Assembly (NCBI RefSeq): GCF_018977255.1
Contig: NW_024704742.1
Coordinates: 32,366,001 to 32,430,000 of the forward strand
Direction: 5' to 3'
Source: Callorhinchus milii
Taxonomy: Eukaryota
DNA length: 64,000 bases
Within the stretch, counting starts at the first letter, position 1, and each line of letters begins with the position of its first letter. Under the pieces are notes generated by a model. The model was given only the letters and a program-made list of their open reading frames with translations, was not told where the DNA came from and ran no database searches. Below are positions 1 through 64,000 of this stretch, piece by piece. The position numbers and the translations under genes are program-made.

Positions 1-984
1 TGCAGTATGAACAAATTGTAACGCTTGTATGTCAGTCTTTCAGTGCTGTTTTTTAACACGAGTTGTCATATTTATTTACTGTATCTCAAAGTATGCTGAC
101 TCCATATCTATAGGTTTGTGTGGAGGTATCTATGGGTATCTGTCTGGAGCTATAGATTATTTTTGTAATTAACAAAACTAAGTTTTGAATGCTGCCCTGT
201 GGGAGGGGCGCTATATAAATGCAATTTGTTGTCGAATGCAGAAGATTTCTCACTGTTTTAATCATGATATCAATTGTTATTAACACTTACATTTTGAGCG
301 CTGAATGGCAGTTTTATTATTTTGAGTTCAATAAAGAAAGAATGGACGTCCTCCCGATGTGAAAGAGGCTAAACAAATGTAAGTTGAGTTGTTGTTGAAT
401 TCATTCATTTAACATTAAGAACACAATTTGTTTAAATGTGTTTAAAAGTTGGTGAAGCAAGATACTCTCCTAGTCCTGCCCTTCGATACTGTTTTAAACA
501 ATTGTTCAATTATCGTTTAATAGAACAGCAATATTTTGATTCTGTCAGAAATGTGGCCTTATCCAAGCTCCTGCCAAACTGAGTCACGTTGAGACCTTGT
601 GTATCTTTAGAAAGTGTTGTTGTTCAGAAGAGACATTGACTCATTATATATTAATGCTTCAGTATGAGTCATTTCTGGAATTAACTTAACACGACTGCAG
701 TTTTCTGCAGTCCACAGCCTTTTATAGCAGCTGCAGGAGTTTATAACACAATACAAAACAAATTTATATTTATATAACATCTTTCACAACAGGAGATTGT
801 CTCAAATGGTAAAAAGTGTCACCCGGACACACGCACAACATACACACAGCAATGACACAAGGAAATGTTTTTNAGAATGGAGGAATCATAATTCTTGCAA
901 TTGATTTAGTGCTTTATAGAAACATCTCAAACTGCTTCATAGGATTTGCTGGAAAGTCTAGTGACTCTTTCCTCCACAAGCTGC

Positions 985-1480
985 TTATTATTTCCTGTAC
1001 CAAGCTCCGTGAACCGATCAGCCCTATCCTCGCCTGGCATCACTGGCTTCCCATCCCCAGAGGATCGAGTTTAAGATCCTCATGCTCACTTTTAAAGCTC
1101 TCCATGGTCTTCAATCTGCTAAAAGCTTACCACTTGCCCCCTCCCTCCCCTCGGCATGCGCTGACCTGCCCATATCCCCACCCTGCCCACCCGCCATCGG
1201 CAGTCTGGCCTTCCTGCCCCCATCCGCTGGAACCCCAAATCAAAGTTCCTTCACTTCCCTTGCCTTCTTCAAGACCCTTCTAAGTCCTTCCTCTTTGACG
1301 TGCCTCCAGTCATCCTCGCACCCACACCCTCCTTGACCTTCACCCATCTTAATTGTAACCCTCAGCTCAGGTGCAAATCTGTCTCTGTCTGTCAGGTGCA
1401 AAGACTGTCCCAGCACCTTGGGGCATGTTCTCGACATGAAAGGTGCTACATAAATGCAATTTGTTGTTGGTGTTGTGTAT
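985..1480 (+). mobile_element. L2 3' fragment
   Basis: PISPILAWHHWLPI motif and ...AAATGCAATTTGTTGTTG tail. Confidence 0.85.
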
Positions 1481-2721
1481 TTTGTAGGTGAATGATTGTA
1501 GGTGAAAAATAATTACCACACCCACAATCAGCTGCAAACCGAATGAACAATTTTATCTGGGGAATTGTTGGCCTGGACAGTGGGAGAAACTCTCTTCTCT
1601 TTTCAAATAGTGCCGTGTGATATCTTTAACATCCACCTGAATCGGCTGAAGAAACCTCAGTTTTATGTCTCATCCAAAGGATGGCATTTCTAACAATATA
1701 GTATTCTCCGCATGCCACCCTGGAACAGACTTTGTGAGTTCAAAATCCCAATGTGGGATTAGAACCATCTGTCTTGGAGGCCAGAGTGCCACTAACTGAA
1801 TTCGGTTAGCATTTTGGTAGGTCATTGTGTATAGTTTCTGAAAATCAAATTCACTTCAGACAACAACAAGATATCCAGTAGTTGCGTAAAACATAATGGA
1901 TTTTGAATCCAGGAAAATTGGTCCTTTTTAACAACAGGCTAAGCAGAAAAGAGGTTTAGACGGCAAAGAAGCTCCTTAGATTGGATGGTGGAAGCGATGA
2001 TAAAGGTTGATTTGAATCATCCCTGGACTGTGACCAACAGATAACACCTCATTTATCTCTCTGCAGGCAAAGAAAATTGAAAGCTATTGCAAATCTGAAT
2101 TTGTTTATTTGTAGTAAAATCTTTGTAGGTGAAGTAACGCATTCTTTTTTAAAACTGAATTTGGAATCAGAATGCATGCCTAAAGCTTTGGTGCCCTCAC
2201 TAGGGTGGTTTTTAGGTTCATATGGAGTTTAGTTTCAGCTTCAAGCCAAACTGACATTAAAGCCCTAGCAAGTTCAATATGGAACACTCTGAAGTTGAAG
2301 CTGTGATTTAAGGTTATACGGGAGCTTCCTCTCCATTAAACACATGTAAGAATGAGTAAAAAAAAGGGGTGAAGCCCATTTTTTCAAAATGCATGCTTCT
2401 GCCGTAAGCCTCTCATGCAAAATGTATTCATTCATTACACTCACACTCTAGGATAACGCCCCATTGCAATGTTGGGGGAGCACTGCGTTCTCAGAGGTAC
2501 TGTTCTTCGAATGAGATGTTAAATCAAGGTCCAGTCTGTCTGTTGAGATGGACACTAAACACACTATGGAACTATTCAAATAAGAGAAGGGAGTTTCTTC
2601 TTGTTTCCTGGCCAACAATCCTCCAGATAAGATTAGTCATTCACTTCATGACTGTTTGCGTTGTGGGATATTGCTGTGTGCAAATTGCTGTGTTCACCTA
2701 CAAATATAGTCACTGCACATT

Positions 2722-3036
2722 ATAATAATAATCCTTGCATTTGATATAGCGCTTTTCATGTCAGGAGGATGTCCCAAAGCGCTTCACAGAACACACTGTA
2801 AAGTGAATTGACTGTATATTTGTGGGCGAACGCGGCAGCCAATTGCGCACAGCAATGTCCCACAAACAGTTGTGGATTGAAAATGACCAATTTTTTATTA
2901 TTGTTTTTGGTTTTGGAGGGGTTATTATTAGGCGTGTGGAGTAAGGAAACTTGCCCAAGGTTTCGCCCTGCCTGGAATTGAACTCCGGTCTCTCACTTGC
3001 AAAGTGAGTGCTCTAACCACTGAGCTACAGGACTCC
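2722..3036 (-). mobile_element. Young tRNA-derived DeuSINE-type SINE nested in an older SINE
   Basis: Reverse complement of the GGAGTCC-TGTAGCTCAGTGGTTAGAGC head, TGCTGTGCGCAATTGGCTGCC core and (TTA)n tail. Confidence 0.9.
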
Positions 3037-3892
3037 GCAAAGTTCATTATAGTAAATCCTGTAAATTGCTTTGAGTTGTTTCAGTGGCATGATAAGGTGC
3101 TATATCAAATGTCAGTTTTATTATTATTATTATTATAAAACAGAACAAAGCCTGAGACATTTTCTATTATGGTGTGTCAGGTGAATAACATACATGGAAA
3201 CTCATCACCATGCTTAAGAGACTTCAAACTAAAGTATTGAGGATTCATTTATGTACAATTTCTATTTATTTGGTGTGGAGTGCATACTCTCTCTCCAGAA
3301 GAACTTAGGTCAATCTTGGCAAGCTCCAAAGTTTGGGAATTGCAGAGTTTGCATTGAGGTACTGCTAATGTTTAACAAGCTTTAACTTTAACGTGTAGCT
3401 TGCCATTGAAAGTACTGCCTGGGAAACTTTAACACTGCTTCTCCTGATAGTCCATTGGCTTACAGAATTAACAGGAACTAAATGGGAAGAATCCCAGGGA
3501 CCAGTCTGCCCGTCCAAGTGCCCACCCCCAAAATCCCCAATACCCATGAACAGTAGCTTTTTGTAAGAGGTTTGATAGAATATTCAAGAACAGATTCACT
3601 TATTTCATGCATCTAAATACTGTGTATACAGCTCTTGCTTGTGCTTTAATTTTTGTTTCCTGGTCAATCTAAACCAGCCCTGAACCATAGCTGAGAGGAG
3701 GGCAGAGAATTGTTACATTACATCGAATAGATTAGATCTACTGATAAACACTAATTCAGTTGCCTTCCTATTGACATGCTTATCTTAGAGTTTAAAGCTG
3801 CAGTATTAAGAATTCTGGCTTCTCAAAGCCTTTTGTGATTCATCTATTTGGTAGTAGCTAAAAGTTCACATTCATTATAGTTCTATCAAGTA

Positions 3893-4285
3893 GGAGTCCC
3901 GTAGCTCTGTAGTTAGAACATTCGCCTCGCAAGAGAGAGACCTGGGCTCGATTCCCGGCACTGCAAAACCTTGGGCAAGTTTACTTACTCCACACACCTG
4001 ATAATAATCCCTCAAGAAAAGAAACAATAATAAATTGGTTCATTTCAATCCACGACTGTTTGTGGGATACTGCTGTGCGCAATTGGTTGCCACGAAGGGG
4101 AACAATATGAGGTAATAATAATAATCTTCACATTTTATATAGTGTCTCATCACATCTTCAGGACGTCTCAAAGCGCTTCACAGAATATACCGTAAAGTGT
4201 AGTGACCTTGTATTTTGTGGGCGAAATGCGGCAGCCAATTGCACACAGCAGTGTACCACAAACAGTTGTGGAATGAGTGATCAAA
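3893..4285. mobile_element. Two SINE fragments in opposite orientations
   Basis: + head/body to ~4095, then a reversed tail/body from ~4113. Confidence 0.75.
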
Positions 4286-4801
4286 TCATGATGATTTTTT
4301 TTGAATAGTTAGAAATTAAAGAAAGCATTTGTGGGAAAGTGGTCAAGGAGTAAACTACAGGTTATGGTAAAAAAGCAGATAAGTGTAAGGTAAGGTTCTG
4401 AAAGGATTGCTCCTCTAAAGATCCACCATGGACACAGTGGCCCAAATGGCCTTCTTCTGTGCTGTAAATTGCTATGGATCTATGGGTGCTTTAAGCTCTC
4501 TTACAGGTTAAATGTGGGAAGGGTGAGGTGATCTCAACTCATATATTGTGTTTTTGTGGTTCTACTAAATTACAGGAGTGAAGCTGAAGGAGGTAAATGA
4601 TGCAGTGAAAATAAATTAGAACTCCACAGAGTCTGGAAGAAGTTAATATTTGATCAAACGTCTCATTCTAGTTAGGTTTTCAACCATTTTCTTATTTTAG
4701 CTACAACAAATGGGTTTATTTCATTAAGTGATTTTATTTCAAGTGCAGTTCCTGTGTGTCTCCTCACTCCAAATGCATTCACTTCTGTTTCATGACATTG
4801 T

Positions 4802-5112
4802 GGAGTCCTATAGCTCAGTGGTTAGAGCACTCGCTTTGCAAGCGAGAGACCTGAGTTCAATTCCAGGCAGGTCAGGGCGAAACCTTGGGCAAGTTTCCTT
4901 ACTCCACACGCCTAATAATAATCCCTCCAAAACCAAAAACAATAACAAAATTTGTCATTTTCAATCCACGACTGTTTGCTGTGCGCAATTGGCTGCCCCG
5001 TTCGCCCACAAATATACAGTCAATTCACTTTACAGTGTGTTCTGTGAAGCGCTTTGGGACGTCCTCCCGACGTGAAAAGTGCTATATCAAATGCAAGGAT
5101 TATTATTATTAT
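4802..5112 (+). mobile_element. Full-length young tRNA(Ala-like)-derived SINE
   Basis: A box TAGCTCAGTGG, stem-loop CTCGC-TTTGCAA-GCGAG, B box GAGTTCAATTCC, Deu-like core, LINE-like tail, (TTA)n. Confidence 0.93.
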
Positions 5113-5706
5113 CAATGTATTGCAGCAAAATTATAGCCAGTAAAATCAAACAAATCATGCTGTTAATACACTTGAATGTGCATGTGTCAGCCTGGCTCAG
5201 TTGGTAGCACTCTTGCCTGTCATTATTATTATTATTAATGATAAAAGATTGTGGGTTCAATCAAGCCCACGTCAGGATTTTGAGCTCATAGTCTAGGCTA
5301 ACACCCTAGTGCAGTGTTTGGGAGTGCCATCTTAAATCGAGATCCCGTCTGCCTATTCAAATAGATGTTAAAGATCCCATGACATGACTCAAACAGAGAA
5401 GGGAGTTTCTCCAAGTATCCTGGCGAACAATCCCCCAGATGTTTGAAGAGATAGGTTTTAAGATATTGTTAAGAAATGTTTGAATGAAATATTGAAATAG
5501 GAACAGAAGTAGGCCATTTGGCCTATCAAGTTTGCTCCACTATTTCCTTAGATCTTGGCTGATCTGTAACTCAATATCAATTGCCTTCCTTTTCTCCAAG
5601 CCCTTCTATACACTTCCTAGCTAAGTATTTATCTACTTCCTTCTTAAACCTTCCCTCTGACTCTTTATTAATAGTCCTTTGAAGAAATGAATTCCATGAT
5701 CCATTA

Positions 5707-6590
5707 CAACAACAACAAGATTCCATTTATAGAGCGCCTTTCACGTCAGAAGGACGTCCCAAGGCGCTGTACAGTTGGGTCAGGACCCGAGCAGGGGGGA
5801 AATGGTCAGGGTGAGGGGAGGGAAGGGAGGGAGCGAGGAGGGGTTAGAGAGTCGAGAGGGGAGCTGAAGGCTCGGTCAAAGAGACCGGCCTTGAAGGAGG
5901 AAAGGGAGGAGGCGGCGAAGGCACTGGGGGATAGAGTTCCAGAGCCTGGGGGCTGAGAGACTGAAGGCCCGGCCACCGATGGAGGGCGGTTGGGGCGGGG
6001 GATGTGGAGCAGACCGGAGCCAGAGGAACGGAGGGTACGGGCAGGTAAGCAGGGGGATAGTAGGTCGGAGAGGTAGGAGGGAGCAAGGCCGTGAATGGCC
6101 TTGTAGGTGAGGGTGAGGATCTTGAATTCGATCCTCTGGGGGATGGGGAGCCAGTGGAGGCGAGCGAGGGTGGGTGTGATGTGGTCCCGAAGCCTGGTGC
6201 GGGACAGTACACGAGCTGCAGAGTTCTGAATGACCTGCAGCTTGTGGAGGGAGGTGGCGGGAAGGCCGGCGAGGAGAGAGTTCCCATAGTCCAGCCTTGA
6301 GGTGATAAAGGCGTGAACCAGGGTTTCAGCAGCGTGAGGGGTGAGGTAGTGCCATAGTCTGGCGATGTTCCGGAGGTGATGGAAGGCGGTGCCAGTTGTG
6401 GTGCGGATGTGAGGGAGAAAGGACAGCTCAGGGTCGAACAAAACGCCGAGGTTCCTGACCGGCTTTGAGAGGTGGAGAGTGCAGCCTTGGATGCTGATGC
6501 TGTCAGCGCCAGAGGTGCGGAGGCGCTGACGCGAGCCAATCAGGAGGGCCTCAGTTTTATGCACATTGAGCTGAAGAAAGTTGTCTCTCG
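5707..6590 (-). mobile_element. Young 5'-truncated L2-clade LINE inserted in a CR1 fragment
   Basis: 252-aa ORF2 C-terminus (KTEALLIG, VRNLGVLFD, SRLDYGNSLLAGLP, LHWLPI); (TTG)n tail; flanking TCCATTA direct repeat. Confidence 0.95.
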
Positions 6591-6884
6591 TCCATTAACT
6601 TTCTGAGTAAAGGAATGTGTTTTGATTTCACTACCAACAAGTGGAGCTCTAATATTTAGATTATGCTCCCTTTGTTCTGGATTCTCCATCCAGAGGAAAG
6701 TGTCTCCCCTTATCCACTCTTAAAATAACTAAATTAGAGAAATATTTATTTTTATCATTCTTAATTGATGTTACATGGATAAGTAGGTCGTAACTCTTCA
6801 GTGTATGCATTTAAAAAATGATTAGAAGTATAACACTGATATTAACTAAGAAAAGCTGCCATCCCTCATATTATTTCCTAACAG

Positions 6885-7315
6885 AAATCTAATTTGTTCT
6901 TGATAGAATCAACACTTTCTGCTTCCACTATTTCCCTAGGGAGCCTGTTCCATGAGTTTAATACTCACTCACTAAAGTAGCGTTTCCGCAGATTTGTTCT
7001 GAATTTACCCCCCTTCAACCTCAGGCTGTGTGCTCTGGTTGTATTCAATACAAGATTAAACATCTTATCATGGTCTACGTTATCTAGTCCCTTTAGAATC
7101 TTAAGGACCATAGTCATATCGCCCCTCAACCTTCTCTTCTCCAGCGTGAGTATGTCCGATTTATCCAATCGTTCCTCTTAGTCCAGTCCCTCCATCCCCT
7201 CAATCATTTTGGTTGCTCTCCTCCGTATCCTCTCAATTGCTGCAATATCCTTTTAGTATTGTGGTGACCAGAACTGCATACAGTATTCCAAGTGCTGTTG
7301 CATAAATGATTTATA
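6885..7315 (-). mobile_element. CR1 LINE 3' fragment
   Basis: LEKRRLRGDM..KILKGLD..TRAHSLRL..RKRYFSE motif. Confidence 0.9.
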
Positions 7316-7981
7316 ATTGCTGAATGTCATTGTCACAATGGAAATGATTAAAAGAAGTCGATGCAAATATCAAATATCTGCACATTATGAATTGTGTCAG
7401 TTAAGTTTGCTATCCAAAAGGGAGGTACAGTACATCACACACTTTAACAATTATTTACTTCTGTTGCATTCAATTCTCTTCCTCCACTGGAAGCCATAAT
7501 AGCTGGATTCCTATCCTGCTGAGCACATTTTACACAGCCTTGTTCCCTTTCTCACGTATTGCAGTGCTCACCATACTGGAATAAGGCTGGTAGCTAAATG
7601 CTTCGGTCTTACCTTCGGGGGGGAAAAATAACTGTTTCACTGTTTATGATTAACCATTGCTGAGAGGAACACAATTCTGGCCATTCTTTATTGTCATTTA
7701 TGTCAACCTGATGCACAAGGCCAATTGCAACCAAATTGAAACGGTCTGGCACATCGAGCCTGCAGTCTCTTCCCGTCATGAATAATTAAAAAGCATCCGC
7801 TTTCTTCAGCTCGCTGTCGAAGGAAGAGAGTGAACTACAGAAAATCTTGAACAATAACTGATATCGATCAGGGACAAGCTGTGACTGCAAAATGTTTTAG
7901 TACTGCGGCAGCAATCCAATGATTTGAAGCCAGGGCATGTTGAAGAGAATTTCTTCATCCTCAGGATTAGGAAAGTGATGA

Positions 7982-8318
7982 GAGTCCTGTAGCGTATTGG
8001 TTAGAGCACTCGCCTTGCAACCGAGAGGACCCGAGTTCAATTCCTGGGCGGGGCGAAAACTGAGGCAAGGTTCGTTACGCCACAAGTCTCTGTTTACCAA
8101 GCAGTAAGTAGGAACTGGGTTGTTAGTTGACTTGTGAATTGCTTTCAGGATGGTAATAATCCTTTAAAAAAACAATAATAATCTGGTCACTTAATCCACA
8201 ACTTGTTTGTGGGAAACTGCTGCATGCAATCGGCTGCCCTGTTTCACCCACAAAATATACCGTCAATTCACTTCACAGTATATTCAATATATCAAATGCA
8301 AGGATTATTATTATTATA
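7982..8318 (+). mobile_element. SINE, longer subfamily
   Basis: Same head and tail plus an extra TCTGTTTACC..AGTAAGTAGGAA segment. Confidence 0.85.
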
Positions 8319-10277
8319 AGAACGACAGTATTGATATCAGTCTCTAACAAGAAGGGTCCAGTGTCCTGGCCTCAATCAGGAAGGGTGGCTGAGGCCAGGG
8401 CATTGAACTCATTTAAAAAAAGGGCTTGTTGCTGTGATGGGAGGATGGGAGGTTGGGTCTTCCAGAGGAATGAGATCTGATTGCTGAATGACCTTCTTTA
8501 TCTAAATCTTGTGATTTTGTGAGTAATGCCTTCTCAAATTTAGAGATTATAATGCATTACCGCAAGCAAAACATGGCTGGGGCATTTCTTTGATATTAAA
8601 CCAAATAATGTAGGACCATAGAAAACAGGAGAAGATCTTTTAGCCCATCAAGCCTGTTTTACCAGTTTATTAGATCTTGGCAGATCTTTTAGCACCAATG
8701 CCTTGTCCTTTTGCCGTACCCCTTACTACATCTGCTGCCCAGCGCTTTAGGACATCCTCCCGACGTGAAATGAGCAATACAAATGTACTTTGTTGTTATT
8801 GTGCTTAAGAATAAGTAATCATGTTTTGTATGGACAGGCTAAAAANTAGTCATGAATGAGATGTGAGAACAATCCAGGATTTGATAATAACTCTCAGTGA
8901 GACTTCCCGCAAAACTGAACCAGAAAAGATTCATGGTTGAGTCAACAGCTTGTAGTAATCATGAGGTAGATGTTTCTTCACAAAGCAAGTTTATGTCTTC
9001 TAACATAGGATTAAAAGGATGAACTTTCACATAAAAACACAGGGAAAAATAAACTGATTAGTGACTAAACAAGACACACAGTGTATCCTGTGAAGCACTT
9101 TGGGACATCTTCCAGATATGAGAGGCGCTATACCAAATGTAAGGATTATTAAGCAAATAGCTCAAAGAAGCACTCATCAGGGCAGATTGCTCCTTGAAAA
9201 GGAATTCTCAAATTTGACCGTGTGTTCTGTTGATTTGTAGTGACTTACACTAACAATACAGCAGTATTTTAACAAGATGAATCTGTCACACTATTAAAAC
9301 ACGGTCCTTTAATGCAATATTTTTACAGTAAAACTTAACAAAACTTGCTTTTATGGATTTCTAGTTGTTTGACACTGAAGTATTATTTGAGCGTAACCAC
9401 CGACAAACAAATTTATTTTTGCAATAGTTTTGCCATGGTGTCTATCTTGTTAGATATTCTGACAGAGGATCCAATACATTTGCTCTAAATCCTTCTAATA
9501 TTAATAATTCTGCAAGTGTCTAAATTTATCCCTGTGCTGCTCTGATCCTGAATTTTACCAATTACCAGCTTCTCCCCCAATGACAGTTCCTATTTCCATG
9601 AGGTGCTCAAACTAATATTTATTTTCCTTATTGCTTATGGTCTCCATCTATATTATCCTTCACTGGGGCGTGACAAAGGGCAACTTTGTAATTAATTCCC
9701 ATGGCATGAGTCCTTGCGGATGGTACTGTTGTTGCATTATAAATATATTCTGGAAATGTACATTTCAGTACTGGGATGGTGAGTTTAATAATGAGAGAAA
9801 TGAAACTATGTTGGATTCTAGATACATCCAGCATGGAACAGAATAATTCACTGTATTTGGGCCGGTTTGGCTCTGCATTTGGCTGAATAAATAAACAGGG
9901 TTACAAATCCAAACAAAATGTTTCAGAACTTCTTACCATCAAAAGCATCTTATTTTATAAGATGAGATCTACTTCAGAGCAATTGTTCTCTTTGGCAGAC
10001 AAGCATTTGCATCAAGCTTTACTGCCTGTGCTTTGGGCTTAATCTCCTGGTAAAACAGATCCTGGAGCTTCAAATCCCCCCAAATAATTTATAATTACTG
10101 GATTTGGTAAAAATCCCTTTAGTCAATTGAAGTTTGGTTAATGGGATCAAATGTTTCTTTGTTGCTTCAATCCGCTATTTGCGTCTGGTTACAGGTATAG
10201 TCACTATACATTACATTAGATCCTGTAAAGCACTTTGAGACATTGTAATGACATGATAAAGTGCTATATCAAATGCA

Positions 10278-10310
<33 letters not shown>

Positions 10311-10959
10311 TCATTTGTGTTATATAATTGACACAATCGCATGACACAAATTTAAAGGTGTAATGCCATCATGAAAAATGTGTGGCAAAGCGTGATGTTT
10401 CTCGGAAACAGTACAATGCAGAGATATAAATATTTTCAAAACGTTTCATTGAATCATTTGTGCATTGTGTCATCATGCTGAAATTTACATATGAGCTGCT
10501 CTTTTGTCCAACGGAAACATTTGCCCAACAAAGTACTTTTTTGTGAAAGAAGAATCTCATCTGAAATTCATAGCATGCATTTCCATTTGTTGCTGTGAGC
10601 CAAACAGTATTTTTCTCAATTTGGTAAATTTCACACATTTGTCGCTGTGCATATATAAATGACTCCAGGGCAATTTTATCGAAATAATATTATTTGCATT
10701 TAATATACCATCTTATTACATTGTCGATACATCTCAAAGTGCTTCACTAGAATTACTGCAGAGTGTATTGACTCTACAAACGTAAGTGAACACACCAGCC
10801 AATTTGCTCATTGCAGTCTACCACAAGTTTTATTTGAGGGATTATTGGCTAGGATACCGGGAGAACCTCCCTTTTCTATTCATATAGTGCCACCTTTAGT
10901 GCCTCCTGCTTGTCTCCCACCAGCAGCTCCATACCTCGGGCGCTGACAACATCAACCTT

Positions 10960-11702
10960 CATGGATGCACTCTACATCTCATGGAGCCATTATCCTTCAT
11001 ATCCCACATCCATGCCATGACCTGCTCCGCCTTTCCTCATCTCTGCATTATTGTCCGGTTCTGCTACTGTCTCTCACCGCAGGCCGAGGAGACATTCATC
11101 CACTCGTTCATCACATCCAGGCTTGACTAAGCAAACATCCTGCTTCTCGACTCCCCATCTCCTTCCTCCACATACTGCAAATCAATCAGAACTCTGCAGC
11201 CTGTGTCCACTCCAGCACCAGGCTCCATGACCCTATCACCCTCATTCTCGCCTGATTCCACTGGCTTCCCATCACGCAGAGGATACAGTTCAAGATCCTG
11301 GTCCTCGTCTTCAAAGCCCTCCATGGCCTCGCTCCCCCCTACCTCTGTGACCTCCTAACCCCCTTACTAAACTGTCTGCCCCAGTCTGCTCAGCAGGCTC
11401 TGGCTGTGCTTCACATCCCCCGCCCTGCCCGCCCCAGCATTGGCAGGCGGGCCTTCAGCCTCTCTGCCCACAATCTTTGAAACTCCATTCCACAGTCTCT
11501 CCACCTCACCGTCTCCCTTACCTCCTTCAAGACCCCTCTCAAGAGCTTCCTCTTTGACTGTGCCTTCAGTCACCCTCCTACTCTCTCCACCCCTCACCCC
11601 TCCTGATTCCAACCACCAGCTTAGGTGTGGATACTTGACTGTCCAGCACCTTGGGACATCCTTCTGACATGAAAGGCGCTATACAAATGTAATTTGTTAT
11701 TG
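10960..11702 (+). mobile_element. Decayed L2 3' fragment
   Basis: Similar to the 5707-6590 element; tail GGGACATCCTTCTGACATGAAAGGCGCT. Confidence 0.85.
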
Positions 11703-13017
11703 TATTCGGCTTGTTTAACAATGCAGGCACCCCCAGCACTATAATAGAATGGTCACCTGAGAATCCAAAGTTAGCCTTTAAAAGTATCATTTAATTCTAT
11801 GTGCATTTTATTGGCCTTTGTTTGCATTTTGGTTATAACACAGGGCCTGAGACATCAGACCCAGATGACAGTGTTATAATGGAATTGCTTTGTACATATA
11901 TAATAATCCTCACTCTTGATTTCACACACATACATACTTGTAAAGAAAGAATACTTTGAGACATGAAAAAAGATGGGGAAGGTGAATTTAATAGATCTGA
12001 AATGATCTAATCAAGTGGTGGAACAGTTATACTTTTGAAATAAGCATTAGAGGATAAAAATTGGAGTTGAAAATTGCAGGAACTCAGTAACATAAAGGAT
12101 TCATTTGAACTTGTATCCTATAACACTCTGGGGAGAAGTTCTACCTTGGTTTATATCTATATATTTTTTCTTGGTATTACATAGCATGCAAATATTCGAT
12201 TATTCTTATTTAGTGTTAATTTTCAAGCCAATTTTTGTAAATTCTTGGCCATGACCAAAGGAGAAACTGCCTTCCCCTTTTTCAAATAATGCCATGGGAT
12301 CTTTCTTGTACACCTGAAAAGGCACTGAGTGTCAGAGTGTCATTCAAAGGACACAGTTTAACTGTGTCGCACAGTTTAACGTGTCATTCAAAGGACACTA
12401 CCTCTGATAATACAGCGTTCCCCCATCATTTTGTTGGAGTGTGAGCCTTGACTAAATAAACTAAGTGGAGCTTATCTTCCAGAAGTTGCTGTGCAAGTCT
12501 TTCATCTTCAAATGTGGTTTACTGCTAGAGAAGCACCAGTTCTTGCCAGGCTCCACTTCCCCCAAATACCGAATGGATCGACTTCAGGATCCTCTCATCC
12601 GTTTTCAAATCCCTTCATGCCTTCGCACCTCCCTACCTATCCCAATTTGTTTACCCCCCCACTCCACGAACCGCTGCCTCCGCTCAATCAGCTCCTGCCT
12701 CCTGTTCGTCCCTTGCCCCTTTCAGCTACTACGCCCCGAAACTCTGGAACTCTCCCTCAACCTTGCCCCTCCCTCCCCACTTTCAAATCCTGCCTAAAGA
12801 CCTTCCCTTTTGATCTTTCTTACAGTCACCTCCCTCTCCCTCTGGCTCGGGGTCAGACTCCGCACTGTCATGCACTCCAGGACGTTGCCCCACTTGAAGG
12901 GTGCTTTGCAAATGCAAGTTGCTTTTTAAAATGTTAGTTAAAAGGGTCAGAAATCTGCCATTATTTACCTAAATTTATTTCAGCGATTCAGAGAAATGAA
13001 TTTTCAGGATTTAAATG

Positions 13018-13385
13018 CAGTAAAACTCGCATAAGTCTTATCTTTATAATTCCTAATCACTTAAGTTGTACATCCACCCGAGTTCCATTCAGTTTCCTAT
13101 CAAAACCATTTAGATTTCCTTTCACCTAGTCGTATTTATCACCTCCAAATGCCACACCCGTATCTTCCATTACTCCCGCACTACCCGCTGCCTTGAATCA
13201 CGGAAAATGACTAACCCGTCGACGCATACACACTTACCAGCTGCATTGAATTACGCATGTGCAGTGTAGATTATTGATTAAATCGGATTTTATGCAACTT
13301 ATACAGTTTGCCTGCAACTTGGACTTCACTTAAGACATAGTAAATGTTATGGTCCCGACTGATACAACTTATGTGAGTTTTAGTG
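13018..13385. mobile_element. Tigger/pogo-like MITE
   Basis: Imperfect TIRs CAGTAAAACTCGCATAAGT / ACTTATGTGAGTTTTAGTG followed by TA; subterminal GGTCCC; no ORF. Confidence 0.75.
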
Positions 13386-13959
13386 TATAATTGATTCAGA
13401 GAACAGTGTTGGCAGAGGTCTGAGATGTAGCTTGCCTTAGATGACAGCCTGGCTTAGTTGGTAGCATTCTCGCATCTGGGTCAGAAGGTTGTGTTCAATG
13501 CGCACATTTGAGTTAATCGTCACAGCTGCAACACAGTAGCACTGCATTGTCAGAAATGCTATTGAAAAAGGAGGTTGTCTTCCCTCACTAACACTGGCCT
13601 GCTTCAGGCCCTCACCCTGTGTGCCCCTTAATCGGACTTTCTGCCCACTCCCCCCACCCCCACCACTGGAATTCCATCTCCTTGCCCCTTCTCTCAATTC
13701 TTTCAACCTCTGTCTCAAGTCCTTCCTCTTTGACCGAGACTTCAGTCATCTTCCCACCCCTACCCCACTTGGCCCACCGCTCCCTCTCATGCCCAACCCC
13801 CAGTTTGGGTGCAAATCCTTGACTCTCCAGCACCTTGGGATGTCCTCCTGATGTGATACATAATTGCAATTTGTTGTTGTTGTCTTGGCTGAAAATCCTG
13901 TGTGTTTTGTATGCTTGTGTGTCTAATGTAATATTTAAAGCCAGTTGTTTCTTCAACAG

Positions 13960-14249
13960 GTGACATTGCTTCTGAACCTGATTGAGGATCTTCTATCCAT
14001 TGTGAGTAGTAAGGAAAAGGAGGAAGAGGAGCAAGCTGTGAACAGGCAGACGGCACTCTACAGCTTGAAGCTACTGTGCAAGTGCTTCGGTACTAATCAG
14101 CAAAATCCATTTGTGCCTGTGCTGACGACAGCCGTTGACCTGATCACAGGTGATAGTGAGGAGGAAAGAAACGTGCTGGCAAGTGCATTGCTCTGTGTAG
14201 CTGAAGTTACCTCTGCACTCAAAGCATTAGCAATACCACAGCTTCCAAG
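13960..14249 (+). CDS. HEATR1: HEATR1/UTP10 coding exon (first one in window)
   Basis: cag|GTG..AG|gtatgg; VTLLLNLIEDLL...EEQAVNRQTALYSLKLLCK...ALAIPQLP resembles vertebrate HEATR1 (EEQAINRQTALYTLKLLCK). Confidence 0.96.
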
Positions 14250-14397
14250 GTATGGAGTCTTAGCAGTAGCAACTGCATTGTGTGTTTACTTTATAATGAC
14301 CGTTGAGAGCATTTAAGGCAGGATTTGTTATTAACAGGCTGATATCAGAAGGTTTGTTGTTTGCAGGCTGATATAAGATTGGGTTTGTGCTTTGCAG

Positions 14398-14548
14398 GCT
14401 AATGCCAGGGCTGTTGAAGATGTTGAGAAACCACAAGGCCCTGCTGTCCAATGAGATTTATTTGCTGAGTGCTGTTGCAGCCTTGCAGAAAGTTACAGAA
14501 ACGTTACCTCACTTCATTAGTCCCTACCTGCTGGGCATTCTGACACAA
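14398..14548 (+). CDS. HEATR1: HEATR1 coding exon
   Basis: tttgcag|G..CAA|gtgagt; LMPGLLKML...YLLSAVAALQKVTETLPHFISPYL; phase fits previous exon. Confidence 0.96.
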
Positions 14549-14677
14549 GTGAGTGCAGTGCAAAATAAAAAAATAAAGAAGTAAAAGCCCTGAGACCTGT
14601 TTTAAAATGTGTTGTTGTTGTATTCACTATCTGGTTAGATTCATTTATGTTAAAATACATTTGTGTTTTTCGTGAAG

Positions 14678-14836
14678 ATCACCTGCTTGACACAGATTGC
14701 TTCCAGGCCAAGCCACTCCTCACAACTCAACCTACGACTCACATCTCTCCGCACCACCCTAGCCACGAAGCTCGCTCCTCGGGTTCTGTTGCCTGCAGTT
14801 AGTAAATGTTACAATAAACTTGTTGACACTAATCAG
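14678..14836 (+). CDS. HEATR1: HEATR1 coding exon
   Basis: aag|ATC..CAG|gttggt; RLTSLRTTLATKLAPRVLLPAV. Confidence 0.94.
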
Positions 14837-15826
14837 GTTGGTGTTATTTATCTACCGCGGTAGCTTTTTTTTCTACTGGAGACAGTTAATGGAAAATTTC
14901 AGAAGCCTGGAAGTGACCCACTTCTTGTTTTTGGTATTATAAATTGGAGGATTATGAAAACCAAGTTCTAGTTGAGTGCCATTGTTAAACTTTTAGTTAT
15001 TGTGAATCTGGTCTAATGTCTACAACTGTATATGGACATGGAGCATCCATTTAAAAGTTTGCAGTTTTCTTTGTTCAAATGCTCTCAACGACTGCAGTAT
15101 TAGTTAAGTATTCTTCTGTAATTGTATTTTGCAATCCGTGCAAATCATTTTACCTGGAATGATGCAGGAAAAACTACCCTTCCTGCCATCCTACACACCA
15201 TTTTCAAGGAGATCAAGAAATTCTTGTTATGAAACCTTAAATGCAATGAGTTTATTGTGTCTCCTATTTAAGAGAATGGGATTTGATGTGGGGTACCTGC
15301 CATTATTACCTGGTTAGTTACGTTTTTAATTTTTTTTACACTTTTTAATTGTTTCTTCATCCTAACCCTATGCAAGACTCCAGGGTAGCTTGGGGGAAAG
15401 TGCTGCAAGGGTTGACAGGCGATGTGCTTGAGTAATGTATCTTCCTGCTCCCTTAACCTTGGGACGTCCTCCTGACGTGAAAGGCGCTCTATAAATGGAA
15501 TCTTGTTGTTGTTGTTGTTGTTGTTGTAACCTGTCATCTTATGAAACCTTATTATAAATCCAGGAAGGAGGTTCAGCCCATCGGAGCACCCATGCCTTCG
15601 GTCATGTTTCCTCCTCCATCCCCTTGCCCTCCACCCTTTTCTGATCCCAACTTGCAGCTCAGATGCAAACCCCTCATTGTCCAGCACCTTAGACCGTCCT
15701 CCCAATGTGAAAGACACTTTATAAATGCAATTTGTTGTTGTTATTGTTATCCAATAAAAACTATGCAAGGGTTTTCATACATGTGAGAAAAACATTCTAA
15801 TTTATCTGCACGGTTCTGTGTTCCAG

Positions 15827-15961
15827 AACTGTTTGGGTCCACTCATGCTTATCCTCAAGGAAAACATCAGTCACATGGAAAAGGAACAACTGAACTCCCA
15901 TCAGTCTGAGCTTACGTCATTCTTCCTCAAAGCCCTGGATTTCAGAGCAGATCATTTGGAG
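15827..15961 (+). CDS. HEATR1: HEATR1 coding exon
   Basis: ttccag|AAC..GAG|gtacc; HQSELTSFFLKALDFRA. Confidence 0.95.
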
Positions 15962-16474
15962 GTACCACACACCCAACTGAATGATCTGAGTTTTATTTTC
16001 AAACAGTGGATCTGAAAATGTATAGAAGAATTTATTCTCTTCAAGTGATTTTTATTTTCGTTTCGCAATTCCTATATTACACATTCTTATGTTCCTGTAT
16101 CTACCAGATCTAAGTCCCATGCCTTTTTTTTGGAAAGATGTTACAGGAGTTGTTAAATGTATGCAGTAATTGCTGCATTTAATGGAGGTGCCCTCTTTTA
16201 AATGAATGTTAAATCAAAGTCCCGTCTGCTGTTCAGGTGGATGTGAATAAGCTGTTGGTGGAAGAAAATTGCATATCCTAGCCAGCAAACTTCCAGAAAT
16301 CATTTACTTCATGGCTGTTTGTGGTATCTTGCTGTACGCAAATTGGCGCACAGCAAGTATTGGCTCCAAATAGTTATTTATTATTGCTGCTTACAACACA
16401 AGGTTAAATATATTTTCTTTTTCTATTTCTGAAACAAATGTGTAAGAGTGATTTGTTTCTTCCCCAACGCACAG

Positions 16475-16579
16475 GTTGACTTGGATAAAGTGAGTGAAAT
16501 TGAGGGTCACATCATTAACTGCCTCATCGTTATGGTGATGAAACTTTCAGAGATTACGTTCAGGCCTCTGTTCTTCAAG
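16475..16579 (+). CDS. HEATR1: HEATR1 coding exon (BP28CT region)
   Basis: acag|GTT..AAG|gtatgt; MVMKLSEITFRPLFFK. Confidence 0.96.
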
Positions 16580-16664
16580 GTATGTGTTGATGTCACAGCA
16601 TTAGCTTGTCTTCAGATAACTTTCCATTGAATGGTCCCCTAACATTTGGCTTGCTTCTGATCAG

Positions 16665-16833
16665 CTCTTCGACTGGTCCAAGTCAGAAGGACAGCCCAAG
16701 GATCGAATGATCACATTCAGCCGTTTAGCAGACTGCATCGCAGACAAGCTGAAAGGATTGTTCACCTTGTTTGCTGGAAACTTAGTGAAACCTTTCGCTG
16801 ACATTCTGAACCAGACAAATTCGGTCAAGACTG
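16665..16833 (+). CDS. HEATR1: HEATR1 coding exon (absent from ORF track)
   Basis: tcag|CTC..G|gtaaga; manual translation LFDWSKSEGQPKDRMITFSRLADCIADKLKGLFTLFAGNLVKPFADILNQTNSVKT; preceded by an 85-nt intron. Confidence 0.96.
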
Positions 16834-17142
16834 GTAAGATTTTTTTAATTTGAGATTATAAAGTTACCAACTCCACTGTGTAAATTTATGGGCTTGGCAC
16901 AAAAATTGCCAGAGAGCCCATTGGACATCAACAATAACAATTTGCATGTATATACTACCCTTCACAGAGGTTAGCATTCCAGAGCCCTTGACAGTGGCGG
17001 AGTACAACTCCGAGCCAGGGGGAGGTGACTGTAGATGCTGTGGTGCAATTTATGCCTGAATTTTTTCAACAAAAATTAAACCTTCATCGAATTGCACAAT
17101 GAATTGCTGCAAGTTCCAAAATGTTTTGTTTTTCCAACACAG

Positions 17143-17297
17143 ATGAAGCTTTCTTTGACTCCAAATGGAATACAGAAAAATCATGCTTACTGCTTCAATT
17201 TGTCATCAACTGCCTGCACAAAATTTTCCTGTATGACACTCATCGATTTGTCAGCAAGGAAAGAGCTGATGCTCTTATGATGCCCTTAGTTGATCAG
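17143..17297 (+). CDS. HEATR1: HEATR1 coding exon
   Basis: acag|AT..CAG|gtttgt; DEAFFDS...KIFLYDTHRFVSKERADALMMPLVDQ. Confidence 0.96.
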
Positions 17298-18242
17298 GTT
17301 TGTAACATACTGCTTTAGCACTTGTCACTTTCTGCAGTCATTAGATAAACATTTCATCAATTTAAAAGATGTCTCTATTTTGTAGCCATGCTGAAGGTTT
17401 TCAATGTGACACTGAGATGATATGAAGAGACCAGACTTGTAAAGCAAAAAATTTAATCTGGATTTACTCTACTTTCTTATGTTTTTAGAGTGTCCAGGAT
17501 TTGGCAAATTACTGTATTCAGTCTTAACTTTGAAGCATTTTCTTCTATATTTCTTAAAATTAATTTACAGAAAAACAGCTTCAAACCAGGTTAAGCTGTA
17601 TGTTATGAATTTGCCAAATTGTAGGAACTCTGAAGTGGCTGAACTCTTAGACTAAGTTTAGAGTTGGGTGGAATTTCTCACCTCTGGTTTATTGTTCTCT
17701 TTTTCTTGTTATTGTCTTGTTGCACACTGCAGGCTGTGCACCATTTCATGCCTAGACATCTGAAAGAGTGTTATTTTACATCTTATCAATGGGTTCCCAT
17801 TATACTACAGTGATGCACATGTATTTCACATCTTTCAATGCTAAATGTGCTTAAGTATAAATTGTATAATTGTGCATAACTTGCATGGGTTTGTGCTTTT
17901 CATATACTGCAAGCTCCGTATTGTTGCAGTGTAACCAGAACAATTGCATAGCTGCATTTGAAAACTAGAAATAGACTTCAGATGTTACACATTTGTGGGT
18001 TAACATTTGCAGATTATCTCTGCATCAACCTCAGGAACCAGAGCAGTGACTGATCCTCTTGTAGAAGTGCCATGTGAGTGGATTTGAAAACAATGAGCAG
18101 ATGACCAAAATAGCATTTTAATGATGTATATTCCAAGGTGATCATTTTGAAGTGGGTTTAGGCATCTTGTAATCCACACAAGTTTTAGGACAGCCTCATA
18201 ATAATGCCATTCTTTTATATACGTTATTAGATACATTTGAAT

Positions 18243-18670
18243 ATGCTGATGACAGTTCATCCAATCTGGCTCATCGGCAGGACTTGGAAGAGCAGACCAG
18301 TCACCAGGGAATTCTTTCTCTCAGCTCCTGTTAACTCTGTTAACGGGTTGGGTGGTCCAAGCTGGACAACAGTGGGGAAGCTTGCTAGAGATTGCCATCA
18401 ATGGCAAGCTACGCAGTTTTAGCTGGTTAGGACTCCAGTAATACCCCAACACATACTCTGGAATCCCCAGCTGTGACTTCTGTCAACCTACGGCTAATAT
18501 TTTCCAAAATTAGGTAAACGGGATGCGTCCCTCCAGGGAGAGAGTGTGCATTCCATTCCAACAATCTATCCAGGTGTAGGTGGGATGCATGGAATTCTCA
18601 TCATGGTTTGGATACTCTTAAGCATGGCGATTGGTTTCCGCATGCGTCATAAAACTAATAAAACTAAATA
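18243..18670 (+). mobile_element. Same third family, 3' fragment
   Basis: CCAATCTGGCTCATCGGCAGGAC..TTAGCTGGTTAG..CTCTTAAGCATGGCGAT. Confidence 0.75.
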
Positions 18671-18794
18671 TTTGAATATCAAGTGCATCTAATATATATA
18701 AAATGCAAGGATTATTATTATTATATAAAAGAATGGCACAAAAGGATACTGTTATCTAAGTGTTGTGCTCTAAAATCCTGTGATGTTTTTGCAG

Positions 18795-18953
18795 CTGGAG
18801 AATATGCTGGGAGGGGAAGAAAAGTACAAGGAAAGAGTGGTCACTCATGTTATCCCATGTGTCGCTCAGTTTTCTGTTGCCCTTGGTGATGATTCTCTGT
18901 GGAAACCACTGAATTATCAGATACTGTTAAAGACCAGGGACAGTTTGGCAAAG
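18795..18953 (+). CDS. HEATR1: HEATR1 coding exon
   Basis: gcag|CTG..AAG|gtaggt; LENMLGGEEKY...DDSLWKPLNYQILLKTRDS. Confidence 0.97.
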
Positions 18954-19230
18954 GTAGGTACCTTGGATGTGTGGTAATTAAATCCTGCATGTTAAAAACA
19001 ATGTTGAGACATGTTTAAATGTGTATTGGCCAACAATCCCCAAAATAAAATTGGTCACATTCCACGGCCATTTGTGGGCAAATTTGCTGCAGCATTCACC
19101 CACCAAACACACAGTAACTGCATTTTTCAGTTTAACCTGTGAAGTGCTTTAAGATGTCCTGGAGTGAAAGGTGCTTTATCAAATGTAAGGATTATTATTA
19201 CATGGCTGCTGTATTAGCCATAAATATTGT

Positions 19231-19546
19231 GGAGTCCTGTAGCTCAGTGGTTAGAGCACTCGCTATGCAAGCGAGAGACCTGAGTTCAATTCCAGGCAGA
19301 GGGCGAAACCTTGGGCAAGTTTCCTTACTCCACACAGAGCCTAATAATAATCCCTCCAAAACCAAAAACAATAATAAATTGGTCATTTTCAATCTACGAC
19401 TGTTTGTGGGACATTGCTGTGCGCAATTGGCTGCCGCATTCGCCCACAAATATACAGTTAATTCACTTTACAGTGTGTTCTGTGAAGCGCTTTGGGACGT
19501 CCTCCGGACGTGAAAAGCGCTATATCAAATGCAAGGATTATTATTA
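19231..19546 (+). mobile_element. Full-length young SINE
   Basis: Near-identical to 4802-5112. Confidence 0.93.
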
Positions 19547-19905
19547 TATTGAGTCAAACTGATGACTTTTGAGACTTGTTAATTGATTGAAGTTGCCAGG
19601 ACTCCAGAGGTTTGACTTGGATCAAGAAAGGATAGGCAATGGTTCCAGAAACACATTAACTGTAATGAGTCTTATAGAAAAATCCATCTTAGAAAAGGGA
19701 TTAAAAAAAACATTTAATTTAACTAATGTTTTGAGAATGGGTCTCAATTGTTCGATCAAGAAAAGGCTCTGAAGTCACCCACAAAGATAGTTATTACATT
19801 TTACAGCAGTACTTTGAGGCATCTTTCCACTGAAATACGCTATATCAATGTATGTAAAGATTATTAATTTATTAAGACCCTAAAGTACATGTATTTGATG
19901 TGTAG

Positions 19906-20014
19906 GTGAGGTTTTCTGCTCTGCTTATGCTGTTGGAATTAGCCAGTAAATTGAAGGAGAACTACATGCTCCTATTACCAGAAGCCATCCCATTCCTGGC
20001 AGAGCTGCTGGAAG
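19906..20014 (+). CDS. HEATR1: HEATR1 penultimate coding exon
   Basis: tgtag|GTG..G|gtaaga; VRFSALL...KLKENYMLLLPEAIPFLAELLE. Confidence 0.97.
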
Positions 20015-20223
20015 GTAAGATAATAAATTGGATTCAAATCATTCATTTTTTTGCAAATCTTTTGTGGTTGAGGATACATTCAATTATTGCTTCTGTGAAA
20101 CACTGTGATACCCGTGTCTTTCAGCTATTTTGGGAGCATTTATAATATTTAAATAGGCAAAATTAATATATTCCCTGGAGGCTTCATGCTATGTGGTACT
20201 AAATAATATAGTGCAGGAAGACC

Positions 20224-20288
20224 TGTGACACAGAAATCCAGCACAGATTAGCATTGATCACTGGTCTGTGCTGGGTTTCTGTTACACA
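20224..20288 (+). ncRNA. Candidate pre-miRNA-like hairpin in the last HEATR1 intron
   Basis: 20230-20251 pairs with 20261-20282 without interruption (19 Watson-Crick + 3 G-U); 9-nt loop; basal 4-bp extension. Confidence 0.35.
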
Positions 20289-20474
20289 CAAGAGGTTCAC
20301 TCTACTTTTCTAGAGAGGAACTCTTCCTGCTTCAAGTAAATGAGTGTGTGGGGGGGGAGGAATTCAATCATGTAAGGTGCATTACTTGAATAAGCAGCTG
20401 AGCATTTGTTATGTTGACAAAAGGTAAGGGTACGTCTTTCACAGGAGTTGTAAAACTTGCCCTTTGTGTTCCAG

Positions 20475-20563
20475 ATGAATCTGAAGAAGTGGAGAACCAA
20501 TGCCAGAAAGTTATTCAGCAACTCGAGGTCATACTGGGAGAGCCACTGCAGAGCTATTTTTGA
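20475..20563 (+). CDS. HEATR1: HEATR1 last coding exon with stop
   Basis: ccag|AT GAA..; DESEEVENQCQKVIQQLEVILGEPLQSYF-TGA, matching the known HEATR1 C-terminus LGEPLQSYF. Confidence 0.97.
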
Positions 20564-20823
20564 AACATCAAGTCACACAATTGTTCATAACAATATTGTT
20601 ATATATAGATCTTCAATGCAGATTTCTGATTTCTTTTGGAATTTTGAATGTAAGTGTTTTCCGCAAATGTTAATTAACATCACAGGTGTGATTTGAGCAG
20701 ACAGATTCTTATCTCACTTGTGGTAAAAGAACTGAATGCCAGCAGGTTGGGCATCTAAAATCTGGACAATGTTTATATGTCGTAATCAAGTGATTTGACT
20801 TGTTTTAGGCACTATGTGGGCTT

Positions 20824-20866
20824 TAGTTTGGAGGCATCCCAAATAGTTTGGAGGCATCCCAAATAG
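20824..20866 (+). repeat. Perfect 20-bp tandem duplication in the HEATR1 3'UTR
   Basis: TAGTTTGGAGGCATCCCAAA x2 plus TAG. Confidence 0.95.
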
Positions 20867-20929
20867 CTTTTACTGCATCGACCAACATTTGGTTTCCCTT
20901 TGAAAATTCTGCTAAAGGAATCAACATTT

Positions 20930-20935
20930 AATAAA
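20930..20935 (+). terminator. Likely HEATR1 polyadenylation signal
   Basis: First AATAAA after the stop (~370 nt); further AATAAA at 21456 and 21579. Confidence 0.55.
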
Positions 20936-21982
20936 TGAATCAGAAACCACTATTGTTTGAATGCATTGCATTAATTTCATCGGTAAGTCATTTAACTGTT
21001 TCTCAAAACCGATAATGGTCTAGTTTAATGACTAAACAGCTGAGTAACTTAATTCCCAAGACAATTGGTGTATTTTCAGATTAACCAGAGGGGGAGGGGA
21101 AAGATAGCCAAAATCACCTTGAAGTATTTTTCTCAAAAGTTATTGAATTTTAAATCTTGCTAACCAGAGTTTGTTGGTGCATTACAATTACTCTGTACGA
21201 TTGTACTTTAAAATGCCAACAGCGCTGTGCCTTTGAAATCTGGAATGGGTCAGCCTTTAACCTCTTAACTCTCTCCCAACTTGGAGTTACATTGTACAGA
21301 ATCATCAGTTATGTCCTCAATCACCCAGCTGCAAGCTAGGATTTAAATCTGCGATTTTGCCACCTTTTTCTTAGTAACACACAATGATCAACATATGACC
21401 CCAGTGGAAGTAAAATAACAATTTATATCAAGACTTTCACACACTGGCATTGCCAAATAAAATTAGTACAACCTTGAATCAATACAAAATGGAAGTGGAA
21501 TTTTATTGCTGTATTAAATTTGATACATCACAGCTTTAGACCAAGTTTTCAAAAACAAAGCATAATTCAATTCTGAAGAATAAATAGAGAATATAATCCT
21601 TAGTCGCCAAGAATTTAGATCTATTTAATGTATTCATTCCAAACCATGTCGTTATGAGACCGATTCAGTGCAACTGGGTTCCAGTCCTTGCACAACTAAA
21701 CACAAGCTATGGAGAATATTGTTAGGGTAAACGTAAGGATTCATTACCCAAAAAAGTAAAAATGTACTCAACTGAGTTTACATTCAACTTTTATATCTAA
21801 CTTCATTTTTATGGAACACTTATGGAAGCCATCATATACATTATCGTTAAATCCTGCACAATACTTGCCATTAAACTGCAGGTTTTAGCATAGGGGCTTA
21901 AAACCCAGTCTTCCACAGCTTTAGCAGCTGAAGAAAGTTAAGTCAGAAATACAAAGTGAATAAGTGACTTTTTAAAAATTAT

Positions 21983-21988
21983 TTTATT
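21983..21988 (-). terminator. Likely LGALS8 polyadenylation signal
   Basis: TTTATT on + (AATAAA on -) ~475 nt past the LGALS8 stop; another at 21502-21507. Confidence 0.45.
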
Positions 21989-22462
21989 GCAGGCAAGGAA
22001 ATAAATTCTTTTCAGGGGTTCTTGGTTTGAGATCAACGTGGAATTTCATATAGATTCCAGCCATTTGAAATGCTAGCTATTAAGACATTGCGTAAGTATC
22101 AACCGTGTGCAATTAAATACAAAATTAATATTTTTTAAAGGATTGAATTCTAGTTGTATAATATAACTAAAGGACTGTATGTCGGTTATATATTTGAAAT
22201 AGGTGGGTTTACAGAAGGATAAGAAAGAGGTTCTATGGAAATATAAACAATCTTCTAAATTCCTTTCCTGAAATTCAAATTAGATAAATAACTCCAGAAA
22301 CACAAGCCACGCTCGATCTTCAAACATCAAGCAACAGTCCATACACAATTTGCTGCATGATTGCGATACAATCTTTCTATAAAGAAATAGAATTGTGACA
22401 GGGTTATGCTCCTAGTGTTAGCTTTGCACAAATGTCAATTGTAGACCACAGCCTCAGTTCAC

Positions 22463-22612
22463 CTACCAAGTCTGTACATCCAGCAGCTCGACATCACCAT
22501 CTATCTCCAAAGTATCAATCTTACTTAGGTTGGTAAAACGGTATTTGTATTCCAATAAGTGCTCCCCGTTGACAGCAACCTTGAAGCAGTCTTCACCACA
22601 ATAAATGATAAC
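22463..22612 (-). CDS. LGALS8: Galectin-8 last coding exon (C-CRD end)
   Basis: cag|[29 protein letters not shown]...[21 protein letters not shown]; 150 nt. Confidence 0.96.
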
Positions 22613-22962
22613 CTGTGGAATTATGGAACACAAATGATCAAAGTTACTAAACTCATCACTGGATGTCTTAACTAAACCATTAATTTCCCTTCTATTTGTC
22701 AGTATAAACACTGGTGATTTCTGGTTGCTTTCCACTTCTAGGTAGTCTACCCACATGGTAAGTTTCCTAACACTGAAAACCAACAACTCAAGTCTTACCT
22801 GTTATTGCTGCTGAACAGTAGCAGCCAAAATGAGTTCCCACCATCTTAAGTGGTTGAAATCAATCCACTCTTCCTGCAGAGATATTTGCACTACTATTTA
22901 CTTTTACACAACTTACTCCAGAAACCATGAAAACCTTTTGATGGCACTGGACCTCTTCTTAC

Positions 22963-23128
22963 CTCAAAGTATGCACTTGGGCTAAATGGGAAGCAATCTA
23001 TTTTTAGCTCCTCTTCACCCCAACACTGATGAAGGAATGAGTTTCGAACAAAGGCTTTCTCTTTGAAGTTAGGCTTCAGGTGCAGCGGAATGTCTGTAGA
23101 CTCACTCAATCGCAGGTTGATGGCAATC
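22963..23128 (-). CDS. LGALS8: Galectin-8 C-CRD core exon
   Basis: gtcag|G..GAG|gtaag; IAINL...HLKPNFKEKAFVRNSFLHQCWGEEE...FPFSPSAYFE; 166 nt. Confidence 0.96.
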
Positions 23129-23857
23129 CTGACAACAAAAGATTCAGTTACATGTACAATAAAAGTTGGCTTCAACAATTCTTGCTCCTGCACCACCAGT
23201 ACTTGGTTAGGGCAGGATATGAATTGATCAGTTACCTAAACGTTAGGTTCATTTAAAGTTTATTGCAAAACAACTGGGTCATGGAGGTTTCCCCAACACT
23301 ATTGGGACTACCTGAAGTAAAACAAAGAATCAGGAGAAATTTACAATTTATTCATTCACAAAAGATTAAAGAGTATTTTCTCTGTTGAAACAACCAATAC
23401 ATGGAGTTTGGATTCCACATTAATGTACCAAGAATTATTGATTTGTTTTATTGACTCATAAAGTTTTGGTATGATCTTGGGCCATCGTGTATTTCATACT
23501 TTACATGAGATGTTAAACCAAGGTCCCATCTGCCTGCACAGGTGAACTTCAAAGATCCCAAGGCACAACTCAAAAAGAGAAGCAAGTTTCTCCCAGTGTC
23601 CTGGCCAACAACCTGCCAGACATGTTATTCACTTCCCGCAATGCCTACAAATCCCAGTCATTGCACTCAACAACACTTACTTGTGAAGTGCTTGGACTTT
23701 TCAAAGTTATTAGCACTACATCAGACGCAAGAATACTTTTCATAGCTCCTTATCAAGGTGATAAGCACCTTGGGACATCTTCCCGACATGAAAGTTGCTT
23801 TACAAATGTAATTTTGTTAATGCCTCAAAGTGCTTTACAGATAATTAGTGTAGATTT

Positions 23858-24430
23858 ACAACAACAAAATTACATTTGTAAAGAGCCTTTCACGTCGGGG
23901 GGACATCCCAAGGCGCTGGACAGACAAAGTTTCAGACCCGAGCTGAGGGTCGGGAGGGTGGAGGACGGGGGGGATGCAGGGAGATCGAAAGTACGGTCTT
24001 GAGATGGGTCTTGAAAGTGGTAAGGGTAGGGGGCAAGGCAGAGGGACTGCAGGATGGAGTTCTAAAGGCTGGGGGCAGAGTGACAGAAGGCCCGCCCTCC
24101 AATAGTGGGGCGAGCAAGGCGGGGGACGTGAAGCAGGCCGGACCGCTGAGCGGAGGGAGCGAACAGGATAGTAGGGGGTTAAGAGGTCACAGAGGTAGGG
24201 GGGAGCAAGACCGTGGAAGGCTTTGAAGGTGACAACCAGGATCTTGAACTACTTCCGCTGTAATGGGAAAGCCAGTGGGGTCGGGCCAGGATGGGGGTGA
24301 TAGGGTTGCGGAGCTTAGTGCAGGAGAGGACTCAACGCTGCAGATTTCTGGATGGTCTGCAGCCTATGGAGGGAGGAGTTGGGGAAGCCGACAAGCACTG
24401 AGTTTGCATAGTCGAGCATCGATGTAATGA
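23858..24430 (-). mobile_element. L2 3' fragment
   Basis: Reversed tail and ORF2 end. Confidence 0.85.
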
Positions 24431-24624
24431 ATGTACCTGGAGTTTGTGGTGATGACTGCCATACTATTCCCCACATTCATGGGTAGGGCTGCAGATTTTT
24501 CACAGCATTTTTTCAAAATAAAAAATCACAGAAACTAAGTGAGTTTTGGCACCCCCATTTAAGTCATGCTATAAGGTTCAATGCACTTTACTGAAGAACA
24601 TCATTCCTTTCAGAATTAACTCAC

Positions 24625-24713
24625 TTGGTTGGATTCTTATCAACTCTGCCCTGAATAGTGATTATCCGTCCAGAACTTAGTCCATCCTTCAGTTTACCCA
24701 TGTAAGGAACCAT
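24625..24713 (-). CDS. LGALS8: Galectin-8 exon starting the C-CRD
   Basis: tttag|ATG..AA|gtgagt; MVPYMGKLKDGLSSGRIITIQGRVDKNPT; 89 nt; phase fits next exon. Confidence 0.93.
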
Positions 24714-26112
24714 CTAAATAAAACCAAAGACATAGGTAGTCATCAAATATGAAATTATGGTTTATCTCTAGATTATGGGTTAGCAGCAAGTGTTCAACTG
24801 TTGACAATAAAAAATTGAAGCTTTTAATCAGAACATTGCAATTTGGATTTTTTTTTAACCTGGATGCCAAAGTTCTCATTGACCAAGCACTGATAATGGT
24901 TTTAATATATTCTACCTCTAGTTTGAATTAGTGATACTATTTATAAATGGAGTAGGGTTACATTTTACAGGATGCTATTTTGTTGATGCTGGAGTAGCTA
25001 TTAGTGTAAAATTAGTATTTGGTAAGTATCACGGTAGATGAACTGAAAATATCCAGAATCAATTAATTGGAGGATTTGATCAAAGATTTATTGTCTGAAG
25101 ACCCAATAGTGTTTCCTTGAAAGAAGTGCCATGGAAGTCACATCCTGCCCTAATAGAAAGTGACTTCGGTGGTGACCTGGTGACTCAGCCATTTTCTTCA
25201 GTGTCCCTAGTCTGGACAAGAAAATTGAACTTTGGGTCTCCACGGGTGTCAGAGTCAGACAATTTTCAGGCCTTGCATATGGCACAACCTGCAAAATACT
25301 GGACCTAGCCCCCTATAATGGGCTCCCTGTATTTAATATTTAAGAACACATGTCCAAGATTTCTAATATAGTGGAGTTTTGTGCTCATTTCTTCCCAACA
25401 GTTCACCTATTCACATATTGTGGGATGCAGTCCACAGGCAGTAGGTATCCCATCAACTCACTGAAGTGGCCATTCTGTCTACAAAAGTCTGGACGGTCCC
25501 TTCTAGAAAGCTGTTTGACATACAGGAATTATTACAGTTGAATTTATTTCTGTCTACACCCAAACATCGATGCACACATACAATCAGAATTGGAAACCCA
25601 TGGTTCAGACTGGAAACTGGAGGCTCACTTCTTTCTTGGTGGAGTCAGTCAGCACAGGCCAGTCTCAGGTCACAGCACCAACAACTGTTTCTCACATTTG
25701 CTGTAGTTTGGCAGATGATTTCAACAAAAGAAACTCTGTGCAGTACAGATTGAGCAGCAAACGCTGTAAAACTATAGCAAATGACTACAAGACGTGTTGG
25801 GAGCAGAGGCGACAAGATGAATCATCACCTTGTTTCCCCCATTGAATTGACCAGGATCAGGCCACCATCCTCTAGGCCACATATTTCTGAAACACCTTTT
25901 TACATACAAAGGTGTTTAGTTTTCTCTGGCTTCTACCAGATTACAGTTCCAGAGTCCACCAGTACTTTATCCAAGTGCCCATTCTTCACATTCAAGCCTA
26001 ATCTAGCCAGCAAACTTGATATTAGACATGCTTCCTTTAAGCAGAATTAGCTGTATTCAGAACAAATGCATTTGACAGTCTCTGAGGATCATACAGTAAA
26101 TAAAGCACTTAC

Positions 26113-26139
26113 CAGTGGGCTGTTGATTCTCTTCACTTG
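26113..26139 (-). CDS. LGALS8: Galectin-8 27-nt linker micro-exon
   Basis: Strong sites ttttgtgttacag|CAA..CTG|gtaagt; QVKRINSPL; phase 0-0; same length as the short linker exon I recall for mammalian LGALS8. Confidence 0.8.
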
Positions 26140-26409
26140 CTGTAACACAAAACAAATACCAATAAACCCAGTCTATGATACTGTAATGGCAGCAGAACAC
26201 TTGCAAATAATTGTAAAGTACAATTTCTTAAACTTACACTATTGTCACCATCAGCTCTCTTTATAGGTAGGTTGGAATATGGGTTTTCCTGCTCCTAAGG
26301 ATAGGTTGCACAGAAAAGATTTGTTGCTTGTTATTGCTGAATAATTCACAATTGTATTTCTGTTGCATGGAAACAGTACACCTTAGGTTTTTTAGGATGA
26401 TACCAGAAC

Positions 26410-26850
26410 TGGGAGGTTATCTCTATCAAAATAGCCTGATTAGGTGAGGACTTTATTCACTAGAGAAGACATGTTTAAGAGGGGACCTAATAGAGGTGTT
26501 TAAAATTATAAAAGGATTTTATGAGGTTAACATAAAAAGGTTGTTTCCACTGGTTAGGTAGCCCGTAACCAGAGGACACAAGTATAAAATTGAGACCAGG
26601 AGATCTAAAAAGGATTTAGGGGGAACTATCTCATGCAGATGGTAGTGAGGTTATGGAACTTGCTGCTGGAAGTGGTTGAATTGGATAGTGGAGATCAAAT
26701 TAAGAGGAAGCTAGACATCCACATGAGGGAGGGGAATGGAAGGGTATGGGAGAGAGTAAGGAATAAGGGAAGACTCATGTGATGTGAACACCGGCAGGGA
26801 TTGGATAGGCCAAATGATCTGTTTCAGTGCTGAACATTCTTTGTAAATCT
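26410..26850 (+). mobile_element. CR1 3' fragment
   Basis: TTAAGAGGGGACCTAATAGAGGTGTTTAAAATT (LRGDLIEVFKI). Confidence 0.85.
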
Positions 26851-26888
26851 TTGTTCATTAGTAAACACAATATCCACATTTAATGCAC

Positions 26889-26918
26889 ATTTTCTTTAGT
26901 AATTTGAAATCCTTCCTC
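26889..26918 (-). CDS. LGALS8: Possible 30-nt galectin-8 linker exon
   Basis: atccag|EEGFQITKEN|gtgcat; phase 0-0; ends like the mammalian linker (..ISREN), but the donor is weak. Confidence 0.35.
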
Positions 26919-27231
26919 CTGGATACTTTTGTTTTAAAAAAGGCAATGAGGTAAAGACCATGTAACCCTGATGCTACACAACGAGTGTGATTAGGTTATG
27001 TGTGATGCCACAAAGTGTGTGGCATCAGCAATAGATGGCATCACATTGCTCATAGTAGGTCTGTTTGACCGGAGGTATACAAGTCAGTGCCTTTAAGGGA
27101 ACAAATTGTTAGCTACATTCATATCACGGAATGTACAGAAACAATTTATTGAGTTAGCGGTGACTGCTCTTGTGCTTTCAATCAACTATCAGGTACCTTC
27201 TCTTCTTTTGGCTTAAGTTACTTCTACTTAC

Positions 27232-27351
27232 AGAAGTGCCCAAGAAGGCAATGTTCTGAATGTGGACGGTACCATAAATTCCAAGTGTATCAACTCTATT
27301 CACACTTATTCTATGCTGGTACTCCAGGAAATGTTTTCCATTCACCGCAAC
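27232..27351 (-). CDS. LGALS8: Galectin-8 N-CRD end exon
   Basis: ctccag|GTT..TCT|gtaagt; [40 protein letters not shown]; 120 nt. Confidence 0.95.
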
Positions 27352-28036
27352 CTGGAGGATAAAACAAACAGAGCAGGTCGGCGTGGAGAATGCAGTTTAA
27401 GTAAAAATGCCAGATTATGTCTATACATTATACTTTTCCACATAGAAAATGTGAAAAGCTACATTCAATGACCCCTTCTGCACCCCTTCGAAACCGTCAT
27501 CAGAGAGCAGGTCTGTCCCACACAGCTTCTGGCCTCAGTATTTTGTCTTGCCAATTCTAGAGAATTTCTTTTTGCAATCAGTTTTCTCCCTGGGCCATCT
27601 ACCAACTGTAGGAAGTGTGTTCCAACAGTATTGCTCCTCATTCAGACATCAAAAGGTACCTGACAGCAGCTCAACAAAGCTCAGGGAAGTGCCAAGCCTC
27701 TACAGTAGTTCAGCTGAAAAATAAAACAAAGAATATACTTTGCCTTACATTAGGGACAATATGCTCCAACGCAGATTAAGGGGATAGGGAGGAGTATCAT
27801 CCATTTTTTATACTCCACCCAGATGGAAAGAAAATAATCAATATTGTCCAACAAAAACTTAGAAAACATAAAAAATTGATTTCCACATTCCCCAGATATA
27901 AAGTGATGCAATACCTTAGCTTATGGCGAGGCAGAAATATAACAGAGTTCTCTATTACAGCAAAACAATTCTCAGTTGAGTTGTTGGGGCCATACAAGAA
28001 TAAAATACGAAACCAACTCCAAAATATTGTCATTAC

Positions 28037-28247
28037 CTTGAATCGGTCAACCAGGACCAGGAAAATTATCTCAAATGGTTCTCCTTTCTTCAATGGCATC
28101 TCGTACTTTATCTCTTCCCGACCCCATTTTTCGTGCTCCAGAGTGTTACAAACCACGCAGCCAGATCTGCGGAAGCGTGGATTGAAGTGCAAGGCTACAT
28201 CGGCCCGAGGCTTCTCACTGCTTCCACACTGAAAGTCCACTTGAAAT
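28037..28247 (-). CDS. LGALS8: Galectin-8 N-CRD core exon
   Basis: acag|A..AAG|gtaatg; [51 protein letters not shown] is characteristic of galectin-8; 211 nt. Confidence 0.97.
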
Positions 28248-29089
28248 CTGTCCAACAGTTTAAATCAACAATGATAACTTGCACTAATGTTCGTCAAAGC
28301 CATGAATAGCTACTGCCTATGAATTGATTGGCAGTAGCTTGCTCACAACTGCACTGAGATTGTACTCAGGAAAATGTGGTTTCATAATGCATTGTTATCT
28401 TAAACTGAGATAAATGGCAGCTTTTTTTAAAGCACTTTCAATAGCTAATATTTTCTTTTTAAAAAAATCTTGGTACAAACTACCAGAACAGAAATCATTA
28501 TGCAAAGAATTAAAAATGCAAAATCAATTATGATAGAGTGAGAAACCAGAGGAGGAGTCAAACTGATCCACTCTTCCAGAGATAGATTAAAAAGGGAGGA
28601 ATAATTCCTAGTGTGAGAGAGTTGGTCTGGGATTAAATATCTGGGTTAAGAATGGAACAATTGTTTTTAAAAAAAATTTACGTTAAGGTAGAAATTTTCC
28701 AACACAAGAATATGGCAAGTGTCAAATTCAAAAAGGTCATCAAAATACAAATGTACTCAATACTCCTAATGCACCAGATAACTATCTCTCGACTTTACCC
28801 TTCAGCAGGTAAGCCTACAAACGCAAGGATTATTATTTTATTGCTTTAAAATCGGCTAACTTTGCACTCAAAAACATGCCATTGAACAAATAAATAAAAT
28901 GGCTACTCAAATGTATGTTGCTTTAAACAGAAAGCATTGAAGGGTCTGAAATCTCGATAAACAAATGGCATAAAAACATTATGAAGATAAGTGGTTCAAT
29001 TGACTGCAGACTAAATACAGTGAAGCTCACTGAGGCGGTGTACAAAATGTTACATCTATGTCATAATTGGTCCCTGCAATGTCTGTAAG

Positions 29090-30018
29090 TTTGCCAATCT
29101 ATCCTCATTTGCTGAAGGCAGATGTCTATCAAATAGCTGAGGAAACTCTGAGGCTTGGGATACCAGCTACTGGAAGGTGTTATCTGGAGTCAGGGTTTAT
29201 GAACACGTTGCTCACATATCCAGTGCTCGGTATCCATCTTCATTGGTATATAGTGAGGTAAGCAGCTGCTGCTCAAGCTCCACACCTCCCAACTGATACA
29301 ACCATGGCTCAATAGGTAGAGATGTGTGGGCGAGTGGTAGGCAGGAGGATGGTGGCAATGCTCACAGATTTCATGCTGAGTTGTGCTTGAGTTCCTGATA
29401 CTTGCTATCTATCTTGTGAAGATTGAAACCTAATTTGTTGGATGTTAAATTCCTATCTGACGAGGGAGATAAGTGGGGTCTCCTTGGAACTGATCTGGTC
29501 CAGGTTGACACTCCAGGCTGGTTCATAATATTTAAGGGCACTACTGGTGGCAGGCCAGCCAATCTGGTTTGTTGGCAGGACTTGGTGCAGACAAAATGCA
29601 AGGATTCTTCGCAGTCAGATCCTCTTAACCCAAGCAATAATAGGTAGACAAGCATTGGGAAGCTTGGCAAACCGTACTCTCAGGAGTAACCTATCAGGTT
29701 TTAGCTGATTAAATTCCAGCAGTACCCCAATGTTCAATCTGGCGTCATCAAGGTTGGCTCTTACTAACCTGCACCTAATACTTTCTGGAATTAGGTTAAG
29801 CAGGATGCATCCTTCCAGGCAGAGAAACTACATTAAGAGATCCGAGACACAGTCCGTCGTGAAGGGCCTTATGTAAATGCAAATTGTTGTTGTTACATTC
29901 CAGACACAGAGAAATTTCCAATGTGTTGATGGGATACATATGTGGAATTCTCAGTCTGATTTGGATCCTCTTAAGCATGGCGATGGGATTCTGCATGTAT
30001 CAGGCTGACCAAAAAGAA
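29090..30018 (+). mobile_element. Same third family, 3' portion with A-rich tail
   Basis: Shares GATGAGGAAACTCTGAGGCTT-like, TTTCATGCTGAG, CAGCCAATCTGG and CTCTTAAGCATGGCGAT..GCTGACCAAAAA. Confidence 0.75.
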
Positions 30019-30847
30019 AATAAATCTCATCAAAATCAAGTCTAAAATCTAAATTGTAAAGTCCTCATTGCTGCCCATCTGAGAACTTGCTCCTCTGTGA
30101 GGTTTGGTCTGCACTCGGCAATTGCTTGATCTACCAGAACCATTAGAGTAAAAAAATGTTAGCCCTATATTGTCCAGATCTATGCAAAACTCTGGCACAG
30201 GTCTCAGCATGAGTAAGACAAAATGGAAACTTCAGAAACAAATTACTCGGTCTCATTCACAATTCTTTGCTATTTTCTTTCCCTACCGTAACAGCTGCTG
30301 ATCAATGATTAATGTCCAGCTGACTCCATAATAATAGAGTAATATAATATGGAGAATAATAAACCTTCTTCAATGTAGAAAAATAGCTCAATCAATCCCT
30401 TGGCTTTGGTTAAAAAATGACAAGCAATGATATGTGTCAGTTATCTCATCATAGACACCAGCTGGTCACTTTCCTGTCCTCAGTGTTACTTTTTATTTAT
30501 TCTCAGCTGCCTACTCTCTGTGGGACAATGAACCACTAAAGCTGCATTTCAGGCACCAGCTGATTCCAACTCACAGACAGTAACTGCTGTTTCAATAATA
30601 AAAATAAAAAATAAAATTATCTTTGCATTGATATAGTCCCTTCCACATCATTAGAATGTCTCAAGGCACTTCACACGATACACTATAAACTGTAATGACT
30701 GTATTTTGTAGGCGAACACAGAAGCCAAATAGCACACAGCAATAAAATATGTGAAACAATCCTAAGCAACCCAACACTGTACAGTGAGTTTGGTATTAAG
30801 ATGCAAAAGACTTCAAATAAAATACGTGCAGTGATTAATTATCTTAC

Positions 30848-30936
30848 CTCTCAGAGTTCTTGGGTATCACTCCCTGCACTGCTACCATTTGCCCACGAAG
30901 CAGGCCACCAAAGATAGCTCCAGTGTATGGTATCAC
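30848..30936 (-). CDS. LGALS8: Galectin-8 exon starting the N-CRD
   Basis: aatag|GTG..AG|gtaag; VIPYTGAIFGGLLRGQMVAVQGVIPKNSE(R); 89 nt. Confidence 0.94.
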
Positions 30937-31459
30937 CTATTAAAAAAATACACAATACATCAACACGACAGAAAGTGTAACATAACCCGAAAATCTTACA
31001 AGAGAAAAATAATTTCAGCTACTTTGAGACATCCTGCTGACATATCAAATCAACAGATTGTTATTTCAAAGAAAAAATTAACCTCCAAGTTACGTATTGG
31101 GTTTTCTTTTTTAAGATGTGCGTCTTACACTTGGCAGAACCCCTCCCAACAGCCCCCCACCCCACCCCCACCCCCTCCACACCCGAACCAGCAACCCCCC
31201 GAATTGGAAGTTCGCATATCACTTGCAATCCCAAAGCCTTTTCGGGGCCACTGCACCCCTGGTATTCACACATAACCGCTGATAGTTTACAGATGAAACC
31301 TTCCCCTTCGTCATCAAGTTAGTTACTTAAGTGTCAGAATGGCTCATGTTTGTTGTTCGTGATAGGAGTGAAGGAGCTATTTGTCACTGGTTGGCCAGTC
31401 AATGCTCTCAATGTCAAACAAAACGATTTTAGCCAGTTAAACTCCAGCAGTACCTCAAC

Positions 31460-32305
31460 ACACAACAACAAAATTACATTTGTAAAGCGCCTTCCACATC
31501 GGGAGGACGTCCCAAGGTGCCAGACAGACAGAGTTACGGACCAGAGCTCGGGGTCGGGGAGGATAGAGGGCAGGGGGGGGGGAAGCAGGGAGATCAAAAG
31601 CACGGTCGAACAGGAGGGTCTTGAGATGGGTCTTGAAGCTGGCAAGGGAGGGGGCGAGGCAGAGGGATGTGGATGGAGTTCCAGAGGATGGGAGCAGAGT
31701 GGAAGAAGGCCCACCCGTGAGAGAGGCGGGGGACGTGATGCAGGCTGGAGCACGCTGAGCGGAGGGAGCGAGCAGGATGGTAGCGGGTTAGGAGGTCGCA
31801 TAGGTAGGGGGGAGCAAGACCATGGAGGGCTTTGAAGGTGAGGACCAGGATCTTGAACTGTGTCCTCTGTGTGATGAGAAGCCAGTGGAGTTGGGCGAGG
31901 ATGAGGGTGATAGGGTCGCGGAGCCTAATGCAGGAGAGGATACAAGGTTAAGGTGAGAGGAGAGGTGGTGGCAGCAGAGAGGTCAAGGAGGACAAGGAGG
32001 CAGAGAGAGCCCCGGTCACAGATGGACAGAATGTCATTTGTCACTTTGACCAGGGCTGCTTCTTGCTGAGGGCGGCACAGAAACCCGATTGGAGAGGTTC
32101 GAGAAGGCAGTGGTGGGAGAGAAAGGAGCGAAGCTGAGAAGCAACAACTCGTTCCAGGACCTTGGAGAGGAAACTGAGGTTGGAGATGGGGCGGTAGTTC
32201 GGGAGCAGAGCTGGGTCCAGTGAGGGATTTTTAAGGACAGGAGTGATGACGGCAGTTTTTAATGGGGTGGGAACAGGACCAGAGGACAGGGAGAGGTTTA
32301 GCACA
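31460..32305 (-). mobile_element. Internally deleted L2
   Basis: NYRPISNLSFLSKVLERVVASQL...PLQSGF RT motif joined directly to the 3' end. Confidence 0.9.
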
Positions 32306-32789
32306 CTCTGGGGTCTGCATGCCTTGACTCTTGCCCAACCTATACTCTCCAGCATAAAGTAAGCAGGTTGCATTCCTCCAGGGAGGAATTGCATTTCATC
32401 CCGAACACAGGGAAATTTCCAAATGTAGGTGAAGTACAGATGTGGAACTCTCAGTCTGGTTTGGATACTTTTAAACGTGGGGATGGGTTTTCGTATGTGT
32501 GAGACACCCGGCTGACCAAAAAAAAGCCTTTTGGAGTTATGCAATTGAAATGTTTATGCTATTCTCTGCCTATCTTTAACTCAGGCGGCAAATTTAAATC
32601 TTATCAACAAATTTTCATTGAATTTACCCAGGGGTTTTGATGTTGATCGTTTTTCCCCTTCAGTTTTTTCCCTTTTCTGATGCAAAATTGGACCTTTAAA
32701 AATCTCTTCTCCTGGGGCTTTTATTTTGTGGCTCAAAAAAAACACTAACAGTGCTTCTAAATAATAATAATGCTTGCATATGTTATACC

Positions 32790-33572
32790 TCCCTTTCCTT
32801 TCCAATGTCTTTGAACGAGTCTTTGCTTCCCAGCTTCGCTCCTTCCTTTCCCGCCACTCCCTTCACGAACCCCTCCAATTGGGTTTCCAGGCCGCCCACA
32901 GCACAGAAACAGCCCTGGTCAAACTGCCAAACTCCCTCTGCCTCCTCGTCCTCCTTGACCTCTCTACTGCCTTTAATACCATTGACCACTCTATCCTCTT
33001 CCACCTCCTCTCCTTTCACCTCAACCTTCATGGTTCTGAGTGGACTACTCAAACGCCCTCCTCGCCGGTCTCCCCTCCTCCACTATTCACGAAATTCAAC
33101 TCATCCAAAACTCTGCCATCCGTAAACGCACCCGCACCAAACTCCGTACCCCGATTACCCCAGTCCTTGCCAAACTCCACTGGCTCCCTGTCACAGAGCG
33201 GATCGACTTCAAGACCCTCACTCTCGTGTTTAAATCCCTCCATTCCCTATCTCTCCGACTTCCTCTCTCCTCACAGCAGTACCCGCTGCCTCTGCTCTAC
33301 TGGCTCCGGCCTCCTCCTCGTCCCTTGAATCCTCTGCTCCACCATTGGCGGCCATGCCTTCAGCCACGATGCCCCGCAGCCATGGAAGTCCCTCCCTCAA
33401 CCCCATCGCCTTGCCCCCTCTCTCCTCATTTTCAGGTTGCGCCTGAAGACCTTTCTCTTCGACTGTGCCTACGGTCACCTTCTCCCTCCCCAGGCTCGGC
33501 ATCGGGCTCCACCATTGCTCTGGGACTCCGCCCGGCGGGGAGGGCGCTGAGTAAACGCAAGTTGTTGTTGTT
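32790..33572 (+). mobile_element. Internally deleted L2
   Basis: ERVFASQL..HSTETALVK..LLVLLDLSTAFNTIDH joined to DYSNALLAGLP..LHWLPV and a (TTG)n tail. Confidence 0.9.
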
Positions 33573-33692
33573 GTCCTATCAACTAAGCCACAGAATGACA
33601 AGTCACTGCCTTACAACTCGGTCCAGTCTTACATCAAAACACAGTTTTACACCAAGTGTAACAATATTAAGTGACAGTATTCGGGTCCTTAC

Positions 33693-33719
33693 CGGGTTGG
33701 ACACCGTCTGATTGGACAT
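33693..33719 (-). CDS. LGALS8: Galectin-8 first coding segment (exon 33736-33693 including 17 nt of 5'UTR)
   Basis: tttgcag|tggggctcagcctcgacATG; MSNQTVSNP|gtaagg, joining NP|VIPY as in galectin-8. Confidence 0.85.
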
Positions 33720-33822
33720 GTCGAGGCTGAGCCCCACTGCAAACAATCCGGGGGTGTGGGGGGGGAGAGACAGCCCACAACTGAGGACAAGGGATCGGGA
33801 CTGAGGACAGGGGATGGGAAAG

Positions 33823-34323
33823 AGAGTGAGGACACTGACAGAGAGAGTGAGGACACTGACAGAGAGTGAGGACACTGACAGTGACAGAGAGAGAGAGGAC
33901 ACTGACAGAGAGAGTGAGGACACTGACAGAGAGAGTGAGGACACTGACAGTGACAGAGAGAGAGAGGACAGTGACAGAGAGAGAGAGGACAGTGACAGTG
34001 ACAGTGACAGAGAGAGAGAGGACAGTGACAGAGAGAGAGAGGACAGTGACACTGACAGTGACAGAGAGAGAGAGGACAGTGACAGTGACAGTGACAGAGA
34101 GAGAGAGGACAGTGACAGTGACACTGACAGTGACAGAGAGAGAGAGGACAGTGACAGTGACACTGACAGTGACAGAGAGAGAGAGGACAGTGACAGTGAC
34201 ACTGACAGTGACAGAGAGAGAGAGGACAGTGACACTGACAGTGACAGAGAGAGAGAGGACAGTGACAGTGACACTGACAGTGACAGAGAGAGAGAGGACA
34301 GTGACACTGACAGTGACAGAGAG
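33823..34323. repeat. Compound hexamer-based minisatellite (GACAGT/GACACT/GAGAGA)
   Basis: Visible tandem array; yields low-complexity ORFs in several frames. Confidence 0.97.
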
Positions 34324-34389
34324 CAGCAGTGCCCAGTGCCAGAGGGAGGGCTGTGTGTGGGTGTGGGGGAGGGGTGTGGGGGGGAACCT

Positions 34390-34520
34390 CAGGTCTCAAC
34401 GTCGCGCGCACAGAACGACGCGGATACCGTCACAATGATCCGCGGCCCCAATGAGGAGCCGCCGCGGCGGTGATGGACGTGTGAGGTCGGCTGTGGGCGG
34501 GGCTTGCGATCACGTGGGCC
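34390..34520 (-). promoter_or_regulatory. Small CpG-rich segment, probable LGALS8 promoter / non-coding first exon
   Basis: Dense CpG in an otherwise CpG-poor window; CCAAT 34448-34452, GC box GGGCGGGG 34495-34502, E-box CACGTG 34511-34516; ~0.7 kb upstream of the first coding exon. Confidence 0.7.
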
Positions 34521-34756
34521 CTGGGCACAGACTGGGTGGACCCTGTGCTCTGGGGGGAGATGAAGAGCTATAAGAGAGAGAGTGTGTGTGTAAATGTGTA
34601 TGTGCCACTTTTGCTCAATTTAGCCAGTCACCGTTTTGCAAGCAGAAAGGCTTCAGTGGCTGCAATACAATAAGGGTGTGCGCATCCAGGGAAAGGCTGG
34701 GAGATTTTTGCACTTTTTTTCCCCCCCTCGCACAAGCAGAATATTGTTTTTCGTCT

Positions 34757-35212
34757 GCTCCACGTCCCCCGCCCCAACCCCCCTACCACCGGTGGCCGGG
34801 GCTTCAGCCTCTCAGCCCCGAGGCTCTGGAACTCTATCCCCCAGTGCCTTCGCCGCCTCCTCCCTTTCCTCCTTCAAGGCCGGTCTCAAGGCCGGTCTCT
34901 TTGACCGTGCCTTCAGCTCCCCTCTCGACTCTCTAACCCCCCTCGCCCCCTCCCTTCCCTCCCCTCGCCCTGACCATTTCCCCCTCCTCGCCCCTCCCTT
35001 CCCTCCCCTCACCCTGACCATTTCCCCCCTCCTCGTTCCCTCCCTTCCCTCCCCTCGCCCTGACCATTTCCCCCCTCCTCGCCCCCTCCCTTCCCTCCCC
35101 TCACCCTGACCATTTCCCCCCAACACTCGGGTCCCGACCCAACTGTACAGCGCCTTGGGACGTCCTCCTGACGTGAAAGGCGCTCTATAAATGAAATCTT
35201 GTTGTTGTTGTT
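34757..35212 (+). mobile_element. Young L2 3' end with an internal ~45-bp tandem array (x4)
   Basis: Nearly identical to the 3' end of 5707-6590 apart from repeated CCTTCCCTCCCCTCRCCCTGACCATTTCCCC units. Confidence 0.92.
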
Positions 35213-35380
35213 GTGTGCACGTGTGGAGAGAGGTGACCTTGGCTGTGACACCTTCTTATCGTCGAGTGACCTGCTGACACTTATTGCCAAAGTACACACA
35301 TGAACAATAACTACTTGAGCAAAGTACCAGAGGGCAACGGGCTACTGTGGAACCACAGTCCAGCGAAGGCCAAGGCCAGA

Positions 35381-35870
35381 GAACATAAGAACATAAGAAT
35401 TAGGAGCAGCAGTAGGCCATTCAGCCCCTCTAGCCTGCCCCGCCATTCAATAAGATCATGGCTGATCTATTCTAACTCCACCTATCCGCCTTATCCCCAT
35501 ATCCCTTAATCCCTTTAACCACAAGAAATCTATCAATCTCAGTCTTGAACATGTTCAAGGACTGAGCATCTACAGCCCTTTGGGGTAGAGAATTCCATAA
35601 ATTCACTACCCTCTGAGTGAAGAAGTTTTTCTTCAACTCAGTGCGAAAGGGCTCACCCCTAATTTTAAAAGTGTGACCCCTGGTTATAGTTTCTCCAAAC
35701 AGGGGAAAAAGTCACCCACTATCTATTCTGTCGTGCCCCTTAATAATCTTATAGGTTTCTATAAGATCATCTCTCATTCTTCTATATTCTAGAGAATATA
35801 GGCCTAAATTGCTCAATCTATCCTCGTAACTCATCCCCCTCATCGCTGGCACCAACCTAGTGAATCTATG
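35381..35870 (-). mobile_element. CR1 3' end
   Basis: (AAGAACAT)n terminal repeat and CR1 3'UTR; matches 48810-48998 in reverse. Confidence 0.9.
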
Positions 35871-35948
35871 AGGGATATAATTAGAAAAAGATTTGGATGC
35901 ACTAAATTAATAACAAAATATGTAAGAAATGGAAAAGATTGTTTTATA

Positions 35949-36756
35949 CAGGGTGACCAAAAAGTCATAATATCTTTACAATATCTAATAAGTCTTAAGG
36001 AAATTATGATTTTTTTAGGTTAGGTTATTTGAAAATTAAGAAAATTGAACTAGTCATGGAGAAATGGAGCAATGAACATCGTGCTGTAATTGTGGAACTG
36101 TACTTCTTGAATGGAAATTCGGTCGTCGTTGCAGTTTCGAAAAAAATTTGGATTACATGATAGTCCATCAAAGATGTCCATATTGTGCTATGTCTGCATT
36201 TGGTGGTACAGGAAGTATTAAACATGCACAAAGAAGTGGATGGCCTTGAACAGTGTGAACAGTTGAATCATTCAGAGGAGCGATGATCAGGAGCCCTAAA
36301 AAATCTGTTTGACGGCTGTCTCAAGAACTTGACCTAAAAAGATAGTCTGTGCGAAAAATACTAAAACGTGATTTGAAATTATTCCCTTACAAAATCCAAG
36401 TTATCCAACAGTTGTTACCTACTGACAAGGTGACAAAATCACCGACAAAATCGTCCACAATCAATAATGGCGCTGAAGGCTAATATCAGAGAGGCTGTGA
36501 AGTTCATTCCAGCCGAAAAACTCAGGAAAGTGATGGAAAATGTCATTTTCATTACACGAATGTGTACACGTACAGGGAAATCATCTTTACTGTATTATTT
36601 TTAAAGAGTACCGAGTTTATTTAATTTACTAAGAATACTACAGCAAAATCTTTTAATATTTATGCACTGAACACTTTTATAATGCACTTTATATCTTTGA
36701 AGATATAAAGTAATTATTATTAAAATAAATGTTATCATGACTTTTTGGTCACTCTG
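35949..36756 (+). mobile_element. Internally deleted Tc1/mariner DNA transposon (rosa/maT-like)
   Basis: TA|CAGGGTGACCAAAAAGTCAT...ATGACTTTTTGGTCACTCTG|TA; decayed transposase from ATG 36056: MEKWSNEHRAVIVELYF...SVRKILKRDLKLFPYKIQVIQQL, then ..SIMALKANIREAV..IP..LRKVMEN. Confidence 0.9.
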
Positions 36757-38079
36757 TATATCCTTAAAATGTATTCAACAAGTAACTCCTCAATAATAAT
36801 TTATGATTTGTTTACCACATTTAACCAATTGGTAAAACAATTTATTTATTATTGCAAATATTTAAATAGCTACAAATTAAAGAATCTTTTTTTAAAAAAG
36901 GAAAAGAATCATATAATATGATAAAAAAGCAAATTTATTTAAAAATCACTTTGTGTATGCCCTAAATGTTAAATAAATTACCATATAAATTATAACTTAC
37001 ATTCATGTAGCAGCTTTCACATCAAGGAGAACATATCAAGGCACTTGACAGTCATAGCTTAGGACCTGAGCTGAAAGAACCAAAAATATTATTTTAGGGT
37101 TAAGTGTTTATTTTGTGAAAAAATGCAATGACCCTACAGGAAGAAATGGAGTGGAATTTAAATTTGTATAGGGCTGTTCATTAGGGTGTGCCTAATTTGA
37201 CTCAAAGAGGGTTGTTTAGTCATACTGGAGTTTCTATATAGGGAAAATCAAGTCCTGGTAAATATTGCACTGGACCTAAACTTTCCGAGATATCGCTAAC
37301 TGGATGGGACAAAATTATCTGATTTATATTTAACAACATTTGCTTTACATCTACACATACACAAATATGACTTTCAGGAGATTTATCACAAGTAACAATA
37401 AACAAAGTTTCAAAATAACAATAACATCATCTGGGTTGCATACAACTTTGCACACATCGGTTGCAATGTTACAATAGCACAACAATTGGAAATTGATTAA
37501 CCCAATCAATTATGTTGGCTGTTAACAGTAAAATTTAATTTTCAACCTTACAGCACAATTACATACTTGTATTGAGTCTATGATTCATCAAAAGTCAAAA
37601 GAAATTTTGGCAACATGGGGTAAAATGTTAAAATTTATAGCTGATACAAAGTAGGGAGTTGTGGCTAACTGGGAAGAGGAGCAATAAAGTTGATCCATTG
37701 TTGGAGAGATAAGGAATGATTAGATAAGATAGGATTCTTAAGCCTTGAGACATTGCACAGGAAACCTCATAAAACCTCAGGAAATCTCATAAAACCTCAG
37801 GAAACCAGATTCTAGATGGATTTGTGAATTCTGGATAATACTACAATATTAGATATCTCAAGACATGTTGGTTTAGGGTTATACGGGACACTTCAGGACA
37901 GAAACCAGGTATTTCTTTACCCAGAGGGTAGTTAATGACTGAAACATGAAGGGTTATCAGGAAAGGTGGTTGAGTCCAGGATGCTGGACTTTAAGAAGCA
38001 GCTTGATAATGTGCTGGGAGGATGGTAAGAGTTGTCTTCATCCTAATCTCCCTTGAGATCTTGTGACTATAAATGGCAT

Positions 38080-38865
38080 TGGGAGGATACTGATGTACTA
38101 GTGGATTGGGCAGATAGATGGTAGGCAAAATATAATAAAGAAAATTGTGAGGTGATATATTAAGTGGTAAACCGTTAAAACAAGTGGAAGAGCAGAGAGA
38201 TTAATATACACAAATCTTTAAAGGTGGGAGCTACAAAGCTATAAAAAAGCTAATGAAATAACGTTTTATAATTTGTGGTGTAGAATATAGCACCAATGGA
38301 GTAATGCTAAGCCTGGATAAATCATTTGTTATTTCACTGTTAAGAGTATTATGTCCAGTTTTGGGTAGCCTACCGTCGGAAAGCATGCCAATGTCATAGA
38401 GAGGGTGCAGTGGAGATTCACAAGGAGGATTCCAGGGATTTAATGTAGAGGAAATACTAGGCTGTTTTCGATAGATATTATAAGATCTGTTTTTTAAATT
38501 ACAGTTCCACTGAATTGGTAAACAGAGGGCATAGATTTAAGGTGGTAACAATACATTTTTGCATAGATTTAAGGTAGTAATAATAACCCTTGCATTTGAT
38601 ATACTACCTATAACCTGGAGAAAATCTCAAAAAGCATTACCAAAAGAGCAAAGGGGGAGGTTCGGAGATTTTTTTTATATACAGAGTTTTGTTAGGCTAC
38701 AGAATGCCCTTTTTAGAACTGTGGTTGAGGTAAGATCCGTTACCGTACTAGTTTTTAAGAAGAAATTAGATAAATATTTGAAAAGGATACACCCGGACAA
38801 GGTATGGGCAAAAGGCAAGAGAATGGGACTTCAGAGAGCTTGCACAGGGGCCAAATAGCTCTTCT
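38080..38865 (+). mobile_element. Old decayed CR1 fragment
   Basis: Remnants such as GAGAGGGTGCAGTGGAGATTCACAAGG (ERVQ.RFTR). Confidence 0.7.
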
Positions 38866-38869
38866 GGAT

Positions 38870-39270
38870 GGTGAATGTCAAGAGGTCTAAGAATAGCTGC
38901 TTGTCAGGTCAACACAGTGCACACTGACTCTTGGTGCCAGAATCTTATAGAGAAGTTAATGATATGATGACAGATTTCCTCCAGCTTTTCCAATTGCAAA
39001 CACACAGAAACACACAGACAGACACACACTGACACACTTGTGGGGTGGGGGGGGGGGGGGGGGGATGCAGGGCTGGATCACGTGAGAGCAGGTACAAGAG
39101 TATCAGGGCTCAGACACAGACCAGCACAGCCAGGAGAGAGAGAGAGAGAGAGAGGGAGCATTGCATCTCAACACCTGCTCACCAGCCAGCAGCCCCTACA
39201 CAGAAACAGCTTGTCCGAGAGCTGTTGGGGTTTGATTTGATTTTTTTTCAAACAAAGAAGAGAAGTTATC
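38870..39270 (+). promoter_or_regulatory. Putative ACTN2 proximal promoter / 5'UTR
   Basis: Directly upstream of the ATG; MEF2-like CTAAGAATAG 38887-38896, TGTCA/TGACAG motifs, CACGTG ~39079, poly-G and (GA)n tracts. Confidence 0.45.
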
Positions 39271-39405
39271 ATGACTGAAGCAGAAGAAAGCGTGCAATAC
39301 AATAACCACTACTATGAGAGCGAGTTGGAGGTGTACATGTTGCAGGAGGAGGACTGGGACAGGGACCTGCTGCTGGACCCAGCCTGGGAGAAACAGCAGA
39401 GGAAG
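39271..39405 (+). CDS. ACTN2: Alpha-actinin-2 coding exon 1
   Basis: [15 protein letters not shown]...[24 protein letters not shown]|gtgggt; the VQYN N-terminus and linkage to HEATR1/LGALS8 favour ACTN2 over other paralogues. Confidence 0.93.
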
Positions 39406-42400
39406 GTGGGTGCAAAGGAGAGCCCCCTGGGCAATGCCTGGGCTCTGTTAAGAATCGCAGTCTGTTTCCACAGGTCCCCTGATAACTCACGTTGTTTCTG
39501 ATAACCCCAGTGCAATAGATTGGAGGCAACCTTTTTTTTCACCTTGTTGAAAAGAATGCAGTCTTAAGTATCACAAACCTTGTTACAACAAGAAGAATCC
39601 TTGCATTTGATATCGCGCCTTATCATCTTGTTGAGACGTCTCAAAGCGCTTTGCAGAATATACTGTAAAGTGAATTAGTTGTATATTTTGTGGGTGAATA
39701 ATAATGTACTGTAAAACGAATTGACTGTATATAGAACTTGAAATGACCGTTTGATTATTTTCCCCAAAGCTAACAATAAATCTCATTTCTCTATTGCTCA
39801 ATGGCTCACTTGTAAGAAAGCAGTTGTGTTGGATTTCACGTTGAAGAGATGGAAAAGTCTGTTGAACCCCCACTCTGTGGTTTTTGGATTTGTTTTTAGT
39901 AATTACCAAATAAATTCAGCGATAAAACAATAGTGTCTGCAACACTATTGTGCATGTTGAGATTGGTATGCCAGTGTTATGCATGGCATGCAATGTGTCA
40001 ACAGATACTTGTAACAGAGGGTGACGTCTTAGGGATTAGAATGGACCAGACACCTAATTATAGCTGCAGTTCACTGAGTATTATAGTCTCTCCAAATCCA
40101 TTGCCTTTATCTAGAATGATTTGCTGCAATCACCAGTTACTACCAACATAAACTTTTGCCAAACTGTGATTCTTAAAATCTCTTTCACGAGTTCTACCTT
40201 TAATTTTTATGTATCTCAGAACTAACAGATAGAAAGGGGCAGAGGGAATGGGGTAAGAAAGTGACTTGCGTCAGACAGTTTGGCAATTCAGTTAGCAGAT
40301 TTTTTTTCGTGAATGTTGCACACGTGCTAAAAATTAGGCATTGCAATAGCAACCATAGTAATCAGAGAACCACTGTGTCCTGGCCAACAATATCTTAAAA
40401 GAAAATTGGTCACTCAATTCATGGCTGTTTGTGGGACATTGCTGTGTGCAAATTGGCTTCCGTGTTTGCCCACAAACACACAGTTAACCCTATTCAGTAA
40501 ATTCTGTGTAGGCTTTTGGGACGTCCTCCCGACGTGAAAGGTGCTATTTCAAATGCAAGGATTATTGTTATTATATTACATTTTAATTTTCAATGTTGAA
40601 ATTGAAACTAGGAGCACACTTCATGTTATCCCATGATGTTTAAAATTCTGACTGGTTAGCTTTGAGTGGAGAGAGCTGAGAGAGAAATTCATGCTCCTTG
40701 GCTCCACCTTTCCATTTATTTCTGGCAAGTTCAGTGCCCTGGAATCCTGATTACTGCTGTGCTGTCAGGTGGAGGTTTGATGAGGAAGGGAGGGCTATTT
40801 TCACCTCTTGACAGTTTTGAGTGGTATTTTCATGGGCCTCTGTTTTGGGAATAGTACTTAGGGACCGAAAAGAAGGAAGGGAAATAAAACCGCAATAAAC
40901 AGTACATAAATCACAAATACCATTTGAGCCAGCACAAGCTTATTGCTGCGTGGGTGAGGGACTACCCAATGGAAAGCATGACCTTGCACCAGTTGTTTGC
41001 ACAGTGTTTGTTTGAAGAGGGATCAATGACTTGTTAGCAAATAATTATGAAGCATATTAAAAATACTTCACTGATGACTAATGCAATTCAAATGGAATAA
41101 GTGTTATACCCATGGAAATGTTCACTAACCCATAATACTGTGAAACATGTGGATGTCGCCCTAATGAATTTGACTTTCTTTTGCATCCACAATATTAAAG
41201 AAACTGCATTTTCTCTTATTAGCCAATACGACATGTACAAATACAAAGTATGACAATTTCCCCTTACAAGCACAAATGTGATACTTGATCAAGTGTAATC
41301 TCTTGCTGGATTCTTGGTCTCGCTTCAGAAGGTATAAAATATCTCCCAGATTTACAGATTGAATCCAAAATGTCATTACTTAGAGTAAATAAGAATTCAG
41401 AAGAAATCTGAAACTAGTACTATGTGATCACACAAGAAATATTTACAGATAGTTAAAGATTGATGTCTTGTCAACCTGTTCTTGCAGTTAGTAACACAGG
41501 TGAAGTTCTTTGGTTTCATAATAGAGCTTTGAAATAATGGATTTCTTCAGTTCAAGTCAATTTGTGATGACTCACAGAGCCTTGCGCGTGAATGAAATAC
41601 TGGAAACATGGACTGCAGAATTCATAAATGTTCTCATTTAAACTTGAAAAGTATTTTAAACAAAGTTACAATATTAAAAAATGTGGCTTAAGTATACCAC
41701 ACTCCTCATTACTAGATCACAAAACATTTTTTATAAAGAACAACTTTCATTTGTATAGCGCCCTTGTATTTGCATTTGTATAGCGCCCTTCACGCAGTGT
41801 AGCGTCTCGGAGTGCTTCTGGCTTGTTCTAATGAACTGACTCTCTCCTTGCCTATCTTCAGATCACACCTGAATATCTTCCTCTTTGATCCTGGCTTCAG
41901 TTACTTGTCGCCCCCCTCTTTCTGGATTAGCGTCAAGCCACGCTGCTGTTTAAGCACTCTGAGATGCTACACGTGAAATTACAAGGAAATTGTGTTGTTG
42001 TTTGGTTATCTGGAAGAATATTATCTAATAATATTATCTAGGCCTTTGTGTTTTAAACCAGTTGTTAAATTTTAAAGTATTTTACAACAGGAATAACTCT
42101 TCCCATGTTTAACAGTCATTAACAGACTGTGTATCAGTCTGTATCAGAGATTTGTTACAAACAGCGTCAACTATCTAGGAGGACTGATGATACAATACTA
42201 ATATTTATATAAGACAAAGTGCCTGGATATAAGCAATATTTGCAAGTTTTCCATCCAATGCTGCACTGTGGTCATGTTTTGTGTATGATTTTAAAAAGAT
42301 GGAATTTAAAATCTGTTTTTTTTCATTGTAAACAATAGAAATTGTAACAAATTGACTCTTCCCCACAATAAAAACGTAATCCTGTGAGATCATTTTACAA

Positions 42401-42967
42401 GGTGATCAGCGTCACCTTGAAGTGTGATAGGTCGGATAATGCTTCTGAACAACTTGAACTTTGCCCTCATGATTTCTGATATTCAATAAGCACCACCTTG
42501 TGACAGTGATTTTGTTAATCTTGGTTTTCTGTTCTCCACATCTTCGGGGAAGAACTGTAATACTCTGTGGTAGTGTTTTGGGAGCTTCTGGAAACCATCT
42601 GCAACATTTCCTTGGATAGTTGGGAATTTAGGCAAAATAGAATATTTTGGGGTTTGACGTGAACGTGTGGTTCAAATTTAGAAATCTGACTATGAATTAC
42701 CTGGACATGCATTCAATCTGTAGCTCTTTGCTGAACAAAAGTCTCAGAGTGAAGCTCAACAACTGGCAATCAGAATCCATGATCAGTGGTGACCGGTTTC
42801 ACACAAGTTGGTGTTATGAACATTGGTGAGGAGGCAAAGATGGGTGGGGAAAAGAAGAAGGAAGGAACTCGCTTCTGGCACTTAATGGGTAGTTCCTATC
42901 CAATAAAGTAGGATTCAACTGCATGCTCGGACTGCAGTGTGCTTCACTGAGTCACAGAAATAGGATA

Positions 42968-43295
42968 GTAATAATAATAATAATCCTTGCACTTCATAAA
43001 GCGCTTTATCACGTCTTTGAGACGTCTCAAAGTGCTTCACATATACTGTAAAGTGAATTGACTGTATATTTTGTGGCCAAAACGTGGCAGCCAATTGCAC
43101 ACAACAGTGTCCTGCAAACAGTCGTGGATTGAGGTGACCAATTTTTTTAAAAAGAATTATTACCACCGGAAAAGTGATTCACCAATCGACTAATAATGGA
43201 TTCCTACTTACTGCTAGGTAAACAGAGGTGTGTGGAGTAAGGAAACGTATCCAACATTTATCCCTGAAGGGAATCAAACCCAGGTTTCTTACTTG

Positions 43296-43331
<36 letters not shown>
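42968..43331 (-). mobile_element. SINE, longer subfamily, followed by (TTA)n
   Basis: Reverse-complement similarity to the 7982 and 57481 copies. Confidence 0.8.
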
Positions 43332-46300
43332 GATGAGAGTAAGATGACTCTGTGAATTGGTATCAAAGACAAAAGAAGTTGATTTCTAAAAATCAAAGTT
43401 CAGTCTTTCTGTCCAATTCAAACAGTATGCTTGAACTGCTTTTCTTGTCTTGCTTCAATTATGATATGAAGCTCTAGCCTCATCCTAGCTTCACAAAGTC
43501 AGAAGTGCAGTATGTCTATTGTGAGCTTTACTGCCATGCGCTATTTCTTTTTCTTTCCCTTTTAAGGTAATGTTTAACATGGCAGACTAAAGCTGCTGAT
43601 AGAGGCGATTGGTGGTGTACTGCAGACAACATTCAAATGTCAGAACATTGTGTACCTCTAACCTGTCTTCAGCTAACATACTTGTGCACCACCTTTTGCA
43701 CTGTGAAGCAATGTAAAGGAAATGCGATGAATAAAAGATTAAAAGTTCAAAAGATTTATAGCTATCATCTTAATCCCTTTAGTATGAATACTGCCTTGTA
43801 ATCACTGCTCATGAATAGTCACTACACTTGACAAACTTAAAAGTGAAGTGAAGCCACGGTTTTTGTATCATTCAGGAATCTGAATTGTATGCTTAGAAAT
43901 CGTAATAGTGTCAGAATTTGAAGTTCCAATGATATTCTATATAATATTGAGACGTAGAACTGAGTGATTTTATCTTTTAGATGTTAGTAACGTATGTTAG
44001 CAATGATGGATCCTCTTGAATTGAAGTTGAATGCTCTGGGCTATGTAATCTGCATTGGGTTGATTCATACTTAAGCATAGTACAAGGAAATAATAATTAA
44101 AAACACAGCAATCTCGTTATAACACTTGCCTGAGCCCATTATCTCAGATGCTACATTCCTGTGCAATGCACAGAAAATGATGGCATCAACTTGGTACTTT
44201 AGAATTCAGTCATTTTTTAACACAGGAAGTCAACTAGTCAATGCCAGAATGCAGGCCTATTGCGCTTCCCGTACAGCAATGATACACAGTAGACCTGTGC
44301 TCAACTACGGCACAATCTAAGAGTACTTCCTGTACTTCCTGCAATTGATGTAGCATTGATAATATCCAACATGTCAAAGACTTCCCAACTTTTCTGTAAA
44401 TTGTAGTGATTGTTAGATAGTGTATGGGTGAACACAGGATCCAATTTGCACACATAGAATTAGATTTATTTGTACATTTCATAAGGATTCTTTTCTAAGT
44501 GATTTAATACATTTATCGCAGGTGGAAAGCGTTAACAAATAATAATCCTTGCATTTGATATAATGTCTTATTACATCATTGAAACATTTCAAAATGCTTC
44601 CATGATTTACTGTAAAATGTAGTAACTTTGTATTTGTAATAAGAATAATCCTTGCATTTGATATAGCACCTTATCACGTTGTTGAGACGTCTCAAAGCAC
44701 TTCACAGAATATATTGTGAAGTGGATGGACTGTGTATTTGTTGGCAAACACAGCAACCAATTTGCACACCCACTGTTCCACAAACAGCTATTTTCTTTGT
44801 TCTCTGTATAGATCAAGTATTTTTAAGGGATATTGCTTGGAGGTGGACAAGTATTTATTTTTCAAAAGTAAGTTCTTATTTGACCACATCTCAAATTCTG
44901 GTAATCAGCACAGTCTTGAATTTGAATGAACTTGCTGCCACCCTATACTTTTGAAGTGTAGAAAATCATTGAATAGTACAGTATAAGCACGGTGCTGCTT
45001 TGTAACAGAAAGAATGTTGTGCTGGTTTCCTTGAAATGAAACAGTTGCCATTGCTGGCTAGCTCTTGGTGTTGTATTGCGGCACCTTTGACATTTAATAA
45101 CGTTAATTTTAGGAACAATGATCATGCTTTAAAAAGACAGCATTGACATTGCTGTCTCAGGCCAGTGACACTCAGGGACAGACTGCACAGTGATGGATTA
45201 TTTAAAAATAAGATATACAGGCAGTCTCGTGCAATTGAGTTATACAGAGCTAGAAGGTCCCAGGTTCAAAACCTGGTTTATGCTGATGTAGATGTTCTTA
45301 ACTAGGCTTGAGGTGGGGACGTAGGAGGGGGAAAGTCAACCAAGCTTTTTGTCAAGCAACAAAAGTCAACCAGCCAGGATGACTTAGTGAGTGATCTCTG
45401 TGCTTGGCTGGGCAACAGTTTGAGGGCAGATTTGGGCTTGCCGGTGATTTTCTTTCCTCTTCTCTCCCCCACTCCTAGCCTTTCATACACACAGAGTCAA
45501 AGTCAAGATTCAAACATGAAGAATAACCATTTGCGTGACATAGTCACAATCAAATGTAAGAAATGTTAAATAACGGAGGCTCCAGGTAAATAATATACTG
45601 TAATAATAATCCTTGCATTTCATATAGTGCCTTATCACATCATCAAGACATCTCAAAACACTTCACAGTAAATTGTAAAGTGGATTGACTGTATTCTGTA
45701 AGCAAAATATATAGTACCTTCTAATACCAAATGCAAGGATTAATATTACAGAGTATGTTTTAAAAATACTAATAAAATATAAAATAATATATAAAATGTA
45801 AAACCATATCCCAGCAAATAGTCCCTATTGTTAGCAAAGAAAGTACCTGATAATTTTATGAAAATGAATTACAACAACGACTTGCATTTGTAAAGTGCAG
45901 GATATCATCTCCTGAGTGCTGTTCTGAGGACTTTTTTGGGTGTATATAATGCAATTTTTTGTTGAGGAACAAAATGCAATTCCTTCTAGATTTTAATGTA
46001 ACTTGGATAACCTGTTAAGAGTGATGGCTTGACCTATAGACTTTGAGAAAATCTGAAAGGAAAAACTGAAGCTCATAGTTGAACAAAAATAGTATCCAGC
46101 TCAAAACAACTATAGAGTAAGTGGCAGCAGCAGAACTCCAGTTTTAAAACCCAGAATTTGTCACGGTTAATTATTCCTTTCAAACTGATGCCTTTAATCT
46201 TTGTTTAGCTTTGAAGCATTGTGGGAGGGTTCATTGCTGTGGGTAATAAAGTGCAATGTCATTTTAAGTTGTGCACAAACCTTTCATGTGGGTACTTTAA

Positions 46301-47634
46301 TCCAGTGATGTGCATTTAATAATATTTTAGACAATTGTTTAAACATCAGTTTGAACAGTATAACTGATGCAGGACAATAGCATTTGGGTCACTAAATGTG
46401 ATAAGCTTTGGAGAGAGATTATCCTGTGAACAAATTATTATAGGCAAATCTCAGTGAATTCACTCTTTAAATATAAATGTTATCATACTCTTGTTCCCCA
46501 ACACTATTTAGAAAACCTTTTTATGTTGGAAAAATGATTAAATCAATGTCACCCATGTACAGCCACCCCTTTATGTGGTCTTTGCTTTACAGTATTTAAT
46601 AACATTTTAAATCATTTATTAAAATATATTGATGCAGTATATTGACTGATTGATTGATCCAGCTGGTCCTATTAATTTTCCTTCCTATGTCTTGGTTAGC
46701 TGGAATGACAGACAGAGCCATGAAAACTTACCATCTGATACTCCTTCATCTCTGTCTCTCTTTCCATCACAATATGTCTGGTGACTTTATTTTGTCAGTA
46801 TTGCTATGGACATCCAGAGTTGTGTCTCTTCTTTCTCCCAAGCTCCAACTACTTTGTCCTACTCTCCTCCTCCTTGCATCCTTTCTGTTTAGTAATATGA
46901 AATGCATCGAGACATTCACCTTATGAGAAAAGTGCTATATTAATGTTATCAAAAACACATGATTGTCGCTGAATCTGACCCGTTCTTACCTAAGCTCTCA
47001 AGATTGCAAAATTCCTTATCATTTTCAGTCTTAATCCATGCTTGTTAGTACCTCTCAGCTTCTTGATTATCTTGTTTTCTCCTGAACTTACCAACTGAAA
47101 CATAGAAGGGAAAGCTAAAATAATTTTTAGTCACAGTTATTTGATTGCCGAATGCATTACCATAAATGGCTATTGAAACCAAGTCAATTCTGTTAATTCA
47201 AGAGGTATCAGATCAACCCTCGAAGAATAAAGATATAAAAGGATGTGCAGAAAGAATAGGGAAAAAGGATCAGATTAGATGGTTCCAACAAAGAACTGGC
47301 ATGATTCAGGGATGACAGGCCGAATGGCATTTTTCTATGGTGTAATTTTTATGATCATCTTCTCAATTTTTGTAGTGTACTGGAGTATGAGTTTTGGTGC
47401 CTCTGTACTGCTGAAAAATGCTTTGGGGGAGCAATATTGCCCTAAATTAAAGTCATTCTTTAGTTTCTGTTCCATAAAAGAAACTACAGAGACGATGCAG
47501 TACAAATTAATGTACTACGGTCATCACAACGGCATGTCCTTCATTCTCTTTCTCTTTCCCCTTCAGGTTTATGTTTGTTATTCATAAAATACTTCTTTTA
47601 CACTTCAGATTGTTTGAATGTGGAATGTTGGACC

Positions 47635-48998
47635 GCTACTCAGACTGGTAGGGGGTGGGCAGTGGTGTTCCACAACGATCGGTATTGGGACCACTGTTGT
47701 TCACAATATACATTAATGATTTGGATTCGGGAATCAGCAGTATAATTTCAAAATTTGCAGACAACACCAAATTGGGGGAAGTAGTTAATACAGAGGAGGA
47801 CTGCAACAAATTACAGCAAGACATTAATAAACTTGCTGAGTGGGCATTTAAATGGCAAATGTAGAAAAGTGTTCAGTGGTACATTTTGGTAGAAGGAATA
47901 AGGAAGTCACATACATCCTGGAAAATAAAAACCTAAATTAGGTAGATGAGCAAAGGGATCTAGGAGTATACAGACACAATTAACTAAAAGTAGCAACACA
48001 GGTTAATAAGGCCCTAAAAAAGGCAAACCGGGGATTGGGGTTCATTTCTAGAGGGATAGAAATGAAAAGCAGGGAAGTTATGGTAAACTGCTATAGACCC
48101 TTGGTTAGACCACACTTAGACTACTGTGTGCAGTTCTGGTCCCTACATTATAGAAGGGATGTAGAGGCACTGGAGAGGGTGCAAAGGAGATTCACAATGA
48201 TGATCCTGGAACTGAGAGGTTATACCTATCAGGAAAGGCTGAACATACTTGGACTCTTTTCTTTTGAAAAGAGGAGGGTAAGGGGTGACCTGATAGAGGT
48301 CTTTAAAATGATGAAAGGTTTTGATAGGGTAGACATAGGGAAGATGTTTCCACTTGTGGGGGAAACCAAAACCAGGGACCATCGATATAAAATAGTCACA
48401 AATAGATCAAATAAGGAAGTTAGAAGAAATTCCTTCACACGGTAGTGGGAATGTGGAACAATCTACCACAAGGAGTTGTGGAGGCAAATAGCATAGATGT
48501 ATTTAAGGGAAAGCTAGATAGGTATATGAGGGAGAAAGTAATAGAAGGTTATGCTTGTAGGCTTAGTTGAGGAAGGGCAGGAGGAGGCTCATTTGAAGCA
48601 TAACCACCGGCATAGACCAGTTGGGCTGAGTGGCCTGTTTCTGTGCTGTATATTCTAATGTATAATGTATGAGTGGCTGTTGAATGCAAGTTCATAAACA
48701 GCTTTCAAAACAAAATTGGAAATACTTGAGGCAAATAATATACACTATAAATAATCTTTGCATTTGATACAGCATCTGATCATGTTGTTGCAATGTCTCA
48801 AAACCCTTCACTGGATTGAAACATTTTCAAGGCTGAGACTGATAGATTCTTGAAATATAGAAGGATTAGGGGATATGGGGATAGGGCAGGTAATCAGAGT
48901 TAGGTGAGAAGATCAGCCATGATCTTATTGAATGGCGGAGCAGGCACGAAGGGCCGAATGGCCTACTCCTGCTCCTAATTCTTATGTTCTTATGTTCT
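47635..48998 (+). mobile_element. CR1 ORF2 RT fragment plus a second CR1 3' end
   Basis: SGVPQRSVLGPLLFTIYINDLD..KFADNTK, LVRPHLDYCVQFWS, RRVRGDLIEVFK; (TTCTTATG)n tail. Confidence 0.95.
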
Positions 48999-51900
48999 TA
49001 TGAAAGTAAAGTGTTTGGTGTGGGTGGGTGTGGTGTGTGGGTTGGTGTGTTTCTACGCCAGTGTGTGTTTGTGTTTCTGGTTGTAAACCTGTTTGAATCT
49101 TTTTCAATTCTATGATTATCCTCGAGTGGAGCTTATTAGCCACCATGGGTAAATATAACCATACCATGATCTAATGATGGAGCAAGTAATTCAGAGGATT
49201 TTTTATTTATTAAATGTAAAGAAAAACTCTAAATGTTTGAGATCCAAATTTAATGAAACTGGAAATGCACAACCACAGTAAAAATTTGCAGTTATATAGC
49301 GCCCCTCACACGGGTAGCGTCTCGGAGCACTACCCCGTGAGGCAACAACAACTTGCATTTACATAGCATCCCTCATGCAGGATAGCATCCCAGAGTGCAG
49401 CATCTGGAAGGTATAGCAGACTGATACTTAGGGTGTGATCCTGTCGGACATGAAATATTATTAACCATTCTCTTCCAGATTATTAATTTATGTTCACGTT
49501 GTTGTAAAATAACACTGTATTATACCGAGTGTGAATTGTGCGTTGTCTTCTGCTGTAAATGTGGCTTTTCATTTGTTGAGGCATGTTTCATACCAGTTAT
49601 TAAAGATCAATTAATAATTCATAGCATGCTAGAATGTTTACAGTACAAAGGAGTCTTGTTTGTCCCATTCAGCTTCTGCTGGTGCCAAATGCTTCATTGG
49701 CGCTTTATACCCTGATCAATTCCCTGCTCGTTCAGTTTTGTACACTTTTATATTGTTTCTCTTTAAGTATGTAACCTCTATGAAATATTATTGTCATAGT
49801 TTCTACACTAAATCTGCATGATAACAGCAACAACAAACTGCATTTACATAGCACCCTTCATGTCGGGAGGACATCCCAATGTGCTGGGCAGTTGAGGTTT
49901 TGGACCTGAGTTGAGGGTAGGAAGATGACTAAAGGTGAGGCAAGGAGGAAGGTTTTGAGCCAGACCTTGAAGGAGGTGAGGGAAGGGGTGAGACAAAGTT
50001 CCAAAGAGTGCTGTGTAGAAAGGCTGAAAGCCTGACCTTCGATGGTGGGGCGGGCAAGGCGGGGGGCTTTAAAGGGAGTGGAAGGCTTTAAAGGTGAAGG
50101 AGGAAACTGTACAGCAAGCTTCTGATATGTTTGATATTAATTAACACCTTATTTTTAAAAAATTTCAAAGGAAAGATTAGAGCATCAATTTTCACATTAC
50201 TAAACATTAACAGTTAATGTTTTGTAACCATAGAAGTATGGTTTTAAAAAGATATATACATCTATTTTACATATTAAACATTTTACATATATGTATATGT
50301 GTGTGTGTATATATATATAATCAAAATGGGAAGAACAGCAAAGAGAGCAGGAAAGTGGCCGACTCAATTGATCCTTTTTCTAGATATTCAGCATTTGGCA
50401 TCCTGAAAAAGCAAATGGACTTAATCTGATACATTAACTATTTCAGAATGTTTTCCTTTGGTTGGTCAGTGTGTAGCGAGGGAGTCATGAGATCAGGAAT
50501 ATCACTGGCGTGGTTCATGGGGAGATTAGATCATTTAATGCAGCACTGACCGAGGGTCAACCTGTGACATTCTGGTCCACATTGCTCCATGTCTCACTGG
50601 ATATTATAGCATGCATCAGCGCAAACACTCTCCCGATCACTATCCAGTGACACCCCCTCCCTCAGTCCCCCAAGTAACAAAGTTGTATGGATATTGCCAC
50701 GTTCACACCAGGCAATGCTGTGATGCCACCCACAGTTGAATGGCTTTCGGCTGCTCAATGACAACAACAAAATTACATTTGTATAGCCCCTTTCACGTCG
50801 GGGGGTGAGAGGTCAGGATTGAGGATGGTGGAGGGCAAGGGGGGGAAGGAGGTTGATCGAAGGCACTGTCAAAGAGGAGGGTCTTGAGATGGGTCCTGAA
50901 GGAGGCAAGGGAGGGGGTGAGGCGGAGGGACAAGTTGTGCATGTGAAATCTGAGGTACCAGAGGGTGGTGGCCACCTACAGAACTGTACCCCAGTGGAAG
51001 GAAAAAAGACTTCAGGTAATGAAAAAACTGACAAGAGAAAAACAAGAAAATTAATGAATTGATTCATAAATATATAATTACTACAGTCGCTGTCGCTATA
51101 ATAGCACAGCTGTGCTCAGAGAAGTGATATGGAATAAGGCTTCTGGTTGACTTGTTATTGTCTGTTACTTTCTCTACTGATATATGACCCTCTTCTGTAT
51201 TGTGTTTACGTTTTAAATTATAGCTCAGCTTTGTGAGCAATATCTTGATGCGCATTACATCTGGGGCAGAATTCTCCCTCCATTCTAATTTGATGGGAAG
51301 GAATTGCCCTCTTTCCCAGTGCTTTGACTTCACCTTATAGTAGAGCTGACTACTTTACAGCTTTTATCAATCTTTGGTTTTCGATTAAAAAGCTGCAACA
51401 ATTTTACCCTGCACTTCTGCAGTTCTCCCCAATAATTGGATAGATATGTGAAGTTTACAGCAGGAGAGAATTTAAAAACTCGCAATGATTGCACAAGATT
51501 CATGCGTTCTTTGAACACCTATGCCCTGAACACCAGTGCAGGGCAAAAAAAACACAGTAAAGTATTTCCTTCTTGAAGATGGGGTGAGAGGAATGGGTGG
51601 AGGGAGCAGGCTGAGGGGATTCTGGGGTATGAAGATACTGCCTCATGGAGTGATAGTATGTGGTTTTGTAACATTGTAACATGGTAAGAGGTTTAGGTAG
51701 TACATTATTCATCTACTTAGCCATCAACCTCTCATGATTCTTTCAACACACAGTCGATGGCGATGTAAAAGCAGGGAAATGTGTCAGCCTGGCTCGTTTG
51801 ATGGTGCTTCTAAGTCAATAGGTTGTAAGTTCAAACCCCGCACTCAGACTTTAACTCATAGGTCTAAGCGAACACTCTAATGCAGTGCTGGGGGTATGGT

Positions 51901-52446
51901 TCATTGTTGGAGGTGTTGTCCCTCACATGAGATAATAAACCAATGTCCAATCCCCCTGGTCAGGGGAATGTTAAAAATCCCACAGGTCTATTCAAAAAAA
52001 GAAGGGAGTTCTTCTGTTGTTCTGGCCAACAAATTCTCCAAATAACATTGGCCATGTGGCTGTTTGTTAAACATTACTGTGCACAATTGGGCTGATGAAA
52101 AATGCATAGTCATTCCATTTCACAGTAAATCCTGTGAAGTGTTTTGTGACATCCTCCTGACGTTAAAGGAGCTATAGCCAAAAGCAAGGATTTTTTTTTA
52201 AGTGCGGCACCACAAGATAAATTAAGGAGTTAATCCACATTTCCATTATGAACCTTCCCCAGTATGTAATTACAATGCACCAATCATAGCTGCCGAAGCT
52301 ATTTAAAGGCCCTCTTCCCTACCTTGTTAGAATATTAGTGAATCAATCGGGGGGTTTTCATGAGGGAAATGGAGAAAAAAGGTCAAAAGGAGGCAAAAAA
52401 AAAGTATCATAAAAAGTGACTGAAATGGATAAACCTGGAGACAACT

Positions 52447-52754
52447 AATAATAATAATCCTTGCGTTTGTTATAGCGCTTTTCACGTCGGGAGGACATCC
52501 CAAAGCGCTTCACAGAATATACTGTAAAGTGAATTGACTGTATATTTGTGGGCGAACGCGACAGCCAATTGCGCACAGCAGTGTCCCACAAACAGTCATG
52601 GATTGAAAATGACCAATTTATTATTCTTTTTGGTTTTGGAGGGATTATTATTAGTAAGGAAACTTGCCCAAGGTTTCGCCCTGACCTGCCTGGAATTGAA
52701 CTCAGGTCTCTCGTTTGCAAAGCGAGTGCTCTAACCACTGAGCTACAGGACTCC
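52447..52754 (-). mobile_element. Full-length young SINE
   Basis: Near-identical (reverse) to 4802-5112. Confidence 0.93.
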
Positions 52755-55700
52755 ACTAGCATTATAACCATCTGGTGAGGGGGACAATGAGCAGATGTAA
52801 AGTCCTTGGGTTTCACCATATGACAAGAAAGGGAAACATGTCCTTGAGAGAGCAAGAACAGTTGTGCTTCCAGCTCAGGAATTGATGACAGCTAGAGTCA
52901 TGTTTCTCACTCGTGTTTTATGTGTATTTACTCCTCTACAACCTCTTTCACCTTGTTTAAGGACACTGTAGGTTCTATTCCAGTAGGTTGCAGTTGGTAG
53001 AAAGCTATACTGTTGAAAATGTTTTAGTTGGTTTGAATTTTGCTAATCATTTAAATAGTGCATCATTGTATTGAGGCTGTTGCTATTTTACAGCTCCTTA
53101 CCCCTCCTCCTGAGGGCAGGACCACATCACTGTATATCATGCAACTCTTCTATCTTCTTGTTTTCCTGCAATTTGTATGGATTTTTAAAAAAAAACGCGC
53201 AGTGTTACTTGCTATAGATTGTTCTCTTTTCCACTCTTTGTAATCTAGGAGATGTGGAGACCTGCATTATGGATATTAGTCCTGTACCCAGGTTTCCCTA
53301 TTCCGGCATCATCAGCCTTGTGCTTCAATTGGGGGGGAGAGGGAAATAGGTAAGGAGGAATGATGATGCCTTGGCAGAACAAATGTTATTAATCTCTCAA
53401 CACAGTATGTGATGATTGACTCATGACTATGCTATTTTTTATTTGCTTTCACCTTATTTTTTTTTTACAGTTGCTGTTTTCACTATCCGTGTGAATGAAG
53501 CATTTTATTTGCTACCATTTTGCTCATGTCATCCTGTGACATATGTTTAGTGAATGCTGGCCTGCTTCATGTACCCTGCCGATCCACCCCACCATGGATG
53601 AGCGAGTTTTCAGCTATTCTGCGTGACTCTGGAACTTGATCCCCGAACCCCTTCGACTCGCTCCCTTCCTCTCTATCTTTGAAATCTGCTTCCTTTAAGA
53701 CTCTTTGACCACGCTTTCAATCGCCTTTCGCCACCCCTCATACACACACAGTATGAGTGTTCAGCCAGCAGTGTACAATGAGCAGGCAGCTGTGCAAAGC
53801 ACTTTGAGATGTTTTCCCAACATGGAAGGCACTATATATGATACAATGATCCGATACAATGAATGATCCAGTGCAAATAATGTTCATTATGGTGAACTGA
53901 AGAGAATGTCTATTTTTTGGGTCAGCTGGGCATCTGAAAAATGAGGAAATCCATCACTATTTCCACATATGTATGTCACCTATACATAGAAATTTACTTG
54001 TGTCTGGAATGACCTAAATCATAAGAACTATTACTATTACTTTTACTATTTTAGCATTTGAGGAGGATTATGCTGCCTGTTACGTTCGCCACATTTACCT
54101 AGATGTATTGTAGAGCTGCTTAAATCATCTCTGATAATGCCTTATTCTTCAGATGTTACAATTTATTATTGCTTTGAATGCAAGTTAGAAACACTGCATT
54201 GTTTTGTTTTGCTCTCGTCAACATATGAAGAGGAATGCTTTAAATTGCAAATCAATAAAGCCAAATGAGAGAATTCCGCACACTGCCTGCTATCAACTAC
54301 AACCTACAGATATGATATCTCTGGTTAGGTCATTTTCAACTTGTTACTCGATCTTGGCAACGTTAACTTCTCACTGAAGCTGCCCCGCAGTCATCATAGT
54401 ATAGTTTATATGGAAAGTCAACATAAGAGCTGCGTTGGATTTAATGTTCTGCATTTTCAACCTGCACCTAATACATTTGTCACTGCTCACAATACAAAAT
54501 TAGAGCCTGTCTCACTATTTGTGGTGAACGGTGAGGAAGACTGTGGCAATTCAAGGAAAACATCAATGTGGTATTGCAGAGACATTTTAAAAATGCAATA
54601 GGTTCATGGGTAATTTCAATATTGTGGCCAGGACACCGGGATCCTATTATAGATACTCCATAGAAGGGTAACTGGCAGCTTGTCAGACAACTAGGTATTG
54701 TGATATTTTTGTAACTATAGCACACGGCATTTCACTTCAGAACAATTGAAGTTTGGCAGCCAGGCCACGGAAATGAACAAAGATCGAATTGCAACCAGTT
54801 GTCACACTATGTATATGACCCTTGACAACTTCAGAATATCCTATAATAATCTGTTTCCAAATGACTGTATCTTGTACACGACACATTAATAACTACTTGC
54901 TCTTATATACCATAGTGCCCTTCCTGTAGATTGTGCGCCTTGAAGTACCTAACAATTATGATAGGGAGCAGGGTGAGAGAAGACAAGTTTAATGGTGTCC
55001 ACCATCATTAAAAGTTGTTTGGCAAGTCATGAGCTACAAAAAATTGTTTTGTGGACAATATGCCAGCCTTCAAAAAACAACACCTGTGAGAAAAAATATT
55101 TCAAACAGCTGCCCTGGCCTGAAATGCAAAGTGCCTTTACACAATTGGACCAATACTGATGCGAATGAATTAAAAATGATTTAGCTGAGCAACACTGAGA
55201 GCCTCAATATTAAACAAGACCTTGACGTCACGTATGTCCATGTAGAGTGGAAATTGGAGAACGAGTTCCCCGGTTGTTCTTGTGCAGATCTTTTAAGCGC
55301 TTTGGGATACTTTCCCGACGTGAAAGGTGCTTCATAAAAGTAAATTTGTGTTGTATTTAACAGCAGTTAAAAGGGACCATCTCTGGAAGTGAAAAGAGAG
55401 GGGAAAAACGCAGACAAAAACAAAAGCATAGAAAAGCTGCCTAGGTACATAAACAGTTGATGGGTATGATGTCTAAAAACAGTATAATGCTTGTGGCTAT
55501 GTTTGAATTTTTCATGACAAAAGTCATCTCTTTATAATAAAAGGATGCATTAAGTTTACCTGAGAGTCAGTGTGTGCAGCAGATCTTACTCAGGTTAAAT
55601 AGGTCCACTTTAAAGTTCTTAAGCAGATGGAGAAGGGAACCTGGTTTTACAGAGCAGCAAAAGTACGTATGTATTTACATATTAAATATACTGTTTCCAT

Positions 55701-57480
55701 AGCATGTAAAACTTAGTGTATGCTATATGCCTGGGTATAAGCATGTTTGCTTCATGTGATTTGCATCATTTTTAATGCAACAAAAAATTGTCAGTGTGAG
55801 AAATAATTAAATATAATGACTGACTTGAATGCTAAATGTAAAAAAGGTTTGTGTTTTTTTATTTTTAATACATTTTAAATTATAATTTGGTCATTCAATC
55901 CACAACTGATTGTGGACCACTGCTATGCACAATTAGCTGCCAAGTTTCACCCACAAAGTTAACAGACACTTTACGGTATATTCTATGAAGCGCTTTGAGA
56001 CTTCTCAATGACATGATAAGGTGGAATATCAAATACAATTATTATTATTATTTTGTGTTCTTCTGGCTTGACTGTTTTTAAAATCGTCTGTTTTTTTAAC
56101 CCCTTTCTTACTTTCATTTTCTTGACCAATTGAACTAATTTTCTTATTTTCCGCTGCTGCTTATTTTTGCATTGTGGATGTACTTGGGAATTGACTCTGC
56201 TAAAAGTGACGGGTATGACATTTTATTTCTGACTGCTCCAATCACTCCCAGAGATACGTTTTATTGTTTACCTGCAGGGAAAAAAAGCAGACCTAGAATA
56301 TCATGGATATCTTACTGGGTAGGAAGGAATTCAGCAACTATTCATATTTTGCCAACTAAAGTCTCATTCTGCTAGCTCCAGTATCTTTGCTGTGAGTATC
56401 TTCAGATTTTGATTTGAACTATCACCAGCTTGTTTTAAAATGGTGAAAATTACACCAGGAAGAACAAAACAGATTTATAGAGAAGTGATTTAGCAACAAA
56501 CGTGCACCTATATTTTAAGCAGGAAAAAAAATTAAAATTATTTGGATCCCACTGTTTTTCAGTCTATTATAGGAGATAAACAACTGGCGCAGAATTCATA
56601 AACAAGAGTCGATTTGACACAATGTAAAACCTACCTTATTATAACTCTTGCATTTTAATATGTGAACTGCAATCCCACCTGAAAATGGTTTAGGCACATT
56701 GGCTGTGCTTGTTAATAATATCTTTGACAAGATCTGTCTGTATTCTGTCTTGCATATATTCTTGGAAGTATGAAACTGTTAGTGTTGTCCCTTTTCAAAA
56801 AAAAACATAATCTCACACACCTTTGTACAATTTTCTCCAGCACTTGATGTCCTCTACTCTCCCAAATGATCTATTGCTGGTTCCTCACTCTATCTGCTCC
56901 ACCATCAGTAACTGAACCTTCACATCACCATACCCCTGTCCTCTGGAACTCTTTTTCAAAACCACTTTGATTTCCTATTTTCATCCCTGCCTCCCAAAAC
57001 ACATATCACAAGAGCAGTTTGGATGAAGAAGATCGTTCAAGCCATTTGGCCTCATCTTTCCAGAATAACAACAGTACCATCTTGCTATCGTAGCATAAAG
57101 CTGTTCTATAAACACTGTTCTTCCTGGTATCTGTTGCAATTGTTAATTACCCTTTGGATAAAAATACTTCCTGATTTCTGTTCTGATATTGCTCTTTGTA
57201 ACTCTAAACCTGTGACTCTTTGTTCCGCTGTCTCAGTGCATCTAAAAGAATTTTCCTGGGTTTATTTTCTAAACCAATTTAAAATCTTGAATACTTCTAT
57301 TTGGTCCCATTCGAGACATTTCCTTTCAAGACTCTTCAGTTTTTGTAAATTGCTATTTTGTTAATAGTGCTCTTTGCTACATTTGTCAAGCCTTTGGGAA
57401 TGTTCTGATACATAAAAGATACTATAATTATAATAACAAAAATAATAAAAGGTACTACTGTATTTAAAACAAGTTGTTGT

Positions 57481-57856
57481 AGAATCCTATAGCTTAGTGG
57501 TTAGAGCACTCACCTCGCAAGCGAGAGGACTTGGATTCAAGTCCCAGCATGTTTCCTTACTTCACAATCCTCTGTTTACCCAACAGTAAGTAGGAATAAG
57601 TTTGTTATTCGATTGGTAATTTGCTTTCCCAGGATAACAATCCCTTCACAAAATAATAAAAAATAAATAATAATAATAATTTCCTCACTCAATCCACGAA
57701 TGTTTGTGGGACACTGCTGTGTGCAACTAGCTGCCGCAATTCGCCCACAAAACATACAGTCAATTCACTTTACAGTAAACTCTGTGAAGCGCTTTGAGAC
57801 GTCTAGAAGACGTGATAAGGCTCTTTATCAAATGCAAGGATTATTACTATTATTAT
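57481..57856 (+). mobile_element. SINE, longer subfamily
   Basis: Head, extra segment, core and tail all present. Confidence 0.85.
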
Positions 57857-59934
57857 ATCACTGATGGCAGTTATGTAAAGTTTTTGTTCCCTATTGTAGG
57901 ATGGTATTTGATCATTAACAAAACAAAATTATTGAAAGATAAAGGAAGTGTAAATAGACCAAGTATAATATGTTTATGCTACATAATGGAAAACATGTAG
58001 CATATGTGATATTAATTATTTAACGTGCACTAAAATAAACCATACAATTGCTCTGTTTAATTGCAGAGCCCAACATATGCATGACGAAAACAAAGAGTGC
58101 TGTGAGCAATCTATGACTTTTGTGTTGTTTGGTGTATGCCAAATGTTTCTCATTCCTCCTCTTCTGAAAGTACAGACTCTTCATTTTCCTTTTGTTGGTG
58201 TTCAGTTCCATGCCTATCCTCACCCACCATCCGCACACCTCTCGTAGAGTCTCTGGGTATTCAGAATCTCTGACCTGACAAACTTTACCTAACCTTGCCA
58301 GGGCATCAAGGTCAATATTAGTGCCCAGTTCGGAAATGCTAAGTGGAGGAAAGAGCACAGTATAAATGTAAGTTGTTATTGACTTTGATCAAGTAACTTG
58401 GGAATCGAAGACTCGCACAGACTCGGGAATCAAACTTGAAAGCCTTATTGATCTGTCGGGCTCAACTGAGCCAACAGAGAAGTACTTGTTATAAAAATAT
58501 ACAGTATGTTTAAGCATTACAAAATTAAAATGCCTTGATTTTGATTACCTTGTTTTGGCACTGGATTAAGAGTACACAATTGTCCTACAATTGTCCTGCT
58601 CCTCTGACTCTGTTCCTATCAATTTGTGTCCGACTTCTGCTCAAATCTATTGCAGAATTTCATCTTTTTACTTCCCTCAGTCTATCATTTATTCTGCAAT
58701 CTTTCAAACACAAGCTCGGCATCACTTCGCCGCCACTTCTCAAGTCATCTTGTTTCCTTTTCAGCTTGCAGACTGACCATTCTTCTGAGAGTAAATCTTT
58801 GAGCCGGTCACAAAGTGGCACTTGAGTAGACCTATGCATCTGTATAATAGCACAAAAGGCATACTACAGTGGTACGGGATGAATAATTGATCCCTCTCTC
58901 TGTCACTTTTGATTCTTATGCAGAAGCTCTTGGCCTCCAAACAGCAGCTTCCTAAAGTATGACAGCTGAATTGCAGTGTACTAAGCTAAATCTGTGTCTT
59001 ACCACCATTGCCCACTGTAGACAACAACAACAACTTGCATTTATATTAGCACCCCTCATGCAGGGTAGCGTTCCAGAGTGCTTAGACCCCTCATACAACA
59101 GAATGCCATTTTGAAGTTCACACACTTGATGCAGTATGATAGCACTATTTTGCCTACAAAACATTGTCACTCCAATATATCATGTTTAATGCTTTGATAT
59201 TTCCTCTGCGCATGAAAAGCTATACCAAATACAAGGGATTCTTATTATTTAACAGGAAAGACAAACGGTAATTTTTTTTATCTTTTGTTTGCTGAAATCC
59301 ACTGAAAGAAACAAAACTTCCATTGCAACCTTCAGAGATTTGAGAATAAGTTATGGAAATCACAGATGGGCATCACCCTGTTTGTTCATTTTCTTCATCA
59401 GATGGGTATCTGATACATGCAGAAACCCATCACCATACTTAAGCATATCTGAAGACTGAGAGTTCCACATATGTAGGTCACCCACCTACACATGGAAATG
59501 TATGTGACTGGAGTGGAATGTGCACTCTCTTCATAGAGGGACACATCTAATTCTGGACAGTGTTACGCGTAGGTTAGCAGGAGCCAAGGTTTTGGGAACC
59601 TCGGTTGGTGGGTCTGTCCTCAGCAGTGCCTATGAAGTGTGGGCTTAGGAATCAATCTATTAAAGCTACCACAGAGGGCTGACTTGATTCCAACATTTTG
59701 TTTGGAAGTATTTCACCTTGGAGCCAGCTCAGGGGCCCGCTTACAATTTTGTTGACTTGAGATTTGCCATTTACGAATCCTACAATCCAATTTTAACATT
59801 GCTATTATTGTCATCAACCTGGTTTGTGAATACAGCAGAATGCAAGGATTATTATTATTATTAGATCTCAATAGCATTGGTTTACATTTAGCCGTGCTGC
59901 AGTATTTGTGGTGATCAGTGTTTATGGATTGATT

Positions 59935-60968
59935 GTCAGACCCAATTGTTGAATCTTATCGGTACCTAGGGGTTGTAGTGAACACCAACTTCAGCCTGGA
60001 CACTGTCCTGAAGAACTGCGCTCAGAAGGGGCAAAGGGCACAACTGTCATGCTCGTCTCTCTTCAAGAACCATAAGGTCCCAATGCAGGTCAGGCTTGTA
60101 GCAAATGAGACCTGTGTGTAAACAGTCCTCCTTTAACCAGGATTGAGCTGCTGGTGCTGAGTAAGCCTGGTACTTGGACTTGGACCTCAAGAACATCAAG
60201 GTGGCTAGCATGTCACAAGCTGTCCTGTAAATGTCCTCTGACCACACTGAAGGCAGATACCAGCCAGATACCTGATGAGGAAACTCTGAGGCTTAGAGCG
60301 ACAGTGCTGGAAAGCGTTGGAGTCCGAGTTCGTGAATCCACCTTGATTGGCCTGCAGCGAGGCAAGCAGATGCTACTTTAACTCTGCACCTCAATTTGTG
60401 AAATCATCACTCAATGGGAAGGCATGTGTACCAGAGCGGCAGACAGGAAGACGGTGGCAATGCTCTCACGCATTTCATGCTGAGATGCGTTGCTCACCAG
60501 GAAGCTCGCAAGGAGTTTTTGGTACCTGCCATCCACCAGTGAGGGCTCAAATGCACGCTTGTTGGATGTCAAACAACCAACTAGTGACTATCCTCCTTGA
60601 GGAGAGGTAAGCGGAGTCTCCTTGGAGCTGAATTGGCTCCAAGGTAACATGCCTGGCAACGGAATATCAGAATTGAGCCAGCCCTCTGTGGTGGTCTCGG
60701 TAGTCCGTTTCCTGAACCAGGTGGGTCCGCAGTATTCCAGGGCACTGCTGATGACATCACAGCCAATCTGGCTCATCGGCAGGACCTGGAAGGGTAGACC
60801 AGGGCTGGGGGCAGTTAGTCATCCTGCTCACCTCTTGTTAATCCTGCAAGCCAAAGCCCTAACTGGTAGGGTGGTCCGAGCTAGATAAATGCAGGAAAGC
60901 TTGTCAGACAGCAATATCAATAGCAAGCTATGTTGNTTAGCTGGTTAGACTCCAGCAGTTATCACAAT
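59935..60968 (+). mobile_element. Decayed non-LTR retrotransposon of a third, non-CR1/L2 family
   Basis: VESYRYLGVVVN RT-end motif and an HFMLRC remnant; 3' region shared with five other loci. Confidence 0.7.
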
Positions 60969-60971
60969 GCA

Positions 60972-61195
60972 CACAGTCGTGGATTGAGTGACCAAATTAT
61001 TATTATTTTTTGAAGGAATTATTACCACCTGAAAAGGGATCCACCAATCGACTAACAACCGGGTTCCTACTTAGTGCTAGGTAAACAGAGGCGTGAGGAG
61101 TAAGGAAACTTGCCCAACATTTCACCCTGCTGGGAATCAAACCCAGGTCTCTCACTTGCGAGGCGAGTGCTCTAACCATTGAGCTACAGGACTCC
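60972..61195 (-). mobile_element. SINE 5' half, longer subfamily
   Basis: Reverse head ending GAGCTACAGGACTCC. Confidence 0.8.
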
Positions 61196-61464
61196 ATAAA
61201 CTGGAAAACTCTTTTTACTATGATGAGTGTGAACCAATGGATGGAAAAGGGATTTCAAAATCAAATTTGACAATCTGGGGATTGTTATAATAATAATAAT
61301 CCTTGCATTTGATATAGCGCTTTTCACGTCTTCTTGACATCTCAAAGCACTTCACAGAATAGACTGTAAAGTGAATTGACCGTATATTTGTGGGCGAAAC
61401 GCAGTTGATGGAGGCAAAATAAAGACCAGAATGTTGTTTGAAGCAATTTTTGTTTCTTTGCTAA

Positions 61465-61713
<249 letters not shown>

Positions 61714-62111
61714 TGAGTATATCAAACTGCTGCATGTCAAGAGGAGAATCAATTTGAGATTATTGAGCGAAAAACAGCAAAATAGATGTTTTTAAGAGGG
61801 GTTTGAAGGCGGGGAGAAAGTAACAGAAATTTGGGAATATAGTTGCTGAGGATTCAGCTACTGATGGTGGGATGAGCAGTAGACCGACATGAGGAATAGA
61901 GCTGAAGGAGATTGCAAAGGAAGGAAGGGATAAAATCGTAAAGGGATTTTACGGGATGAGTATCTGTGCTGATGCAAAGGAAGACTCTACCTGCTTTAAA
62001 GATGATGCGTTTTCAAGTAACAGCTGTCATCAAATGTTCTGAACCATTCCTTCTGTGTTGGTAAATCATAATGTGCCATCCCCATCGTTTTATGCTTATT
62101 TTTATGTATAG

Positions 62112-62231
62112 GCGAGCGACTACCCAAACCAGACAAGGGTAAGATGCGCTTCCATAAAATTGCCAATGTCAACAAAGCACTGGACTACATTGCAAGCAAA
62201 GGAGTGAAGCTTGTGTCAATTGGTGCTGAAG
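62112..62231 (+). CDS. ACTN2: ACTN2 exon 3 (absent from ORF track)
   Basis: atag|GC..G|gtaaat; [40 protein letters not shown]; 120 nt. Confidence 0.97.
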
Positions 62232-63293
62232 GTAAATTGTTCTTTAAAAGTTGATTCCAAGTGTTGTAAAAGAAGCTCATTAAAAGGCCAGCTTAGAGGC
62301 TGGACCTTCAGAATGTGCTTGTGTGTGTGAGTGTCCACCTATCTGTCTGTGTGAGTGTGTTTGAGGGAGGATCTAGAAGTGTACCTTTTTTACACAACCT
62401 TTTTTGAAACTACTCAGAACAACTACTACGGCTTTCCTGAATTAGGCAGAAAATATAGCCCAAGATTTTCTTGCCTCTTTGCACATTTTCTAAAAGAAGG
62501 AACATCTGAATCCATTTGCCTATTGTTTAGATTCTCAACTTTCCTTTTTTTCCCCCCCCTCCCTTAGATGACTCTATAAAGTTTCACCCACAAAATATAC
62601 ATTTTATAGTACATTCTGTGAAGCACTTTGGGACGTCTCAAAGATGTGATAAAGCAATATATCAAATGCAAGGATTATTTATTTATATGTTCCACATACT
62701 GTCATTGATGTTCTGTGACATTCGTACTGAATGAATAACAATTGTGATTAAAATCATTGACAGGTTTTGTTGATTATCTGAAATGTTACCTTTAATCGAT
62801 AAGTAAGATCTGCACGTTGAGTAGTGTCCTCTAAAATAATTAACAGCGGACACACAAGTGGGGAGGTTAGGAGATTTTATTTTACACACATTTTGTGTAG
62901 CTGGGAAATGGAATGCCCTGCTGAGCGCAGTGGTTGAGACAAATCCATATTAGCTTTCAAAAGGGAACTAGATAAATACCCAAAAAGGAGTAAACTATAG
63001 GGGAGATAAGCGGGACTGAAAGCTAGCACAGACTCAATGAGCTAAATGGCTGTCTTTTGTGTCATACATTTGTATGGTTCTATGGGTCAAAAGCATCTGA
63101 AACTGACCTTTTGTTGGAATGCACCTCAAACATGAATTTGTTTTCTCTTTCAGATGCCAGCTTGGATGTCTTAACACGCTCTTGTCTATTTCAGATTACC
63201 AGCACTTACAGACTTTTTTTTTCTTCCAAGCCTATTTTTAACCATATTAAAATGTTTATGGAAATCGTGTTTCATAGGAACATTGTACTATAA

Positions 63294-63407
<114 letters not shown>

Positions 63408-63726
63408 TGAAGCAAACCTCTGTGTTCAAATAATTCAACAAAACCAATGGACAAAAGCCTTACGATTACTGCAGGAGGGGTGGGGGTGGGGGAGAGTGGA
63501 AGGAGGACAGGGAGATGCGACCTGGTGTCTAAAACAACAGCAGGTAAAAATTTGTATAGTCTGGTCTTCCAAGTTTTTGCACATTTTTTTAAAAAAAAAC
63601 CTTGGCTTGATGGCTGACACTGGCAGATCATGGAAAACTGGAAAACGATAAAAATATCTTATCAATCTTGGCCCCTTTTGATTAGAATCTTCTAAATTAT
63701 GGAATTCTTCTGGTTCATCAAACTGA

Positions 63727-63834
<108 letters not shown>

Positions 63835-64000
63835 TAAGTTGGGAAGATGTAGATATATATGTTAATCACGAAAAGTTGCAATTTGGAAGCTGATTTTCAC
63901 GAGTTCTTACAAAGAATTGACTTAGAAATTGAGACTACATTTAAAAATGTTCTGTAATTGTACTGATCTTAAAATTGTATAAGACACAATGGTCCCTACC

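Follow-up and report, generated by a model that had tools for sequence, protein, structure and literature searches.

The window analysed here, 64,000 nucleotides of the elephant shark Callorhinchus milii, carries on its minus strand an LGALS8 orthologue with nine coding exons. The gene model was obtained by aligning the NCBI protein galectin-8-like isoform X1 of Callorhinchus milii (311 aa, P0001) to the window with GT-AG introns enforced. This yielded a single nine-exon solution, whose spliced translation is an exact copy of P0001, a protein that the NCBI annotation carries under two accessions. The reading frame is open across all nine exons and the splice sites are canonical. On the minus strand, the coding part of exon 1 (33693..33719, 27 nt, ATG at 33719-33717) is followed by exon 2 (30848..30936, 89 nt), by exon 3 (28037..28247, 211 nt), which encodes the core of the N-terminal domain (N-CRD) with RFQ, KPRAD, HFNPRF and WGREE, and by exon 4 (27232..27351, 120 nt), where the N-CRD ends. 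Exons 5 (26238..26294, 57 nt) and 6 (26113..26139, 27 nt) code for the linker. The C-terminal domain (C-CRD) starts in exon 7 (24625..24713, 89 nt), has its core, strands S4-S6, in exon 8 (22963..23128, 166 nt), whose splice joints are also present in contigs (see below), and ends in exon 9 (22463..22612, 150 nt including the TAG stop at 22465-22463). Exon 8 is flanked by AG at 23130-23129 and GT at 22962-22961, read on the minus strand, and its translation comprises 55 residues, ...STDIPLHLKPNFKEKAFVRNSFLHQCWGEEELKIDCFPFSPSAYFE.

The architecture is that of a tandem-repeat galectin, with two different CRDs and a linker spread over nine coding exons, as in galectin-8. Pfam PF00337 (Gal-bind_lectin) matches the protein in two stretches (E 1e-78, 261.6 bits, cut-off 22.1). 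A word-indexed protein search with exon 8 through 5.8 billion proteins yielded 449 candidates, 443 of which matched at E <= 0.001, P0001 ranking first at 100% identity; among PDB chains, exon 8 aligns to the human galectin-8 C-CRD chain 3vkl_A with E 1.9e-20. Only galectin-8 entries stand at the top of the PDB and database matches, and the Gal-8 C-CRD outscores galectin-4 and galectin-9. On the plus strand, at 13939-14316, the window holds a HEATR1 exon (human HEATR1 residues 1638-1736, E 2e-33), so that LGALS8 and HEATR1 are arranged tail to tail. In the parts of PMC4989294 available, heatr1 and actn2b are reported to flank elephant shark lgals8, with the HEATR1-LGALS8 synteny found also in sarcopterygians. 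The HEATR1 neighbour, the galectin-8 match and the two galectin domains together therefore identify the gene as the chimaera LGALS8 orthologue. The earlier note had read it as galectin-8 from the letters alone, which is borne out by the identity to P0001, by Pfam and by the structure matches.

Bony-vertebrate galectin-8 (3VKL, 4FQZ, 4HAN, 4GXL) shares with the Callorhinchus protein the tandem-repeat layout, the fold, the HEATR1 neighbour and a canonical N-CRD with the Arg/Gln/Arg subsite, the human chains being about 50% identical to it in the fold search. The difference lies in the C-CRD, which reads H-N-R and W-G-E-E-E-R/K in bony vertebrates but H-K-N and W-G-E-E-E-L in Callorhinchus. The first of these stretches, His223-Leu-Lys225-Pro-Asn227-Phe in strand S4, lies at 23065..23082 on the minus strand (codons cac ctg aag cct aac ttc); the second, Trp243-Gly-Glu-Glu246-Glu-Leu248, lies at 23005..23022 on the same strand and reads W-G-E-E-E-L in place of the canonical W-G-x-E-x-R. 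At the eight canonical positions the C-CRD thus has H223, K225, N227, V234, N236, W243, E246 and L248. Five contacts are retained (His223, Val234, Asn236, Trp243 and Glu246) and three are replaced (Asn by Lys225, Arg by Asn227 and Arg by Leu248), and the domain does not match the canonical signature H-x-N-x-R ... V-x-N ... W-x-x-E-x-R. In the alignment to 3vkl_A, the human chain reads DIALHLNPRL and WGEEERN where Callorhinchus reads HLKPN and WGEEEL.

The H-x-K-x-N motif and the human letters had been given in this form by the earlier note, and the codons are confirmed on the minus strand at exactly these coordinates; its remark that AAC lies at least two base changes away from Arg holds for any of the six Arg codons of the genetic code. 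It had counted two changed contacts, correctly as regards Asn and Arg, and overlooked the third, the Arg to Leu248 replacement in WGEEEL. Judged from the alignments, this third change carries little weight, because R, K, T and N are all found there among Gal-8 C-CRDs. In the N-CRD, the last signature position is without Arg in all 22 aligned Gal-8 proteins, mammals included, and is Ile in 19 of them, and the human N-CRD binds lactose in solved structures (PDB titles) despite its non-Arg residue there.

As had also been claimed, the Callorhinchus N-CRD is canonical. It reads H N R V N W E I at the eight positions, and its exon 3 retains RFQ, KPRAD, HFNPRF and WGREE. The subsite for sialylated and sulfated glycans is present as well, with R39 and Q41 in S3 and R53 in the S3-S4 loop, in agreement with section 3.6 of PMC10343441, which reports the same subsite for this Callorhinchus protein.

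Public sequencing runs allowed the motif to be read independently of the assembly. Fifteen runs from five studies hold exon 8 or part of it, fourteen of them at least half of its sampled words, and one run from each of four studies was aligned to window positions 22300-24800. Contigs from three of these studies (runs X1, X2 and X8) join 22610>22961 and 23127>24624 with CT..AC ends, that is, GT..AG on the minus strand, corresponding to introns 8 and 7 of the model, and show 0 differing letters across exon 8. The contig of the fourth study (X10) is unspliced over 22300-23534, hence genomic, and agrees at the motif; its three differences from the window, at 22526, 22944 and 23460, all lie outside the motif, the first being a synonymous Leu codon by our own codon reading. 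Runs X1, X2 and X8 were only guessed to be RNA; they are taken as transcripts because they show canonical splicing and the genome holds no intron-less copy, an exon search of the Callorhinchus genome for a retrocopy having given intron-bearing copies only. LGALS8 of Callorhinchus is thus very probably expressed. Since the contigs of several studies agree, the motif codons are no sequencing error; a base-call error had already been called unlikely, and HLNPR is absent from the contigs of all four studies checked at the motif.

A second, near-identical copy of the LGALS8 locus lies on another contig of the same assembly and was mapped by exon searches, fetched loci and blastn. Both copies encode the same exons at the protein level, a comparison that covers seven of the nine exons, exon 1 being below the search threshold and exon 4 under the 90% identity filter. 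The three variants of the X10 contig are absent from the second copy (C3), which is compatible with a haplotig or with a true duplication. A 20-kb DNA search of the same genome was dominated by interspersed repeats, and the duplicate was not seen there.

To place the Callorhinchus motif among vertebrates, 137 proteins were compared, 24 of which form the alignment A2: 11 cartilaginous-fish species with one entry each, 4 teleost and 7 tetrapod Gal-8, and 2 lizard galectin-4. The C-CRD triad is HNR in 120 of the 137 proteins. Among the other 17 are all 14 chondrichthyan entries (counting isoforms); the remaining three come from birds, P0011 (HNK), P0031 (HSR) and P0094 (HNQ), and two of these are annotated as partial. 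All 13 bony-vertebrate C-CRDs of A2 (4/4 teleost and 7/7 tetrapod Gal-8, 2/2 lizard galectin-4) show H N R V N W E at the first seven positions and R, K, T or N at the eighth. In the elasmobranchs, the Asn is replaced in 10 of 10 species and the triad Arg is kept in 10 of 10. Ala stands at the Asn position in six genera (Cetorhinus, Heterodontus, Pristis, Rhincodon, Stegostoma and Chiloscyllium), Thr in Heptranchias and Mustelus, and Ser in Scyliorhinus and Hemitrygon, so that the 11 chondrichthyan species, with the Lys of Callorhinchus, show A x6, T x2, S x2 and K x1. The other contacts, H, V/I, N, W and E, are intact in all ten elasmobranch species, with Val replaced by Ile in two, and the last signature Arg is R in eight and K in two. 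Loss of the triad Arg is seen in Callorhinchus alone among the 11 cartilaginous-fish species.

The neighbourhood of the triad has changed as well. Two residues before His, all 11 bony-vertebrate Gal-8 have Ala where 10 of the 11 chondrichthyans have Pro (A221P), and within the triad Pro226 is variable in chondrichthyans (P in eight, L in two, S in one). Elasmobranch galectin-8, 69-77% identical to Callorhinchus over the whole protein in the ten species, has in common with it the missing C-CRD Asn, and A221P is common to 10 of the 11 chondrichthyans. It differs in keeping the Arg and in its small side chain (A, T or S) at the position of the Callorhinchus Lys. Going by the aligned residues, all the cartilaginous fishes examined have an S4 strand unlike that of bony vertebrates; in these fishes the Asn position is free to vary, and the chimaera-specific step is the loss of Arg, with Lys at the variable position. 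The earlier note had proposed a reciprocal swap of amide and basic residue; this does not hold, the Asn being already gone in 10 of 10 elasmobranch species that keep the Arg. By our own codon reasoning, a single loss of Asn in the stem and two separate losses take an equal number of steps. Callorhinchus milii is the only chimaera in the comparison: a near-length search (27 proteins among 94 candidates) held no other chimaera, and a search at shorter length (5 candidates) gave no match. Because H, R, V/I, N, W and E are kept in all ten elasmobranch species, the pattern suggests that their site still works without the Asn.

The Callorhinchus C-CRD is not decaying as a whole and there is no domain-wide acceleration, since its distance from tetrapods is no greater than that of the shark C-CRDs. 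Its identity to tetrapods is 55.0%, against 52.6% on average for elasmobranchs, and to teleosts 48.5% against 46.6%; for the N-CRD, the values to tetrapods are 61.0% and 59.3%, all rates being compared at the protein level only. A C-CRD column was counted as near-invariant when 19 or more of the other 21 Gal-8 sequences share its residue; at such columns three changes are private to Callorhinchus (F208I, R227N and H286Y), compared with 0 to 4 in individual elasmobranch species. An AlphaFold2 model based on A2 has a mean pLDDT of 83.6, with 77-94 for the C-CRD blocks, 90 for the triad block and 77 for the W-G-E-E-E-L block. The model shows the beta-sandwich CRD fold; its best PDB match is human galectin-8 (4han_A, E 1.1e-37), and its C-CRD superposes on the human Gal-8 C-CRD 4gxl_A with 0.8 A rmsd over 133 columns (target TM 0.91). 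Fold, Pfam and identity figures all agree with the earlier statement that the rest of the C-CRD is intact.

Concerning the role of the replaced residues, galectin-1 offers a detailed contact map. In the parts of PMC3396283 available, His44, Asn46 and Arg48 bind galactose O4, Asn61 and Glu71 bind O6, Trp68 stacks on the ring, and Arg48, Glu71 and Arg73 bind GlcNAc O3. As for galectin-8 itself, going by the title of the 3VKL entry, both domains of the human protein bind lactose. Human galectin-13 (PP13) resembles the Callorhinchus C-CRD in lacking the third-position Arg and in carrying a basic residue in place of the Asn (PMC6294630, available sections), but is a prototype, single-CRD, primate placental galectin that is also without the His that Callorhinchus retains. 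The same sections report that its triad Arg53-Arg55-His57 goes with no lactose binding, that the variants R53H (H-R-H) and R53H/R55N (H-N-H) show no lactose in crystals, and that R53H/H57R (H-R-R) has lactose bound in the crystal. The authors regard the third-position Arg as critical, lactose not being bound without it, and remark that Arg55 apparently contributes to holding a bound Tris in place (PMC6294630, available sections). By analogy, this part of the series indicates that a basic residue would be tolerated at the Asn position and that the third-position Arg would be indispensable. Galectin-13 is an imperfect yardstick for the Callorhinchus C-CRD, because even the variants that bind lactose in the crystal fail on lactose-Sepharose (PMC6294630, available sections).

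Since the triad Arg contacts both Gal O4 and GlcNAc O3 and is needed for lactose, we infer that canonical lactose/LacNAc binding of the Callorhinchus C-CRD may have been lost or much weakened and the domain kept for another role, the likeliest reading, to which we give roughly an even chance. The elasmobranch C-CRDs (H-A/T/S-R) may, on the same comparison, still bind, probably more weakly. The erosion would then have begun before the chimaera-specific step, the Asn being gone in every shark and ray orthologue examined. With the loss of the Arg in the chimaera lineage, the C-CRD would have been left with no canonical lactose/LacNAc binding or a very weak one, making the protein effectively monovalent for beta-galactosides, via its N-CRD, and selection would hold the C-CRD for another job, be it a protein partner, as for the human C-CRD with NDP52, or a non-canonical ligand. 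In humans the C-CRD alone binds the GALBI region of NDP52, and the working model of the review PMC5792709, in the part available, has the N-CRD hold the exposed glycan and the C-CRD hold NDP52. A sugar-dead yet conserved C-CRD would be compatible with this division of labour, and by comparison with the human protein a sugar-independent C-CRD role is plausible.

Galectin domains with degraded signatures are already known from GRP, GRIFIN and galectin-13. Compared with these sugar-inactive galectin-like domains, the Callorhinchus C-CRD has three of eight contacts replaced, including the critical Arg, and retains His and Trp; GRP/LGALSL and mammalian GRIFIN are single-CRD proteins that have lost more of the signature than it has. 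In mammalian GRIFIN, the Asn is replaced by Lys at this same position. GRP and mammalian GRIFIN are described as lacking carbohydrate-binding activity (PMC3396283, parts available). The duplicate aside, the exons nearest to exon 8 in the Callorhinchus genome are two of GRP type (best PDB matches 5it6, 2jj6 and 3b9c), which read H-L-T-V-S and D-L-Q-A-R at the triad. These GRP-type paralogues offer a precedent for co-option within the same family branch.

Against loss of binding speaks the strict conservation of five of the eight contacts, including the stacking Trp and the His, which would be unexpected for a long-abandoned site. Other fish galectins, too, show the arrangement H-x-[K/R]-x-N, a hint that an alternative site of this form may work. 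The earlier note had left the choice between a sugar-dead protein module and an altered specificity; both are still live, and the evidence leans towards lost or weakened canonical binding because the third-position Arg has been found experimentally critical in galectin-13 (PMC6294630, available sections).

Altered specificity, in which the positive charge would have moved to Lys225 with an amide supplied by Asn227, and the ligand of the groove would still be a galactoside or a similar glycan, perhaps an anionic one, is a less likely outcome, although a serious one. The retained His, Val, Asn, Trp and Glu would suit it, and so would a trend across the family. A family search with exon 8 through 1.84 billion cluster representatives gave 288 matches at E <= 0.001, and from the best 150 of these 288 representatives 348 CRD stretches covering the triad were re-aligned, of which 249 read HNR. 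Within this set, Lys or Arg stands at position 2 in 19 of 57 stretches without the position-3 Arg, against 1 of 291 with it (Fisher p about 1e-15, a value that overstates the effect, the stretches not being independent and many of them repeats within few eel proteins). Counted by protein, the figures for the same best 150 of 288 are 10 of 23 against 1 of 144. Weak stretches (4-10 bits) may moreover be misaligned, so that the statistic is a lead and no proof.

The [K/R]-x-N arrangement itself occurs seven times among the 348 stretches from the best 150 of 288 representatives. Three of these are HFKVNF, in two Anguilla multi-CRD galectin-4-like proteins; three are HYRPNF, in one Ictalurus multi-CRD protein of 3272 aa; and one is Q-x-K-x-N, in a cockroach galectin. 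The eel CRDs (Anguilla LOC118208956 and A. rostrata galectin-4-like, H-F-K-V-N-F) keep x-F-N and W-x-x-E-E, and those of the catfish (Ictalurus LOC108264746, H-Y-R-P-N-F) keep A-L-N and W-E-K-E-E, but these are predicted proteins, built of 3 to 8 or more CRD stretches, whose architecture and lineage are not those of galectin-8. Three or four separate lineages have thus put a basic residue at position 2 after Arg loss, and galectin-13 (R-R-H) follows the same trend; its H-R-R variant takes lactose in the crystal, and Arg55 would seem to aid the binding of a Tris (PMC6294630, available sections). A basic position 2 after Arg loss is what would be expected if the groove needs a positive charge, for the ligand or as a partner of the conserved Glu, and therefore altered specificity is kept alive.

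Several observations weigh on the other side. The third-position Arg is the critical residue in the galectin-13 series (PMC6294630, available sections); general beta-strand geometry would place a Lys two residues earlier some 6-7 A away; and position 2 is Ala, Thr or Ser in elasmobranchs, so that the Lys is not needed for the fold. In the literature looked at, no measured activity was found for K/R-x-N galectin domains. A broader proposal is that H-x-[Lys/Arg]-x-Asn is a second working groove design, with the charge relocated by one S4 turn, and that chimaera galectin-8, the multi-CRD galectins of eel and catfish and perhaps one insect galectin arrived at it separately, gaining a distinct specificity, e.g. 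for anionic or otherwise modified galactosides. We regard this proposal as rather unlikely.

Neutral drift is less probable again. Here the site would have been dead since the cartilaginous-fish ancestor lost the Asn, and Lys225, Asn227 and Leu248 would have followed without consequence, in keeping with an Asn position that is empty of Asn in 11 of 11 chondrichthyan species and variable (A, T, S, K), with the variation of Pro226, and with the A221P that all but one of the 11 chondrichthyans carry where each of the 11 bony-vertebrate Gal-8 has Ala. The unchanged H, R, V/I, N, W and E of all ten elasmobranch species argue instead for continued selection there, and R227N is one of only three Callorhinchus-specific changes at near-invariant C-CRD columns, with no general decay of the groove. 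An artefact, whether an error in sequencing or assembly or a pseudogenised copy, can practically be set aside: the near-identical copy on another contig shows that the assembly is not simple here, but both copies give the same exons at the protein level (seven of nine compared), the motif is the same in contigs of four studies, three of them spliced with GT..AG introns, and the nine-exon frame is open with canonical splice sites and annotated twice by NCBI as the same protein.

Elephant shark Gal-8 has appeared in the literature before, as the outgroup of a Gal-8 phylogeny (PMC4989294, parts available) and, aligned to the human protein, as a 'primordial' Gal-8 (PMC10343441). The available main-text passages of the former and the text of the latter contain no remark on the C-CRD site, and a full-text literature search on galectin with Callorhinchus and on galectin-8 with shark, elasmobranch or chimaera gave nothing further on it. 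A galectin-8 C-CRD of the degraded type and a class-wide loss of its Asn in cartilaginous fishes therefore appear to be undescribed.

The two domains of galectin-8 are thought to cooperate, both binding glycans and the C-CRD also recruiting autophagy receptors. Callorhinchus galectin-8, without the critical Arg in a class that is without the Asn, may be regarded as a natural separation-of-function allele in this respect. If its C-CRD still binds glycans, it would stand for a novel form of the groove that other fish galectins have as well, and, should that second design prove true, the galectin-8 domains of cartilaginous fishes would read a different pair of glycans from those of bony vertebrates. 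If instead the C-CRD is sugar-dead yet conserved, partner binding would be its ancestral and sufficient role, and the N-CRD alone would sense glycans.

The whole LGALS8 locus together with part of HEATR1 (window 12534-64000) occurs again on another contig of the C. milii assembly (G000:C3:56705609-56757175 or beyond, comprising loci L006-L011), at 98.4-100% identity. The initial 7.4 kb of the duplicate show no differences from the window, and both LGALS8 copies match at the protein level for the exons compared, i.e. exons 2, 3 and 5-9. The right end of the repeated segment lies outside the window. Either the second copy is an assembly product, namely a false duplication or a haplotig, or more than 51 kb underwent segmental duplication very recently. 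HEATR1, represented by a plus-strand exon at 13939-14316 (E 2e-33 against residues 1638-1736 of human HEATR1), and LGALS8 are arranged tail-to-tail in the window, as in sarcopterygians. Elsewhere, the genome also carries two exons of the galectin-related-protein (LGALSL) type, whose best PDB matches are GRP/HSPC159, one at G000:C9:9339076-9339228 (L003) with H-L-T-V-S at the triad positions and the other at G000:C3:80454801-80454932 (L004) with D-L-Q-A-R.

Several repeats surround or interrupt the gene. An imperfect, GACAGT/GAGA-rich tandem array of about 500 bp (33821-34323; periods of 6, 21, 33 and 39) precedes the start codon of LGALS8 by ca. 100 bp, and the long ORFs that cross it in all frames are spurious products of the array. 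Further out, at about 35380-35870, an interspersed repeat of ca. 490 bp was found by genome search in at least 38 copies of 94-95% identity spread over many contigs, and therefore has the look of a SINE-like family of young age. On the minus strand, LGALS8 is flanked by long open reading frames whose translations resemble one another in being rich in Pro and Ser, and a further one falls within its intron 7 (5806-6594, 23856-24248 and 31334-31947); since reads cover them hundreds- to thousands-fold more deeply than the exons, they were rejected as genes and assigned to interspersed repeats.

Concerning non-canonical sugar-site triads in other vertebrates, very long galectin arrays are annotated in eels (Anguilla, Conger, Gymnothorax and Synaphobranchus) and in the catfish Ictalurus (P0138-P0143, P0152, P0161 and P0183), reaching 3840 aa and up to 18 matched CRD stretches among the best 150 of 288 matches. 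Many of these CRDs display HSQ, HKQ, HKN, HRN or HRY, and some of the predicted proteins may result from the fusion of tandem genes. Among the 137 proteins compared at this site, three bird galectin-8 entries also deviate in the C-CRD triad, namely Jacana (P0011, HNK), Cepphus (P0031, HSR) and Nyctibius grandis (P0094, HNQ), the first and last of which carry partial annotation; these deviations could be errors or real variants.

At the 3' end of LGALS8, one spliced contig from run X2 omits 90 bases (22376-22467, minus strand) with GT..AG-type ends. The skip begins within the last Trp codon and removes the stop codon, and the resulting galectin-8 would have an alternative C-terminus. Extended C-termini likewise appear in NCBI galectin-8 isoforms of Heterodontus and Hemitrygon.
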